Shown here piece by piece: positions 1-64,000 of a stretch of DNA of 64,000 bases. The notes under the pieces are model-generated. The model saw nothing but the letters and a program-made list of their open reading frames with translations. It was not told the origin of the DNA and did not search any database. The stretch's first letter is position 1; each line of letters starts with the position of its first letter. Both the position numbers and the translations under genes were made by a program. Location: assembly GCF_000143415.4 (NCBI RefSeq), contig NW_003314310.1, positions 1,172,611 to 1,236,610 of the forward strand, written 5' to 3'. Origin of the DNA: Selaginella moellendorffii. Taxonomy: Eukaryota; Plantae; Lycopodiophyta.

Positions 1-16600: not shown

Positions 16601-18271
16601 TGTTCGTTTGCACTGCAAATTTGGTTGAGAACATTCCCGCACCTCTACTTGATCGCATGGAAGTTATACGGTTGGTCGGCTATATTACTGATGAGAAAAT
16701 GCACATTGCCCGTGACTATCTCGAACGCCAAGCTCGAGAAAATTGTGGGATAAAAAAAGAACAGGTAGAATCGCCTTCAATATTAACAGGTCTCCTCAAA
16801 TGTTGTTGCAGGTTGAGCTTAGTGACAGTGCTATGCACAGTCTTATAGAAACTTATTGTCGCGAGGCTGGCGTTAGAAATCTGCAGAAGCATATTGATAA
16901 GATTTATCGCAAGGTTGTATTGGTGAATTCCTTTGGAATCCTAACAGCTTTCATTTACAGATAGCGCTGAAACTAGTCCGACGTGAGCTTGATACTCCCA
17001 AGGAGGAGGAAATGAAACAGAATAACCTGGTTACGGTTGCCGAAACGAAAAGCAATGCCGAGGTATTTTTCGTACCTCATATTCTATGGTATTGAACGTT
17101 GCTTGCAGAATGACGGTGCCATCAAACTTGTGGAAGACGACTCCAATAGCATAGAGGAAGCAGAACTCAAAGAAACGCCGGTTCTGAATGAAAAGCTGGA
17201 GATACTTGCGGACGAGCTTTTGCCCGATGCAACATCTGAGAAGGAGGATATGGCCATTAAGCTAACCGACTCAGCCGTCCAGGAGGGTGAAACGCTTGAG
17301 GCCGAGACCATGCTACCGTCAGAGAAAGAAAAGGTGGATATTGCTCAGAAGTTGCCGTTGGAGAAACCACCGTGTTCAGAGCCGGAAGAAAAATTGACGG
17401 GCGTGAAGGCTTCTACTGCATCGGAAACAGACAACAAGGTACCGGATGAGTCTGCGTCGTCAGAAACCAAAGAAAAGGAGGAGGCAGAAGAGAAAAAGGT
17501 GGCAGAAGAACAGATAAAAATCAACGACACCAATCTTCACGAGTTCGTGGGAAGTCCCGTGTTCGTAAGCGACCGCTTCTACGACAAGACACCGATTGGA
17601 GTCGTCATGGGTCTGGCCTGGACAGCAATGGGAGGCTCCACGCTCTATGTGGAGACGAGTGTGATTGAGGAGGGTGAAGGTAAAGGCGGGCTCCAACTCA
17701 CTGGTCAGCTTGGGGATGTGATGAAGGAGAGCGCCTCAATAGCACACACATTTGCGCGGAAGTACCTGCGAGAGATTGATCCGCAAAACCAGTTTTTTAC
17801 AAACAGCAAACTACATCTCCACGTACCGGCCGGTGCTACGCCAAAAGACGGGCCAAGCGCCGGGTGCACTATGATCACCTCGATGCTGTCGCTGGCTCTC
17901 AGCAAGCCTGTCAACGACGATGTAGCAATGACTGGGGAAGTGACATTGACTGGCCGAGTTCTTGCCATTGGCGGGGTAAGCAGATGAGTTTTTCCTTTTC
18001 TCTTCTTGACAATACTGACTGTTGGAACTTGGAACAGGTAAAAGAGAAAACTGTGGCATCCAGGAGGAGCGCTGTGAAGACGATCATTTTTCCCAAGGCC
18101 AACAAGCGGGACTACGACGAGCTCTTGCCGCACGTAAAAGAAGGCCTCGACGTCCATTTCGTGGACAAGTATGAGGAGATATTCCAGATTGCCTTTGTGG
18201 CGAGCGGCATCAAGAGCCAGGTTGATATGTTCTCGGCCTCGCTCAAGAAGGAGGCGGCCTCTGCGGTGTAG
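13647..18271 (+). CDS. LON1: Mitochondrial Lon protease (multi-exon)
   Basis: Targeting-like N-terminus, LAN domain (RRPLFPGFY), Walker [25 protein letters not shown], and Ser-Lys dyad motifs PKDGPSAG and IGGVKEK. Confidence 0.92.
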
Positions 18272-18484
18272 CGAGAAAGAAGAATCCGGTTTCTTTCCAT
18301 TTTGTCACCCAAGAGCTAAGGTTACAGGCACAGAACACAGCATATTCGCATTTTGTACTCGCTGCACAGCTTATGTTATCAAGTCGGAGCTATTTGACAA
18401 TTCGATCGCGATCGTGGCCTTGCAGTGTCAAAATCGGGCACGTTACGTAGACTGGTCGCCATCTTGAGAAATGGACCATCGTGT

Positions 18485-18518
18485 CACGTGTGGAGACCTG
18501 AGATTTGATATATATAAA
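18485..18518 (+). promoter_or_regulatory. G-box (CACGTG) and TATA box (TATATATAAA)
   Basis: CACGTG at 18485-18490 and TATA at 18509-18518, about 40 nt before ATG 18556. Confidence 0.55.
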
Positions 18519-18555
18519 CTGTAGCGTTTCTTTCTACTGCTGGCTCTTGGAGAAG

Positions 18556-19590
18556 ATGAAGATGGCTAATAAATTTCCTGTCGCCTTGTGTTGCATGCTC
18601 TTGTGCTCTCTCGCGGCTGCTGCCACGCCTGGATCTCGTCCGCTGGTGGGCGAGCTCATCGGCACCAAGTTGTCGCTGCGCATCGGCACTCCACCCAAAA
18701 CCCAGCTCCTGCAGCTCGATCTGGACGCTCGCGTGTCCTCCATCAACTGCGGCGCCTCTCCCAGATCCTCGTACCAGGTTAGTCTCAACGCCACCGATGG
18801 CTCCAATCCCACTGGTCCCGTGACAATCCCCGGGGTCCCATTCAAATGCGGGCCACCAGTGGCTGCGCTGGGGAGAGGGAGCCAGGCGCTTCCAGCTCGA
18901 TTGTCACCCCGGAACAAGAAGATCGTCACCTATTGCCTCTCCCAGCAGGGATCCTCGCCGATCTTCTTCGGCGCGCAGGACATCAACTTCATGCCCAACA
19001 AGCGCCCCATCTCTCCGCTGCTGCAGTACACCCCCCTCGTCTCCCCGCCCGCCCGCCATAGCTACGCCATCCGGGTCAACTCGGTCAGGGTCAATGGTCA
19101 ACGGCTCCCGGCGGTCAAGCCCGCCGCCTGGGCGCTGAGCAGCACGGAGCCGTACACCCGCCTCGTCACACCTGCCTACGTGGCGATCCGCGACGCCTTC
19201 CGCAATTTGACCGTCCCGCGCGTCGCGCCCGTTGCCCCGTTTGACACGTGCTTTAACGCGAGTGGGCTCGGGTCCACGCGCGTGGGGCCCCCCGTGCCGC
19301 CAGTGGAGCTCCAGCTGGAGGGAAATGCCACGTGGACGCTGTTTGGCGCCAACACCATGGTGTTTTTGAAAGATTCCACGGTGGCCTGCCTCGCGTTTGT
19401 GGACGCCGGCCCATCATCGCCTGGTCTTTCTGTGGTTGGAACGTTCCAGCAGATGCACAATCTGGTGCGCTTGGATCTGGAGAAGCAGCGGTTTGGATTC
19501 ACCGGAATCCTCTTCTTCTACCAGACCACTTGCTCCAATTTTAACACCACCTTGGCCGCCCAAAACAGTGCCTCTGGTTTGATTTTTTGA
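18556..19590 (+). CDS. Secreted xylanase-inhibitor / EDGP / basic 7S globulin-like non-catalytic aspartic protease homolog, intronless
   Basis: Signal peptide, ATDGSNP, LQYTPL, Y.I.V.S.RVNG, LSSTEPYT, VAPVAPFDTCF, STRVGPPVP, W.LFGANTMV, CLAFVD and TTCSNFN. The catalytic DTG/DSG motifs are absent. Confidence 0.85.
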   Translation: MKMANKFPVALCCMLLCSLAAAATPGSRPLVGELIGTKLSLRIGTPPKTQLLQLDLDARVSSINCGASPRSSYQVSLNATDGSNPTGPVTIPGVPFKCGPPVAALGRGSQALPARLSPRNKKIVTYCLSQQGSSPIFFGAQDINFMPNKRPISPLLQYTPLVSPPARHSYAIRVNSVRVNGQRLPAVKPAAWALSSTEPYTRLVTPAYVAIRDAFRNLTVPRVAPVAPFDTCFNASGLGSTRVGPPVPPVELQLEGNATWTLFGANTMVFLKDSTVACLAFVDAGPSSPGLSVVGTFQQMHNLVRLDLEKQRFGFTGILFFYQTTCSNFNTTLAAQNSASGLIF

Positions 19591-19668
19591 TGTCATTGAT
19601 CGACTGAGGCGCGGCGCCCACTTGGAATAAATCAAAAACACTAGAAACAAAAATCTGGTGATCATTTT

Positions 19669-19678
19669 GCCACGTGGC
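19669..19678. promoter_or_regulatory. Perfect palindromic G-box GCCACGTGGC upstream of SMR
   Basis: Exact 10-bp palindrome about 380 nt upstream of the SMR ATG. Confidence 0.45.
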
Positions 19679-20055
19679 GGCGATCCAGCGGCGTCCCGCC
19701 AAAACCAGCCGCTGATCATTTCAAAATCCCGATTTCTCAGCCATTCGAAAGATCCCAGAAGCACCACGGCGGCGCTCTGTCGGCCCACCGACACGTTTGC
19801 CGCGCCGTGGCCGTCAAACCGGCACCAGGTGGCAGCCATCCAGCGGTCGAGCTCGAAAGGCCTTGCGCGCGGTGTCCTCTTTAAAACCCCCCTCTTGAGC
19901 GGTGGGGATTCTTCTCGAAGCTTTTTGCGAGGGCGGCAAAGCTTTTCAAGTGTCTCTCTCTCGGGCAGCAGTCGCCAACAAGAGCTCCATTCCATCCAGG
20001 TATCGAGCACTCGGATAGCGAGCGCTAGGGAGAGCAGCAGCGAGCGAGGAAGAGT

Positions 20056-20421
20056 ATGGCGCCTATTCCATCGGGCTGTGCTCCAGTGTCCACCGTCTAT
20101 CGCCAGAAGTCGTGGGACGAGGAGTTTGTGAGGAGGCTACGCAGTGAGGGGGGGAACAGCTTCAGCAACAGCAAATGCAGCAGCGGCGCAGCGATTCCAG
20201 AATCGGGCGGTGGCAATCATCACGATCAGCTGGGCGATCACGAGGATGGCTGCAAGACACCCAAGTCGCGGCAATACAGGTTGCCCGAGGATGCTCTCGT
20301 GTGCCCACCGGCGCCCAAGAAGCCACACTTGCAAAGACGGTTTTTGCCGCCAGCCGCCGCCTACTTTACTTCGCCCGAGCTGGATCTCTTCTTCAACCAG
20401 CTCGAGATCATTGCCAAGTGA
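20056..20421 (+). CDS. SMR: SIAMESE-related (SMR) CDK inhibitor
   Basis: Diagnostic motifs CKTPK, CPPAPKKP and YF..PELDLFF. Confidence 0.85.
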   Translation: MAPIPSGCAPVSTVYRQKSWDEEFVRRLRSEGGNSFSNSKCSSGAAIPESGGGNHHDQLGDHEDGCKTPKSRQYRLPEDALVCPPAPKKPHLQRRFLPPAAAYFTSPELDLFFNQLEIIAK

Positions 20422-20697
20422 GCGTGGGCTTCGGGAGCGAGCGCGCAGGACAGAAGAAAATTGAAATTTTGAGAGGGGGGAAGTAAGTAGTACATCATCC
20501 AGTGTTGTAGATATATACGATTCCTACCTTGGCCGATGCAGAGAAGCACTATAAGTAGATAGATTGAAGTTTTTCCAGCAGCCATCCTTCGAAAAACGCA
20601 AGTGGTAGTGTAGTTGTAGTTTTGGCTTGATTTTCTCACAGAACTATGGTATGTACAAAGAGATGCTCTGAGGAATTAATGAGAAACTAAGAACTTT

Positions 20698-23282
20698 CTA
20701 GCTTCATCTTGGCCAACAAAAGCCTCGACTCGCTGGCCCAGTCGGTATCGTTCACGGCACGAATCGTGATCCTCTGTCGCTTCTCGCCCAGGTACTCAGT
20801 TTGAGCAACGCTGACACGGAAAACGTAGGACGACCACACCACTTTGCTCAGCTGCGATGAGTACTGCCTCTGATCATCATCCTGTCACCACAAGTTCAGC
20901 ACCAGCGTTTCTAGAACGACAAGCTCATCTGTCCCATGCTTACTTGCGACTTGATTGTGGCTAGCTCGTCGGCACTCACGCCCAAAATCTGTTCGGCTTG
21001 ATCATTGAAGAACGAAACCCATGCATCACCGCTATGATCAGTTAGCTTGGCCAGCATTATGTATCTGCCATGCGGAAAGATTGCTGTGTCAGACATTCCC
21101 GAGTCAAAAAACGATGGAACTCACCGACGACTGGCTGTATCGAAGTGTCGCTGACAGGCCTCGCACCAGAATCGAGAGCTGTCCTCGCTAACTTTGCGAT
21201 TGCATGTACTGCACGCTGTGTACCACATGGTTTGATCCGGCTTGATGTAGCTGATGCAAGCGCGGACAGTGAAGTATGCGGCCTAGCATAAGCACCATCC
21301 ATCACCATTATAGCACCATAGATTATCATTCTTTTCTTTTACCTTTCCTTCGCCAACAGATGGGGCAGTGATGTCTGAGATATCCGCACGGTTGTCGTTC
21401 GCCGAGCCTGCTCTTTGACTCAAACCAGCACCCACCGACGTCAAGGTTGCATCTTTCCCGCTCTCGTCATACCTACAACCAATTCGATGAGTAGGACCTT
21501 CTTCTTCGTGCTTCGATAAACAGTGTGCGCCACTCACCAGGATCGAAGTTCTCGGGCCTCGGGAATGTCGGGATTTATCCACACCATACTGTTGGGAGAC
21601 GTCGACAGAGATACACCTGCTGAAACCTTGAGAACTACGAAAGATATGCTTAAGACGAAGTTTACCTTGAAAGTCATTAGCACGCACCGATCGGATTACT
21701 ACTACGGGCGCATCAGGGAGCATTTCTAGCAGCTTAGCTCCGTCCTCCACTGCAAGACTGCTCCAGAGGCTTACGGCAACCGTTTTTTGACTGTGAATCG
21801 AAAACATCCCACTTCTCTCAACCAAAACACTGACTTTAACTGCGAACAGTACCTTTGGTCGACAAGAACGATTTCTCGCTTTGCAAATTCTGTGTTGTCA
21901 ACCTTTCGCCTTACACTCATTGTCGAAGAAACCGATTGCACTATTCCAATAGCATCTGCGAAAAAAAACTGTTGTTCGAAAGGACAAATCATGCACGCCA
22001 CACGTACCAAAAAGCTCTCTCTTGTTAACATACGCCGCCAAGTCCTCAATCTTCACGAAGTTGTACTTAACCAGAGGAATCACACCAGGCTTTCCATCAG
22101 GCTCAGTCACCTCCTCTACCCCTGAGCTTGCATTCAAGGTCATCTCGTAGTCGTTCTTGACAGCGGAAAACTGCCTGTTAGCCATGCGGAGATTTCCATT
22201 CGAAACGTAGTAGACCTGATAAAGAAAAGAAGCTACACCGTCAGCATGCTTTCAGCAGGGGAATTACTCGCCTTTCCCAGCTCAAACATCGGGTAAAACT
22301 TTTCAGCCGCCTCCTTGAACATGGTAGCTTGAATCTGTGTTCCCTGAAAGAGAGCATTCCACAGTAAAACCGTCACGGACGAAAAAGCGCAAGACGAAAA
22401 AAAAACTGACATCTTCGTCTGTCAATTCGACGTTGAAAACGCTTCCCTCGCCTCTGGCATTGCGATACGTCCGCAGTGGACCTTTGCTCGTAACTCTCAC
22501 CTTGATTGTCCAACTACCTTGGTAAGGGGTTAAAGACACCAGGGGGTATACTCTCCTCGACACACCCATCCTGGCAGCTGGTGCGGCTCTGGCATTCATG
22601 TCGCAAGAAATTCAATGAAAACCACATGGTACCACAAGCCAGAGCTACCTTCCGTGCTCCTCTTGAACGATCTGAGCGGCCGACTTAACTGGTGCCGAAA
22701 GAAACTTCGGCTTTTCATCGCACTGGGTCTTCTGTGCGGACGATGATGATTCACTACCAACCTCACGATCCAGTGCCCCACTGACGACTTCGCAATCGGT
22801 GACGATGAGAGCTCTGGATGGTTGACAATACGAGCATGAGCATCACGCAAAGAAAAGAAAGAAGAAGAAAAAAATCAAAATGTGCGCATACTTGTTTGGG
22901 AGATTTGGAATCACGCTAGTGGTATGAGAGAGAACACGGATGAGACCCAAGTGTTGGATCTTCCCTGCCTCTACCTCCGCCGACATATGGGTCGGAAGCA
23001 TAGCCTTCGCTTTCATAGATCCATCGGACAGCATGCAACTGCACAAAAGAAAACCCCCAAAAGTTCAGCACGAAGATTGTGGAGCGGCAAAGCAAAAGCG
23101 TACGTGTAGCGGCCGTTGGCAATAGACTTGACATCCAACACCTGATCACGAACAAAGCAAAGAGGAGTGAAAAAAACTGGATTTAGACAATCGATTTGAT
23201 CACACACCTGAAGCACCACGGGAGTAGCGGGAGAATCGCTGAGCAAAAGAGAAACTCCGCGAGCAGTCACTTGATCCGCCAT
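20698..23282 (-). CDS. RPA1: Replication protein A 70 kDa subunit (RPA1B-like), multi-exon
   Basis: LTPYQGSWTIKVRVTSKG, VFNVELTDEDG, ANRQFSAVKNDYEM, zinc-finger YRACNRK..C and DHSGDAWVSFFNDQAE. Includes a GC-AG intron at 22216-22271. Confidence 0.9.
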
Positions 23283-23414
23283 CGCCCTGCTGGAAGTGTG
23301 CTTGCTATGCTACGAGGCACGAGAAGCAACCTAAATGCCTGGCTCCTTGCCCGCCAAAACATGAAAAAGAGCGGGAGGAATTCAAAGGAGCGCGCCAAAA
23401 AGCATTTCAAGAGC

Positions 23415-24894
23415 TCAAGAACACTGCGGTGTTGCATTTCGCAATTGCGTTATCATTTCCGAGATTGTGGAACCGGCAGTGCCATGGAAGCCCAACGAAG
23501 CGCAGCTGCAAATCGCCTCCTCCACGTACAAAAGAATGTCTGGAAGCATTTGGTGGTGAGGCGCTTGATCCTGCGTCTGCTGCTCCACCGCCACCAGCTT
23601 GGATGGATCATCGTTCCCAGGTTTGAGCGCCACCACTCTCCTCGCGGTGTCGCGCACAATCTCGTCGCCCTCCTCGAGCCGAAAGATTTGGTACTCGCTG
23701 CGCTCCGAGAGCTCTTCCAGATAAGTCCCTGTCCAATTTGCGCGTGGCAAATCCGTCATGACAAACACCGGAATGGCGCCACCACCTTCGTCTGGAACAA
23801 GGGATTCCAGCCGCAATCTCAGGCTGTCAAACGTCTTGCTCCAGTGATTCTTGAACTGCCCGTCTAGCAGCCGGAGTTGCGCACAGAAAAACTCCCGCTT
23901 GTTCATCCGGCTCCGGATATAAGCCCGTCCAGCGTCGGTTACCACCCGCGACAGTGGAAAGTGTTGGCTCGCCTGGAACACCCGGTCGAAAGCCGCGTTC
24001 CCGGACGCACCACTGAGATCGACGTGGGTCTGCGCGCCTTGATACTCCCCGGAGAAGAGGCTCCCAAACACCAAGAGCTTGGAATCGCCAGCCACGGTTC
24101 CGTCACCAAGGCTTTGGAGGATGTCGCGCTTGACTCGCCGCGCGCCGCTGAATTTCTTCGTCTTGAGCTTGACGGGCTGCTCGAGCAAACGTCGTTTCGG
24201 ACTGGTCGCTGCGTACGTCCACACTGTGTCTGCACAGCTCTCGTCCACGCAGTGCACGCAATCACTGCCAACACAGTGCGCGTGGTTGAGCATCGCGATG
24301 CATCGATCGAAGCCTCCCTTGCTTGGGCATGGAGTGGCAGTACCTGCGCATGGCGGCTCGACTCGATTTGCTCCACACCACAGGAGAGCAAACACTCGGA
24401 AGTCGATCGTCGTCACCAAGCTCTGGCTCACGGCCGAGATGTTGACGACGTCGGCGATGGAGTAGTACCTACAGGTGGTGGATCACTTCCAATCCAAAGA
24501 ACAGGCGAAGCACTCACCTGGATTGCGCGACGAGATCAGAGAAGTGGGACAATGCAGCTACCCTGAGGTGGCGAGGCTCCACGATCCGGAACTTAGGGCA
24601 GCTGCCGAGGCTGAGCGCATGGTGATCGGTGACGGGGGGAAGAATGAGGATCCTACCCAGGATGGCCGCCACGCGCACAGCATTCCGGAGCTCGCCTACC
24701 TGATTGCTGAAGCCGCTGTGTGGCGCGTACCACATATACTTCCCTGGAATGGGAATGCCAGCGGCCCCGGACAGTGACGGCGCAGCGATGATCCACACGC
24801 CATAGACGATAAGCAGCGGGACAAGGAGGAGGAAGAGGAGAGCGCTGTTGCTGCCATAGCCTACGCCTCCTCTCTCCCTCCGCCACTTTGCCAT
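23415..24894 (-). CDS. O-fucosyltransferase family protein (2 exons, intron about 24469-24517)
   Basis: Type II TM anchor, YAPHSGFSNQVGEL, CAQLRLLDGQFKNHW, VFVMTDLP and EEAICSCASLGFHGTAGST. Confidence 0.85.
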
Positions 24895-27340
24895 CGACGT
24901 CACAGCAGTGGTCAGACCACTCTAGAGGAGGCGAGTTCGATACCCGTCAACGCTGCTATGTCGTGTCGTGTAAGTCGGTGGTACGGTGCCATTGACAAAA
25001 CATTGCAGGTCCGCCTTTTTCTTTTCTCTTTCGATCTGATTGCTCAAGTTGTGTGTTTGTGCTCAGTTGTGTGAGAGGAGAGCGAGAGTGAGAGAGAGAG
25101 GACGCGAAAGAGCAGCAAAGAAGAAGAAGTTGCAATTTTCTTCCTTTTTGTGGGTACGCTGTTGTTCCAGGCATGAGTATTAAGGCTAGCTAGCTGGCCA
25201 GCACCAGACTCACTATAGATACATTTGTCGGCCAACTTAGCAAATCTTCCGGAGCGGGGTTAAGTTATGGGTCTCCATCGCATACACAGTACAAACATAC
25301 GGCTTGAATCTAGCCTATACTCTACCTTTCTTTCTGATGAGCGTATGCCGTATTGCCGCTGCACTGTAGCTAGCGCTGTTTTGGATCTTCTTTCTAACGA
25401 GGCGGGCCCGAATCGGTGGCTCGATTCTTCCACCAGCTCGCGACTGCCTACCAGACTTCGAATCTACAATACACCACAAAGAAAATGGAGAGAAGCACTT
25501 GGAAGCCGTGTGCTACGGAGCGAGCGGTAGGCCGCGAGGCTCCGTCAGAGCCGACGACTTGGCTCGAAATTTATAAATCCACCAGATGCGACTCAAGTTC
25601 CAACCGACCACACGAAGCTTGACGCTTAGGACTTCACACCAGTTTTTCCATTTTCTAGTTTTTCTTGGTGGTTCAAGCTGATGGAGTTCAAGTTGATTCA
25701 AAGAGAGTTGGAATCGATCTGTACGGCCCGTGCTACTTTGCTTCATGGTGGTCCTGTTGTGTTTTGATTTCATGGACACACGTCCGAGTCTAAAAGTAGC
25801 TCTTTGAACTGACTGCTGTTGTTGGCCAGTGTCCGTTGTCGCGTCCGGTCCTCTAAGTCTCGCCGACAGTAATCCACGGCCTGCAACCTGCTTAGTTTTG
25901 CCAATCTTTCAAGCACAATGTGATCGAGTCGATCGAGAGCATGCAGAGAGCCTTTGCTCCTGAGAAAATCTCACTTACATTGCCCCTGTAACGGAGAGAG
26001 AGAGAGAGTTGGAGTCTTCATGACATGACAAGCTACCTGAAGGTAGCAAACCAATAAAAAGGCGTTGGGGGAAAGCTTCACATCACCACCGTCCCATTTA
26101 AGAAAGGATGGATCCCCCTCTCCTCTCCTCTCCTCTCCCTCGAGTCGATCTCTGATCCCCCGTTTGCACAGTAGTGCAGTCCAACCCCCCAACGCGTACT
26201 CTGTGCTGTATCTAGAGTTTACCAAGAGTTTTACAACTTTACCACACAGGCTGAGCGCGTATACATGTATCCATCTATATCAATTGGTTCAAGCGTGGAG
26301 CCCCCCCATGGAAAGAAAAGAAAAAGTTGCTTCTTTGTAGCCATCCTAATGGTTTAAAGAAGAGCCTGTTGCAACAAACCAGAGATTTGAGCATGTAATC
26401 AAATCCCACACTTTTGTTATCGTTAGCCCAAGCAACAAGAACGACGACCGTCGGTAGGTCACGGGGAATCTCCACTCAAGCTGGCAATCACACAAACTTC
26501 TAATAACAAAAATACAAAAATAATGTACGCTGTGTAGTTGTGATAGGATGAGCCAAGGCATTATATGTTGTAATACGTTGTTGAACGTACGAGAATGGAA
26601 GAACACGAAACGTGGGCCTCGGGCTCATGCCACTCTCAGTCTGGTTTCGTTTGTTCGTTTGTTAGGCGAGTCGTTTTAAAGCGCTTGGGCGAGATGGCGT
26701 TGGAGTGTCAGCGTCGTCTCTCCTGCGCCTGCCTGCTTTGACATCCAAGCAAGCGCTGATCAAGTAGTAGAGTCCAGCTTGATCAAATACTTGTTGTATT
26801 ATGCATGGTGAATCCTACGCTGGTAAGTTTGTAAACTAAGAAAAGCCAGCTGGGTTAAGTCGGCTTGGCTGGTTGAATCCAGCTTTGCTATTCTTTTCCT
26901 GTGGATTTGAGCGTCTGAATCGCGATTCTCCGTCCGGGGGTCTCTGGGTCACTCACGAGCCAGATTTATTGGCATAGTTTCCTCTCTTCTTCCTTGATCG
27001 CCCGCCCGATGTTGCTCTTGCCGCGATTCGATCCGGAATGGTAGGTAAGTGTGTCAAAACTGTGGTGGCCTGGCCTGCTGCTGCTGCTGTGCTTCCGCTG
27101 CAGTGGTGGTGGTGTTGCCGACGAGCTATCAAAGTCTGGTAATGGGGCCACCGGCACCAACCTTGTGCCATGGGGAGAGGGTTAAACTATGGCGGGATTA
27201 ACAATGTAGATTAATTGCTCCATGCTAACAACAACTCGGTCCAAAAAGCTGCCTGCTGCGCACACTACTAGTATACATTTCTTCGTCCACGGACAACAGC
27301 ACCCCTCTTTCCTCCATCAAACCCTCTCCTCCCTCTCGCG

Positions 27341-27373
<33 letters not shown>

Positions 27374-27460
27374 GCAAATTTAGGCCTCTTCTTTCGATCG
27401 CAGGTTCACGGGAGAAAGAAGAAAAGAAGAAGAAGAGGAAGAAGAAGAGGAAGAAGAGAG
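27341..27460 (+). repeat. (CT)n then (GAA)n microsatellites upstream of CSLA
   Basis: CT run at about 27341-27365 and GAA/GAG run at about 27414-27460, typical of plant 5' leaders. Confidence 0.8.
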
Positions 27461-28059
27461 GGAGGCCTAGCTAGCTAGCACGCACTATTTGCATTTGGAG
27501 TGGACGAGCACTTTCCCTCACTCACATTCACACATTGCAGCTTTTCATCAGCTCCCGATCAGCTTTCCTTTGGCTTGTGTCTCACTCGACTCGACTCGAC
27601 TCCACTCTTTGGCGACAAGGCCGGCTGACCGAGGCCGCTGTCCGTCGTCAGGCAACTGGATCTGTGCCGCTGCCGCAGCGTGCGAAGTTGGGGACCGGGA
27701 ATATCCGTCGCCAAGGGCACTGTGACGAAGTCCCTCCAAGGATTTGCATTCTTCATGCAGCAGCTAGCCAAATGTACGTGATCCTTGGCTCCAGGCAGGG
27801 GGTTGAGATTCAGATTGGGGGTCCAAGAATGAATTGGTGGTATAGCAGCATAGCTAGTTACTAGAACATCGATTCGCTCGCGTCTGCTCAGCTCAATTTT
27901 GGGTTGAGCCAGACAAGCTATAGTACTTCTCTGGGCCGCAATGCAGCTTGCATAAGCCAACAGATCGGGAGCTCCCTCTCTCTAGTGGTAGCTGCTGGCT
28001 AGAGAGAATTAAGCACCCAGCAGCAGAGGCTAGACACCATCTTGGTGTTTGCATCCGCA

Positions 28060-30782
28060 ATGGATCAGGCTGCGCACGCGCAGGCAGAGGGGCTGCTGCC
28101 CGAGACAATGCAGGGCGTGCAGGGGGAACCGAGCATGATCGACCAGATCAATGCGATGTGGCTCCAGATTCGAGCGCCATACATTGCCCCGGCATTGCAG
28201 GTGGGCGTCAACATCTGCCTGGTGATGCTGCTCATGCTCTTCGTGGAGCGGCTCTACATGGCGCTGGTGATGGTGCTGGTCAAGCTGTCGGGCAAGAGGC
28301 CCGAGAACAAGTATAAGTGGGAGCCCATCAAGGACGACCTCGAGTCGGGCAATTCGGCCTATCCCATGGTGCTGGTCCAGGTGCCCATGTACAACGAGCG
28401 CGAGGTGATCTATTCGATGCCTAGCCCACCCTCTCGCTGTGGCTAACGAAGTTTAGCTTGGTTTTTTGGTCTGGATTCTCCTCCCAGGTGTACCAGCTCT
28501 CAATTGGCGCTGCTTGTGGCCTCTCGTGGCCTTCGGACCGCATTATTGTGCAAATCCTGGACGATTCGACCGACCTCACCATCAAGGTTTGCCTAGAGCT
28601 TCCACCTCTTGGAACTATGTGGATGGATGTGATTGGATGTTTTACACGCAGAATCTGGTGGAGCTCGAGTGCCAGAGATGGGCGAGCAAAGGGGTGAACA
28701 TCAAGTATGAGATCCGGGACAACAGGAATGGCTACAAGGCGGGGGCGCTCAAGGAGGGCATGAAGCGCAGCTATGTCAAGGACTGCGACTATGTGGCCAT
28801 CTTCGACGCGGATTTCCAGCCCGAGCCCGATTTCTTGTGGCGGACCATCCCCTACCTGGTGCACAACGCCGACATTGGTCTCGTTCAAGCCCGCTGGAAA
28901 TTCGGTACGTTGGTCTCACCCGGCTGGCTGGCTGATTGATTGATTGATTTTATCTGGGCGATGCATTTTCCATTCTCCCCTGGGATGATCATCCGCTGAT
29001 TTTGTGTGTCTTGCTGTCTTGATCCAGGAATTAGTTAGTTGACCCGAGAGGACTGTGTGTGAGGCGAGAGATAGTAGTGTCTCTTTTGCTGCCTGGTTTG
29101 ATTTGCGGGAAGATAGATTTGCCTCGCCGACACGCGGCACAGGGGTAAAGCACAAGAGAGATTTACCACCCGGGAAGCTTCTCCTTGGCTATAAAGTGGC
29201 GCCAGTCTGTGCCACACGCACCACGTGGCCTCGTCCCAGTCGTCAAGTCCTCTGGATTCTGGCCACGTAGCACGGGTGTCGGCCCCTCAACTCAATTACT
29301 CTCTCCCTGACAACGCGACGACGACGACGATTCCTCGAGTTCTTGCGCGTTGCATTTGCGCGCCAATTGCTCATTTTTAGGGCTCATTAACATCGGCTCC
29401 CTGCAAGAACTATGCCGCATGATGCATGCATGCCTTGGGTTGCTTGAATCCCCCTCTTTCTCTTTCTCCCACCACTCACACACAGTCTCAGGCGCGGCCA
29501 GCAGGCAGCCCCTTGAATGATCTGATATTGACGTTATTCTTTTTTTTTTCTCTCTTTCAATGTGGAGCAGTGAATGCCGACGAGTGCATGATGACACGGA
29601 TGCAGGAGATGTCGCTGAGTTACCATTTTACCGTGGAGCAATCTGTGGGATCCGCAACCTATGCTTTCTTTGGATTCAATGGTAGGTAATAAGCTAGCTA
29701 CAGGGTCACGCTTACGAAACGCTTGCTGTTTGCTACAACAGGCACTGCTGGAGTTTGGCGCATTGCGGCCATTAGTGAAGCTGGAGGGTGGAACAGTCGG
29801 ACCACGGTTGAGGACATGGACTTGGCAGTCCGTGCGGGGCTCAGAGGCTGGAAGTTCGTTTATCTAGATGACCTGTCGGTACGTTTAGTACCTTTTCCTT
29901 GCTTAGAGTAAGTAATATGGTTTCTCTGTTTCTCAGGTGAAGAACGAGCTTCCCAGTACATTTAAGGCCTATCGTTATCAGCAGCACAGATGGTCATGTG
30001 GGCCGGCTAACCTCTTTCGGAAGATGATTCCGGGGGTTTTGGCTGCTAAGGTACGTACGCGCATAACGCAAACGGCAGGCTTTTAGTTTTTCTTTCTCAC
30101 CACTGGGGCACGTTGTTGATTTTGCAGAAAGTAAGCATGCTCAAGAAGTTCAGCATTCTTTATTCTTTCTTTCTGGTGCGGAAGATTGTAGCACACCTTG
30201 TCACATTCATATTCTTCTGCGTCGTGGTGCCAACATGCGTGCTGGTGCCCGAGGTCAACTTACCAAAGTGGGGCTCCATTTATCTTCCGTCGATGATAAC
30301 GCTGCTAAACTGCATGGCAACTCCAAAGTGAGTGTTATCCCCTTATACATCTGATTCTTAATGTTGCTTCCCTACAGGTCACTCCCCTTCCTAGTCTTCT
30401 GGGTCCTGTTTGAGAACGTCATGTCCATGCACAGAACCAAAGCGACGTTCACCGGGTTGCTGGACATCGGCCGTGTCAACGAGTGGATTGTGACGGAGAA
30501 GCTCGGGGACGCCCTCAAGATAAAGTTTGCAAAACTAAAGCAAAAACCAAAGCAGAAGATCGGAGAAAGGCAAGCATACATATCTCAGCGATTTCATGTG
30601 TTTCATGTGCTAGCTGCAGGTTGTTCGTCCAGGAGCTGATCGTCGGCCTGTACATCTTCTTTTGCGCGTCTTACGATTTGGCCTTCGGGCGCGACCGTTA
30701 CTACATCTATCTCTACTTGCAAGCAGTCGCATTCTTCATCATGGGCTTTGGGTACATTGGCACTTACGTTCCCAACACTTAG
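28060..30782 (+). CDS. CSLA: Cellulose synthase-like A (glucomannan 4-beta-mannosyltransferase), multi-exon
   Basis: [42 protein letters not shown] and QQHRW (GT2 D,D,D,QxxRW). Ends [12 protein letters not shown]. Confidence 0.93.
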
Positions 30783-31337
30783 AAAAGCAAAGGCAGCAAC
30801 GCGGTTTTGGTGGGGTGAGGAGATTTGCCTCTCGTTTTCGGTTCCTCCTTTTTTTTTTCTTTGTGGCTGGTAAGCGTTAGTTCCACTGTACTTTACAAGT
30901 CGGGATTGTAGCTATAGGCTAGGAGAGATTGAGTAGAGAGTTTGACTCATCACATCGTCGTCGTCATCAACAGCAGTGCTTCTTCATGACACTGGCAGAT
31001 CATCTGAGAATTGCAAGAAAAGGGAGGCGGTTGATCAAACAAAATCAGTGTATATAGCCGGCCAGACACAGAACCGGGGGAGGAGGCAGTGATAATAAAC
31101 ATGAAAGGAACAGCAAACACCATCTGAAGGTATATGCGTGGCAAGCGAGCGAGCGAGCTGTGTATATAGGAGGGTCGGGAGAGACAGCGGAGCGGACAGA
31201 AGAAAATAATTTTGACAACACCATTTTCATGATAAACATCTCCAATAAACTGGCGCAAGCACCAATTTGCTTGCTTCGTTTGAACTTTTAAGTGGTAGCA
31301 GGCTCTCTCGATCGAGAACATCACACAAGAAATGGTA

Positions 31338-34300
31338 TCACGTACGTACAAGTGCGGGTTCGGAATCTACAGCTTCAGTACAGGCTGCCTCCACAGCTAA
31401 AGTTTTTGCTTTCCCTGGACAAGGATCTGTTCCAAAATTCTTCCAGAATATCTCGAAGGAACAGCTCTGTCTACCAATGCAAGCCTGCGCAAGGAATAGT
31501 TATAGTTGCTATGTGCAAACAAAGGACAGGCTTTCTTTATTACCTTCTCCACAATGGTTTCAGATTCCAAAGCGTGGCAGCTCCCTTTTTGGAAGGCCCC
31601 ACATCGACCCTTCGGATTTCCAAAGCTGGCGAAGAAAATGGAGGAAATGAATTGGCCTGGAGAGCAGCTTAGCCCGAGCTCTGGCAGAGATGAGAATTGT
31701 GCAACAGGTGGCAAGCTGTACTCTGAAACTTGAGCGCACACTCTGTCGACTACTCTTGATGCAAATGAGACACCGCTAACGTTCCCTCCAATCTCTTCCA
31801 GTAAAACCAGTGTATTCTTCTCGTTTACCAGCCACTCTCGTGGAACGTGATACCTTGTAAACAAAGAGAGGAGAAAGTGAGCTGGCAAGTTTCAACAACA
31901 AAAATCGACAACCAATCGACGTACCACTCTTGCGATGGAAGGCCACAGCTAGAAAGGCATTTTGAGCTATAATATGTTCCACGGTAATCACATCTGTCTG
32001 AACACCCGGTCGAGGGGGCAGTGATGACGGGCCAGAACCTGCCCAGGCTGTGTCCATTCACCCAAGCTTGGCCTTTGCCCATGCTACCCAGATGGATGGC
32101 AACAGGATCATCACCGTCGGGTATGTTGAAGTTTGCCTGGAAATGTGAACTTTTCTGTAATGGCGAAACCGAGCATGGAAATTGTTGTACCTTGTACCAC
32201 ACCAAAGGCTGAAAAAAAGGTAATGAGGTTGTCGAGGACCATGTTATCGCATCATGCTCTCCGTTTAGACCAACCTGCACTTCGTAAATTGTAGTTATAT
32301 GTTGGAGCAAACCTTAGCTTAGCAAACCTGATGTAGCCACAGTGCTGAAGTCAAGTTACGTGTCCCCGTTGAAAGCCCTTGTATCCAAATAGACCCGGTG
32401 ATGCCTGCTCCGTGGGTTTCCAAGTGAGCGCCGTAGTTCTACATGCAAAGTACTACTTATGTCACATGGTAGCTGGCTAGCAACTATACTTTCCACCTGT
32501 AAGCCCACAGTTGCACTGAGAATCGCCAGATGATTAACTCCTGCTTTCAGATGAATAGGCTGTTGGACTCTTGCATATAGTCCACCAGATTTCAGGGTAC
32601 TGGTGCTTCCTGCTTCATGAATGAGACTGTGAAGTTCGAGAAACTACAGCCAACCTGCAAACTCTCCGTTGACAAAAATGTGTACCATATCTCGCATGCT
32701 CGTGATTACAAGAACAGGATCTCCTCCCTTTAGCTCCTGATCCAAGATTTCAAACCTAGCACGGAACAAGAGCTTCGAAAAAGTGGACGTGAAAGAAGCA
32801 CTTTGTACCTCGTAGAGTACCACATGTAATCTGTAGAATCATTTGTCGTACTTATTTGCTCAAGCAATGCATGAGCGAGAATCTTGTTGATTCCAGAACC
32901 TCCGACAGGCTCTTGAAACCATTCCCAAGCCAGTTGCTCGACCAATCCAGGAGTATATGAGCCAGATACCTCTTCAATTAAAGAAGGTTTCTGCACAGCT
33001 ACCATTTTCGTTACAGACGTTTGAGCTGAAACCTGCAAAAGTGATCCAATGAGCATAATAAACACTAGAAAACCTTCCGAGAAACCTGCGCAGTGTTGAA
33101 CACCACGTTGCGACAGTCGGGAAGAATACTGACAGACCATGGAGGCAAATTATAAACTTTTCCACCAAACTTGACAGAGGCACTGGAGGTGTCAATGTTG
33201 GCCAAGAATGCTGCGCACGGGGTGGCTAAGTTTGAGAAATTTGCTTCAAGGCTGCCATCCGAGTAGACGTGAGCCTGTACCATCTGGAATTATGGAAACT
33301 CCGGTACAATGGAGATGGTTATACCTCCTGCATGCGGCCCAAGGTGTAATAGACTGGATCATTCGAGGTCAATGCAGTCTCGCAAAGCTTAAGGGCCGCA
33401 TGTAACTCCTTTAGGTGACCCCACTTTGGCTGTCTAAGCATTCCTGTAAGGAATAAGAAGTAAGCATTTCCTCGAAGAGTAGTAGGCATGCATGTACCAA
33501 ACTCATCAAGTGGCGCATCGTAGTCGTAACTAGTGGTAATGAAGGGGCCTCCAGATGTTCGACCAAAGTTAGTACCTCCGAAGTACTGGCATCTCTCTGG
33601 CATGAGTAAACGTTGCTCAAGATCGTGCAGCGTACGTACCATATAGTAGTTTTGAGCAACACCTCCTCTCTGGAAGAAACGGGCCACCGCAAAGGCCACG
33701 TCTTCAACAGTTCTATAGGGAGCAGCCTCGCCCCATGATTGATACCTGGAAAGGAGACATCAGATGGCGGATACATAACACGAGAATGAAGAACAACAAA
33801 CCAGCCACTCCAGTTTTCCGTCCACATTGCTGGCTTGTCTCTGGAGTTCGGCTTCCAGCCATCACAATAATACCCGTTGCATGTGTTTATCTTCAGCACA
33901 AACAGAAAAGAGTCTGTGAGTGCCACAAAAGAATGCAGAGTGACCACCACTCACAATGTAATCCGGAGCATCGGGCTGCTTGCACATTATCCAGGGGACA
34001 CCTGTTTCTAAGTCTTTGGCCATTCGTGCTGCCCAAAGCATATAAGTCTTTCCATTGATTCCATAAGACCCTTGAACATTCCCATATTCATTCTCAATCT
34101 GCCAGCCCGAATATCAAAGGTTTTAGCATCAAGAAAAGAAGTGCCAGTCACCTGAGAGAATAGAACTGGACCGCCCTGGGATGCAAACAGTTGCTCCGAT
34201 TTCACCATGTCCACAATCTTCCTCACAAACTCCTCCATCTTGTCCTGCACACAGCCACCACGCGACTTGTTATTCAGAGGCACGGCTTTCGTTGACAGGC

Positions 34301-34909
34301 AACGTCGTCAACCTCGAAAGCTCTATTGTGTGTTCTAAACTGAATGCCAGGCAATTTCAGCAGCCAAGCCGGGAAGCCGCTGCAGGAAAAGAAGAGAAGA
34401 CAAACAGGATTAGCTAGAAAGCAAGAGAGCTTGAAGCGTACCCGAAGTTCCATTCCGCACAGACATAAGGTCCGATTCTGAGGTTGACGTAGAGGCCAGC
34501 TTGGTGCACCAGCTTGAGGAAGCGGATGAGGTCGTAGCGGCCTTGGAAATTATACTGTCACAAGCACATGTCGAGTTGATGAATGCTTTGTTTCCACTTA
34601 CGATTCCGGGCGAGGGCTCATGACCATCCCAGAAGACGTACGTGTCGATCATGTCGAGACCGCCCTCCTTGGCGTTGCGGATCAGGGCCGGCCACATCTG
34701 CAAGCACGAGAGCGCATGAACAAAAGGAGCTCGCGCTTGAGAATGTAGAGAACCTGGGGAGAAGCGCGGGGGTAGTGAATGCATCCGGAGATGAGAATTC
34801 TACGCTGCCCGCCGATGATGATAGCTCTGTGGTCGTAAGAGATGTTGGTGGCGCTGGCCCCCGCCAAGAGCAGCGGCAACGCGAGGAGGAGCAGCAGGAA
34901 TCTGGCCAT
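31338..34909 (-). CDS. BGAL: Beta-galactosidase (GH35) with C-terminal SUEL lectin domain, multi-exon
   Basis: Signal peptide, [67 protein letters not shown] and [12 protein letters not shown]. Confidence 0.93.
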
Positions 34910-34972
34910 GGCCGGTCCCCTTTAGGAAGGGTATAGTGTGCAGTAATTAGAAGCTAGGTCTATGGAAAGGCG

Positions 34973-35413
34973 ATGGCGAGGAGGGCGGCAACGCTGCTGG
35001 TGCCTGTACGAGGGATGAGCGGGCTGCCGTTTTTCGGGCCGGACACACTGGAAGGTTTGTTTGAGAAGTTCTTGGCTCCCAAGTCTTCCAAGAAGCGGCA
35101 GGACGACGATTTGGTGGCGGAGAGGGCACGGCTGACGAGCACGCGCAGGGAGGCAATCGAGCTCTACCGCGACATCTTTCGCGCGTCGAGGGCATTCGCG
35201 TGGCCCAACGAGGACGGCATTCTGTGGCGGGACCTGTTGCGCGCGAGCGCGAGGCAGGAGTTTGAGCAAGCGCGGCACGAGAGGGACCCGGAGGTGATCG
35301 CCAAGCTGCTCGTCACCGGCAGGGACGCGGTGGAGGCGGCGGTGGACAAGTTGGTGGACAAGCACAAGGCGGCCATGGCGCGAGATCGGGTCTCAGGCGA
35401 GAGAGGCGAGTAG
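34973..35413 (+). CDS. LYR-motif (Complex1_LYR) mitochondrial protein, intronless
   Basis: AIELYRDIFR...ARQEFEQARHERDPEVI LYR signature and an Arg-rich presequence-like N-terminus. Confidence 0.85.
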   Translation: MARRAATLLVPVRGMSGLPFFGPDTLEGLFEKFLAPKSSKKRQDDDLVAERARLTSTRREAIELYRDIFRASRAFAWPNEDGILWRDLLRASARQEFEQARHERDPEVIAKLLVTGRDAVEAAVDKLVDKHKAAMARDRVSGERGE

Positions 35414-35423
35414 CGCAAGGATT

Positions 35424-35651
35424 ATGGAGCATGAGTTGCAGCAGCAGCAGCAGCAGCAGCGCGGGGTGAAACGCAAGCTGCGGGTGCTGCAAGAGGAGAG
35501 CTGCGCACTTCTGGAGGAGCTCGAGTCCACCCAGTCCGAGGTCAAGGCACTGCAGCAGGAGAAGATGGAGCTGCTGGACAGGCTGCTGGTGCTGGAGGGA
35601 TTGGCCCACAATCCATACCCTCCCTTCATTCGTCGCTCGCAGCAGCACTAG
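35424..35651 (+). CDS. 75-aa coiled-coil protein resembling the INO80E/TFPT N-terminal domain
   Basis: KRKLRVLQEESCALLEELESTQSEVKALQQEKMELLDRLLVLEG parallels the KRKL..L..E.....EEL.........L..D/EK..LLDRLL..E pattern recalled for INO80E. GC3-rich codons as in neighbouring genes. Confidence 0.7.
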   Translation: MEHELQQQQQQQRGVKRKLRVLQEESCALLEELESTQSEVKALQQEKMELLDRLLVLEGLAHNPYPPFIRRSQQH

Positions 35652-35891
35652 GTAGGATGGCGTAGGCGCACTATTCCCATAAGATCAAGGTGGTATCAAA
35701 AGATATGCGCCCTGGCTGCCCTAGTCGTCGGCGCTATCGGGGCCGTTGCCTGGCCCAGCCGAAGCACAGCCGTCGGATCCGCGCAGGACTGACTGAAAAT
35801 AAATAAAAATCGCTGTTTGCGCTTTCCTCTCTCCTCCTAGGTCTTTCTCTCACTCCCTTGCTCTTGCGCTGTTCATCTTCGCTCCGCTCCC

Positions 35892-36413
35892 ATGGCTGCC
35901 AATCCCAAGGTCTTCTTCGACATCGCCATCGGCGGTAGCCCCGCCGGGCGCATCGTGATGGAGCTGTACGCAGACACTGTGCCCAAGACGGCGGAGAACT
36001 TCCGCGCGCTGTGCACGGGTGAGAAGGGTATCGGCAAGAGCGGCAAGCCGCTGCACTACAAGGGCTCCAAGTTCCACCGCGTCATCCCCGACTTCATGTG
36101 CCAGGGCGGCGACTTCACGGCCGGGAACGGCACGGGCGGCGAGTCCATCTACGGCATGAAGTTCGCGGACGAGAACTTCAACAAGAAGCACACGGGCGCG
36201 GGCGTGCTGTCCATGGCCAACGCCGGGGCCAACACCAACGGATCCCAGTTCTTCCTCTGCACCGTGCCCTGCTCCTGGCTCGATGGCAAGCACGTCGTCT
36301 TCGGCCAGGTTGTGGAGGGGCTCAACATCGTCAAGGACATCGAGAAGGTGGGCAGCTCCTCGGGCAAGACGAGCAAGCCCGTGGTGATTGCCGACTGTGG
36401 CCAGCTCTCTTAG
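35892..36413 (+). CDS. CYP: Cytosolic cyclophilin (peptidyl-prolyl cis-trans isomerase), intronless
   Basis: [47 protein letters not shown] and [12 protein letters not shown]. Confidence 0.97.
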
Positions 36414-36601
36414 ATCTATCTGCAGCGAGCGAGCTGCTTGACTTGATTGTTGTGTCCTTTCTATGCTAGCTGCTCTATCTCTCTCTCTCTCTTTTGCATA
36501 TCTCTTGCTTGTTTGTTGGTTCGAGCTCTGGAATGAAAAACGAAAAAAAAGGATTAAAGCTCCCAATCTCTCTCTCACAAGCTTAGGTCGTTTGATTGAC
36601 T

Positions 36602-38147
36602 ATGGCATCGTCCTCGCGTTGCCCTCTGCTGGATTGCGGCAGCAGAGCGTGGCCGCGGGCAACCTGTAGCCCGGAACGGCAAGCGCATGGCTCAGGTGAG
36701 CAGGCTAGAGCCTTCCTTTGCTCCTCGCAAGTAAGCCTATCATTGGTTGCAGCAAGGACGTTGGTTTATGCCAGGAAGAAATCGGGATTTGCAGAGCTGC
36801 TGCTCCAGAAAAGGTTGGGTGCAAGTTGCAAGTTGCAGCGCATTGTTTGTAATCCATCCGTGTGGTTCGTTTTCTCCAGGCAAGGCGAACAGCCGCATGG
36901 CAAGCACTTGAAGTTGAAGCCTGGAAGAGTGTCCCCTCCGCTCAGCGTTCCCGCAGACATCCCCAGGCCACCGTATGTTGGTTCAGCCGCAGCGCCTGCT
37001 TTCAACATGGAGCCGCAAGTCCACGACGAGAGTGGTGTGGCGAGAATGCGAGCCGCAGGGGAGCTAGCTGCCCGAGTTCGCGACTTTGCTGGTAGCCTCA
37101 TCAAGGTACGAAAGGCTCGAACGCAAAGTGTTTCGGCGCTTTGACTGCCTTTGTGGTGCAGCCAGGTGTAACGACGGACGAGATCGACAAGGCAGTGCAC
37201 AAGATGATTGTTGAAGCGGGTGCATATCCATCGCCTCTCGGATACGGTGGGTTTCCGAAGAGCGTGTGCACGTCCGTGAACGAATGCATCTGCCACGGTA
37301 TACCCGATTCTCGTCCGCTTCAGGTAACACAAGTTAAGTCCCAGACTAAGTAAGAATCCTCGACCACACCAGGACGGCGACATTATAAACATCGACGTGA
37401 CTGTCTATCTGAATGTATGTAAGCCACAGAGGTGCCAAATCTCACACGGTTTTCTTTCAGGGATATCACGGGGACACATCCGCAACTTTCCTTTGCGGCA
37501 CCGTCAGTGACGAGGCCAAGCGGCTGGTAGAGGTGCGGAGAAAGAGAAACTTTTGTGTGGCTGGTTGCTGAGTTTTGTGCATAGCCAGGTGACTCGCGAG
37601 GCCCTGGACAAGGCAATCGCAGTTTGTGGCCCAGGTGTGGAATTCAAAAAGATCGGGAGGACCATCCAGTGAGGCCTTTCTTTTGCTTTGTTATCGTGTT
37701 TTCATCCTTTTTGTCTCTTGCTTTTGTCGCTCGCCACCAGTGATGTTGCTGATAAGTTCAAGTACGGGGTGGTGAAGCGATTTGTTGGGCATGGAATCGG
37801 CACCATATTCCATTGCGCTCCCTCCATCCTGCATTTCCGTAAGGAAGGAGAGTGTCGCAATCCAGCTCTAACACCGAAGCGTTGGTACCTGGCTTTACAG
37901 GAAATAATGAACCTGGTCGCATGCAGATTGGTCAAACGTTCACGATTGGTAAGAGTGCTCACGTTGATCTCGTTTCCCCTCCGACTCTCTTGTTCCAGAG
38001 CCAATGCTGACAATGGGGAAGCCGGACGACCTGATCTGGCCGGACAACTGGACCGCGGTGACGGTCGACGGCAGCCTTTCTGCGCAGTTCGAGCACACCC
38101 TGCTCGTCACAGGGGACGGTGTCCAGGTATTGACGCGAGCACCATAA
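36602..38147 (+). CDS. Organellar methionine aminopeptidase 1 (MAP1D-like), multi-exon
   Basis: [45 protein letters not shown] and [11 protein letters not shown]. Transit peptide. Stop TAA at 38145-38147. Confidence 0.9.
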
Positions 38148-38191
38148 TGTCGAGGCGAGATAGATAATACACAAGATTACACGATTCGTAG

Positions 38192-39007
38192 CTAGTGGAG
38201 AAAGACACCAAGGAAGATGGAAAGGACGAACCATCCCAGGAAGAAGTAGCCCACCTTTCTGATTGCATCCATGTCCTCCTCGTCCTGCATTGCACGATTT
38301 GTAAAGAGCTGGCGGGAAAGTCAGGACGCTGGCATACCACGGGTGGATCCGGGAGGCTGTACTTCTGGGTGATGTCCGCCTCGTAAGGCCAGACGTAGCG
38401 TTTGTTCTTGTTCTTCTCCTGGAGAATGCTCCAGTCATACAGCCTCCGCTGCCGCTCCGAGGTTAATACGTCAAAGGATTGCTACAACACGAGCCCTGCA
38501 TTGTGTGAGTGTAGTGCTGGTGAGCGACGACGTGTGGCTCACCTGGAGCTGTTGCAGCTGATCGCGAATTGCATCGTCGCTCCAGCCGTCTTCCTTGAGA
38601 GCCATCACTTCGTCCACTCGCTCCTTGAAAGCAGCAGCAATCTGAAACGGGCAATGCACGAGTTAGCTATCGGAACGCAAGGCTCGGTTACCTGAGACGT
38701 GGGTGCTTGCCACGGGACTTGGAGGCGTGCATAGTGGTCCACGTCTGTAATCGGCCCTGCGTTCCTAACAAGCGCCAAAGCTCAAGCTCCACGCTACGTA
38801 GCAAGCGTTTGTACCTTTGCTGGCCAGCACCTTCTTGAAGTTGGTCATGGTGAGCAGGGGATCCTTCGTCCTGGGCGGCGGCGCTGCCAGGCTCTTGTCC
38901 ACCGGGGCCCTTTCAATCGCCTCGCTCGCATCGCTTGCCCTGGCGCACATCCGCCTCCGCCTCACCAGGAGCAATCGCGTGCACAGCAGCGAGCCGGCAA
39001 CCGCCAT
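38192..39007 (-). CDS. NdhU: Chloroplast NDH complex subunit U (CRRL, J-like), multi-exon
   Basis: DVDHYARLQ..., RRLYDWS, RYVWPYEADI and a C-terminal TM segment VGYFFLGWFVLSIFLGV match the NdhU pattern. Confidence 0.8.
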
Positions 39008-39059
39008 GGCCGCGAGCAAGCCACACCACACAACACACAAAAAATGGGAGGAGAGGAGG

Positions 39060-39073
39060 TTTAGGGTTTAGGG
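39060..39073. promoter_or_regulatory. (TTTAGGG)2 telo-box in the 76-bp NdhU/BMS1 divergent spacer
   Basis: Two perfect plant telomere repeats 10 nt before the BMS1 ATG. Confidence 0.7.
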
Positions 39074-39083
39074 TTACTTGGGG

Positions 39084-42000
39084 ATGGCGGACGAGGAGGC
39101 CGCGCACAAGCAGCACAGGGCATCCAGGGCGGGGGCGTCTGCCGGTGCCAGCAAGCTCAAGAAGAAGAAGAAGAATGATCGCGGCCCCTCCACCAAGCAG
39201 TCCAATCCCAAGGTCAGTAGAACGCATTGCTGCGCGCTTGCTTGACATGCCGCTGCCTCTCCCAGGCCTTCACATTCCGATCTGCCGTGAGAGCAAAGCG
39301 GCAGCAGGCGGTCTCGGCGGAGCGGCAGCAGCGCAAGCTCCATGTCCCAATCCTGGACCGCGCCACTGGCGAGCCGCCCCCATTCGTCATTGTGGTGCAA
39401 GGCCCCCCACAGGTGACTCTGATAACTTTGCACACTCACTTCGCTCATACTTTCTCCAGGTTGGAAAGTCTTTGCTCGTACAGTGTCTCGTCAAGCACTA
39501 CACCAAGCACAGCCTCTCCAACATCAGTGGCCCGATCACTATCATCGCTGGTGTGACTTTTGCTCTCGTTTCGTCGCGCCACTCCGGCTCACGGTGTGTC
39601 TTTGTCTTGGTCCAGGAAAACACCGGCGTCTGCAGTTTATCGAGTGTGCCAACGATCTCAATGCGATGATCGACGCTGCCAAGTTTGCGGACCTTGTTCT
39701 ACTACTCATCGATGGCAGCTATGGTTTCGAGATGGTGAGCCTGCGAGTTCAAGCCCCTAGGCTGGCTAACATTATTTGATGCAGGAAACCTTCGAGTTTC
39801 TCAACTTACTACAAGTTCATGGCTTTCCTAAAGTTATGGGCGTGTTGACGCACTTAGACAAGTTCAAGGATGTCAAGGCGTTGAGAAAGACGAAAAAGCA
39901 GTTGAAGAGCAGATTTTGGACGGAGATTTACGATGGTGCGAAACTCTTTTACCTCTCAGGGCTTATTCATGGAAAGTTAGTCTTTTTCTTTTGGTCATTT
40001 TCAGTGGGGAGCACTAAACGTTTTGTTTTGTTTTGCTCTTTCTAGGTACTCTAAGCGTGAGATCCATAATCTTGCGAGGTTCATATCTGTGGCGAAGTTC
40101 CGGCCATTACAGTGGAGGACTACTCACCCCTACATGATTGCTGACCGTTTTGAAGATGTTACAGCCCCAGAAGATGTTGACGCGAATCCAAAGTGCGACA
40201 GGAATGTAACTATCTATGGCTATCTCCGTGGAACCAATTTGAAGAAAACCATGAAGGTGTCAATGTTTTGCCTGGAAAGTAATTTTTACTGACACATTTA
40301 TTTGATGCAGGTCCATATAGCTGGTGTTGGAGATTGTAGTATGTCCGCTGTTACTCTACTGCCGGACCCATGTCCTCTGCCTTCTGCAGCAAAGAAACGT
40401 GGCCTTCGCGAAAAGGAAAAGCTTTTGTACGCACCCATGGCAGATGTTGGAGACATGCTGTACGACAAGGATGCTGTTTATATAAACATTAGCGACCATC
40501 AAGTGCAGTTTTCTAAAAACTGTGAGGATGCAGAAAAAACACAAGGTAAGAACCATGCCTTTACTTCCTTTACTGACGAGTGAAGGCACCAGGAAAAGAT
40601 GGAGACGTAGGCGAGACGATGGTGAAGTCACTGCAACAATCAAAGTATTCAATTGATGAAAAGCTGCAGCAAAGCTTTATCCAATTTTTCAAAAGTAGCG
40701 CCATTCAAAGCGCCTCTGACTCGGAAGCGGATGAATCTGATGAATCTGGGCCTGAAAAAGATGATGCGATGGCTACTGTTTCAGAAGATGGGAGACTGAG
40801 AAGACGCGTCATGTTTCCAAATGAGGCCGATGAAGAGGGCGCCGCCGAGGTTTGCTTTGCATAATTTGACCAATCCACGTTTTACGTAGCGTCATTCAGG
40901 GACCTGAGGACGTGAACAATGGGGATAGTAGCGAAGACGATATTACAGGAGAGGAAAATGGTGACGAAGAACGTATGGTACATGGAGAAGGAGAAGGAGA
41001 AGAAGAAGAAGAAGGCGAAGGAGAAGGAGAAGAAGAAGAAGAAGGAGAAGGAGAAGGAGAAGAAGGAAAAGAAGAACAAGAAAATGAAGAGAACGAAGAT
41101 GGTAAGCGTTGTTATCCAAAGTAGGGACTGCTGACAAGATTTCTGTGGCTAAACAGTGGAGATGGGAAATGCTTTGCAATGGAAACAAGGCTTGATGAAC
41201 CGCGTTGGAGCATCCAAAAGCAACGTAAATCTGATGCAAGTTGTGTATGGGCATGTGGAGGCTTCATCAAAAGATAAAGACTTCCAAGAAGATATCTCAG
41301 ATAGCGACGAGGAACTGTTTAAGCCAAAACGGCAGCGGCACCAGGCTTCCAAGGTTCCTTTTTCCGTTTTTAATCTCTCTTTTTTTGGACTTAAAGCTTT
41401 CCTCTCTTCAGGACACGGTAGCTGCTAATGCCCAGAACTTAGACTTGGAGGATTGTTCAAGGCTCACATTAGAAGTGGACGACTGGCATAACCAAGAAGT
41501 TATTGAAGCTATTCGTGACCGGTTCGTGACGGGTGACTGGAACAAGGCGTCACAACGACAAAAGGGTGAGGTGGAGGAAGATGATCTGGTGTACGGCGAC
41601 TTTGAAGATTTGGAGACTGGTGAACAACACGTTGCCGCAGAAAATCACGAGGATGCTGAACGGAGGCTGAAGAAACTTGCTCTCAGAGCTGCATTTGATG
41701 CTAAATATCCTTTTCTGTCTCATTTCTGCATTGATATTGTGTCATTTCCTGACTTCGAAGCACATATGATGGGTCAGCCAGCTTAGACGAGGAGAACAAG
41801 GAGGTGGAAGGTCCGAAGGAAAAGGATCACTTTGACAAGGTTCGGTATCCTAAGTTATCGATTGTAGTGTTAACTGAGTTTATCATGTGCAGCTGAAAGA
41901 AGATATGGAGTTGCAAAAGCAAAGAAACGCTGCGGAGCTGCAGGATATTGATGCCACCACACGTATAGAGATGGAGGGGTTTTCTGTGGGAACGTATTTG

Positions 42001-43449
42001 AGAGTAGAGTTCCGCGGAATGCCTTATGAGCTCGTGCATCATTTTGATGCTCGGCATCCAATTCTTGTCGGCGGCATCAGCAAATCTGAAGAGAGCGCCG
42101 GGTTTATGCAGGTAAAGGGAAAACGCTTTTAAGTCTTTGGTTCAAGTATTCTATTCGTGCAGGTCCGATTGAAAAAACATAGGTGGCACAAGAAGGTGTT
42201 GAAGAATCGGGATCCTTTGGTTGTGTCTGCTGGGTGGCGGCGATATCAGACGCTACCAGTGTATTCCCTTGAAGACCGGAATGGACGTCATCGGATGCTG
42301 AAGTACACACCAGAACACATGCACTGTATTGCAACCTTTTGGGGACCCCTTGCGCCTCCAAACACTGGCATTGTCACCTTTCAGAACCTCTCAAACTCCC
42401 AGGTACATACATACAAATACATATACAATCTTGATTTTTACTTCGTGCTTTCATTTTGCAGCCATTATTTCGTATAACTGGGACGGGAGTTGTCTTAGAA
42501 TGGGACCAGTCCGTGCAAATTGTCAAGAAGCTGAAGCTCGTTGGTTATCCTTACAAAATCTACAAGAAAACAGCCTTCATCCGTGATATGTTTACATCGG
42601 AGTTGGAAGTCGCTCGGTTTGAGGGTGCCTCCGTGCGGACTGTAAGTGGAATTCGTGGCCAGATCAAGAAGGTAAGAAATTTAAGTTTGCTGGTTCCAGA
42701 ATGTAACGTTGTTTCAACCAGGCGGTTAAAGCTGGAAGCGGCAAGGAAGGTTCCGTGAGGTGTACCTTTGAAGACAAGATTTTGATGAGTGACATCGTGT
42801 TTTTGCGGACGTGGACGAAAGTTGATATTCCCCGGTTTTTTAATCCAGTGACGACGCTACTGCAGTCACGAGATACCGTGTGGAAGGGTATGAAAACGGT
42901 TGCTGAACTTCGAAGCGAGCAAAATGTGTCCGTTCCCGTAAACAAAAACTCTCTCTACAGAGTAAGTGTTGGTATAATCTTTCGTACTGTGGTTTCATCT
43001 GGCCCTTACATGTGTTGCAGCCGACTGAGAGGCAACCCCGACGTTTTAATCCACTTCAAATTCCGAAGGCTCTGCAAGCTGCACTCCCTTTCAAATCCAA
43101 GCCGAAGCTTTCAGCCAAACGTAAAAAACCACTCTTGGAGTCAGCGCGTGCTGTGGTGCTAGAACCGAACGAGCGGAAGGTTGTGTCTTTGGTGCAACAG
43201 CTCACAACCATTCAAAATGACAAGGTAAGTCTTACAATCGTCCCACAAGTTTCAAGACGTTCAACGTCTCGGTTGTAGGCAAAGAAAAGGAAGCTGGAAC
43301 AACGGAAGAAGAAGGAGGCCTACACTGCTCAAAAGGCAAAGGAGGAGGAAGAGAGCAAGAAAAGAAGGCGAGAAGAGATTCGCGAGCGACACAGGTCCCA
43401 AGCCGTTCCTGGAAGGCCTTTGAACAAGAAGCCCAGGCGAAACGTGTAA
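39084..43449 (+). CDS. BMS1: Ribosome biogenesis GTPase BMS1, multi-exon
   Basis: [58 protein letters not shown] and [18 protein letters not shown]. Stop TAA at 43447-43449. Confidence 0.93.
40983..41100 (+). repeat. Purine-only GAA/GGA tract encoding (GEGEEEEE)n in BMS1
   Basis: ggagaaggagaaggagaagaagaagaa repeats inside an exon. Confidence 0.85.
41705..41763 (+). other. U12-type AT-AC intron in BMS1
   Basis: 5' ATATCCTTTT, branch TTTCCTGAC 10 nt from the 3' end, terminal CAC. Removal gives in-frame AFDAK-YDG. Confidence 0.88.
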
Positions 43450-43516
43450 ACCACAAATACTCTTGTATTTTCCCGCCAGCAGAGAGCGAGGGTTTTTGGT
43501 TTTCGGTGGCTGCAAG

Positions 43517-45268
43517 ATGAAGGCGGGCACCGTGCAGATTGCCTGGCACGGCTGTGACCCAGTGCTCTCTGCCGACTTCCACCCGGTCTCTGGTTTGCTC
43601 GCCACTTGTGGCGCCGACAAGGATATCAAAGTATCAGTCATTTCTCTTTGCTCTCTCGCTCAAGCTCTCGGCTTCCTGTTTGCAGCTCTGGTTACTCGCG
43701 TCTGTGGATGGCAAGGCTCTTACCAAAGTCACATTTGAGGCGAGCTTGTCGCACCATTCAGCTGCTGTCAATGCTGTCCGCTTCTCACCCTCTGGTGGGT
43801 CTTAGGTCCTTTTTCTTCTCTCTATCTCTCTCCGGTTAACTCCCTACGCAGGTGACGCCCTTGCATCCGGTGCCGGCGGTAAGCTTTCCTTGTAACTCTT
43901 TCCCTTTGCTAACTGGAGATCCGTTATAGAAGGAGAGCTCGCGTTGTGGAGGCTCACAGAAAACAAGGATGGTGCTGCGGTGTGGAAGGTGGTCAAGGCA
44001 TTACGGTAGGCTTTGCTTTTTTTCATCACGTGATGCAGAGCGAGCCTCCAGGTCCCACTTGAACGACGTGCACGACTTGGGCTGGTCAGCCGATGGATTG
44101 ATGCTTGCGTCTGGATCTGTGGACAACTCCTGCGTTGTCTGGGACATGACCAAGTGTACGTACTGAGGCTTGATTATGTTGTTTGCTAGCTCCGCTGCTT
44201 GCAGATGAACCCCTGCAAGTTATCAAGGATCACGCACACTACGTACAAGGGGTTGCGTGGGATCCGATTGGCTACTACCTGGCGTCCATGAGCTCGGACA
44301 GGACATGCAGGATATATTCCCGATCACAAACACCGGGGACAAAGGCGTTTACTTGTCAACGTGTTATTTCGAAAGCGGATTTTCCCACTGGGGACAGCAG
44401 CGGAGATGACATCAAGGTGGGCGTGTTGGTTTGATAATGAGATGTTGGACTTCCCTGGCTACCTTGCAGAAATGCCACTTGTTCGCGGATGAGAGCATGC
44501 CATCCTTTTTCCGCAGGCTGGCATGGTCCCCCGACGGCTCCTTTTTACTTGTTCCTGCGGGTGAAACTGCTGTTTGTCACATTAGACCTGTTTTGATGTT
44601 TTGCCTTTTGTTTCCAGGTCTTCACAAGGCCAGCGTCAACGCAGCATTCGCTTTTTCAAGGAGAGACTTGTCCAGGTGACTTAGATTCATGTGTCTTGGG
44701 ATTTTCGCACTGAGACCTGCAGCAACAATATCTAGGCCAGCTCTTCATTTCCCTGGAGCTAGTAAAGCGGTGGTGGCCACGTCCTTCTGCCCCGTCAAGT
44801 TTGCTCTCGAGGGAAACACTGGTTGGTTTCTTGTGCCATCATCTCATAATGTCATTGTCTTTTGTTCAGAGAACCGCGTTTTCAATCTACCGCACCGGCT
44901 TGTCTTTGCTATAGCGACACTCAACTCTGTTGCTATCTATAACACGCAGATGCTCAACCCGACAGCCTTTCTAGGAGGCATTCACTACCGTGCCATCACC
45001 GATCTTGCCTGGTAAACTCTTCTGGCTTCGTTCCCTCCTACAACCGGGCTCTCACCCCCGCCGCAGGTCTTATGACGCCAAGTTCCTGGTTGTCTCGTCA
45101 CAGGATGGCTACTGCACTGTGGTGGAGTTCGAGGAAGGGGAGCTTGGGCGGGCCGTGACAGGTATGTGTATTTCAAAGTGGAACGCCTCGTTTCATGAGT
45201 TTGCATTAGCAGGCAAGGCGGTGGGGGAAGGAGCGCTTTCGCAAGGCCAAGGGCCATTTATAACATGA
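43517..45268 (+). CDS. FAS2: Chromatin assembly factor 1 subunit B (WD40), multi-exon
   Basis: [65 protein letters not shown] and SSQDGYC. The last exon is less certain. Confidence 0.88.
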
Positions 45269-45397
45269 ACATGACAAGAGGACCAAGCAGCAGGCGACAG
45301 CAGTGGGTGTGTGGAGTTTTTTAATCTTTACTTTATCTTCTATAGCGTTTTTTTGCACTGGATTCGCGAGGAGCAGTGTGAGCGCGATGGCATCAGT

Positions 45398-45441
45398 CAC
45401 GTGGCGCTGCGCCCTGCATGGCATGCATGTATGCATGCATG
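45398..45441. promoter_or_regulatory. G-box/ABRE (CACGTGGC) plus RY (CATGCA) cluster upstream of UVR8
   Basis: cacgtggc followed by gcatggcatgcatgtatgcatgcatgg. Confidence 0.4.
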
Positions 45442-45993
45442 GACGATTCAGCTTCCGGCGCGATGAAGAACTTCGTCGCGGGTCGCGGAGAGATAAAATA
45501 AAATATAAAGCTCTCTATAGAGATGATCTCGAATCGAGCACAGGATCAAGCGCAAAGTCGTGGGGAAAGGGTACGGTAATCCTGCCATGCGTCTGATTGC
45601 GATTGAAGCAGGGGAAACAAAAGTCCGGCCGTCTCGACCTGCGGGGATTAAAGATATCGTTGCTACATTATACATTGAGCATGGGCGAGAGAGGAGCATG
45701 TGAAAGCGACAAAAGGGCTTCCAAAGGCTCAGGCTGGCCACTGGCCACACACTCGAGCCCTGACCACGGCCGCTCGCGCTCTTCATTGTATGACGAGGTA
45801 CATTTTCATTCTTCTCTGCTTCCCTTTCATTTGGACGCTGGCTCGTTTCGCTTGTGAATGCGTCAAGGCGTGACTGCTTGTGCGCTTGTGTGCGCACGCC
45901 CCTGGATGGATGGCGAGTAGCTTCCTCTTCCTCGAGCGAGCGAGCGTGAAATGAGGAGCAAGTGATTGTAACGAGGGCGAGGGCGCGATTGCA

Positions 45994-47929
45994 ATGGCCG
46001 GGGAGCGCAAGGTGCTGCTGGTGTCGGCTGGAGCCAGCCACACCGTAGCCCTCCTGTGTAAGCAAGCAAGCATCTCTCGTGTCTAGATTGTCACGCTGTG
46101 GGCTGCAGCCGGCCAAGTGGTGTGCTCGTTTGGGCGGGGCGAGGACGGGCAGCTGGGTCACGGAGATGCGGAGGATCGGCTCTTGCCGCGGATCATCGGT
46201 GCGCTCAACGACTGCGAGATCTCGCTTGTGGCGTGCGGCGCGGATCACACCACCGCCTACTCTGCAACCAGGCTCACCATCTACAGCTGGGGCTGGTACT
46301 GCTACCGTCTTGTCTCTCTCGTCACACACGCCTCTCACTCGTCTTCTTGTCATGGCTCATACATACCAGGGGCGACTTTGGGAGGCTCGGCCATGGCAAC
46401 TCGAGCGATCTCTTCGTACCCCATCCAATCAAGGCGCTGCAGGGCCTCGAGATCAGGCAAATCGCTTGCGGCGACAGCCATTGCCTGGCGGTGACCGCGG
46501 ATGGAGAAGTCTACAGGTGCATTTCCTCTCGTGCATTCCTGCTCGTGCTTTTATCAACCGCTCTGTCTACCTGCGTAGCTGGGGCCGGAACCAGAATGGT
46601 CAGCTCGGGCTGGGAGATACCGACGACTCGCTCGTCCCGCACAAGCTACTAGCTTTCGAGGTATGTCATACGTATACCTTTGCTTGACGTTCGTGGGCAT
46701 GTGCATGCGCGCAGGGGGTGTCCGTCAAGATGCTCGCAGCAGGGGCGGAGCACACGGCAGCTGTGACCGATAGCGGCAAGCTCTACGGCTGGGGGTGGGG
46801 GCGCTACGGAAATCTAGGCCTGGGCGATCGGGGCGACCGGATGCTACCGGCTGAAGTGCCTGCTGTTGGGGTCATTCTCTTCTTAGAGCCCGATTGATGC
46901 ACATTGTATATGGTCTGACTTGGTGGTGACAGGATGAAAAGATGTGCATGGTGGCGTGCGGGTGGAGGCACACCATCGCCGTGTCCCAGTCCGGCAAGCT
47001 CTACACGTATGGGTGGAGCAAGTATGGGCAGCTCGGGCATGGCGACTATGCGGACCATCTCTTACCACACCAGGTGGCAGCCCTGGCGGAGTTCAACATC
47101 ACACAGGTTGGCGAGCATGTTACATGTCGTTCATTGCCCGCGCTTGTGCTGCGTGTAGGTGTCTGGAGGCTGGAGGCACACCGTTGCTCTAACGGAAGCG
47201 GGCAAGCTTTACGGATGGGGGTGGAACAAGGCAAGTCATAGCACTTAGTTGCAATGGCTGACCAGGCAAAGTGTGGCCACATGCAGTTTGGTCAAGTTGG
47301 TAGCGGGGATGTTGATGATCACACCAGCCCGCAATTGATTTCCATTCCAGGACAGCACCAGGTACCTCTGCATCCATTTTCGGTGTGCTAACCGACGCCA
47401 GCGTTGTGGTTGCAGAGAGTGGTGCAAGTCTCGTGTGGTTGGAGACACACCGTCGCGGTGACTGACAAGAACAATGTGTATTCCTGGGGGCGAGGAACAA
47501 GCGGGCAATTGGGACACGGAGATGCTGTGGACAGGTAAGGAACTTACAACCTTTGTAAAGTCCGGCGGCCGCTTACAACATCGCACCTACGAGTTGCAGA
47601 AGCGCACCTAAAGGCATCCAAGCTCTGAGTGCCGACGGCTCGGCCTGTGAGGGCCTGGAGAAATCACCGGAGCCGGCTGTAACCGGTACTTTGCTAGAGA
47701 TCTCCTCTCCTTTTTCATCTTCTTTTGTTGGCTGGCAGGAAGTGGCGTTGCAAATTGGATATCGCCATCCGAGAGATATGCTGTGGTTCCAGATGAAGCT
47801 GTGAGACTCTCTCTGGTTTTCAGTTGAATTGATCTTACTATTCTTTCGTGTTTTGTACAGGTGTTGGTGGGGCAGATGGGAGATGCCAGTGTCCCAGACA
47901 CGGACATAAAGCGCATTAGAACAGACTAG
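45994..47929 (+). CDS. UVR8: UV-B photoreceptor UVR8 (RCC1 fold), multi-exon
   Basis: [10 protein letters not shown], three GWRHT motifs (Trp triad), C27 segment [14 protein letters not shown] with the COP1-binding VP motif, and C-terminal [11 protein letters not shown]. Includes a GC-AG intron at 47231-47286. Confidence 0.95.
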
Positions 47930-48046
47930 AATGTATAGGTGGTAGTTGTAGTTTTTCTTCTCGTTGTGTTTCCTTTGAAGCAAACAAACATGCTGCTGTA
48001 AATTAAACACTTAATTTCTCTCTCTGCTTACTTCTTGACTGCGGCT

Positions 48047-48936
48047 ATGGCGGCTGTGGCCTCACTCGCGTCATTCTCGAGTGTTACATCAAGCAGGACT
48101 TTAGCCACACCCGGGTTGCTGCTTCGGAAATGCAATCGGAACTCCGAGCTCTGTGTCGCCGCTCCCCAACACCCACTTGGGTTGCTGCGAGCATCCTCTC
48201 AAGGTAACACTAGGTAACATACATAATTCAAGATGAGCAAGATGAGCGCAGACAATGTTCCTGCGGAGATCCGCGACGACCCCAAATTCGTCGCTATAAA
48301 CGACGATGATCCAAGCTACGGGCCTACAGTAAGTACGCCATTGTTTTGCCTTGACATATCAAGTCCAACAGCCGTCTGTTGAAAGGCAATGCTCTTGGTG
48401 GGATTTGACAATCACGAGATTCCCAAGGTATGCGCGGCAGCCTCTTTCTCCTGTCGATGGATGGATGGATCGAGATCGATTGTGATCAGGTGATCGAATA
48501 CCTCAAGGGCATGGGTGCGGAGGCCATCGTCAAGGTGATTGTGTGCTGCGAGGACATGCTGCGCGAGACGCTGTGGGAGTGCATGCAGCGTCCATCCAAC
48601 GTGAGCAACCCCCCTCCTGGTACCGCAGGCAGGATGCCGCGCATTTGCTTCATGTCGGGCATGACGGGCCAAGAGGTGGTGACCATTGTGCAAAGCTTCC
48701 CCGGAATAGGTGCGCATTCCTACTTTAAGCCCGTCAACTTACACGCTGTCGCCAGGGTTGGAGGACACCGCATTCGCGGCGCTGGTGCCAAAAACCGCTG
48801 GCCAGAGCCTGGAGCAAGTCATGGAAGAGGTTATCGGAGATCACGAGAGACTGGTAAGTCGAAAACGGAAAAGGATCGATTTAACTCGCGGCCATACAAT
48901 CTTTCTCGGTTCTATACATCACAGAAGAAACATTGA
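48047..48936 (+). CDS. Plastid-targeted DUF3783-like protein, multi-exon
   Basis: Transit peptide, DDPKFVAI..YGPTAMLLVGF, PRICFMSGMTGQE and FAALVPK....L..VMEEVIGDHE. Confidence 0.7.
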
Positions 48937-48948
48937 CACTGAGGACGA

Positions 48949-49128
48949 TCACACCTTGGGAGGAGGAGGCGGGTAGCCGGGCTGGCCGGGTGGAGGAATT
49001 GGGTAGCCGACCGCTGCTGGAGCTTGCATGCTTCTACCCCTTTTCCCGCAGTAGTAGCACAAGAGCGCCAACAAAAGGATGAAGATGGCCACGATGGGCA
49101 GCGGGATCACATACACATACCGACCCAT
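48949..49128 (-). CDS. 59-aa single-pass membrane microprotein with Pro-rich tail (absent from the ORF track)
   Basis: MGRYVYVIPLPIVAIFILLLALLCYYCGKRGRSMQAPAAVGYPIPPPGQPGYPPPPPKV*: about 20-aa hydrophobic helix, juxtamembrane Cys and basic stop-transfer residues, GYP/PPPP tail. Confidence 0.7.
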   Translation of the reverse strand: MGRYVYVIPLPIVAIFILLLALLCYYCGKRGRSMQAPAAVGYPIPPPGQPGYPPPPPKV

Positions 49129-49226
49129 AATCGCAGAAAGAGCAAAAATCCCTAGCTAGGAACAAGAGGAGATCCACCGACCTTGCTTAAAAAGAAGGGA
49201 AAAAGAGAGTAAGCTTCGTAAGAAGA

Positions 49227-49310
49227 TCCGACTTGCCGGAATCGAACCAGCGACCTAAGGATAGCTGTGAGCACTACAGTCCTCCGCTCTACCAACTGAG
49301 CTAAAGTCGG
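49227..49310 (-). tRNA. tRNA-Tyr(GTA) with 11-nt intron (49263-49273)
   Basis: CCGACTTTAGCTCAGTTGGTAGAGCGGAGGACTGTAG[TGCTCACAGCT]ATCCTTAGGTCGCTGGTTCGATTCCGGCAAGTCGGA. T5 terminator at 49200-49204. Confidence 0.97.
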
Positions 49311-49400
49311 GCGTTGGGACATGCGCCATTACATAACCTGTTATGTATGCAAATTCTCCACCTTGCCCTAAAGTCTGGCGCTTCTTCCTTGGGGTGAGAC

Positions 49401-51936
49401 ATGGAGGCGCCCATTCCTCCTCCGGCTGCCGCCGGGGAGACGAGCAACAACGGCAGGCGGAAGAGGCGGCGGCAGGCGAGGGATGTGCTCCTGGAGGAAG
49501 CCATCGACGAGGCTGGGAGCCGGCTGGCGGGCCGAGGTAAGAGCATCCGAGCCCTCCGGCAGCAGGCCAAGAACCGGAGCTACGACGAGACTCTCATCGA
49601 CCAGATGTTTGAGAAGCAGCTGGGAGCGCTCAGGAAGAAGAAGCGGCCCGTGGACGTGGACAAAGAGGTGGATGTGGAGGCGATGATTGGAGCTGCAATA
49701 GGCTTCCCCAGGGAGTCGCTGACGGAGGAGGAGATTGAGGCGGGCGTGGTGGCGACGCTGGGTGGCGAGGAGCAGGCCAACTACGTGATTGTGCGCAACC
49801 ACATCCTTGCGCGCTGGCGGGACAATGTCAACGCGTGGCTGAGCGAGCAGAGGGTGATGGAGTCGATCCGGAGCCAGCACAAGAGCCTCGTCTCCGCGGC
49901 CTACACCTTCCTGCTGTCGTATGGCTACATCAACTTCGGGGTGGCTCCGGCCATGCGGGCCGCCATCCCTGCCGAGGCCACCAGGTGCTCCGTCGTCATC
50001 GTCGGCGCGGGCCTCGCCGGCCTGGCTGCGGCCCGCCAGCTTCGAGCCTTCGGTCACAAGGTGGTGGTGGTGGAAGGCAGGCACCGACCCGGGGGCAGGG
50101 TGTACACCAAGAGGATGGAAGGCGGAGGCCAGGTTGCGGCGGCGGACCTGGGTGGCAGCGTCGTCACCGGCATGCATGGCAACCCGCTCGGGGTGATTGC
50201 AAGGCAGCTGGGCCTCCCCCTTCACAAGATTCGCGACAAGTGCCCGCTCTACCAGCCCGGCGGTGCTCCCGTCAACGAGGATGCCGACCTCAAGGTGGAA
50301 GGCCAGTTCAACAAGCTGCTGGACCTGGCCAGCAAGTGGAGGGAAGAGATGGACAAGGTGTCGGACAGCATTGCGCTGGGGACGACGCTGGAGCACCTGA
50401 GGCACCAGGGGGACGTGGCCCGTGACCCGCAGGAGAGGCAGCTCTTTGACTGGCACCTTGCCAACCTTGAGTACGCCAACGCCGGGCTGCTCTCCAATCT
50501 CTCGCTCGCCTACTGGGACCAGGACGATCCGTATGAGATGGGTGGCGACCACTGCTTCGTGCCGGGTGGGAACGTGAGGCTGGTTGCGGCCCTTGCGGAA
50601 GACGTGCCCGTGTTCTACGGCAAGACCGTCCACACCATCCGCTACGGCAGCAGTGGCGTCCAAGTCCTCACCGCGGACCAGATCTTCGAGGCGGACATGG
50701 CCCTGTGCACCGTGCCTTTGGGAGTGCTCAAGAAGAGGTCCGTCACCTTTGAGCCGGAGCTCCCTCCCAGGAAGTACGAGGCGGTGGACAGGCTTGGCTT
50801 CGGTCTGCTGAACAAGGTGGCCATGCTCTTCCCGGTTGCCTTCTGGGGATCCGAGCTCGACACTTTCGGGCAGCTGACCGACACGCCTGCCAGGAGGGGC
50901 GAGTTTTTCCTCTTCTACAGCTACGCGGCTGTGTCCGGTGGCCCTCTTCTCATTGCCCTGGTGGCTGGCGAGGCTGCAATCAACTTCGAGCGAATGCCGC
51001 CCCTGGAAGCTATCCAGCGTGTTCTGGGAGTGCTTCGAGGTACGGAAGGTGTTGTTTCGAGCTCTGACCCATGCACGGGTACTTTTCTGCAGGTATCTAT
51101 CAACCCCGCGGGGTGGTGGTTCCGGATCCGATTCAGACGGTGTGCACGCGCTGGGGGAGCGATCCTCTTTGCTTCGGGTCATACTCCAACGTAGCCGTGG
51201 GTGCGTCCGGGGAAGACTACGACATACTGGCGGAGAGCGTCGGAGGCCGCTTATTTTTCGCAGGTGAAGCCACTACCCGACGCTACCCAGCCACCATGCA
51301 TGGAGCCTTTCTGAGTGGCTTGAGGGAAGCTGGTAACATTGCAGCTCAGGCTGCGGCCAGGGGCTCACCAGCCCAGGTGCCACGCAAGGACATCCAATCG
51401 TATGCCACGGTGTTGTCGGACATCTTCAGGGAGCCCGACGTCGACTTCGGCAACTTTGCGGTGGTGTACGATCCCAGCTCGCAGGATCCGAGCTCTTGCG
51501 CTTTGCTGCGGGTGGTGATTGGAAACAAAACCAAGGCGAGGCCGGGAGATAGCACGGAGCAGCCCAAGCCGCAACCCCCGCCGCTCCACCTCTACACCAT
51601 GATCACGCGTCAGCAGGCGCTGGAGCTGCGGGAAGTTCGCGGGGGTGACAAAAAGCGACTCCTCTACCTATGCAGCAGGGTAGGCGTCAAGCTGGTGGGG
51701 AGAAGGGGCCTTGGCAGCCGGGGAGACGCCATCATCGCTGCGCTCAAGTGGTCTCGCTCCACCAAGGATCCAGCAGCGGCGCAGGTACAAGTGCTTGGTG
51801 ACGCTTTGGTTTCTTGTGATTAACTCTCTTCAATCTCTTCAATCTCTAGGTGGCGGCTAATGGGAGCAAAACAACTTCCACCACCCCAGCAGCAGCATCA
51901 GGAACAGCAGCAGCAGCACCAGCCAATGGAAGCTGA
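49401..51936 (+). CDS. FLD: LSD1-like histone demethylase FLOWERING LOCUS D (SWIRM + amine oxidase), 3 exons
   Basis: SWIRM ([16 protein letters not shown]), [32 protein letters not shown] and the FLD-type C-terminal [19 protein letters not shown]...GVKLVGR.GLG. Introns at about 51040-51092 and 51786-51849. Confidence 0.88.
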
Positions 51937-52057
51937 CGGAGTTGCGTTTCGTTCAACCGAGCCACGAAATTTTGGTGGCTTGTAATACACCATTAGACAG
52001 CGTGAGTGCAATAAAAATGAAATTCTTTTTTGGATACAGATCCAGAGTTAGCTAGGT

Positions 52058-53230
52058 ATGGCCGGCGACACAATCACCTCTTTGGCGGACAGGTGTGTTG
52101 TTGCATCGCATTGCTTGCGCTCGAACTTACAGCGCGCAGGTTCAACACCCAGCACACGAGCGCCCTTGGGATTGAGCTGTTTGGTCACCCGCTGCTCATA
52201 TCTCAGGTGGGTATTGGTGGACAAGTCTGAAGGTAGAAAACGCAGTCCGTCCTTGGACAGGATCCAAATTCCAAGCACGTTGGAACAACCGTGTGGGACT
52301 CGTCGGTGGTGTTTGCCAAATTCCTGGTTGGTTGGTCTAGAATGCTTCGGCCTCTGATTAGACCATGTGTTCCGTTGTGTGTGTGATTTTCAGGAAAAGA
52401 ATTGCAATCGCGGGCAGCTGAATGGCGTCCAGATGGCTGGGAAGCGCGCTATTGAGCTGGGAGCCGGGTGTGGTGTTGCAGGACTAGGTGAATTTCCGAA
52501 TCGATGCCTCTTAAGTTGTAACGGTTGGGTGTTGGCAGCAATGGCACTCATGGGCTGCAATGTGGTGTTAACTGATCAGGTGGAGGTGTTGCCGCTCCTG
52601 CTCAAAAACGTGGAAAGAAATGTGGCTAGGATCAAGCTGGCTTCGGTCACGAGCACAAGCGAGTCCGTTGGTCTCGGTGATAAAGCCAAATACTTCTTCG
52701 TTCCTCCTTTCTCATGCATTATGTGTCAGGAAATGTCAGCGTTGCCGAACTAGATTGGGGAAACAGCTGCCACATAGCTGCATTGGAACCACCATTCGAC
52801 TTTATTATTGGCACCGATGTTGTAAGTGGTTGATCCATCTCAAGTCACCCTTTTTGCTGCCGCCACCTTTTTCCAGGTGTATGCCGCCCAGCACCTGGAG
52901 CCTCTGCTCACGACGATTCTCTCCCTTTGTGGACCAAGGGCTACAGTCGTGGTAAGTAAGCCTTCCATCATTTGCTATCCTGGACAGCTATTTATTTGTC
53001 CATGAGCAGCTGGCTTATGAATTTCGTTCGCCCGAGTTGACTGAGAGGCTTCAGGCCATGTGCAAAGAGCACTTCGAGATAAAGACCATCTCCAAGAAGA
53101 AGGTTCTGTCGTCTCACCGTAGTCGGATGACCAACCTCTCTATTTTGTTTTGCAGATGGATGCCTGTTTCCAGCACCCAAACATCCAGCTTCTTGTCATG
53201 TCAAGGCGCAGGCTGCATAACACAGCGTAG
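52058..53230 (+). CDS. METTL21-like protein-lysine methyltransferase (Methyltransf_16), multi-exon
   Basis: QDPNSKHVGTTVWDSS, IELGAGCGVAG, LTDQ, ELDWG and IIGTDVVY. Stop TAG at 53228-53230. Confidence 0.85.
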
Positions 53231-53238
53231 GAGGGGAT

Positions 53239-54912
53239 ATGCAGCGGATGGAGCTGCACGATGGTGGCCGTCAAGCCTACCACGCCGAGTATGACCAACT
53301 TCAGAGGAGGCTCAAGAGAATAGACGATGAGCAAGACCCGGCTGCAGCCTTGACGGTACTACTCAAGCGGTGTCGCCAGGTGGAGCATGGCAAGCTTATT
53401 CACGCCCACATTGCCACCAGTGAGGTCTACAAGCGCGACAAGCTTCTCCTCAACATGCTCGTGGAGATGTATGGCAAGTGCGGCAGTATAGCGGAGGCTT
53501 GCTGTGTCTTCGACTGCATGTCTGTGAGAAACGTGCACTCGTGGACGATTATGCTGGTGGCACTGGCGGAGAATGGAGAGTGCAAGCAGGCTGTGAGACT
53601 GTTCCGGGAGATGCTCCTGGAAGGTGTCAAGCCCAACGCCTTCACGCTGACCAGCGCCTTGACTGCCTGCGGCCACGCTGGGGATGCAGACGAGGGCCAC
53701 AGGATTGACGGAATGATCGCGTGCACCCAGCTCCGGGTGGACGTTGCCGTGTGCAACGCTCTCATCAGCATGTATGGAAAATGCGGGTGGCTTGACCAAG
53801 CCAAGGCTGTCTTTCACTCCATGCCATGCAAGAACGACATCTCGTGGACTGCAATGATCGATGCCTACTGCCAGCGGAGGGAGTGGGCACGAGCACTGGA
53901 ATGCTTCCACGGCATGGATCTCGAAGGGGTGAGGGCGTGCGAGATGAGCCTCTTAGCCGCGCTGGAAGCTGTGCGTGGGGTGGAGCGGCTAGAGCAGGGG
54001 GAGCACATCCACGCACGCATCGTCGAGCAGGGATGGGGATCGGATCCATTCCTTTGCACGGCACTGGTGGCTTTGTACTCGAGGTGCGGCGCCACAGAGG
54101 GAGCGAGAGCAGTGTTTCGAAAGATGGACAGCCTAGAGGTTGAGTCGTGGAACGCCATCATGTCGGCAGCAGGGGGAGGGGAGGCCCTGGAACTGTTTAG
54201 TAGAATGCTGCAGCTGGGCGTCAAGCCGGTGGCTATAAGTGTGGTGGCAGCGATGGAGGCGTGTGGCAAAGTGTGTGATGGTGCCCGCACAAGAAAGCTC
54301 GAGGAGGCGATTGTGTGGGACGCGTTTGACGCTAACCCTGTGGTTACCTCGGCGCTCATGGATGCGTATGCCAAGTGCGGGCGGCTGGACGATGCTCGGC
54401 GGGTGTTCGACACGTACCGCTGCATGGGCATGTGCTCTTGCGTGGATGTGGTGGCATGGAGCACCTTGATCGCTGCTTATGCTGAGAGTGGAGACAGCGA
54501 GTACGCGCTGTGGCTGCTGTACACAATGGAGCTGCATGGTATCCAACCCAACGCCGTCACCCTACTCAGCATTCTCTTCGCTTGCAGCCATGCTGGGTGG
54601 GTGGAGCATGGATGCCACTTGTTGGCATCAATGTGGAGGGATCGCGGCTTGTACCCTTCGTCACAGCACTACAGCTGCGTGGTGGACATGCTTGGACGTG
54701 CTGGATGGTTGCTTGATGCCGAGCGTCTGGTTTGCTCTATGCCAATCCAGCCCGATTCTGTGGCTCTCACAAGCCTGCTAGGAGCTTACACGCTCCATGG
54801 TGGATTACGTCTAAGCCCATACTTTCAGCAGATCATGGGTTATGCGACATTGCCTCATAATACTGACAGTTCACGGAAGGAACGGATTACAATCGAATCT
54901 CAGCTTCATTGA
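53239..54912 (+). CDS. PLS-class pentatricopeptide repeat protein with partial E domain, no DYW
   Basis: Repeated MYGKCG..A..VF..M...SW..M motifs, HYSCVVDMLGRAG and MPIQPDSV..TSLLGA..LHG. Confidence 0.9.
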   Translation: MQRMELHDGGRQAYHAEYDQLQRRLKRIDDEQDPAAALTVLLKRCRQVEHGKLIHAHIATSEVYKRDKLLLNMLVEMYGKCGSIAEACCVFDCMSVRNVHSWTIMLVALAENGECKQAVRLFREMLLEGVKPNAFTLTSALTACGHAGDADEGHRIDGMIACTQLRVDVAVCNALISMYGKCGWLDQAKAVFHSMPCKNDISWTAMIDAYCQRREWARALECFHGMDLEGVRACEMSLLAALEAVRGVERLEQGEHIHARIVEQGWGSDPFLCTALVALYSRCGATEGARAVFRKMDSLEVESWNAIMSAAGGGEALELFSRMLQLGVKPVAISVVAAMEACGKVCDGARTRKLEEAIVWDAFDANPVVTSALMDAYAKCGRLDDARRVFDTYRCMGMCSCVDVVAWSTLIAAYAESGDSEYALWLLYTMELHGIQPNAVTLLSILFACSHAGWVEHGCHLLASMWRDRGLYPSSQHYSCVVDMLGRAGWLLDAERLVCSMPIQPDSVALTSLLGAYTLHGGLRLSPYFQQIMGYATLPHNTDSSRKERITIESQLH

Positions 54913-55131
54913 AGGCCGTGCATCTCAAGATTGATCCTCGAGCAGCTCCAGCGGATCGGGACATGAAGGAGGAGAGCTCCTCAGCCATGGCAAGGTATGA
55001 ACAAACTAAATTTTCTTCTGGAAGCTGAAAAGGCTGTTGCTTACATAGCGTAACCTCTATTCATGAATAAGTGAAGCGTTAGGGATAGGTGCTTGCTGGC
55101 ATTCCAATCCAAGTATTCAAGTTCAATCACT

Positions 55132-56307
55132 TGTTATTACAATTTCCAGAAAGATTTGAACTCACCATCTGTATCCCAAATCTGCCATGTGGCATGTCTG
55201 TGGCTATAATAGGGGAGGCCAGGTGGTAAATCCAAAGCTACCCAACTTGTTCATTGGCCAGACAGACTGTGGAGTGTGTTTGAGTGTGTTTGAAGAGGAG
55301 AGGACGACTTAGGACCTTTCAAATGAGCGAACTGGCTGGGTGGGGGCTCTAAGGTAAGCAAGGTGTAATTGCCTTTGAATTGCTACTATAACAATTTTTT
55401 ATTGATTAGATCTGCTCAAAGTTACTATACTGCCACCAACAAGCCATTTCTTCCTCCCCTCAAACTTTTGGACACTCTGAAGATTTAACTCTTCAAAAAC
55501 ACTCTTAGATTCAAGATCACTATCCCATTGTTAGTAACTAGTTGTGGATGCTCACACATGGTCTAAAGCCACTGTGTTGCCATTGGCAGGCTATCAGATC
55601 TCTTTGGAAACACTCTCCATTCTAAGTTATATAATAATATTTCAAGAAAGGGTGACACCCTTCTATTTTTATCTCTAGCATCTCTTTACGGTGGGGTTCC
55701 ATGCGTCCCCTTGAGAAAGTGGGGAAACCTTGTGCCATACACCCCACTAGTGATATGACATGGAAGGGGGGAACCTAGTGACATGGAATTTTTTGTCTTG
55801 GAAGTTGATCTTCCCTTCTACTAGCTTTTACTTGAATGTTAATTCTTTCATCCATCAGTATTCTTCATTCAAATTCCCTATTACCCATTCTAACTTCATT
55901 TTAGCTCATTCTAACCATTCTCTCTTGTTGGACATACAAATCCTTCTCATCTTGCATCTTGGGAATCTTTGCTACTTCTTACATCCACTTCATCCATCTC
56001 CCTTAGAATTGTAACTTCTTGTTCACTCACCTTGGGTATGCATAGTCCAGGTCCAAGCTATGTGATATTTCCCTTGAAACTCTACTTCTAAGGTACATAT
56101 ACTTTTTTGCTCCAACTTTGGAATCTTTGTGATCCCTATAATCTCCAATCCACTTTAACTCCTTGATAACTAAACTTCCACTAATCCCAAAGAAGAATTC
56201 TCAAAGGCTAACCTCCTTCCTCATTGTCTTCTCAGTCTACCACCATGAATATTGCATCAAACCCCTCACTTGGGGGGAGTCCTGTGATGACATCCATCAT
56301 AAAACAT
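55132..56307 (-). mobile_element. Degenerate Ty3/gypsy 3' fragment (integrase remnant plus possible 3' LTR 55132-55657)
   Basis: The minus strand near 56230-56307 reads MDVITGLPPSEGFDAIFMVVD* (integrase core). Purine run AAAAATAGAAGGG precedes TGTCAC at 55657, and a candidate ...TAACA end lies at 55132. Confidence 0.5.
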
Positions 56308-56407
56308 NNNNNNNNNNNNNNNNNNNNNNNNNNNNNNNNNNNNNNNNNNNNNNNNNNNNNNNNNNNNNNNNNNNNNNNNNNNNNNNNNNNNNNNNNNNNN
56401 NNNNNNN
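56308..56407. other. Assembly gap (100 N)
   Basis: Run of 100 N. Confidence 1.
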
Positions 56408-56638
56408 ACATTCGGATAATTTTGTGGCTACAGATATAATCCAGTAAGCCAAACTAATAGTGTAGTTATTGGGAAAACCAAGGATTATAAAGTTTATTCA
56501 AGGTAGCCAAAGCACTGATAAGGTACTTCAATAAGTAAGAGTTAAAATAGGAATTTGGTAAATAGATATGGATTTCACCGTTTTGGATATAATGGGATTT
56601 GATGTGATCTTTAGGATTGATTGATTTAATCAATTTTG
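56408..56638 (+). pseudogene. Retrotransposon aspartic protease remnant
   Basis: SDNFVA...VKIGIW*IDMDFTVLDIMGFDVIFRID*F parallels the protease C-half at 61403-61560. Multiple stops. Confidence 0.6.
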
Positions 56639-56675
56639 TAAGTGACTAAATTTTTCATTCTACTTTAGTCACTTA

Positions 56676-59400
56676 ACCATACCTTCGACCATTTGGAGGA
56701 GTTTCATTCACAACCTCCATAAATCCAATTCAAGACTTAGGCTTGCTCGCCCCAAAAATGACATTCATGCCACTCAACCTTTGCACTTGGTCCAAGTGCT
56801 CCACGTGTCCGATCCCATGATCAACACCCCAAGGTACCACCAACATACCAGCCTATTACGCTAGGCTATGCCCATTCATCTTGGCCACATCGGTGGTCCA
56901 ACACCACCTGCATTGCAATCCCGTCTTTCCAAGACTAGCCATCCGACCATGAGTGGTCATCTCAGATCCACTCCTTAGCATCCTTAAGATGCCCACAGAC
57001 ATGGGGAATAGCCTTCCCCAATATCTCCTTTCCAGTCCCCACTAAATCCCTTTTTGTCCTTGGCCATGTTCGCCAACACTGCCACTAGATCAAGGACCAC
57101 GGGCCTGACCATTAAGTCCCACTGTCCTCTAGGACTTCCTCACTGTGTGACTGTGTCCTTGGTCACCACACCAGAGGGCTACTCCTCTTCCTTTCCACAA
57201 TCTGGGACTTTGGGATAACATTTCGAAACTTACGTGGCCCTTATGGGTACTCTCCCCGCCTTCTGCCTTTAGATGCTCTAGCCATGGGCTTAGAGCGAGG
57301 TTCCGTTGAGCCACACCAAGTATCCAAGTAGGTAGTGCCACCCACACTTGGACTGGAAGCATCGGCTAGTCGATCTCCCGGGGGAATTAGAGCCGGCTCT
57401 TGAATACTTCACCAAGCTACCCCGCTTGTCGGTCCATGTTCACTCTAGTCTTGGACTTCCCAGTGGTCAGCTCATCACCCAACACTTGGGTATAGCCTTC
57501 TTGGGCCAAACTAGCCTTTCCTGGCCAAATTGGCTCCACTACAATCCTCCCCCTTGCTATACTTTTGGAGCTCGGACTCGGACTCGGACTCGGCCTCGGT
57601 CTCGGCCTCGGCCTTGGTCCTGGTCTCGGTCTCGGTCCCGATCTCGGTCTCGGTCTCGGTCCCAGTCTCGGTCTCGACCTCAGACTCCATCTCAGGTCCT
57701 TCTCGGACTCCATCTCGGATTCCATCTCGGGTCCATCTCGGACTCCATCTCGGACTCCATCTCAGGTCCATCTCGGACTCCAACTCGGGTCCATCTCGGA
57801 CTCCATCTCAGACTCCATCTCGGACTCCATCTCGGATCCATCTCAGACTCCATCTCAAACTCCATCTCGGTCCATCTCGAACTCCATCTCAGACTCCATC
57901 TCAAACTCCATCTCGAACTCTGTCTCGGTCCATCTCGGACTCCATCTCAGACTCCATCTTAGACTCCATCTCGGGTCCATCTTGGACTTCATCTCGGACT
58001 CTGTCTTGGTCCATCTCAGACTCCATCTCGAACTCCATCTCGGGTCCATCTCGGACTCCATCTCGGACTCCGTCTCGGTCCTTTCTAGGTCCCATTTTAG
58101 AGCCTTGCTTATTGCTCGCTTTGTGCTCATTCCTTGAGCACTTTGTTGGGAGTTCCACTCCCGCTCTCGACCTTTCAAGTTGGAGTTTTTAATCCAAACA
58201 TGTTACGCTCGTTTGGCTTTCGCTTTGGCCACTACCACGTGGTGCCCTTTCGGCTCCACTTTAGGGCTTAGGGATTTTGTGTTTCACAACTCCACCACCC
58301 ATAAACAAAGTTCAATATCCTCATCGAACAGTAAACCATTTTTATAAAGTAATACCAACATGTATTACCCTTTCCATCCTTAGCACCTAATCAATATCCG
58401 TCAATGGTCTGACACCGAAGGCTCACCATGCCTTCTCCATCCTCTAAGGCACATAGCCTCTCTGACATGGAGACTCAATCGATCACCTATGGTGGTTCTT
58501 TCCCTTTCATTGGTTTAGTGTTTGCTAAACCTGTTAGAGGCACCTCCTCTATCTCAATCCCGCTACTCACTCCTGAGTAGCCTCAGTTCCTATTGATATA
58601 AACTTGCACTCTGGAACTTTTAAATTTGACTTGTTAGAGTCAATTTCCTAAGTGTCTCCAGCACTTTACATTGCACATATTGCACAACTCCACTTCCCAT
58701 CTTTGGAAGTTTTCTGTTTGAGGGCACTATCATCCTCTTTCTCATTTTATGCGACCTTTGGCACTAAGTTCCAGTTATCTTAATTCGTGCTAGGGCTACC
58801 CACGTCCCTATCATTTGGCTACTTTACTGCTTTTTGCCTTTGGAGCTTCCACTTTCGCCAAATCGAAGCAATTAGGAATTCATCCATGGAAACACATTGC
58901 CTTTCCCACAATTCGTTAGCATCTAACACATTAATGTTCTTGGCCTAACTTTGCGTTTTGGATTCTTTCTCATGATTCCCATGTCTCTTTTCTTAGCCAC
59001 TAGTCTTTTGCTCTTATCCTTGATTGTTGCACTTAGCAACATTGGATTGCTACCTCCATTCTCGAGATATCCTTTCGGTTCCATAGCAAAGACTTTGTTT
59101 TGCTAAGTCTAGAGGGTGTTCACCTTTAATAAGTCTCTTTAGCATTTTCTATTGTGGGCTTTATCCCTAGCCCAACTTTATGACCCTCCCATGGGTCTTT
59201 TATAGAGATTACTTTCTTCGGACTCACTATGCTATTGCATTGCCACAAATCATTTCCATTAGGTGTTCTTTCCACTTGGTCACTTTGACCAAGCCACACC
59301 ATCATCAATAGTTCAATTCAACACTTTGAATTAGGAACTTTATTGTTGCGAATGTGACTTCGGGTATCGAAAAATATTTAATGACCAGTTTCTCAACTAG
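56676..59400 (-). mobile_element. Highly degenerate retroelement remnant, possibly an L1-like LINE
   Basis: No intact ORF. A CNMCN..H knuckle-like remnant lies near 58650-58690, and the element contains the internal satellite. The assignment is weak. Confidence 0.3.
57571..58080. repeat. Tandem satellite: (CTCGGN)n hexamers grading into a 12-mer (CTCGGACTCCAT)n
   Basis: About 510 bp of visible tandem units. This explains the overlapping low-complexity ORFs in all frames. Confidence 0.95.
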
Positions 59401-59785
59401 CTTGAGTGGAGACCATAAAAGGGACCAGTAGTACCGACCTCCTGCCGTCGTGGCAGTAAGAAAATGGCACAGGTTCGATTCCCATTGATTAGTGGCTACT
59501 TAAAAATATAATATACCCTTAAGCAAAGTATATTCCTACCCCTAAATTTGAAATCGTACGTATTAGACATCCATGTGTACATCCTTCCTTTTGTGTGGAG
59601 TATCCACGGACGAAGGTATCCACCGTGGGACTGTGGTATGGGTGGATGATTAGTTGCCTCACATGGAATAACTGGTTTACACAATGGAAGGATTGGTAGA
59701 TTGAGTGCGGAAATGGAGGTGTTGGTTCCCCCTGGCTCAGTAGGGGTTGTTAGTCAATAGTCAATGAGGACATTGACATCTCTGA

Positions 59786-59972
59786 AGGGGGGGTGAGTGT
59801 AGTGCATGTGATCATGGGATGAGATTTAGATATACTGTCACCATAGATCCTTAGAACTTTGGGGGATAAATGGCGATAAAATAGCCACTAAGGGCTCTCT
59901 CATCAAGCAATTGCCCCTTTTCCAATTGGCTTAAGGGGAGAGAGATAAACTGCACTATATTTGGTATTGGAG
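59786..59972 (+). mobile_element. PPT, short LTR (59798-59959) and degenerate tRNA-iMet PBS
   Basis: AGGGGGGGTGAG, then TGTAGTGCA...TGCACTATA (8/9 terminal inverted repeat), then TGGTATTGGAG (compare TGGTATCAGAG). Confidence 0.6.
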
Positions 59973-60150
59973 AAATTGTCTCAGCAATTCCTATCCAACT
60001 TTTGTCGGATTTTCTTACTCAAGTTGCATACACAGAGACTTTTCTAGTACATCCTAAGTGACCTGTGTAGGATTAGTTGGATAGCACCATTCAGTAAGAA
60101 CGTTGTATGCATGTTTAGTTACTGATAGAGGCATGCATACAACTAGCAGG

Positions 60151-61638
60151 ATGGTGAAGAAAAACCATGCTGATAATGCTAAAACCTCTAGACAGGCGAA
60201 TCGAGAGAAGGAAACTCCTGCTAGAGATGTTGCGGAAGAGGTTGAGGCCAAGTCGGAAGAGCAAGAGCCAGATGCTGCGGTGTTGCAGCGTACAGCTTAG
60301 GAAGTCGAGATCGAGAATTTGCGAAGGGAGATTCGCAAATTGAAGAAGGAGGCATGCGGGACTATCAAGTTTTGGAGGACTGGGTCTATGATATGGAAAA
60401 CTATTTCATAGCGGCAGACGTAGATGATCGTATGAAAGTTGCGTGCGCGCAATCCTTTCTCACCGATCATGCCAAAACTTGGTGGCGCCAGGTATGTGCT
60501 GAAAAAGGGCAGACTAGAAGTTGGACCAAGATGCGGTCTCGTATCTATAAGGAATACTTGCCGGATGATCTTGGTCTAAGACTTCGCGCGGAGCTGCGGC
60601 AGTTAAAGTAGCGAGGGGATCTCATGCATTACGTTAATGCGTTTGCTCAAAAGTGCATTATGATTGCAAATATGAGTGACGAAGATGCTCGAAGTTATTT
60701 CTTGGAGGGTTTAAGTTCACTTTCTCGTAATGAGATTTTGAAGTTTAAGCCAAGGACGTACCTAGAGTGTAAGGAGGCAGTGCAGCAAGTTGCCTTTAGT
60801 CACTCGCTCATGGAACAATATCAGCAACCGTATGCTGGTAACTCGGACAAGAATAGGAATTCTGGAAATAAACAAGGTGATCGGAAATAGAGGGTGGAAA
60901 GTAGGTTCTACCCTGGAGGCTCACAAGTAACAGTTAATAAAGGTGGTGGTGGTTGGAGACCACCAGTAGCTTCTTTTGGTCCTAGGCCCTCTATTCCTCC
61001 TCCTAGTGGGTACAAGCAGTAACAACCTGCAAAACCTACTCCTAGCGGAATAGGTAGTGTGGGTCATTGTTTCCATTGTGGAGAGTCGGGATATAGGTCC
61101 TCGAAATGTCCCAATAAGCATAAGACAAGGTCTCAGGTTAATGTCATGAGGGAAGACGGTGGTGGTGAAGCTGAAGGGGTTGACGAGTTGGTCAATGCAG
61201 ACTATGAGGAAGAAGAGGTGAGTAACTTTCGTTGCTTTCCTCAAGCTTTTCTTGCAGTCAATGCAAATACTGATCCGTTGATGTATCTGGTAAGCTTTGT
61301 CCATGGACACCGAATCCGAGTGATGATTGACATGGGAGCTACACACAACGTGATATCCGAAGACTTAGTTAAGTTGTTAGGATTGAATGCTGAGCAAATG
61401 TCATGCACTTCCGGTTTGTGGAAGGTGGGCAAGTAACTAGAAATTTTGTGAGTGATGTTCTAATAAAGATATCCAAGTGGAAAGAAAGAGTGGACTTGGT
61501 AGTGTTGAAGATACCAGATTTTCAGATGGTGTTTGGTATGGACTTCTTCAACAAATATATAAAAGGGATTTATGGTGCTGGACAAAGTCATATCACATTG
61601 AAGTCCGAAGGATGACCTGATGTGTCCTTCCAGTTGCA
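60151..61638 (+). mobile_element. Ty3/gypsy gag-protease, pseudogenised and truncated
   Basis: Gag LEDWVYDMENYF..AQSFLTDHAKTWW, knuckle CFHCGESGYRSSKC and protease MIDMGATHN. In-frame stops and frameshifts. Ends abruptly at 61638. Confidence 0.9.
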
Positions 61639-61647
61639 TATTGGAGT

Positions 61648-64000
61648 CATCTCTTCGGGAAGACCATGAACCCGCACTACTTCATGGAAAAAGAGCTTTG
61701 CTGCTTGTTTTGCATTTACTGTTCCCACAGTTGGAATGAAGTGTGCAATCTTCGACAACTGATCTACAACCACCATTAAAGTATCATAACCCTTGGACTT
61801 CGGCAAGCAAGTGACAAAATCAAGTGTCACACTTTGAAATGGCCATGCCGGTGCTGGAATGCACTGCAACTTTCCAGCCTGCTTCTCAGTTCTACGCTTA
61901 CATTGCTGGCATATAGGGTAGGAACAAATATAATCCGCTACATCACCTTCCATACTAGACCAGAAAAATCCCTTTTTCAATGAAGCCAAAGTCTTTCGCT
62001 TTCCACCATGTCCCGCTGCCAGAACATCATGATGTTCCCGCAGAAATAATTGCTAAAGATCCTTAGAGGGAAGATACAATCTTTTTTGCTTATAGAATAT
62101 AAGCCCATCCCGAACTGAGAAGTGAAGCTTTGCATTGGTGCGACTAGCAACTTTTGTTGCTTCGCTACCAGGGCTTTACTTCAACAACCCTGCACGGCAT
62201 AAGATTGCTTTTGCCAATGGATCACTTCCATATGAAGCCCGAACGTCTTCCAACTAGTCCGAACTGATTGCCGATATTTCCCGGAACTGAGCTTGACGAC
62301 TCAACACATCCGGAACAATATTGTCTTTATTAGGTTTATATATGATTTCAATATCATATCTAGCAAGCTTCTCTTGCCAACAAGCCTGCTTCGGCGTAAG
62401 CTTAGGCTGCGTAGCAAAGTAGCTTAATGTGTTAGTATCTGTATAAACCTTGGTGTGTCCACCCAAGTAGTGTCTCCAGTGTTCCAGGGCCGACACTATA
62501 GCAAACATTTCTTTCTCATGCGTTGGCCATCTTCGTTGGGTTTCATCCAATTTCTTGGAATAGAACGCAACGGGACAACCATGTCACTCTAGCGTAACAC
62601 CAACCTCTTTGTCACAATCTTGCTGTAACACGGCACCAATAACATAACCAGATGCATCACAATGCACTTCGAAGGGTTTATCAAGATCTGGGATCCTAAG
62701 AACAGGAACCGTAGTCAAGATCTCCTTCAACTATACAAAAGCACGCTGACAAGTTGGTGTCTAGTGAAACGGAATACTACTCTTCGTCAACTCAGTCAAC
62801 GAAAGAGCAATTCTTACAAAATTGTGGACAAACTTGTGATACTATCCTGCCAAACCGAGAAAGGAACGAACATTTGATATAGTGGTCGGAACTTCCTAGG
62901 ACTTCACTGCTTCCACCTTCTTTGGATCGACCTCAATCACGCCACCACCAACTATATGTCCGAGAAAGTTTACGTGCAATTGTCCAAAAGCGCATTTACT
63001 TTCCTTAGTATACAGTTTGTGTTCGCGCAACTTCTGAAACACCAGCTCCAAGTGTTTCAAATGATCCTCCAACGTTTCGCTAAAGACTAGAACATCGTCA
63101 ATATATAGGACAACAAATGCGTCCAAATAATCTCCGAATATTCTATCCATCATAGTGTTGAACGTTGCCGGAGCATTGCATAACCCAAACGGCATGACAA
63201 GGAACTCATAAGATCCATACCGAGTCTTAAAGGCTATTTTCTCCACATTTTGATCAGCCACCCGTATTTGATGATACCCAGACCGCAAATCAAGTCGTGT
63301 AAAATACTTAGCCTTTAAGAGTTGGTCAAACAAGTTATCAATGCGAGGCAAAGGATAACTGTTCTTAACTGTGATCTTGTTAAGTTCCCGATAGTCAATA
63401 CAGATCCTCATGGTTCCATCCTTTTTCATAACAAAAAGGACTGGCGCTCCATAAGGTGACTTGCTGGGTCGGATATGACCTTTGTCAAGAAGCTCCGTGA
63501 GTTGCTTCTTGAGTTCAGCCATCCCCTTGATGTTCAACAGATATAGAGCTTTCGTAAGTGGTTTAGAACCTAGAATAACCTCAATCCGATGATCAACCTC
63601 ACGGCTAGGAGGTAGCCCTAGCGGCAAATCCTATGGAAAGATATCTTGATTCCTCGCCAACAACTCCAATATCCTCTTTGGTATAGGATCAACCCCGTCA
63701 CTAATTCGAACTGAGTCACTAATTCCCTCAACTTCCATCACTTGAACCCAAAAGGTCCGACATCCCCTCTTAACTGCTTTTTGAGCGGCCCTTGTAGTCA
63801 AGAACTTTCCATCCCAATCCTTTGAGGAACGCTTTTGCAACTGGAAGGACACATCGGGTCGTCCTTCGGACTTCAATGTAATACAACTTTGTCTAGCACC
63901 ATAAATCCCTTTTATATATTTGTTGAAGAAGTCTATACCAAACACCATCTGAAAATCTGGTATCTTCAACACTACCAAGTCCACTCTTTCTTTCCACTTG
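61648..64000 (-). mobile_element. Ty3/gypsy pol (protease end, RT, RNase H, integrase), pseudogenised and truncated in integrase; continues beyond the window
   Basis: [20 protein letters not shown] and YIDDVL; RNase H CDASG and HEKEMFAIV; integrase HGGK..C..C and VTLDFVTCLPKS. Domain order PR-RT-RH-IN. Confidence 0.93.

What the first reader, a model, noticed from the sequence alone, without database searches (positions are those of the whole stretch)
34973..35651. Candidate bicistronic locus: LYR protein followed 10 nt later by an INO80E-like microprotein
Seen: the LYR stop (TAG 35411-35413) is separated from the next ATG (35424, different frame) by only CGCAAGGATT. Both ORFs are intronless and have coding-like GC3 bias. 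I found no out-of-frame ATG in ORF1, and the first AATAAA after ORF2 is at 35798 (it may instead be the cyclophilin TATA). There is no room for a 3' UTR, terminator or promoter between the ORFs. Known: polycistronic nuclear mRNAs are documented in green algae but are regarded as rare in land plants. Inference: one mRNA makes both a mitochondrial LYR protein and a probable chromatin-remodeller subunit, by reinitiation or leaky scanning. The alternative is an ORF2 promoter buried in the LYR CDS.
Basis: partly seen in the sequence, partly recalled or inferred. Interest (0 to 1): 0.8.

Follow-up and report, generated by a model that had tools for sequence, protein, structure and literature searches.

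The report
Hidden conserved gene behind spikemoss LYR gene
In the spikemoss Selaginella moellendorffii, an unannotated 75-residue gene from a conserved but uncharacterised land-plant family starts 10 bases after the stop of a mitochondrial LYR assembly-factor gene, so the two probably share one messenger RNA, a layout that is rare in land plants and is not yet proven here by single-molecule or translation data.

Summary
ORF1 (34973-35413) is a LYR protein and probably the CIAF1 orthologue. ORF2 (35424-35651) starts 10 nt after the ORF1 stop, in another frame.

ORF2 is not a chance ORF. It matches the conserved C-terminal coiled coil of a land-plant family of about 145-240 aa, all named "hypothetical" (best E 3.5e-13, 65% identity; Psilotum, Diphasiastrum, Marchantia, angiosperms). 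It diverges no faster than full-length members. It lacks the family's roughly 90-residue basic N-terminus, and no gene is called there on the other haplotype. The INO80E likeness is consistent across the family (25 of 41 members) but always below Pfam's threshold.

Both haplotypes keep the spacer, the frame and a stop codon. RNA assemblies from four studies run unspliced through LYR, ORF2 and the cyclophilin gene. They also merge neighbouring genes, so they cannot define a transcript.

- The absence of out-of-frame ATGs in ORF1 is not significant (P = 0.34).
- ORF1 has a strong start context and two in-frame AUGs.
- The adjacency was not found in the other plants I examined.

My reading is a real gene on a structurally bicistronic mRNA, with its mode of translation open. 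The scan has noted other candidate bicistrons elsewhere in this genome, but not this locus.

The parts
34682..34909 (-). First exon region of the divergent neighbour, a GH35 beta-galactosidase-like gene (ATG at 34909). It lies only 63 nt from the LYR ATG. The exon proper is 34754-34909.
   Evidence: ORF. Pfam Glyco_hydro_35 matches the first 24 model positions, E 0.0076. The intron 34698-34753 is spliced out in RNA contigs.
34962..35018 (+). Possible 18-codon upstream ORF. Its start context is weak (TCTATGG). It overlaps LYR AUG1, and its stop overlaps AUG2 (ATGA). It counts only if the TSS lies upstream of 34962.
   Evidence: Identical in the other haplotype. Its role is inference only.
34973..35413 (+). 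ORF1: an intronless 146-aa LYR-motif protein (LYR at residues 64-66, R94/F97) and probably the orthologue of the plant complex I assembly factor CIAF1.
   Evidence: Pfam PF05347 E 4.3e-13. Orthologues occur across land plants, and the S. moellendorffii LOC9643738 protein is 98% identical. Size and motif position match CIAF1 in PMC12257267.
35414..35423 (+). 10-nt inter-ORF spacer CGCAAGGATT.
   Evidence: Identical in both haplotypes.
35424..35651 (+). ORF2: an unannotated 75-aa protein. It consists of a short poly-Q N-terminus, the conserved coiled coil and the NPYPPF tail of an uncharacterised land-plant family that is INO80E-like below threshold. Its start context is ATTATGG.
   Evidence: No gene is called here on the other haplotype. 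The word search did not find even the ORF itself.
35439..35459 (+). (CAG)7 poly-glutamine tract in ORF2. It is one CAG longer in the other haplotype, an in-frame indel.
35652..35670 (+). 19-nt indel between haplotypes, immediately after the ORF2 stop. The other haplotype keeps a stop at the same codon (TAA).
   Evidence: Also seen in the RNA contig of run X5 (table 4).
35798..35807 (+). AATAAATAAA: the only canonical poly(A)-signal-like motif after ORF2. It could equally be the A/T-rich core promoter element of the cyclophilin gene.
   Evidence: The RNA depth figures are higher in the bin 35806-35972.
35892..36413 (+). Downstream neighbour: an intronless cyclophilin gene (173 aa).
   Evidence: Pfam Pro_isomerase E 9.9e-50.

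Best explanation
ORF2 is a real, selected gene that is not annotated. It is a trimmed member of a conserved land-plant family, reduced to that family's coiled-coil domain, and it sits 10 nt behind the intronless LYR (CIAF1-like) gene of Selaginella moellendorffii.

No polyadenylation signal or promoter can fit in 10 nt, and the first AATAAA lies 147 nt after ORF2. The LYR mRNA therefore runs through ORF2, which makes the locus structurally bicistronic (shown up to RNA continuity; the rest is inferred).

I infer that ORF2 is translated from this mRNA at a low level. The likely route is reinitiation close to the LYR stop, or after short-ORF translation events, rather than classical leaky scanning past three well-placed AUGs. 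The product would be a small nuclear coiled-coil protein acting like the conserved C-terminal module of its family. That module distantly resembles the N-terminal helix of INO80E/TFPT.
For: - Homology: 42 proteins at E<1e-3, four at E<1e-10, covering residues 12-70 of ORF2. All nine invariant columns of the family alignment are kept. So is the NP[YF]PP[FVY] tail shared with Diphasiastrum, Psilotum and Marchantia.
- Constraint: the ORF2 domain is 57-63% identical to fern and lycophyte members, the same range as full-length members among themselves (59-68%).
- Haplotypes: the spacer is identical, the CAG indel is in frame, and the 19-nt indel begins just after the stop and leaves a stop in place.
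- Composition: GC3 is 0.84, like ORF1, and the ORF2 AUG has A at -3 and G at +4.
- RNA: contigs from four studies, in which the neighbours' introns are spliced out, cover 34754-36467/36543 without a gap or joint.
- Signals: no poly(A)-like hexamer lies between 35300 and 35797, and there is no TATA in 35300-35900.
- Precedent: LYR proteins recur on green-algal bicistrons, and 6-10-nt spacers support translation of a second ORF in Chlamydomonas (PMC7896298).
Against: - No read-level, long-read, CAGE, Ribo-seq or peptide evidence is available. The contigs merge the divergent GH35 gene and the cyclophilin gene, so continuity does not prove one molecule.
- The ORF1 start context is strong, and two further in-frame AUGs (35015, 35375) precede ORF2. 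Green-algal bicistrons instead show weak ORF1 contexts and AUG depletion (PMC11892635).
- Reinitiation after a 146-codon ORF is normally inefficient (established knowledge).
- ATG depletion is not significant.
- ORF2 lacks the family's N-terminal half.
- One haplotype has H instead of the conserved Y/F in the tail motif.
- The arrangement was not found in the other plants I could inspect.
Confidence: 0.45

Rival explanations
1. Nested promoter. ORF2 is a real gene but is expressed mainly from its own transcription start inside the 3' part of the LYR coding sequence. This would give a short monocistronic mRNA. The ORF2 copy on the LYR mRNA would be a silent passenger in its 3' UTR.
For: This region is extremely compact and promoters must overlap neighbours' transcribed sequence. 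Only 63 nt separate the divergent GH35 and LYR start codons, RNA contigs bridge them, and the cyclophilin core promoter lies in the LYR/ORF2 3' region. The strong ORF1 context and three AUGs disfavour scanning to ORF2. ORF2 has a good start context of its own.
Against: There is no TATA within 35300-35423. By eye the stretch is purine- and G+C-rich, without a pyrimidine patch. The coarse contig depths give no sign that ORF2 is covered more deeply than LYR: in X5 the LYR contig is at 61 and the ORF2+cyclophilin contig at 424, a figure that its cyclophilin part explains. These are weak arguments, because many plant promoters lack such elements.
Confidence: 0.3
2. Untranslated relic. ORF2 is the recently stranded 3' part of a family member that lost its N-terminal half and its promoter during genome compaction. 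It would now be merely LYR 3' UTR sequence that has not yet decayed.
For: About 90 N-terminal residues typical of the family are missing, including the MQDP start and the basic KPRKKK stretch. The ORF is unannotated. A Y-to-H change sits in the conserved tail in one haplotype, and the CAG tract is unstable. The position downstream of a long ORF is poor for translation.
Against: All invariant residues are intact, and divergence equals that of functional orthologues over about 400 My. An AUG in good context sits exactly at the domain boundary. Both indels between haplotypes spare the frame and the stop. GC3 of 0.84 is maintained.
Confidence: 0.2
3. One protein. LYR and ORF2 are joined into a fusion protein by a programmed frameshift, by readthrough, or by an unnoticed intron.
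For: Only the short distance between the ORFs and the fact that they are on the same strand.
Against: ORF2 is in frame +1. Its frame is closed by TGA at 35295-35297, so a shift would have to occur within the last 38 LYR codons. The LYR C-terminus is of normal length compared with its orthologues. No joint in this interval is listed in RNA contigs of four studies. Family members elsewhere are stand-alone proteins.
Confidence: 0.03

Closest known systems
Green-algal nuclear bicistronic loci (Chlamydomonas, Chromochloris, Auxenochlorella; Gallaher et al. 2021 PMC7896298; Duenas et al. 2025 PMC11892635)
   Same: Two conserved ORFs lie on one strand with a very short spacer, and the ORFs are small. 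An LYR-motif mitochondrial protein is one partner, and the 2021 paper reports LYR proteins as recurrent on bicistrons. The two ORFs are in unrelated frames.
   Different: Here ORF1 is the longer ORF, has a strong start context, and is followed by two more AUGs before ORF2. In the algae ORF1 is the shorter one and has a weak context with AUG depletion. There is no Iso-Seq or proteomic proof here, and the organism is a vascular plant.
CDC26-TTM3 bicistronic transcript of land plants (recalled from Lorenzo-Orts et al. 2019, Nature Plants; not re-read here)
   Same: A conserved small protein and a second, functionally unrelated protein are encoded on one plant mRNA.
   Different: In CDC26-TTM3 the small protein is the upstream cistron, which is compatible with leaky scanning or uORF-type reinitiation, and the arrangement is conserved across land plants. 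Here the small protein is downstream, and the arrangement was found only in S. moellendorffii.
Translated downstream ORFs (dORFs) in 3' UTRs (recalled from Wu et al. 2020, EMBO J; not re-read here)
   Same: A short ORF lies in what is formally the 3' UTR of a canonical gene.
   Different: Typical dORFs are not conserved as peptides. ORF2 belongs to an ancient protein family with independent full-length genes in other plants.
INO80E / TFPT N-terminal coiled coil (Pfam PF24237)
   Same: Pfam aligns ORF2 residues 13-54 to model positions 7-48 of 48. 25 of 41 family members hit this model at E<=0.1, more than any other Pfam family.
   Different: All scores are below the gathering threshold. In the plant family the module is C-terminal. 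No link of any family member to an INO80 complex was found in the searchable literature.
CIAF1 (At1g76060), plant-specific LYR assembly factor of mitochondrial complex I
   Same: ORF1 has the LYR domain preceded by a long N-terminal extension, with the LYR tripeptide and R..F about 30 residues downstream. Its angiosperm orthologues are about 158 aa (about 18.5 kDa), like CIAF1. One orthologue carries the name 'LYR family of Fe/S cluster biogenesis protein', a wording I recall from At1g76060 (not checked).
   Different: Orthology was inferred from size, motif position and names. It was not tested against the Arabidopsis sequence itself.

Membership tests
Complex1_LYR (LYRM) proteins | Pfam PF05347 match above the gathering score | tested here: met
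   49.5 bits against a cut-off of 24.8, E 4.3e-13
Complex1_LYR (LYRM) proteins | L-Y-R tripeptide and a downstream R..F motif | tested here: met
   Read directly from the translation: LYR at residues 64-66, R94 and F97
CIAF1 subfamily | Orthology to At1g76060 (long N-terminal extension, LYR near residue 76, about 18.5 kDa) | tested here: inconclusive
   The Brassicaceae orthologue P0029 is 158 aa with LYR at 78-80. The table in PMC12257267 gives 18.5 kDa and LYR 76-78 for CIAF1. The Arabidopsis sequence itself was not compared.
Uncharacterised land-plant coiled-coil family (consensus EYRALRRKYLLLEEES...EKLALLDxLVVLEGL) | Conserved C-terminal coiled coil with invariant L, E, K, LL, L, EGL columns | tested here: met
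   phmmer E 3.5e-13 to 8e-4 for 42 representatives. All nine invariant columns are present. 57-63% identity to fern and lycophyte members.
Uncharacterised land-plant coiled-coil family (consensus EYRALRRKYLLLEEES...EKLALLDxLVVLEGL) | N-terminal half of about 60-170 residues, basic and low-complexity (MQDP..., KPRKKK, SDSLPDSS) | tested here: not met
   ORF2 starts 11 residues before the conserved domain. The upstream reading frame is closed at 35295-35297, and its 42 codons do not look like the family's K/S/P-rich N-terminus by eye.
INO80E (PF24237) | Pfam match above the gathering score | tested here: not met
   20.8 bits against 27.8 for ORF2. The best family member reaches 25.1 bits. 25 of 41 members match at E<=0.1.
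INO80E (PF24237) | Physical association with the INO80 remodeller | not testable with these tools
   No plant literature was found. No solved-structure relative was found.
Nuclear bicistronic mRNA (green-algal type) | Two conserved ORFs on one strand with a short inter-ORF distance | tested here: met
   10 nt. Both ORFs have homologues.
Nuclear bicistronic mRNA (green-algal type) | Single mature transcript molecules spanning both ORFs | tested here: inconclusive
   RNA contigs of four studies are continuous, but they also merge neighbouring genes. Raw or long reads were not available.
Nuclear bicistronic mRNA (green-algal type) | Weak Kozak-like context at ORF1 | tested here: not met
   GCGATGG, with G at -3 and G at +4. 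Criterion taken from PMC11892635.
Nuclear bicistronic mRNA (green-algal type) | AUG depletion before ORF2 | tested here: inconclusive
   0 out-of-frame and 2 in-frame AUGs. The synonymous-shuffle expectation is 0.86 out-of-frame, P = 0.34. The neighbouring cyclophilin gene has only 1.
Nuclear bicistronic mRNA (green-algal type) | Both proteins made from the one mRNA | not testable with these tools
   Needs Ribo-seq, proteomics or a reporter.

The most novel reading that the evidence does not exclude
Selaginella keeps an algal-type set of truly bicistronic nuclear mRNAs for small proteins, again including an LYR protein, and this locus is an obligate bicistron.

One specific version is a ribosome relay. 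A weak-context uAUG at 34962 opens an 18-codon uORF that runs past both LYR start codons. The next 357 nt hold no AUG in any frame. Ribosomes resume at 35375, a 12-codon in-frame mini-ORF, and terminate 10 nt before the ORF2 AUG. Start-codon choice at the 5' end would then set the ratio between a mitochondrial complex I assembly factor and a nuclear coiled-coil protein.
Probability: 0.2. Interest if true: 0.75.

Novelty: new member of a known kind. Interest (0 to 1): 0.5.

Why it matters
Few bicistronic nuclear mRNAs encoding two conserved proteins are documented in land plants, whereas green algae have hundreds, often involving LYR proteins. If this locus is confirmed, it would be a lycophyte case with the small protein in the unfavourable downstream position. 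Together with the other candidates the scan noted in this genome, it would suggest that compact plant genomes use this layout more often than annotation shows.

Independently of the mechanism, two results stand. A conserved gene is missing from the S. moellendorffii annotation. An uncharacterised, land-plant-wide protein family is defined here, whose minimal functional module may be this 60-residue coiled coil.

Tried and rejected
1. Word-index protein search with ORF2 found nothing, not even the ORF itself. The exhaustive HMMER search was needed.
2. I looked for an ORF2 homologue downstream of LYR in transcript or genomic contigs of other plants (L002-L010, L014, L015) and found none. L014 ends 20 nt after the LYR stop and is uninformative.
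3. I looked for LYR next to the ORF2 homologue in Diphasiastrum (L013, 6 kb each side) and on two fern/lycophyte-like transcripts (L011, L012) and found none.
4. ATG depletion as a signature of leaky scanning is rejected as not significant.
5. The motif UGGGA (recalled as TURBS motif 1 of viral termination-reinitiation) is absent from 35300-35900.
6. Contig depth figures are contig-wide means contaminated by the cyclophilin and GH35 genes, so they cannot be used to compare LYR and ORF2 levels.
7. A profile search of solved structures gave only chance coiled-coil and homeobox hits.
8. Literature searches for Selaginella bicistrons or for plant INO80E found nothing relevant.
9. A chance ORF, and a fusion by frameshift or splicing, are rejected (see rivals).
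10. I could not search the rest of the S. moellendorffii genome, or other Selaginella species, for a full-length paralogue.

Full report
**Where this is.** The best match of ORF1 is [quoted passage not shown] at 98% identity. The matching contig, GL377568.1 of GCA_000143415.2, was fetched as L001. It aligns with the window at 98% identity with small indels, so it is the other haplotype of the same locus.

The gene order in this region is:
- a GH35 beta-galactosidase-like gene on the minus strand, with its ATG at 34909;
- LYR ORF1 on the plus strand, with its ATG at 34973, only 63 nt away;
- ORF2;
- an intronless cyclophilin gene (35892-36413);
- an M24 peptidase gene.

**The observation.** The stated coordinates are right.
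- ORF1 is 34973-35413 (146 aa, stop TAG).
- The spacer is CGCAAGGATT.
- ORF2 is 35424-35651 (75 aa), in frame +1 relative to ORF1.
- AATAAA occurs at 35798 and 35802, and no other canonical or common variant hexamer lies between 35300 and 35797.
- GC3 is 0.84 in both ORFs, against 0.56 overall G+C in the following spacer.

**What ORF1 is.** It matches Pfam Complex1_LYR above threshold (E 4.3e-13). Orthologues of 125-165 aa occur in conifers, angiosperms, Sphagnum and others. The LYR tripeptide is at residues 64-66, with R94 and F97 downstream.

Among the twelve Arabidopsis LYRM proteins tabulated in PMC12257267, only CIAF1 (At1g76060) has the motif that far from the N-terminus: it is 18.5 kDa with LYR at 76-78. 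CIAF1 is a plant-specific complex I assembly factor. The Brassicaceae orthologue of ORF1 (P0029) is 158 aa with LYR at 78-80. I therefore read ORF1 as the probable CIAF1 orthologue. This is an inference; I did not compare the Arabidopsis sequence.

**What ORF2 is.** The word-index search found nothing, not even the ORF itself. No gene is called at this position on the other haplotype. So it is unannotated.

The exhaustive HMMER search against 1.84 billion representatives found 42 proteins at E<1e-3 and four at E<1e-10. The best is 3.5e-13 with 65% identity over residues 12-68. Named members come from Psilotum nudum (169 aa), Diphasiastrum complanatum (166 aa), Marchantia (211 and 241 aa), Cuscuta and Amborella. 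All are "hypothetical" or "uncharacterized". A profile search adds more than 250 further proteins, mostly angiosperm, of about 140-170 aa and without any precomputed Pfam domain.

The family has two parts:
- a variable, basic, low-complexity N-terminal half (MQDPR..., KPRKKK, SDSLPDSS);
- a conserved C-terminal coiled coil (EYRALRRKYLLLEEES...EKLALLDxLVVLEGL).

ORF2 corresponds to the C-terminal module only. It keeps all nine invariant columns. It also keeps the NPYPPF tail that is shared with lycophyte, fern and liverwort members but not with seed plants. Its domain is 57-63% identical to fern and lycophyte members, and full-length members are 59-68% identical to each other. There is thus no sign of relaxed constraint.

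The Diphasiastrum gene is an intronless stand-alone gene with no LYR within 6 kb. Two fern/lycophyte-like transcripts (L011, L012) are monocistronic and encode the full N-terminus.

**Is it INO80E-like?** PF24237 is the best Pfam hit of ORF2 (E 5e-4, model positions 7-48 of 48). It is also the family hit by most members: 25 of 41 at E<=0.1, best 2.2e-5, against 6 for the next family. Every score is below the gathering threshold. In the plant family the module is C-terminal. A profile search of solved structures gave only chance hits. I found no literature linking any member to INO80. "INO80E-like coiled coil" is a fair description. "INO80 subunit" is not shown.

**Haplotype comparison.** The spacer, the ORF2 AUG and the upstream ATG at 34962 are identical in both haplotypes. 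ORF2 differs in three ways:
- one extra CAG, which is in frame;
- one Y-to-H change in the tail motif;
- a 19-nt indel that begins directly after the stop and leaves a stop (TAA) at the same codon.

This fits a maintained ORF, but the numbers are small. ORF1 itself carries three non-synonymous and no synonymous differences.

**RNA evidence.** I laid four runs from four studies on 32800-37800. They are kept only as assembled contigs. In all four, the introns of the GH35 gene (CT..AC) and of the M24 peptidase gene (GT..AG) are skipped, so the material is RNA. No joint is listed between 34754 and 36467. Contigs run through LYR, the spacer, ORF2 and on into the cyclophilin gene: a single contig covers 34754-36543 in X10 and 34754-36467 in X2. 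Elsewhere the contigs break at heterozygous sites (35391, the CAG tract).

The same contigs also join LYR to the divergent GH35 exon and to the cyclophilin gene. They therefore show that the whole interval is transcribed and unspliced, not that one molecule carries both ORFs. Depth values are contig-wide means dominated by the neighbours and cannot rank LYR against ORF2. No raw-read run was offered.

**Mechanism.** One point is essentially forced by the sequence. A complete LYR mRNA cannot end within 10 nt of its stop, and the first poly(A)-like signal is 147 nt beyond ORF2, so LYR mRNAs carry ORF2.

What is open is whether ORF2 is translated from them.
- Zero out-of-frame ATGs is what GC3-rich codon usage gives anyway. 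The synonymous-shuffle mean is 0.86 (P = 0.34), and the cyclophilin gene has only one.
- The ORF1 start has G at -3 and G at +4.
- Two further in-frame AUGs (35015, and 35375 in a strong context) lie before ORF2.

Curated green-algal bicistrons differ: they show weak ORF1 contexts, ORF1 shorter than ORF2, and AUG depletion (PMC11892635).

Reinitiation after 146 codons is normally inefficient. However, termination 10 nt before an AUG in good context (ATTATGG) is a favourable geometry. Gallaher et al. cite work showing that 6-10-nt spacers work well for second-ORF expression in Chlamydomonas (PMC7896298).

A further possibility is pure inference. An 18-codon uORF starts at 34962 in a weak context and ends at 35018, overlapping both LYR AUGs. 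It is followed by 357 nt without any ATG, then by a 12-codon in-frame mini-ORF (35375-35413). This could relay reinitiation-competent ribosomes to ORF2, provided the TSS lies upstream of 34962.

The main rival is a transcription start for ORF2 inside the LYR CDS. That is not far-fetched here, because promoters in this region must overlap neighbouring genes: the divergent ATGs are 63 nt apart, and the cyclophilin promoter lies in the LYR/ORF2 3' region. No TATA lies upstream of ORF2, and by eye the stretch has no pyrimidine patch. That is weak evidence, since many plant promoters lack both.

**Conservation of the arrangement.** I could examine LYR orthologue transcripts or loci from a conifer-like plant (L002-L005), two other plants (L006-L009, L015) and Sphagnum (L010). 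None has an ORF2 homologue downstream. No tool here could reach other Selaginella species or the rest of this genome. I therefore do not know how old the arrangement is, or whether a full-length paralogue exists elsewhere.

**Comparison with known systems.** The closest kind is the nuclear bicistron of Viridiplantae. In green algae these are widespread, and LYR proteins are notably recurrent on them (PMC7896298). In land plants only a few are established, and from memory CDC26-TTM3 has the small protein upstream. This locus would be a new member with an unusual polarity: the long ORF with a good start context comes first, and the small conserved ORF comes second.

The scan's own notes list other candidate bicistrons in this genome: APC15-Pol iota, ASDURF-DUF177, and a methyltransferase-PPR pair in this same window. 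I did not test them and do not count them as support.

**Verdict.**
- ORF2 is a real but truncated and unannotated member of an uncharacterised land-plant family (confidence about 0.8).
- A structurally bicistronic LYR-ORF2 mRNA is very likely (about 0.85).
- Translation of ORF2 from that mRNA is unproven (about 0.45, against 0.3 for a nested promoter and 0.2 for a silent relic).
- Interest is moderate at 0.5. It is a good, testable candidate and a useful annotation fix, not yet a demonstrated exception.

Noticed in passing
window 34909-34973: The start codons of the divergent GH35 beta-galactosidase-like gene (minus strand, ATG at 34909) and the LYR gene (plus strand, ATG at 34973) are only 63 nt apart. 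RNA contigs bridge the two genes. Their 5' ends must therefore be very short or overlap, and each core promoter must lie in the other gene's transcribed sequence.
   Followed up: partly
window 35798-35891: The AATAAATAAA motif that could serve as the LYR/ORF2 poly(A) signal lies about 90 nt before the cyclophilin ATG and is followed by a CT-rich stretch typical of a plant core promoter or 5' UTR. The same few bases may act as terminator for one gene and promoter for the next. The RNA depth figures are higher in the bin 35806-35972.
   Followed up: no
window 53239-54912: An intronless 557-aa PPR protein ORF (Pfam PPR_2 E 4e-47). The scan's note s1-419827 says a methyltransferase stop lies 8 nt before its start. 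I confirmed only the PPR ORF, not the upstream stop.
   Followed up: partly
L011:228-719 (Logan SRR2103735 contig): The collection's gene call for this family member (P0046, 82 aa) is truncated. The same frame is open from an MQDP start about 80 codons upstream, which gives a full-length protein of about 164 aa. Short representatives of this family in the databases may therefore be calling artefacts rather than natural short forms like ORF2.
   Followed up: partly
proteins P0105, P0118, P0146, P0203: Some angiosperm members of the uncharacterised family carry names such as 'Lectin-domain containing receptor kinase', 'RNA-binding protein 8A' or 'Vacuolar protein sorting/targeting protein like', although they are about 150 aa and have no such domain on record. 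These are probably annotation errors.
   Followed up: no
L010:3001-4673 compared with window 34973-35413: The Sphagnum LYR orthologue spans 1.7 kb for 140 aa, so it has introns. The Selaginella gene is intronless, which may mean intron loss or a retrocopy origin in Selaginella.
   Followed up: no
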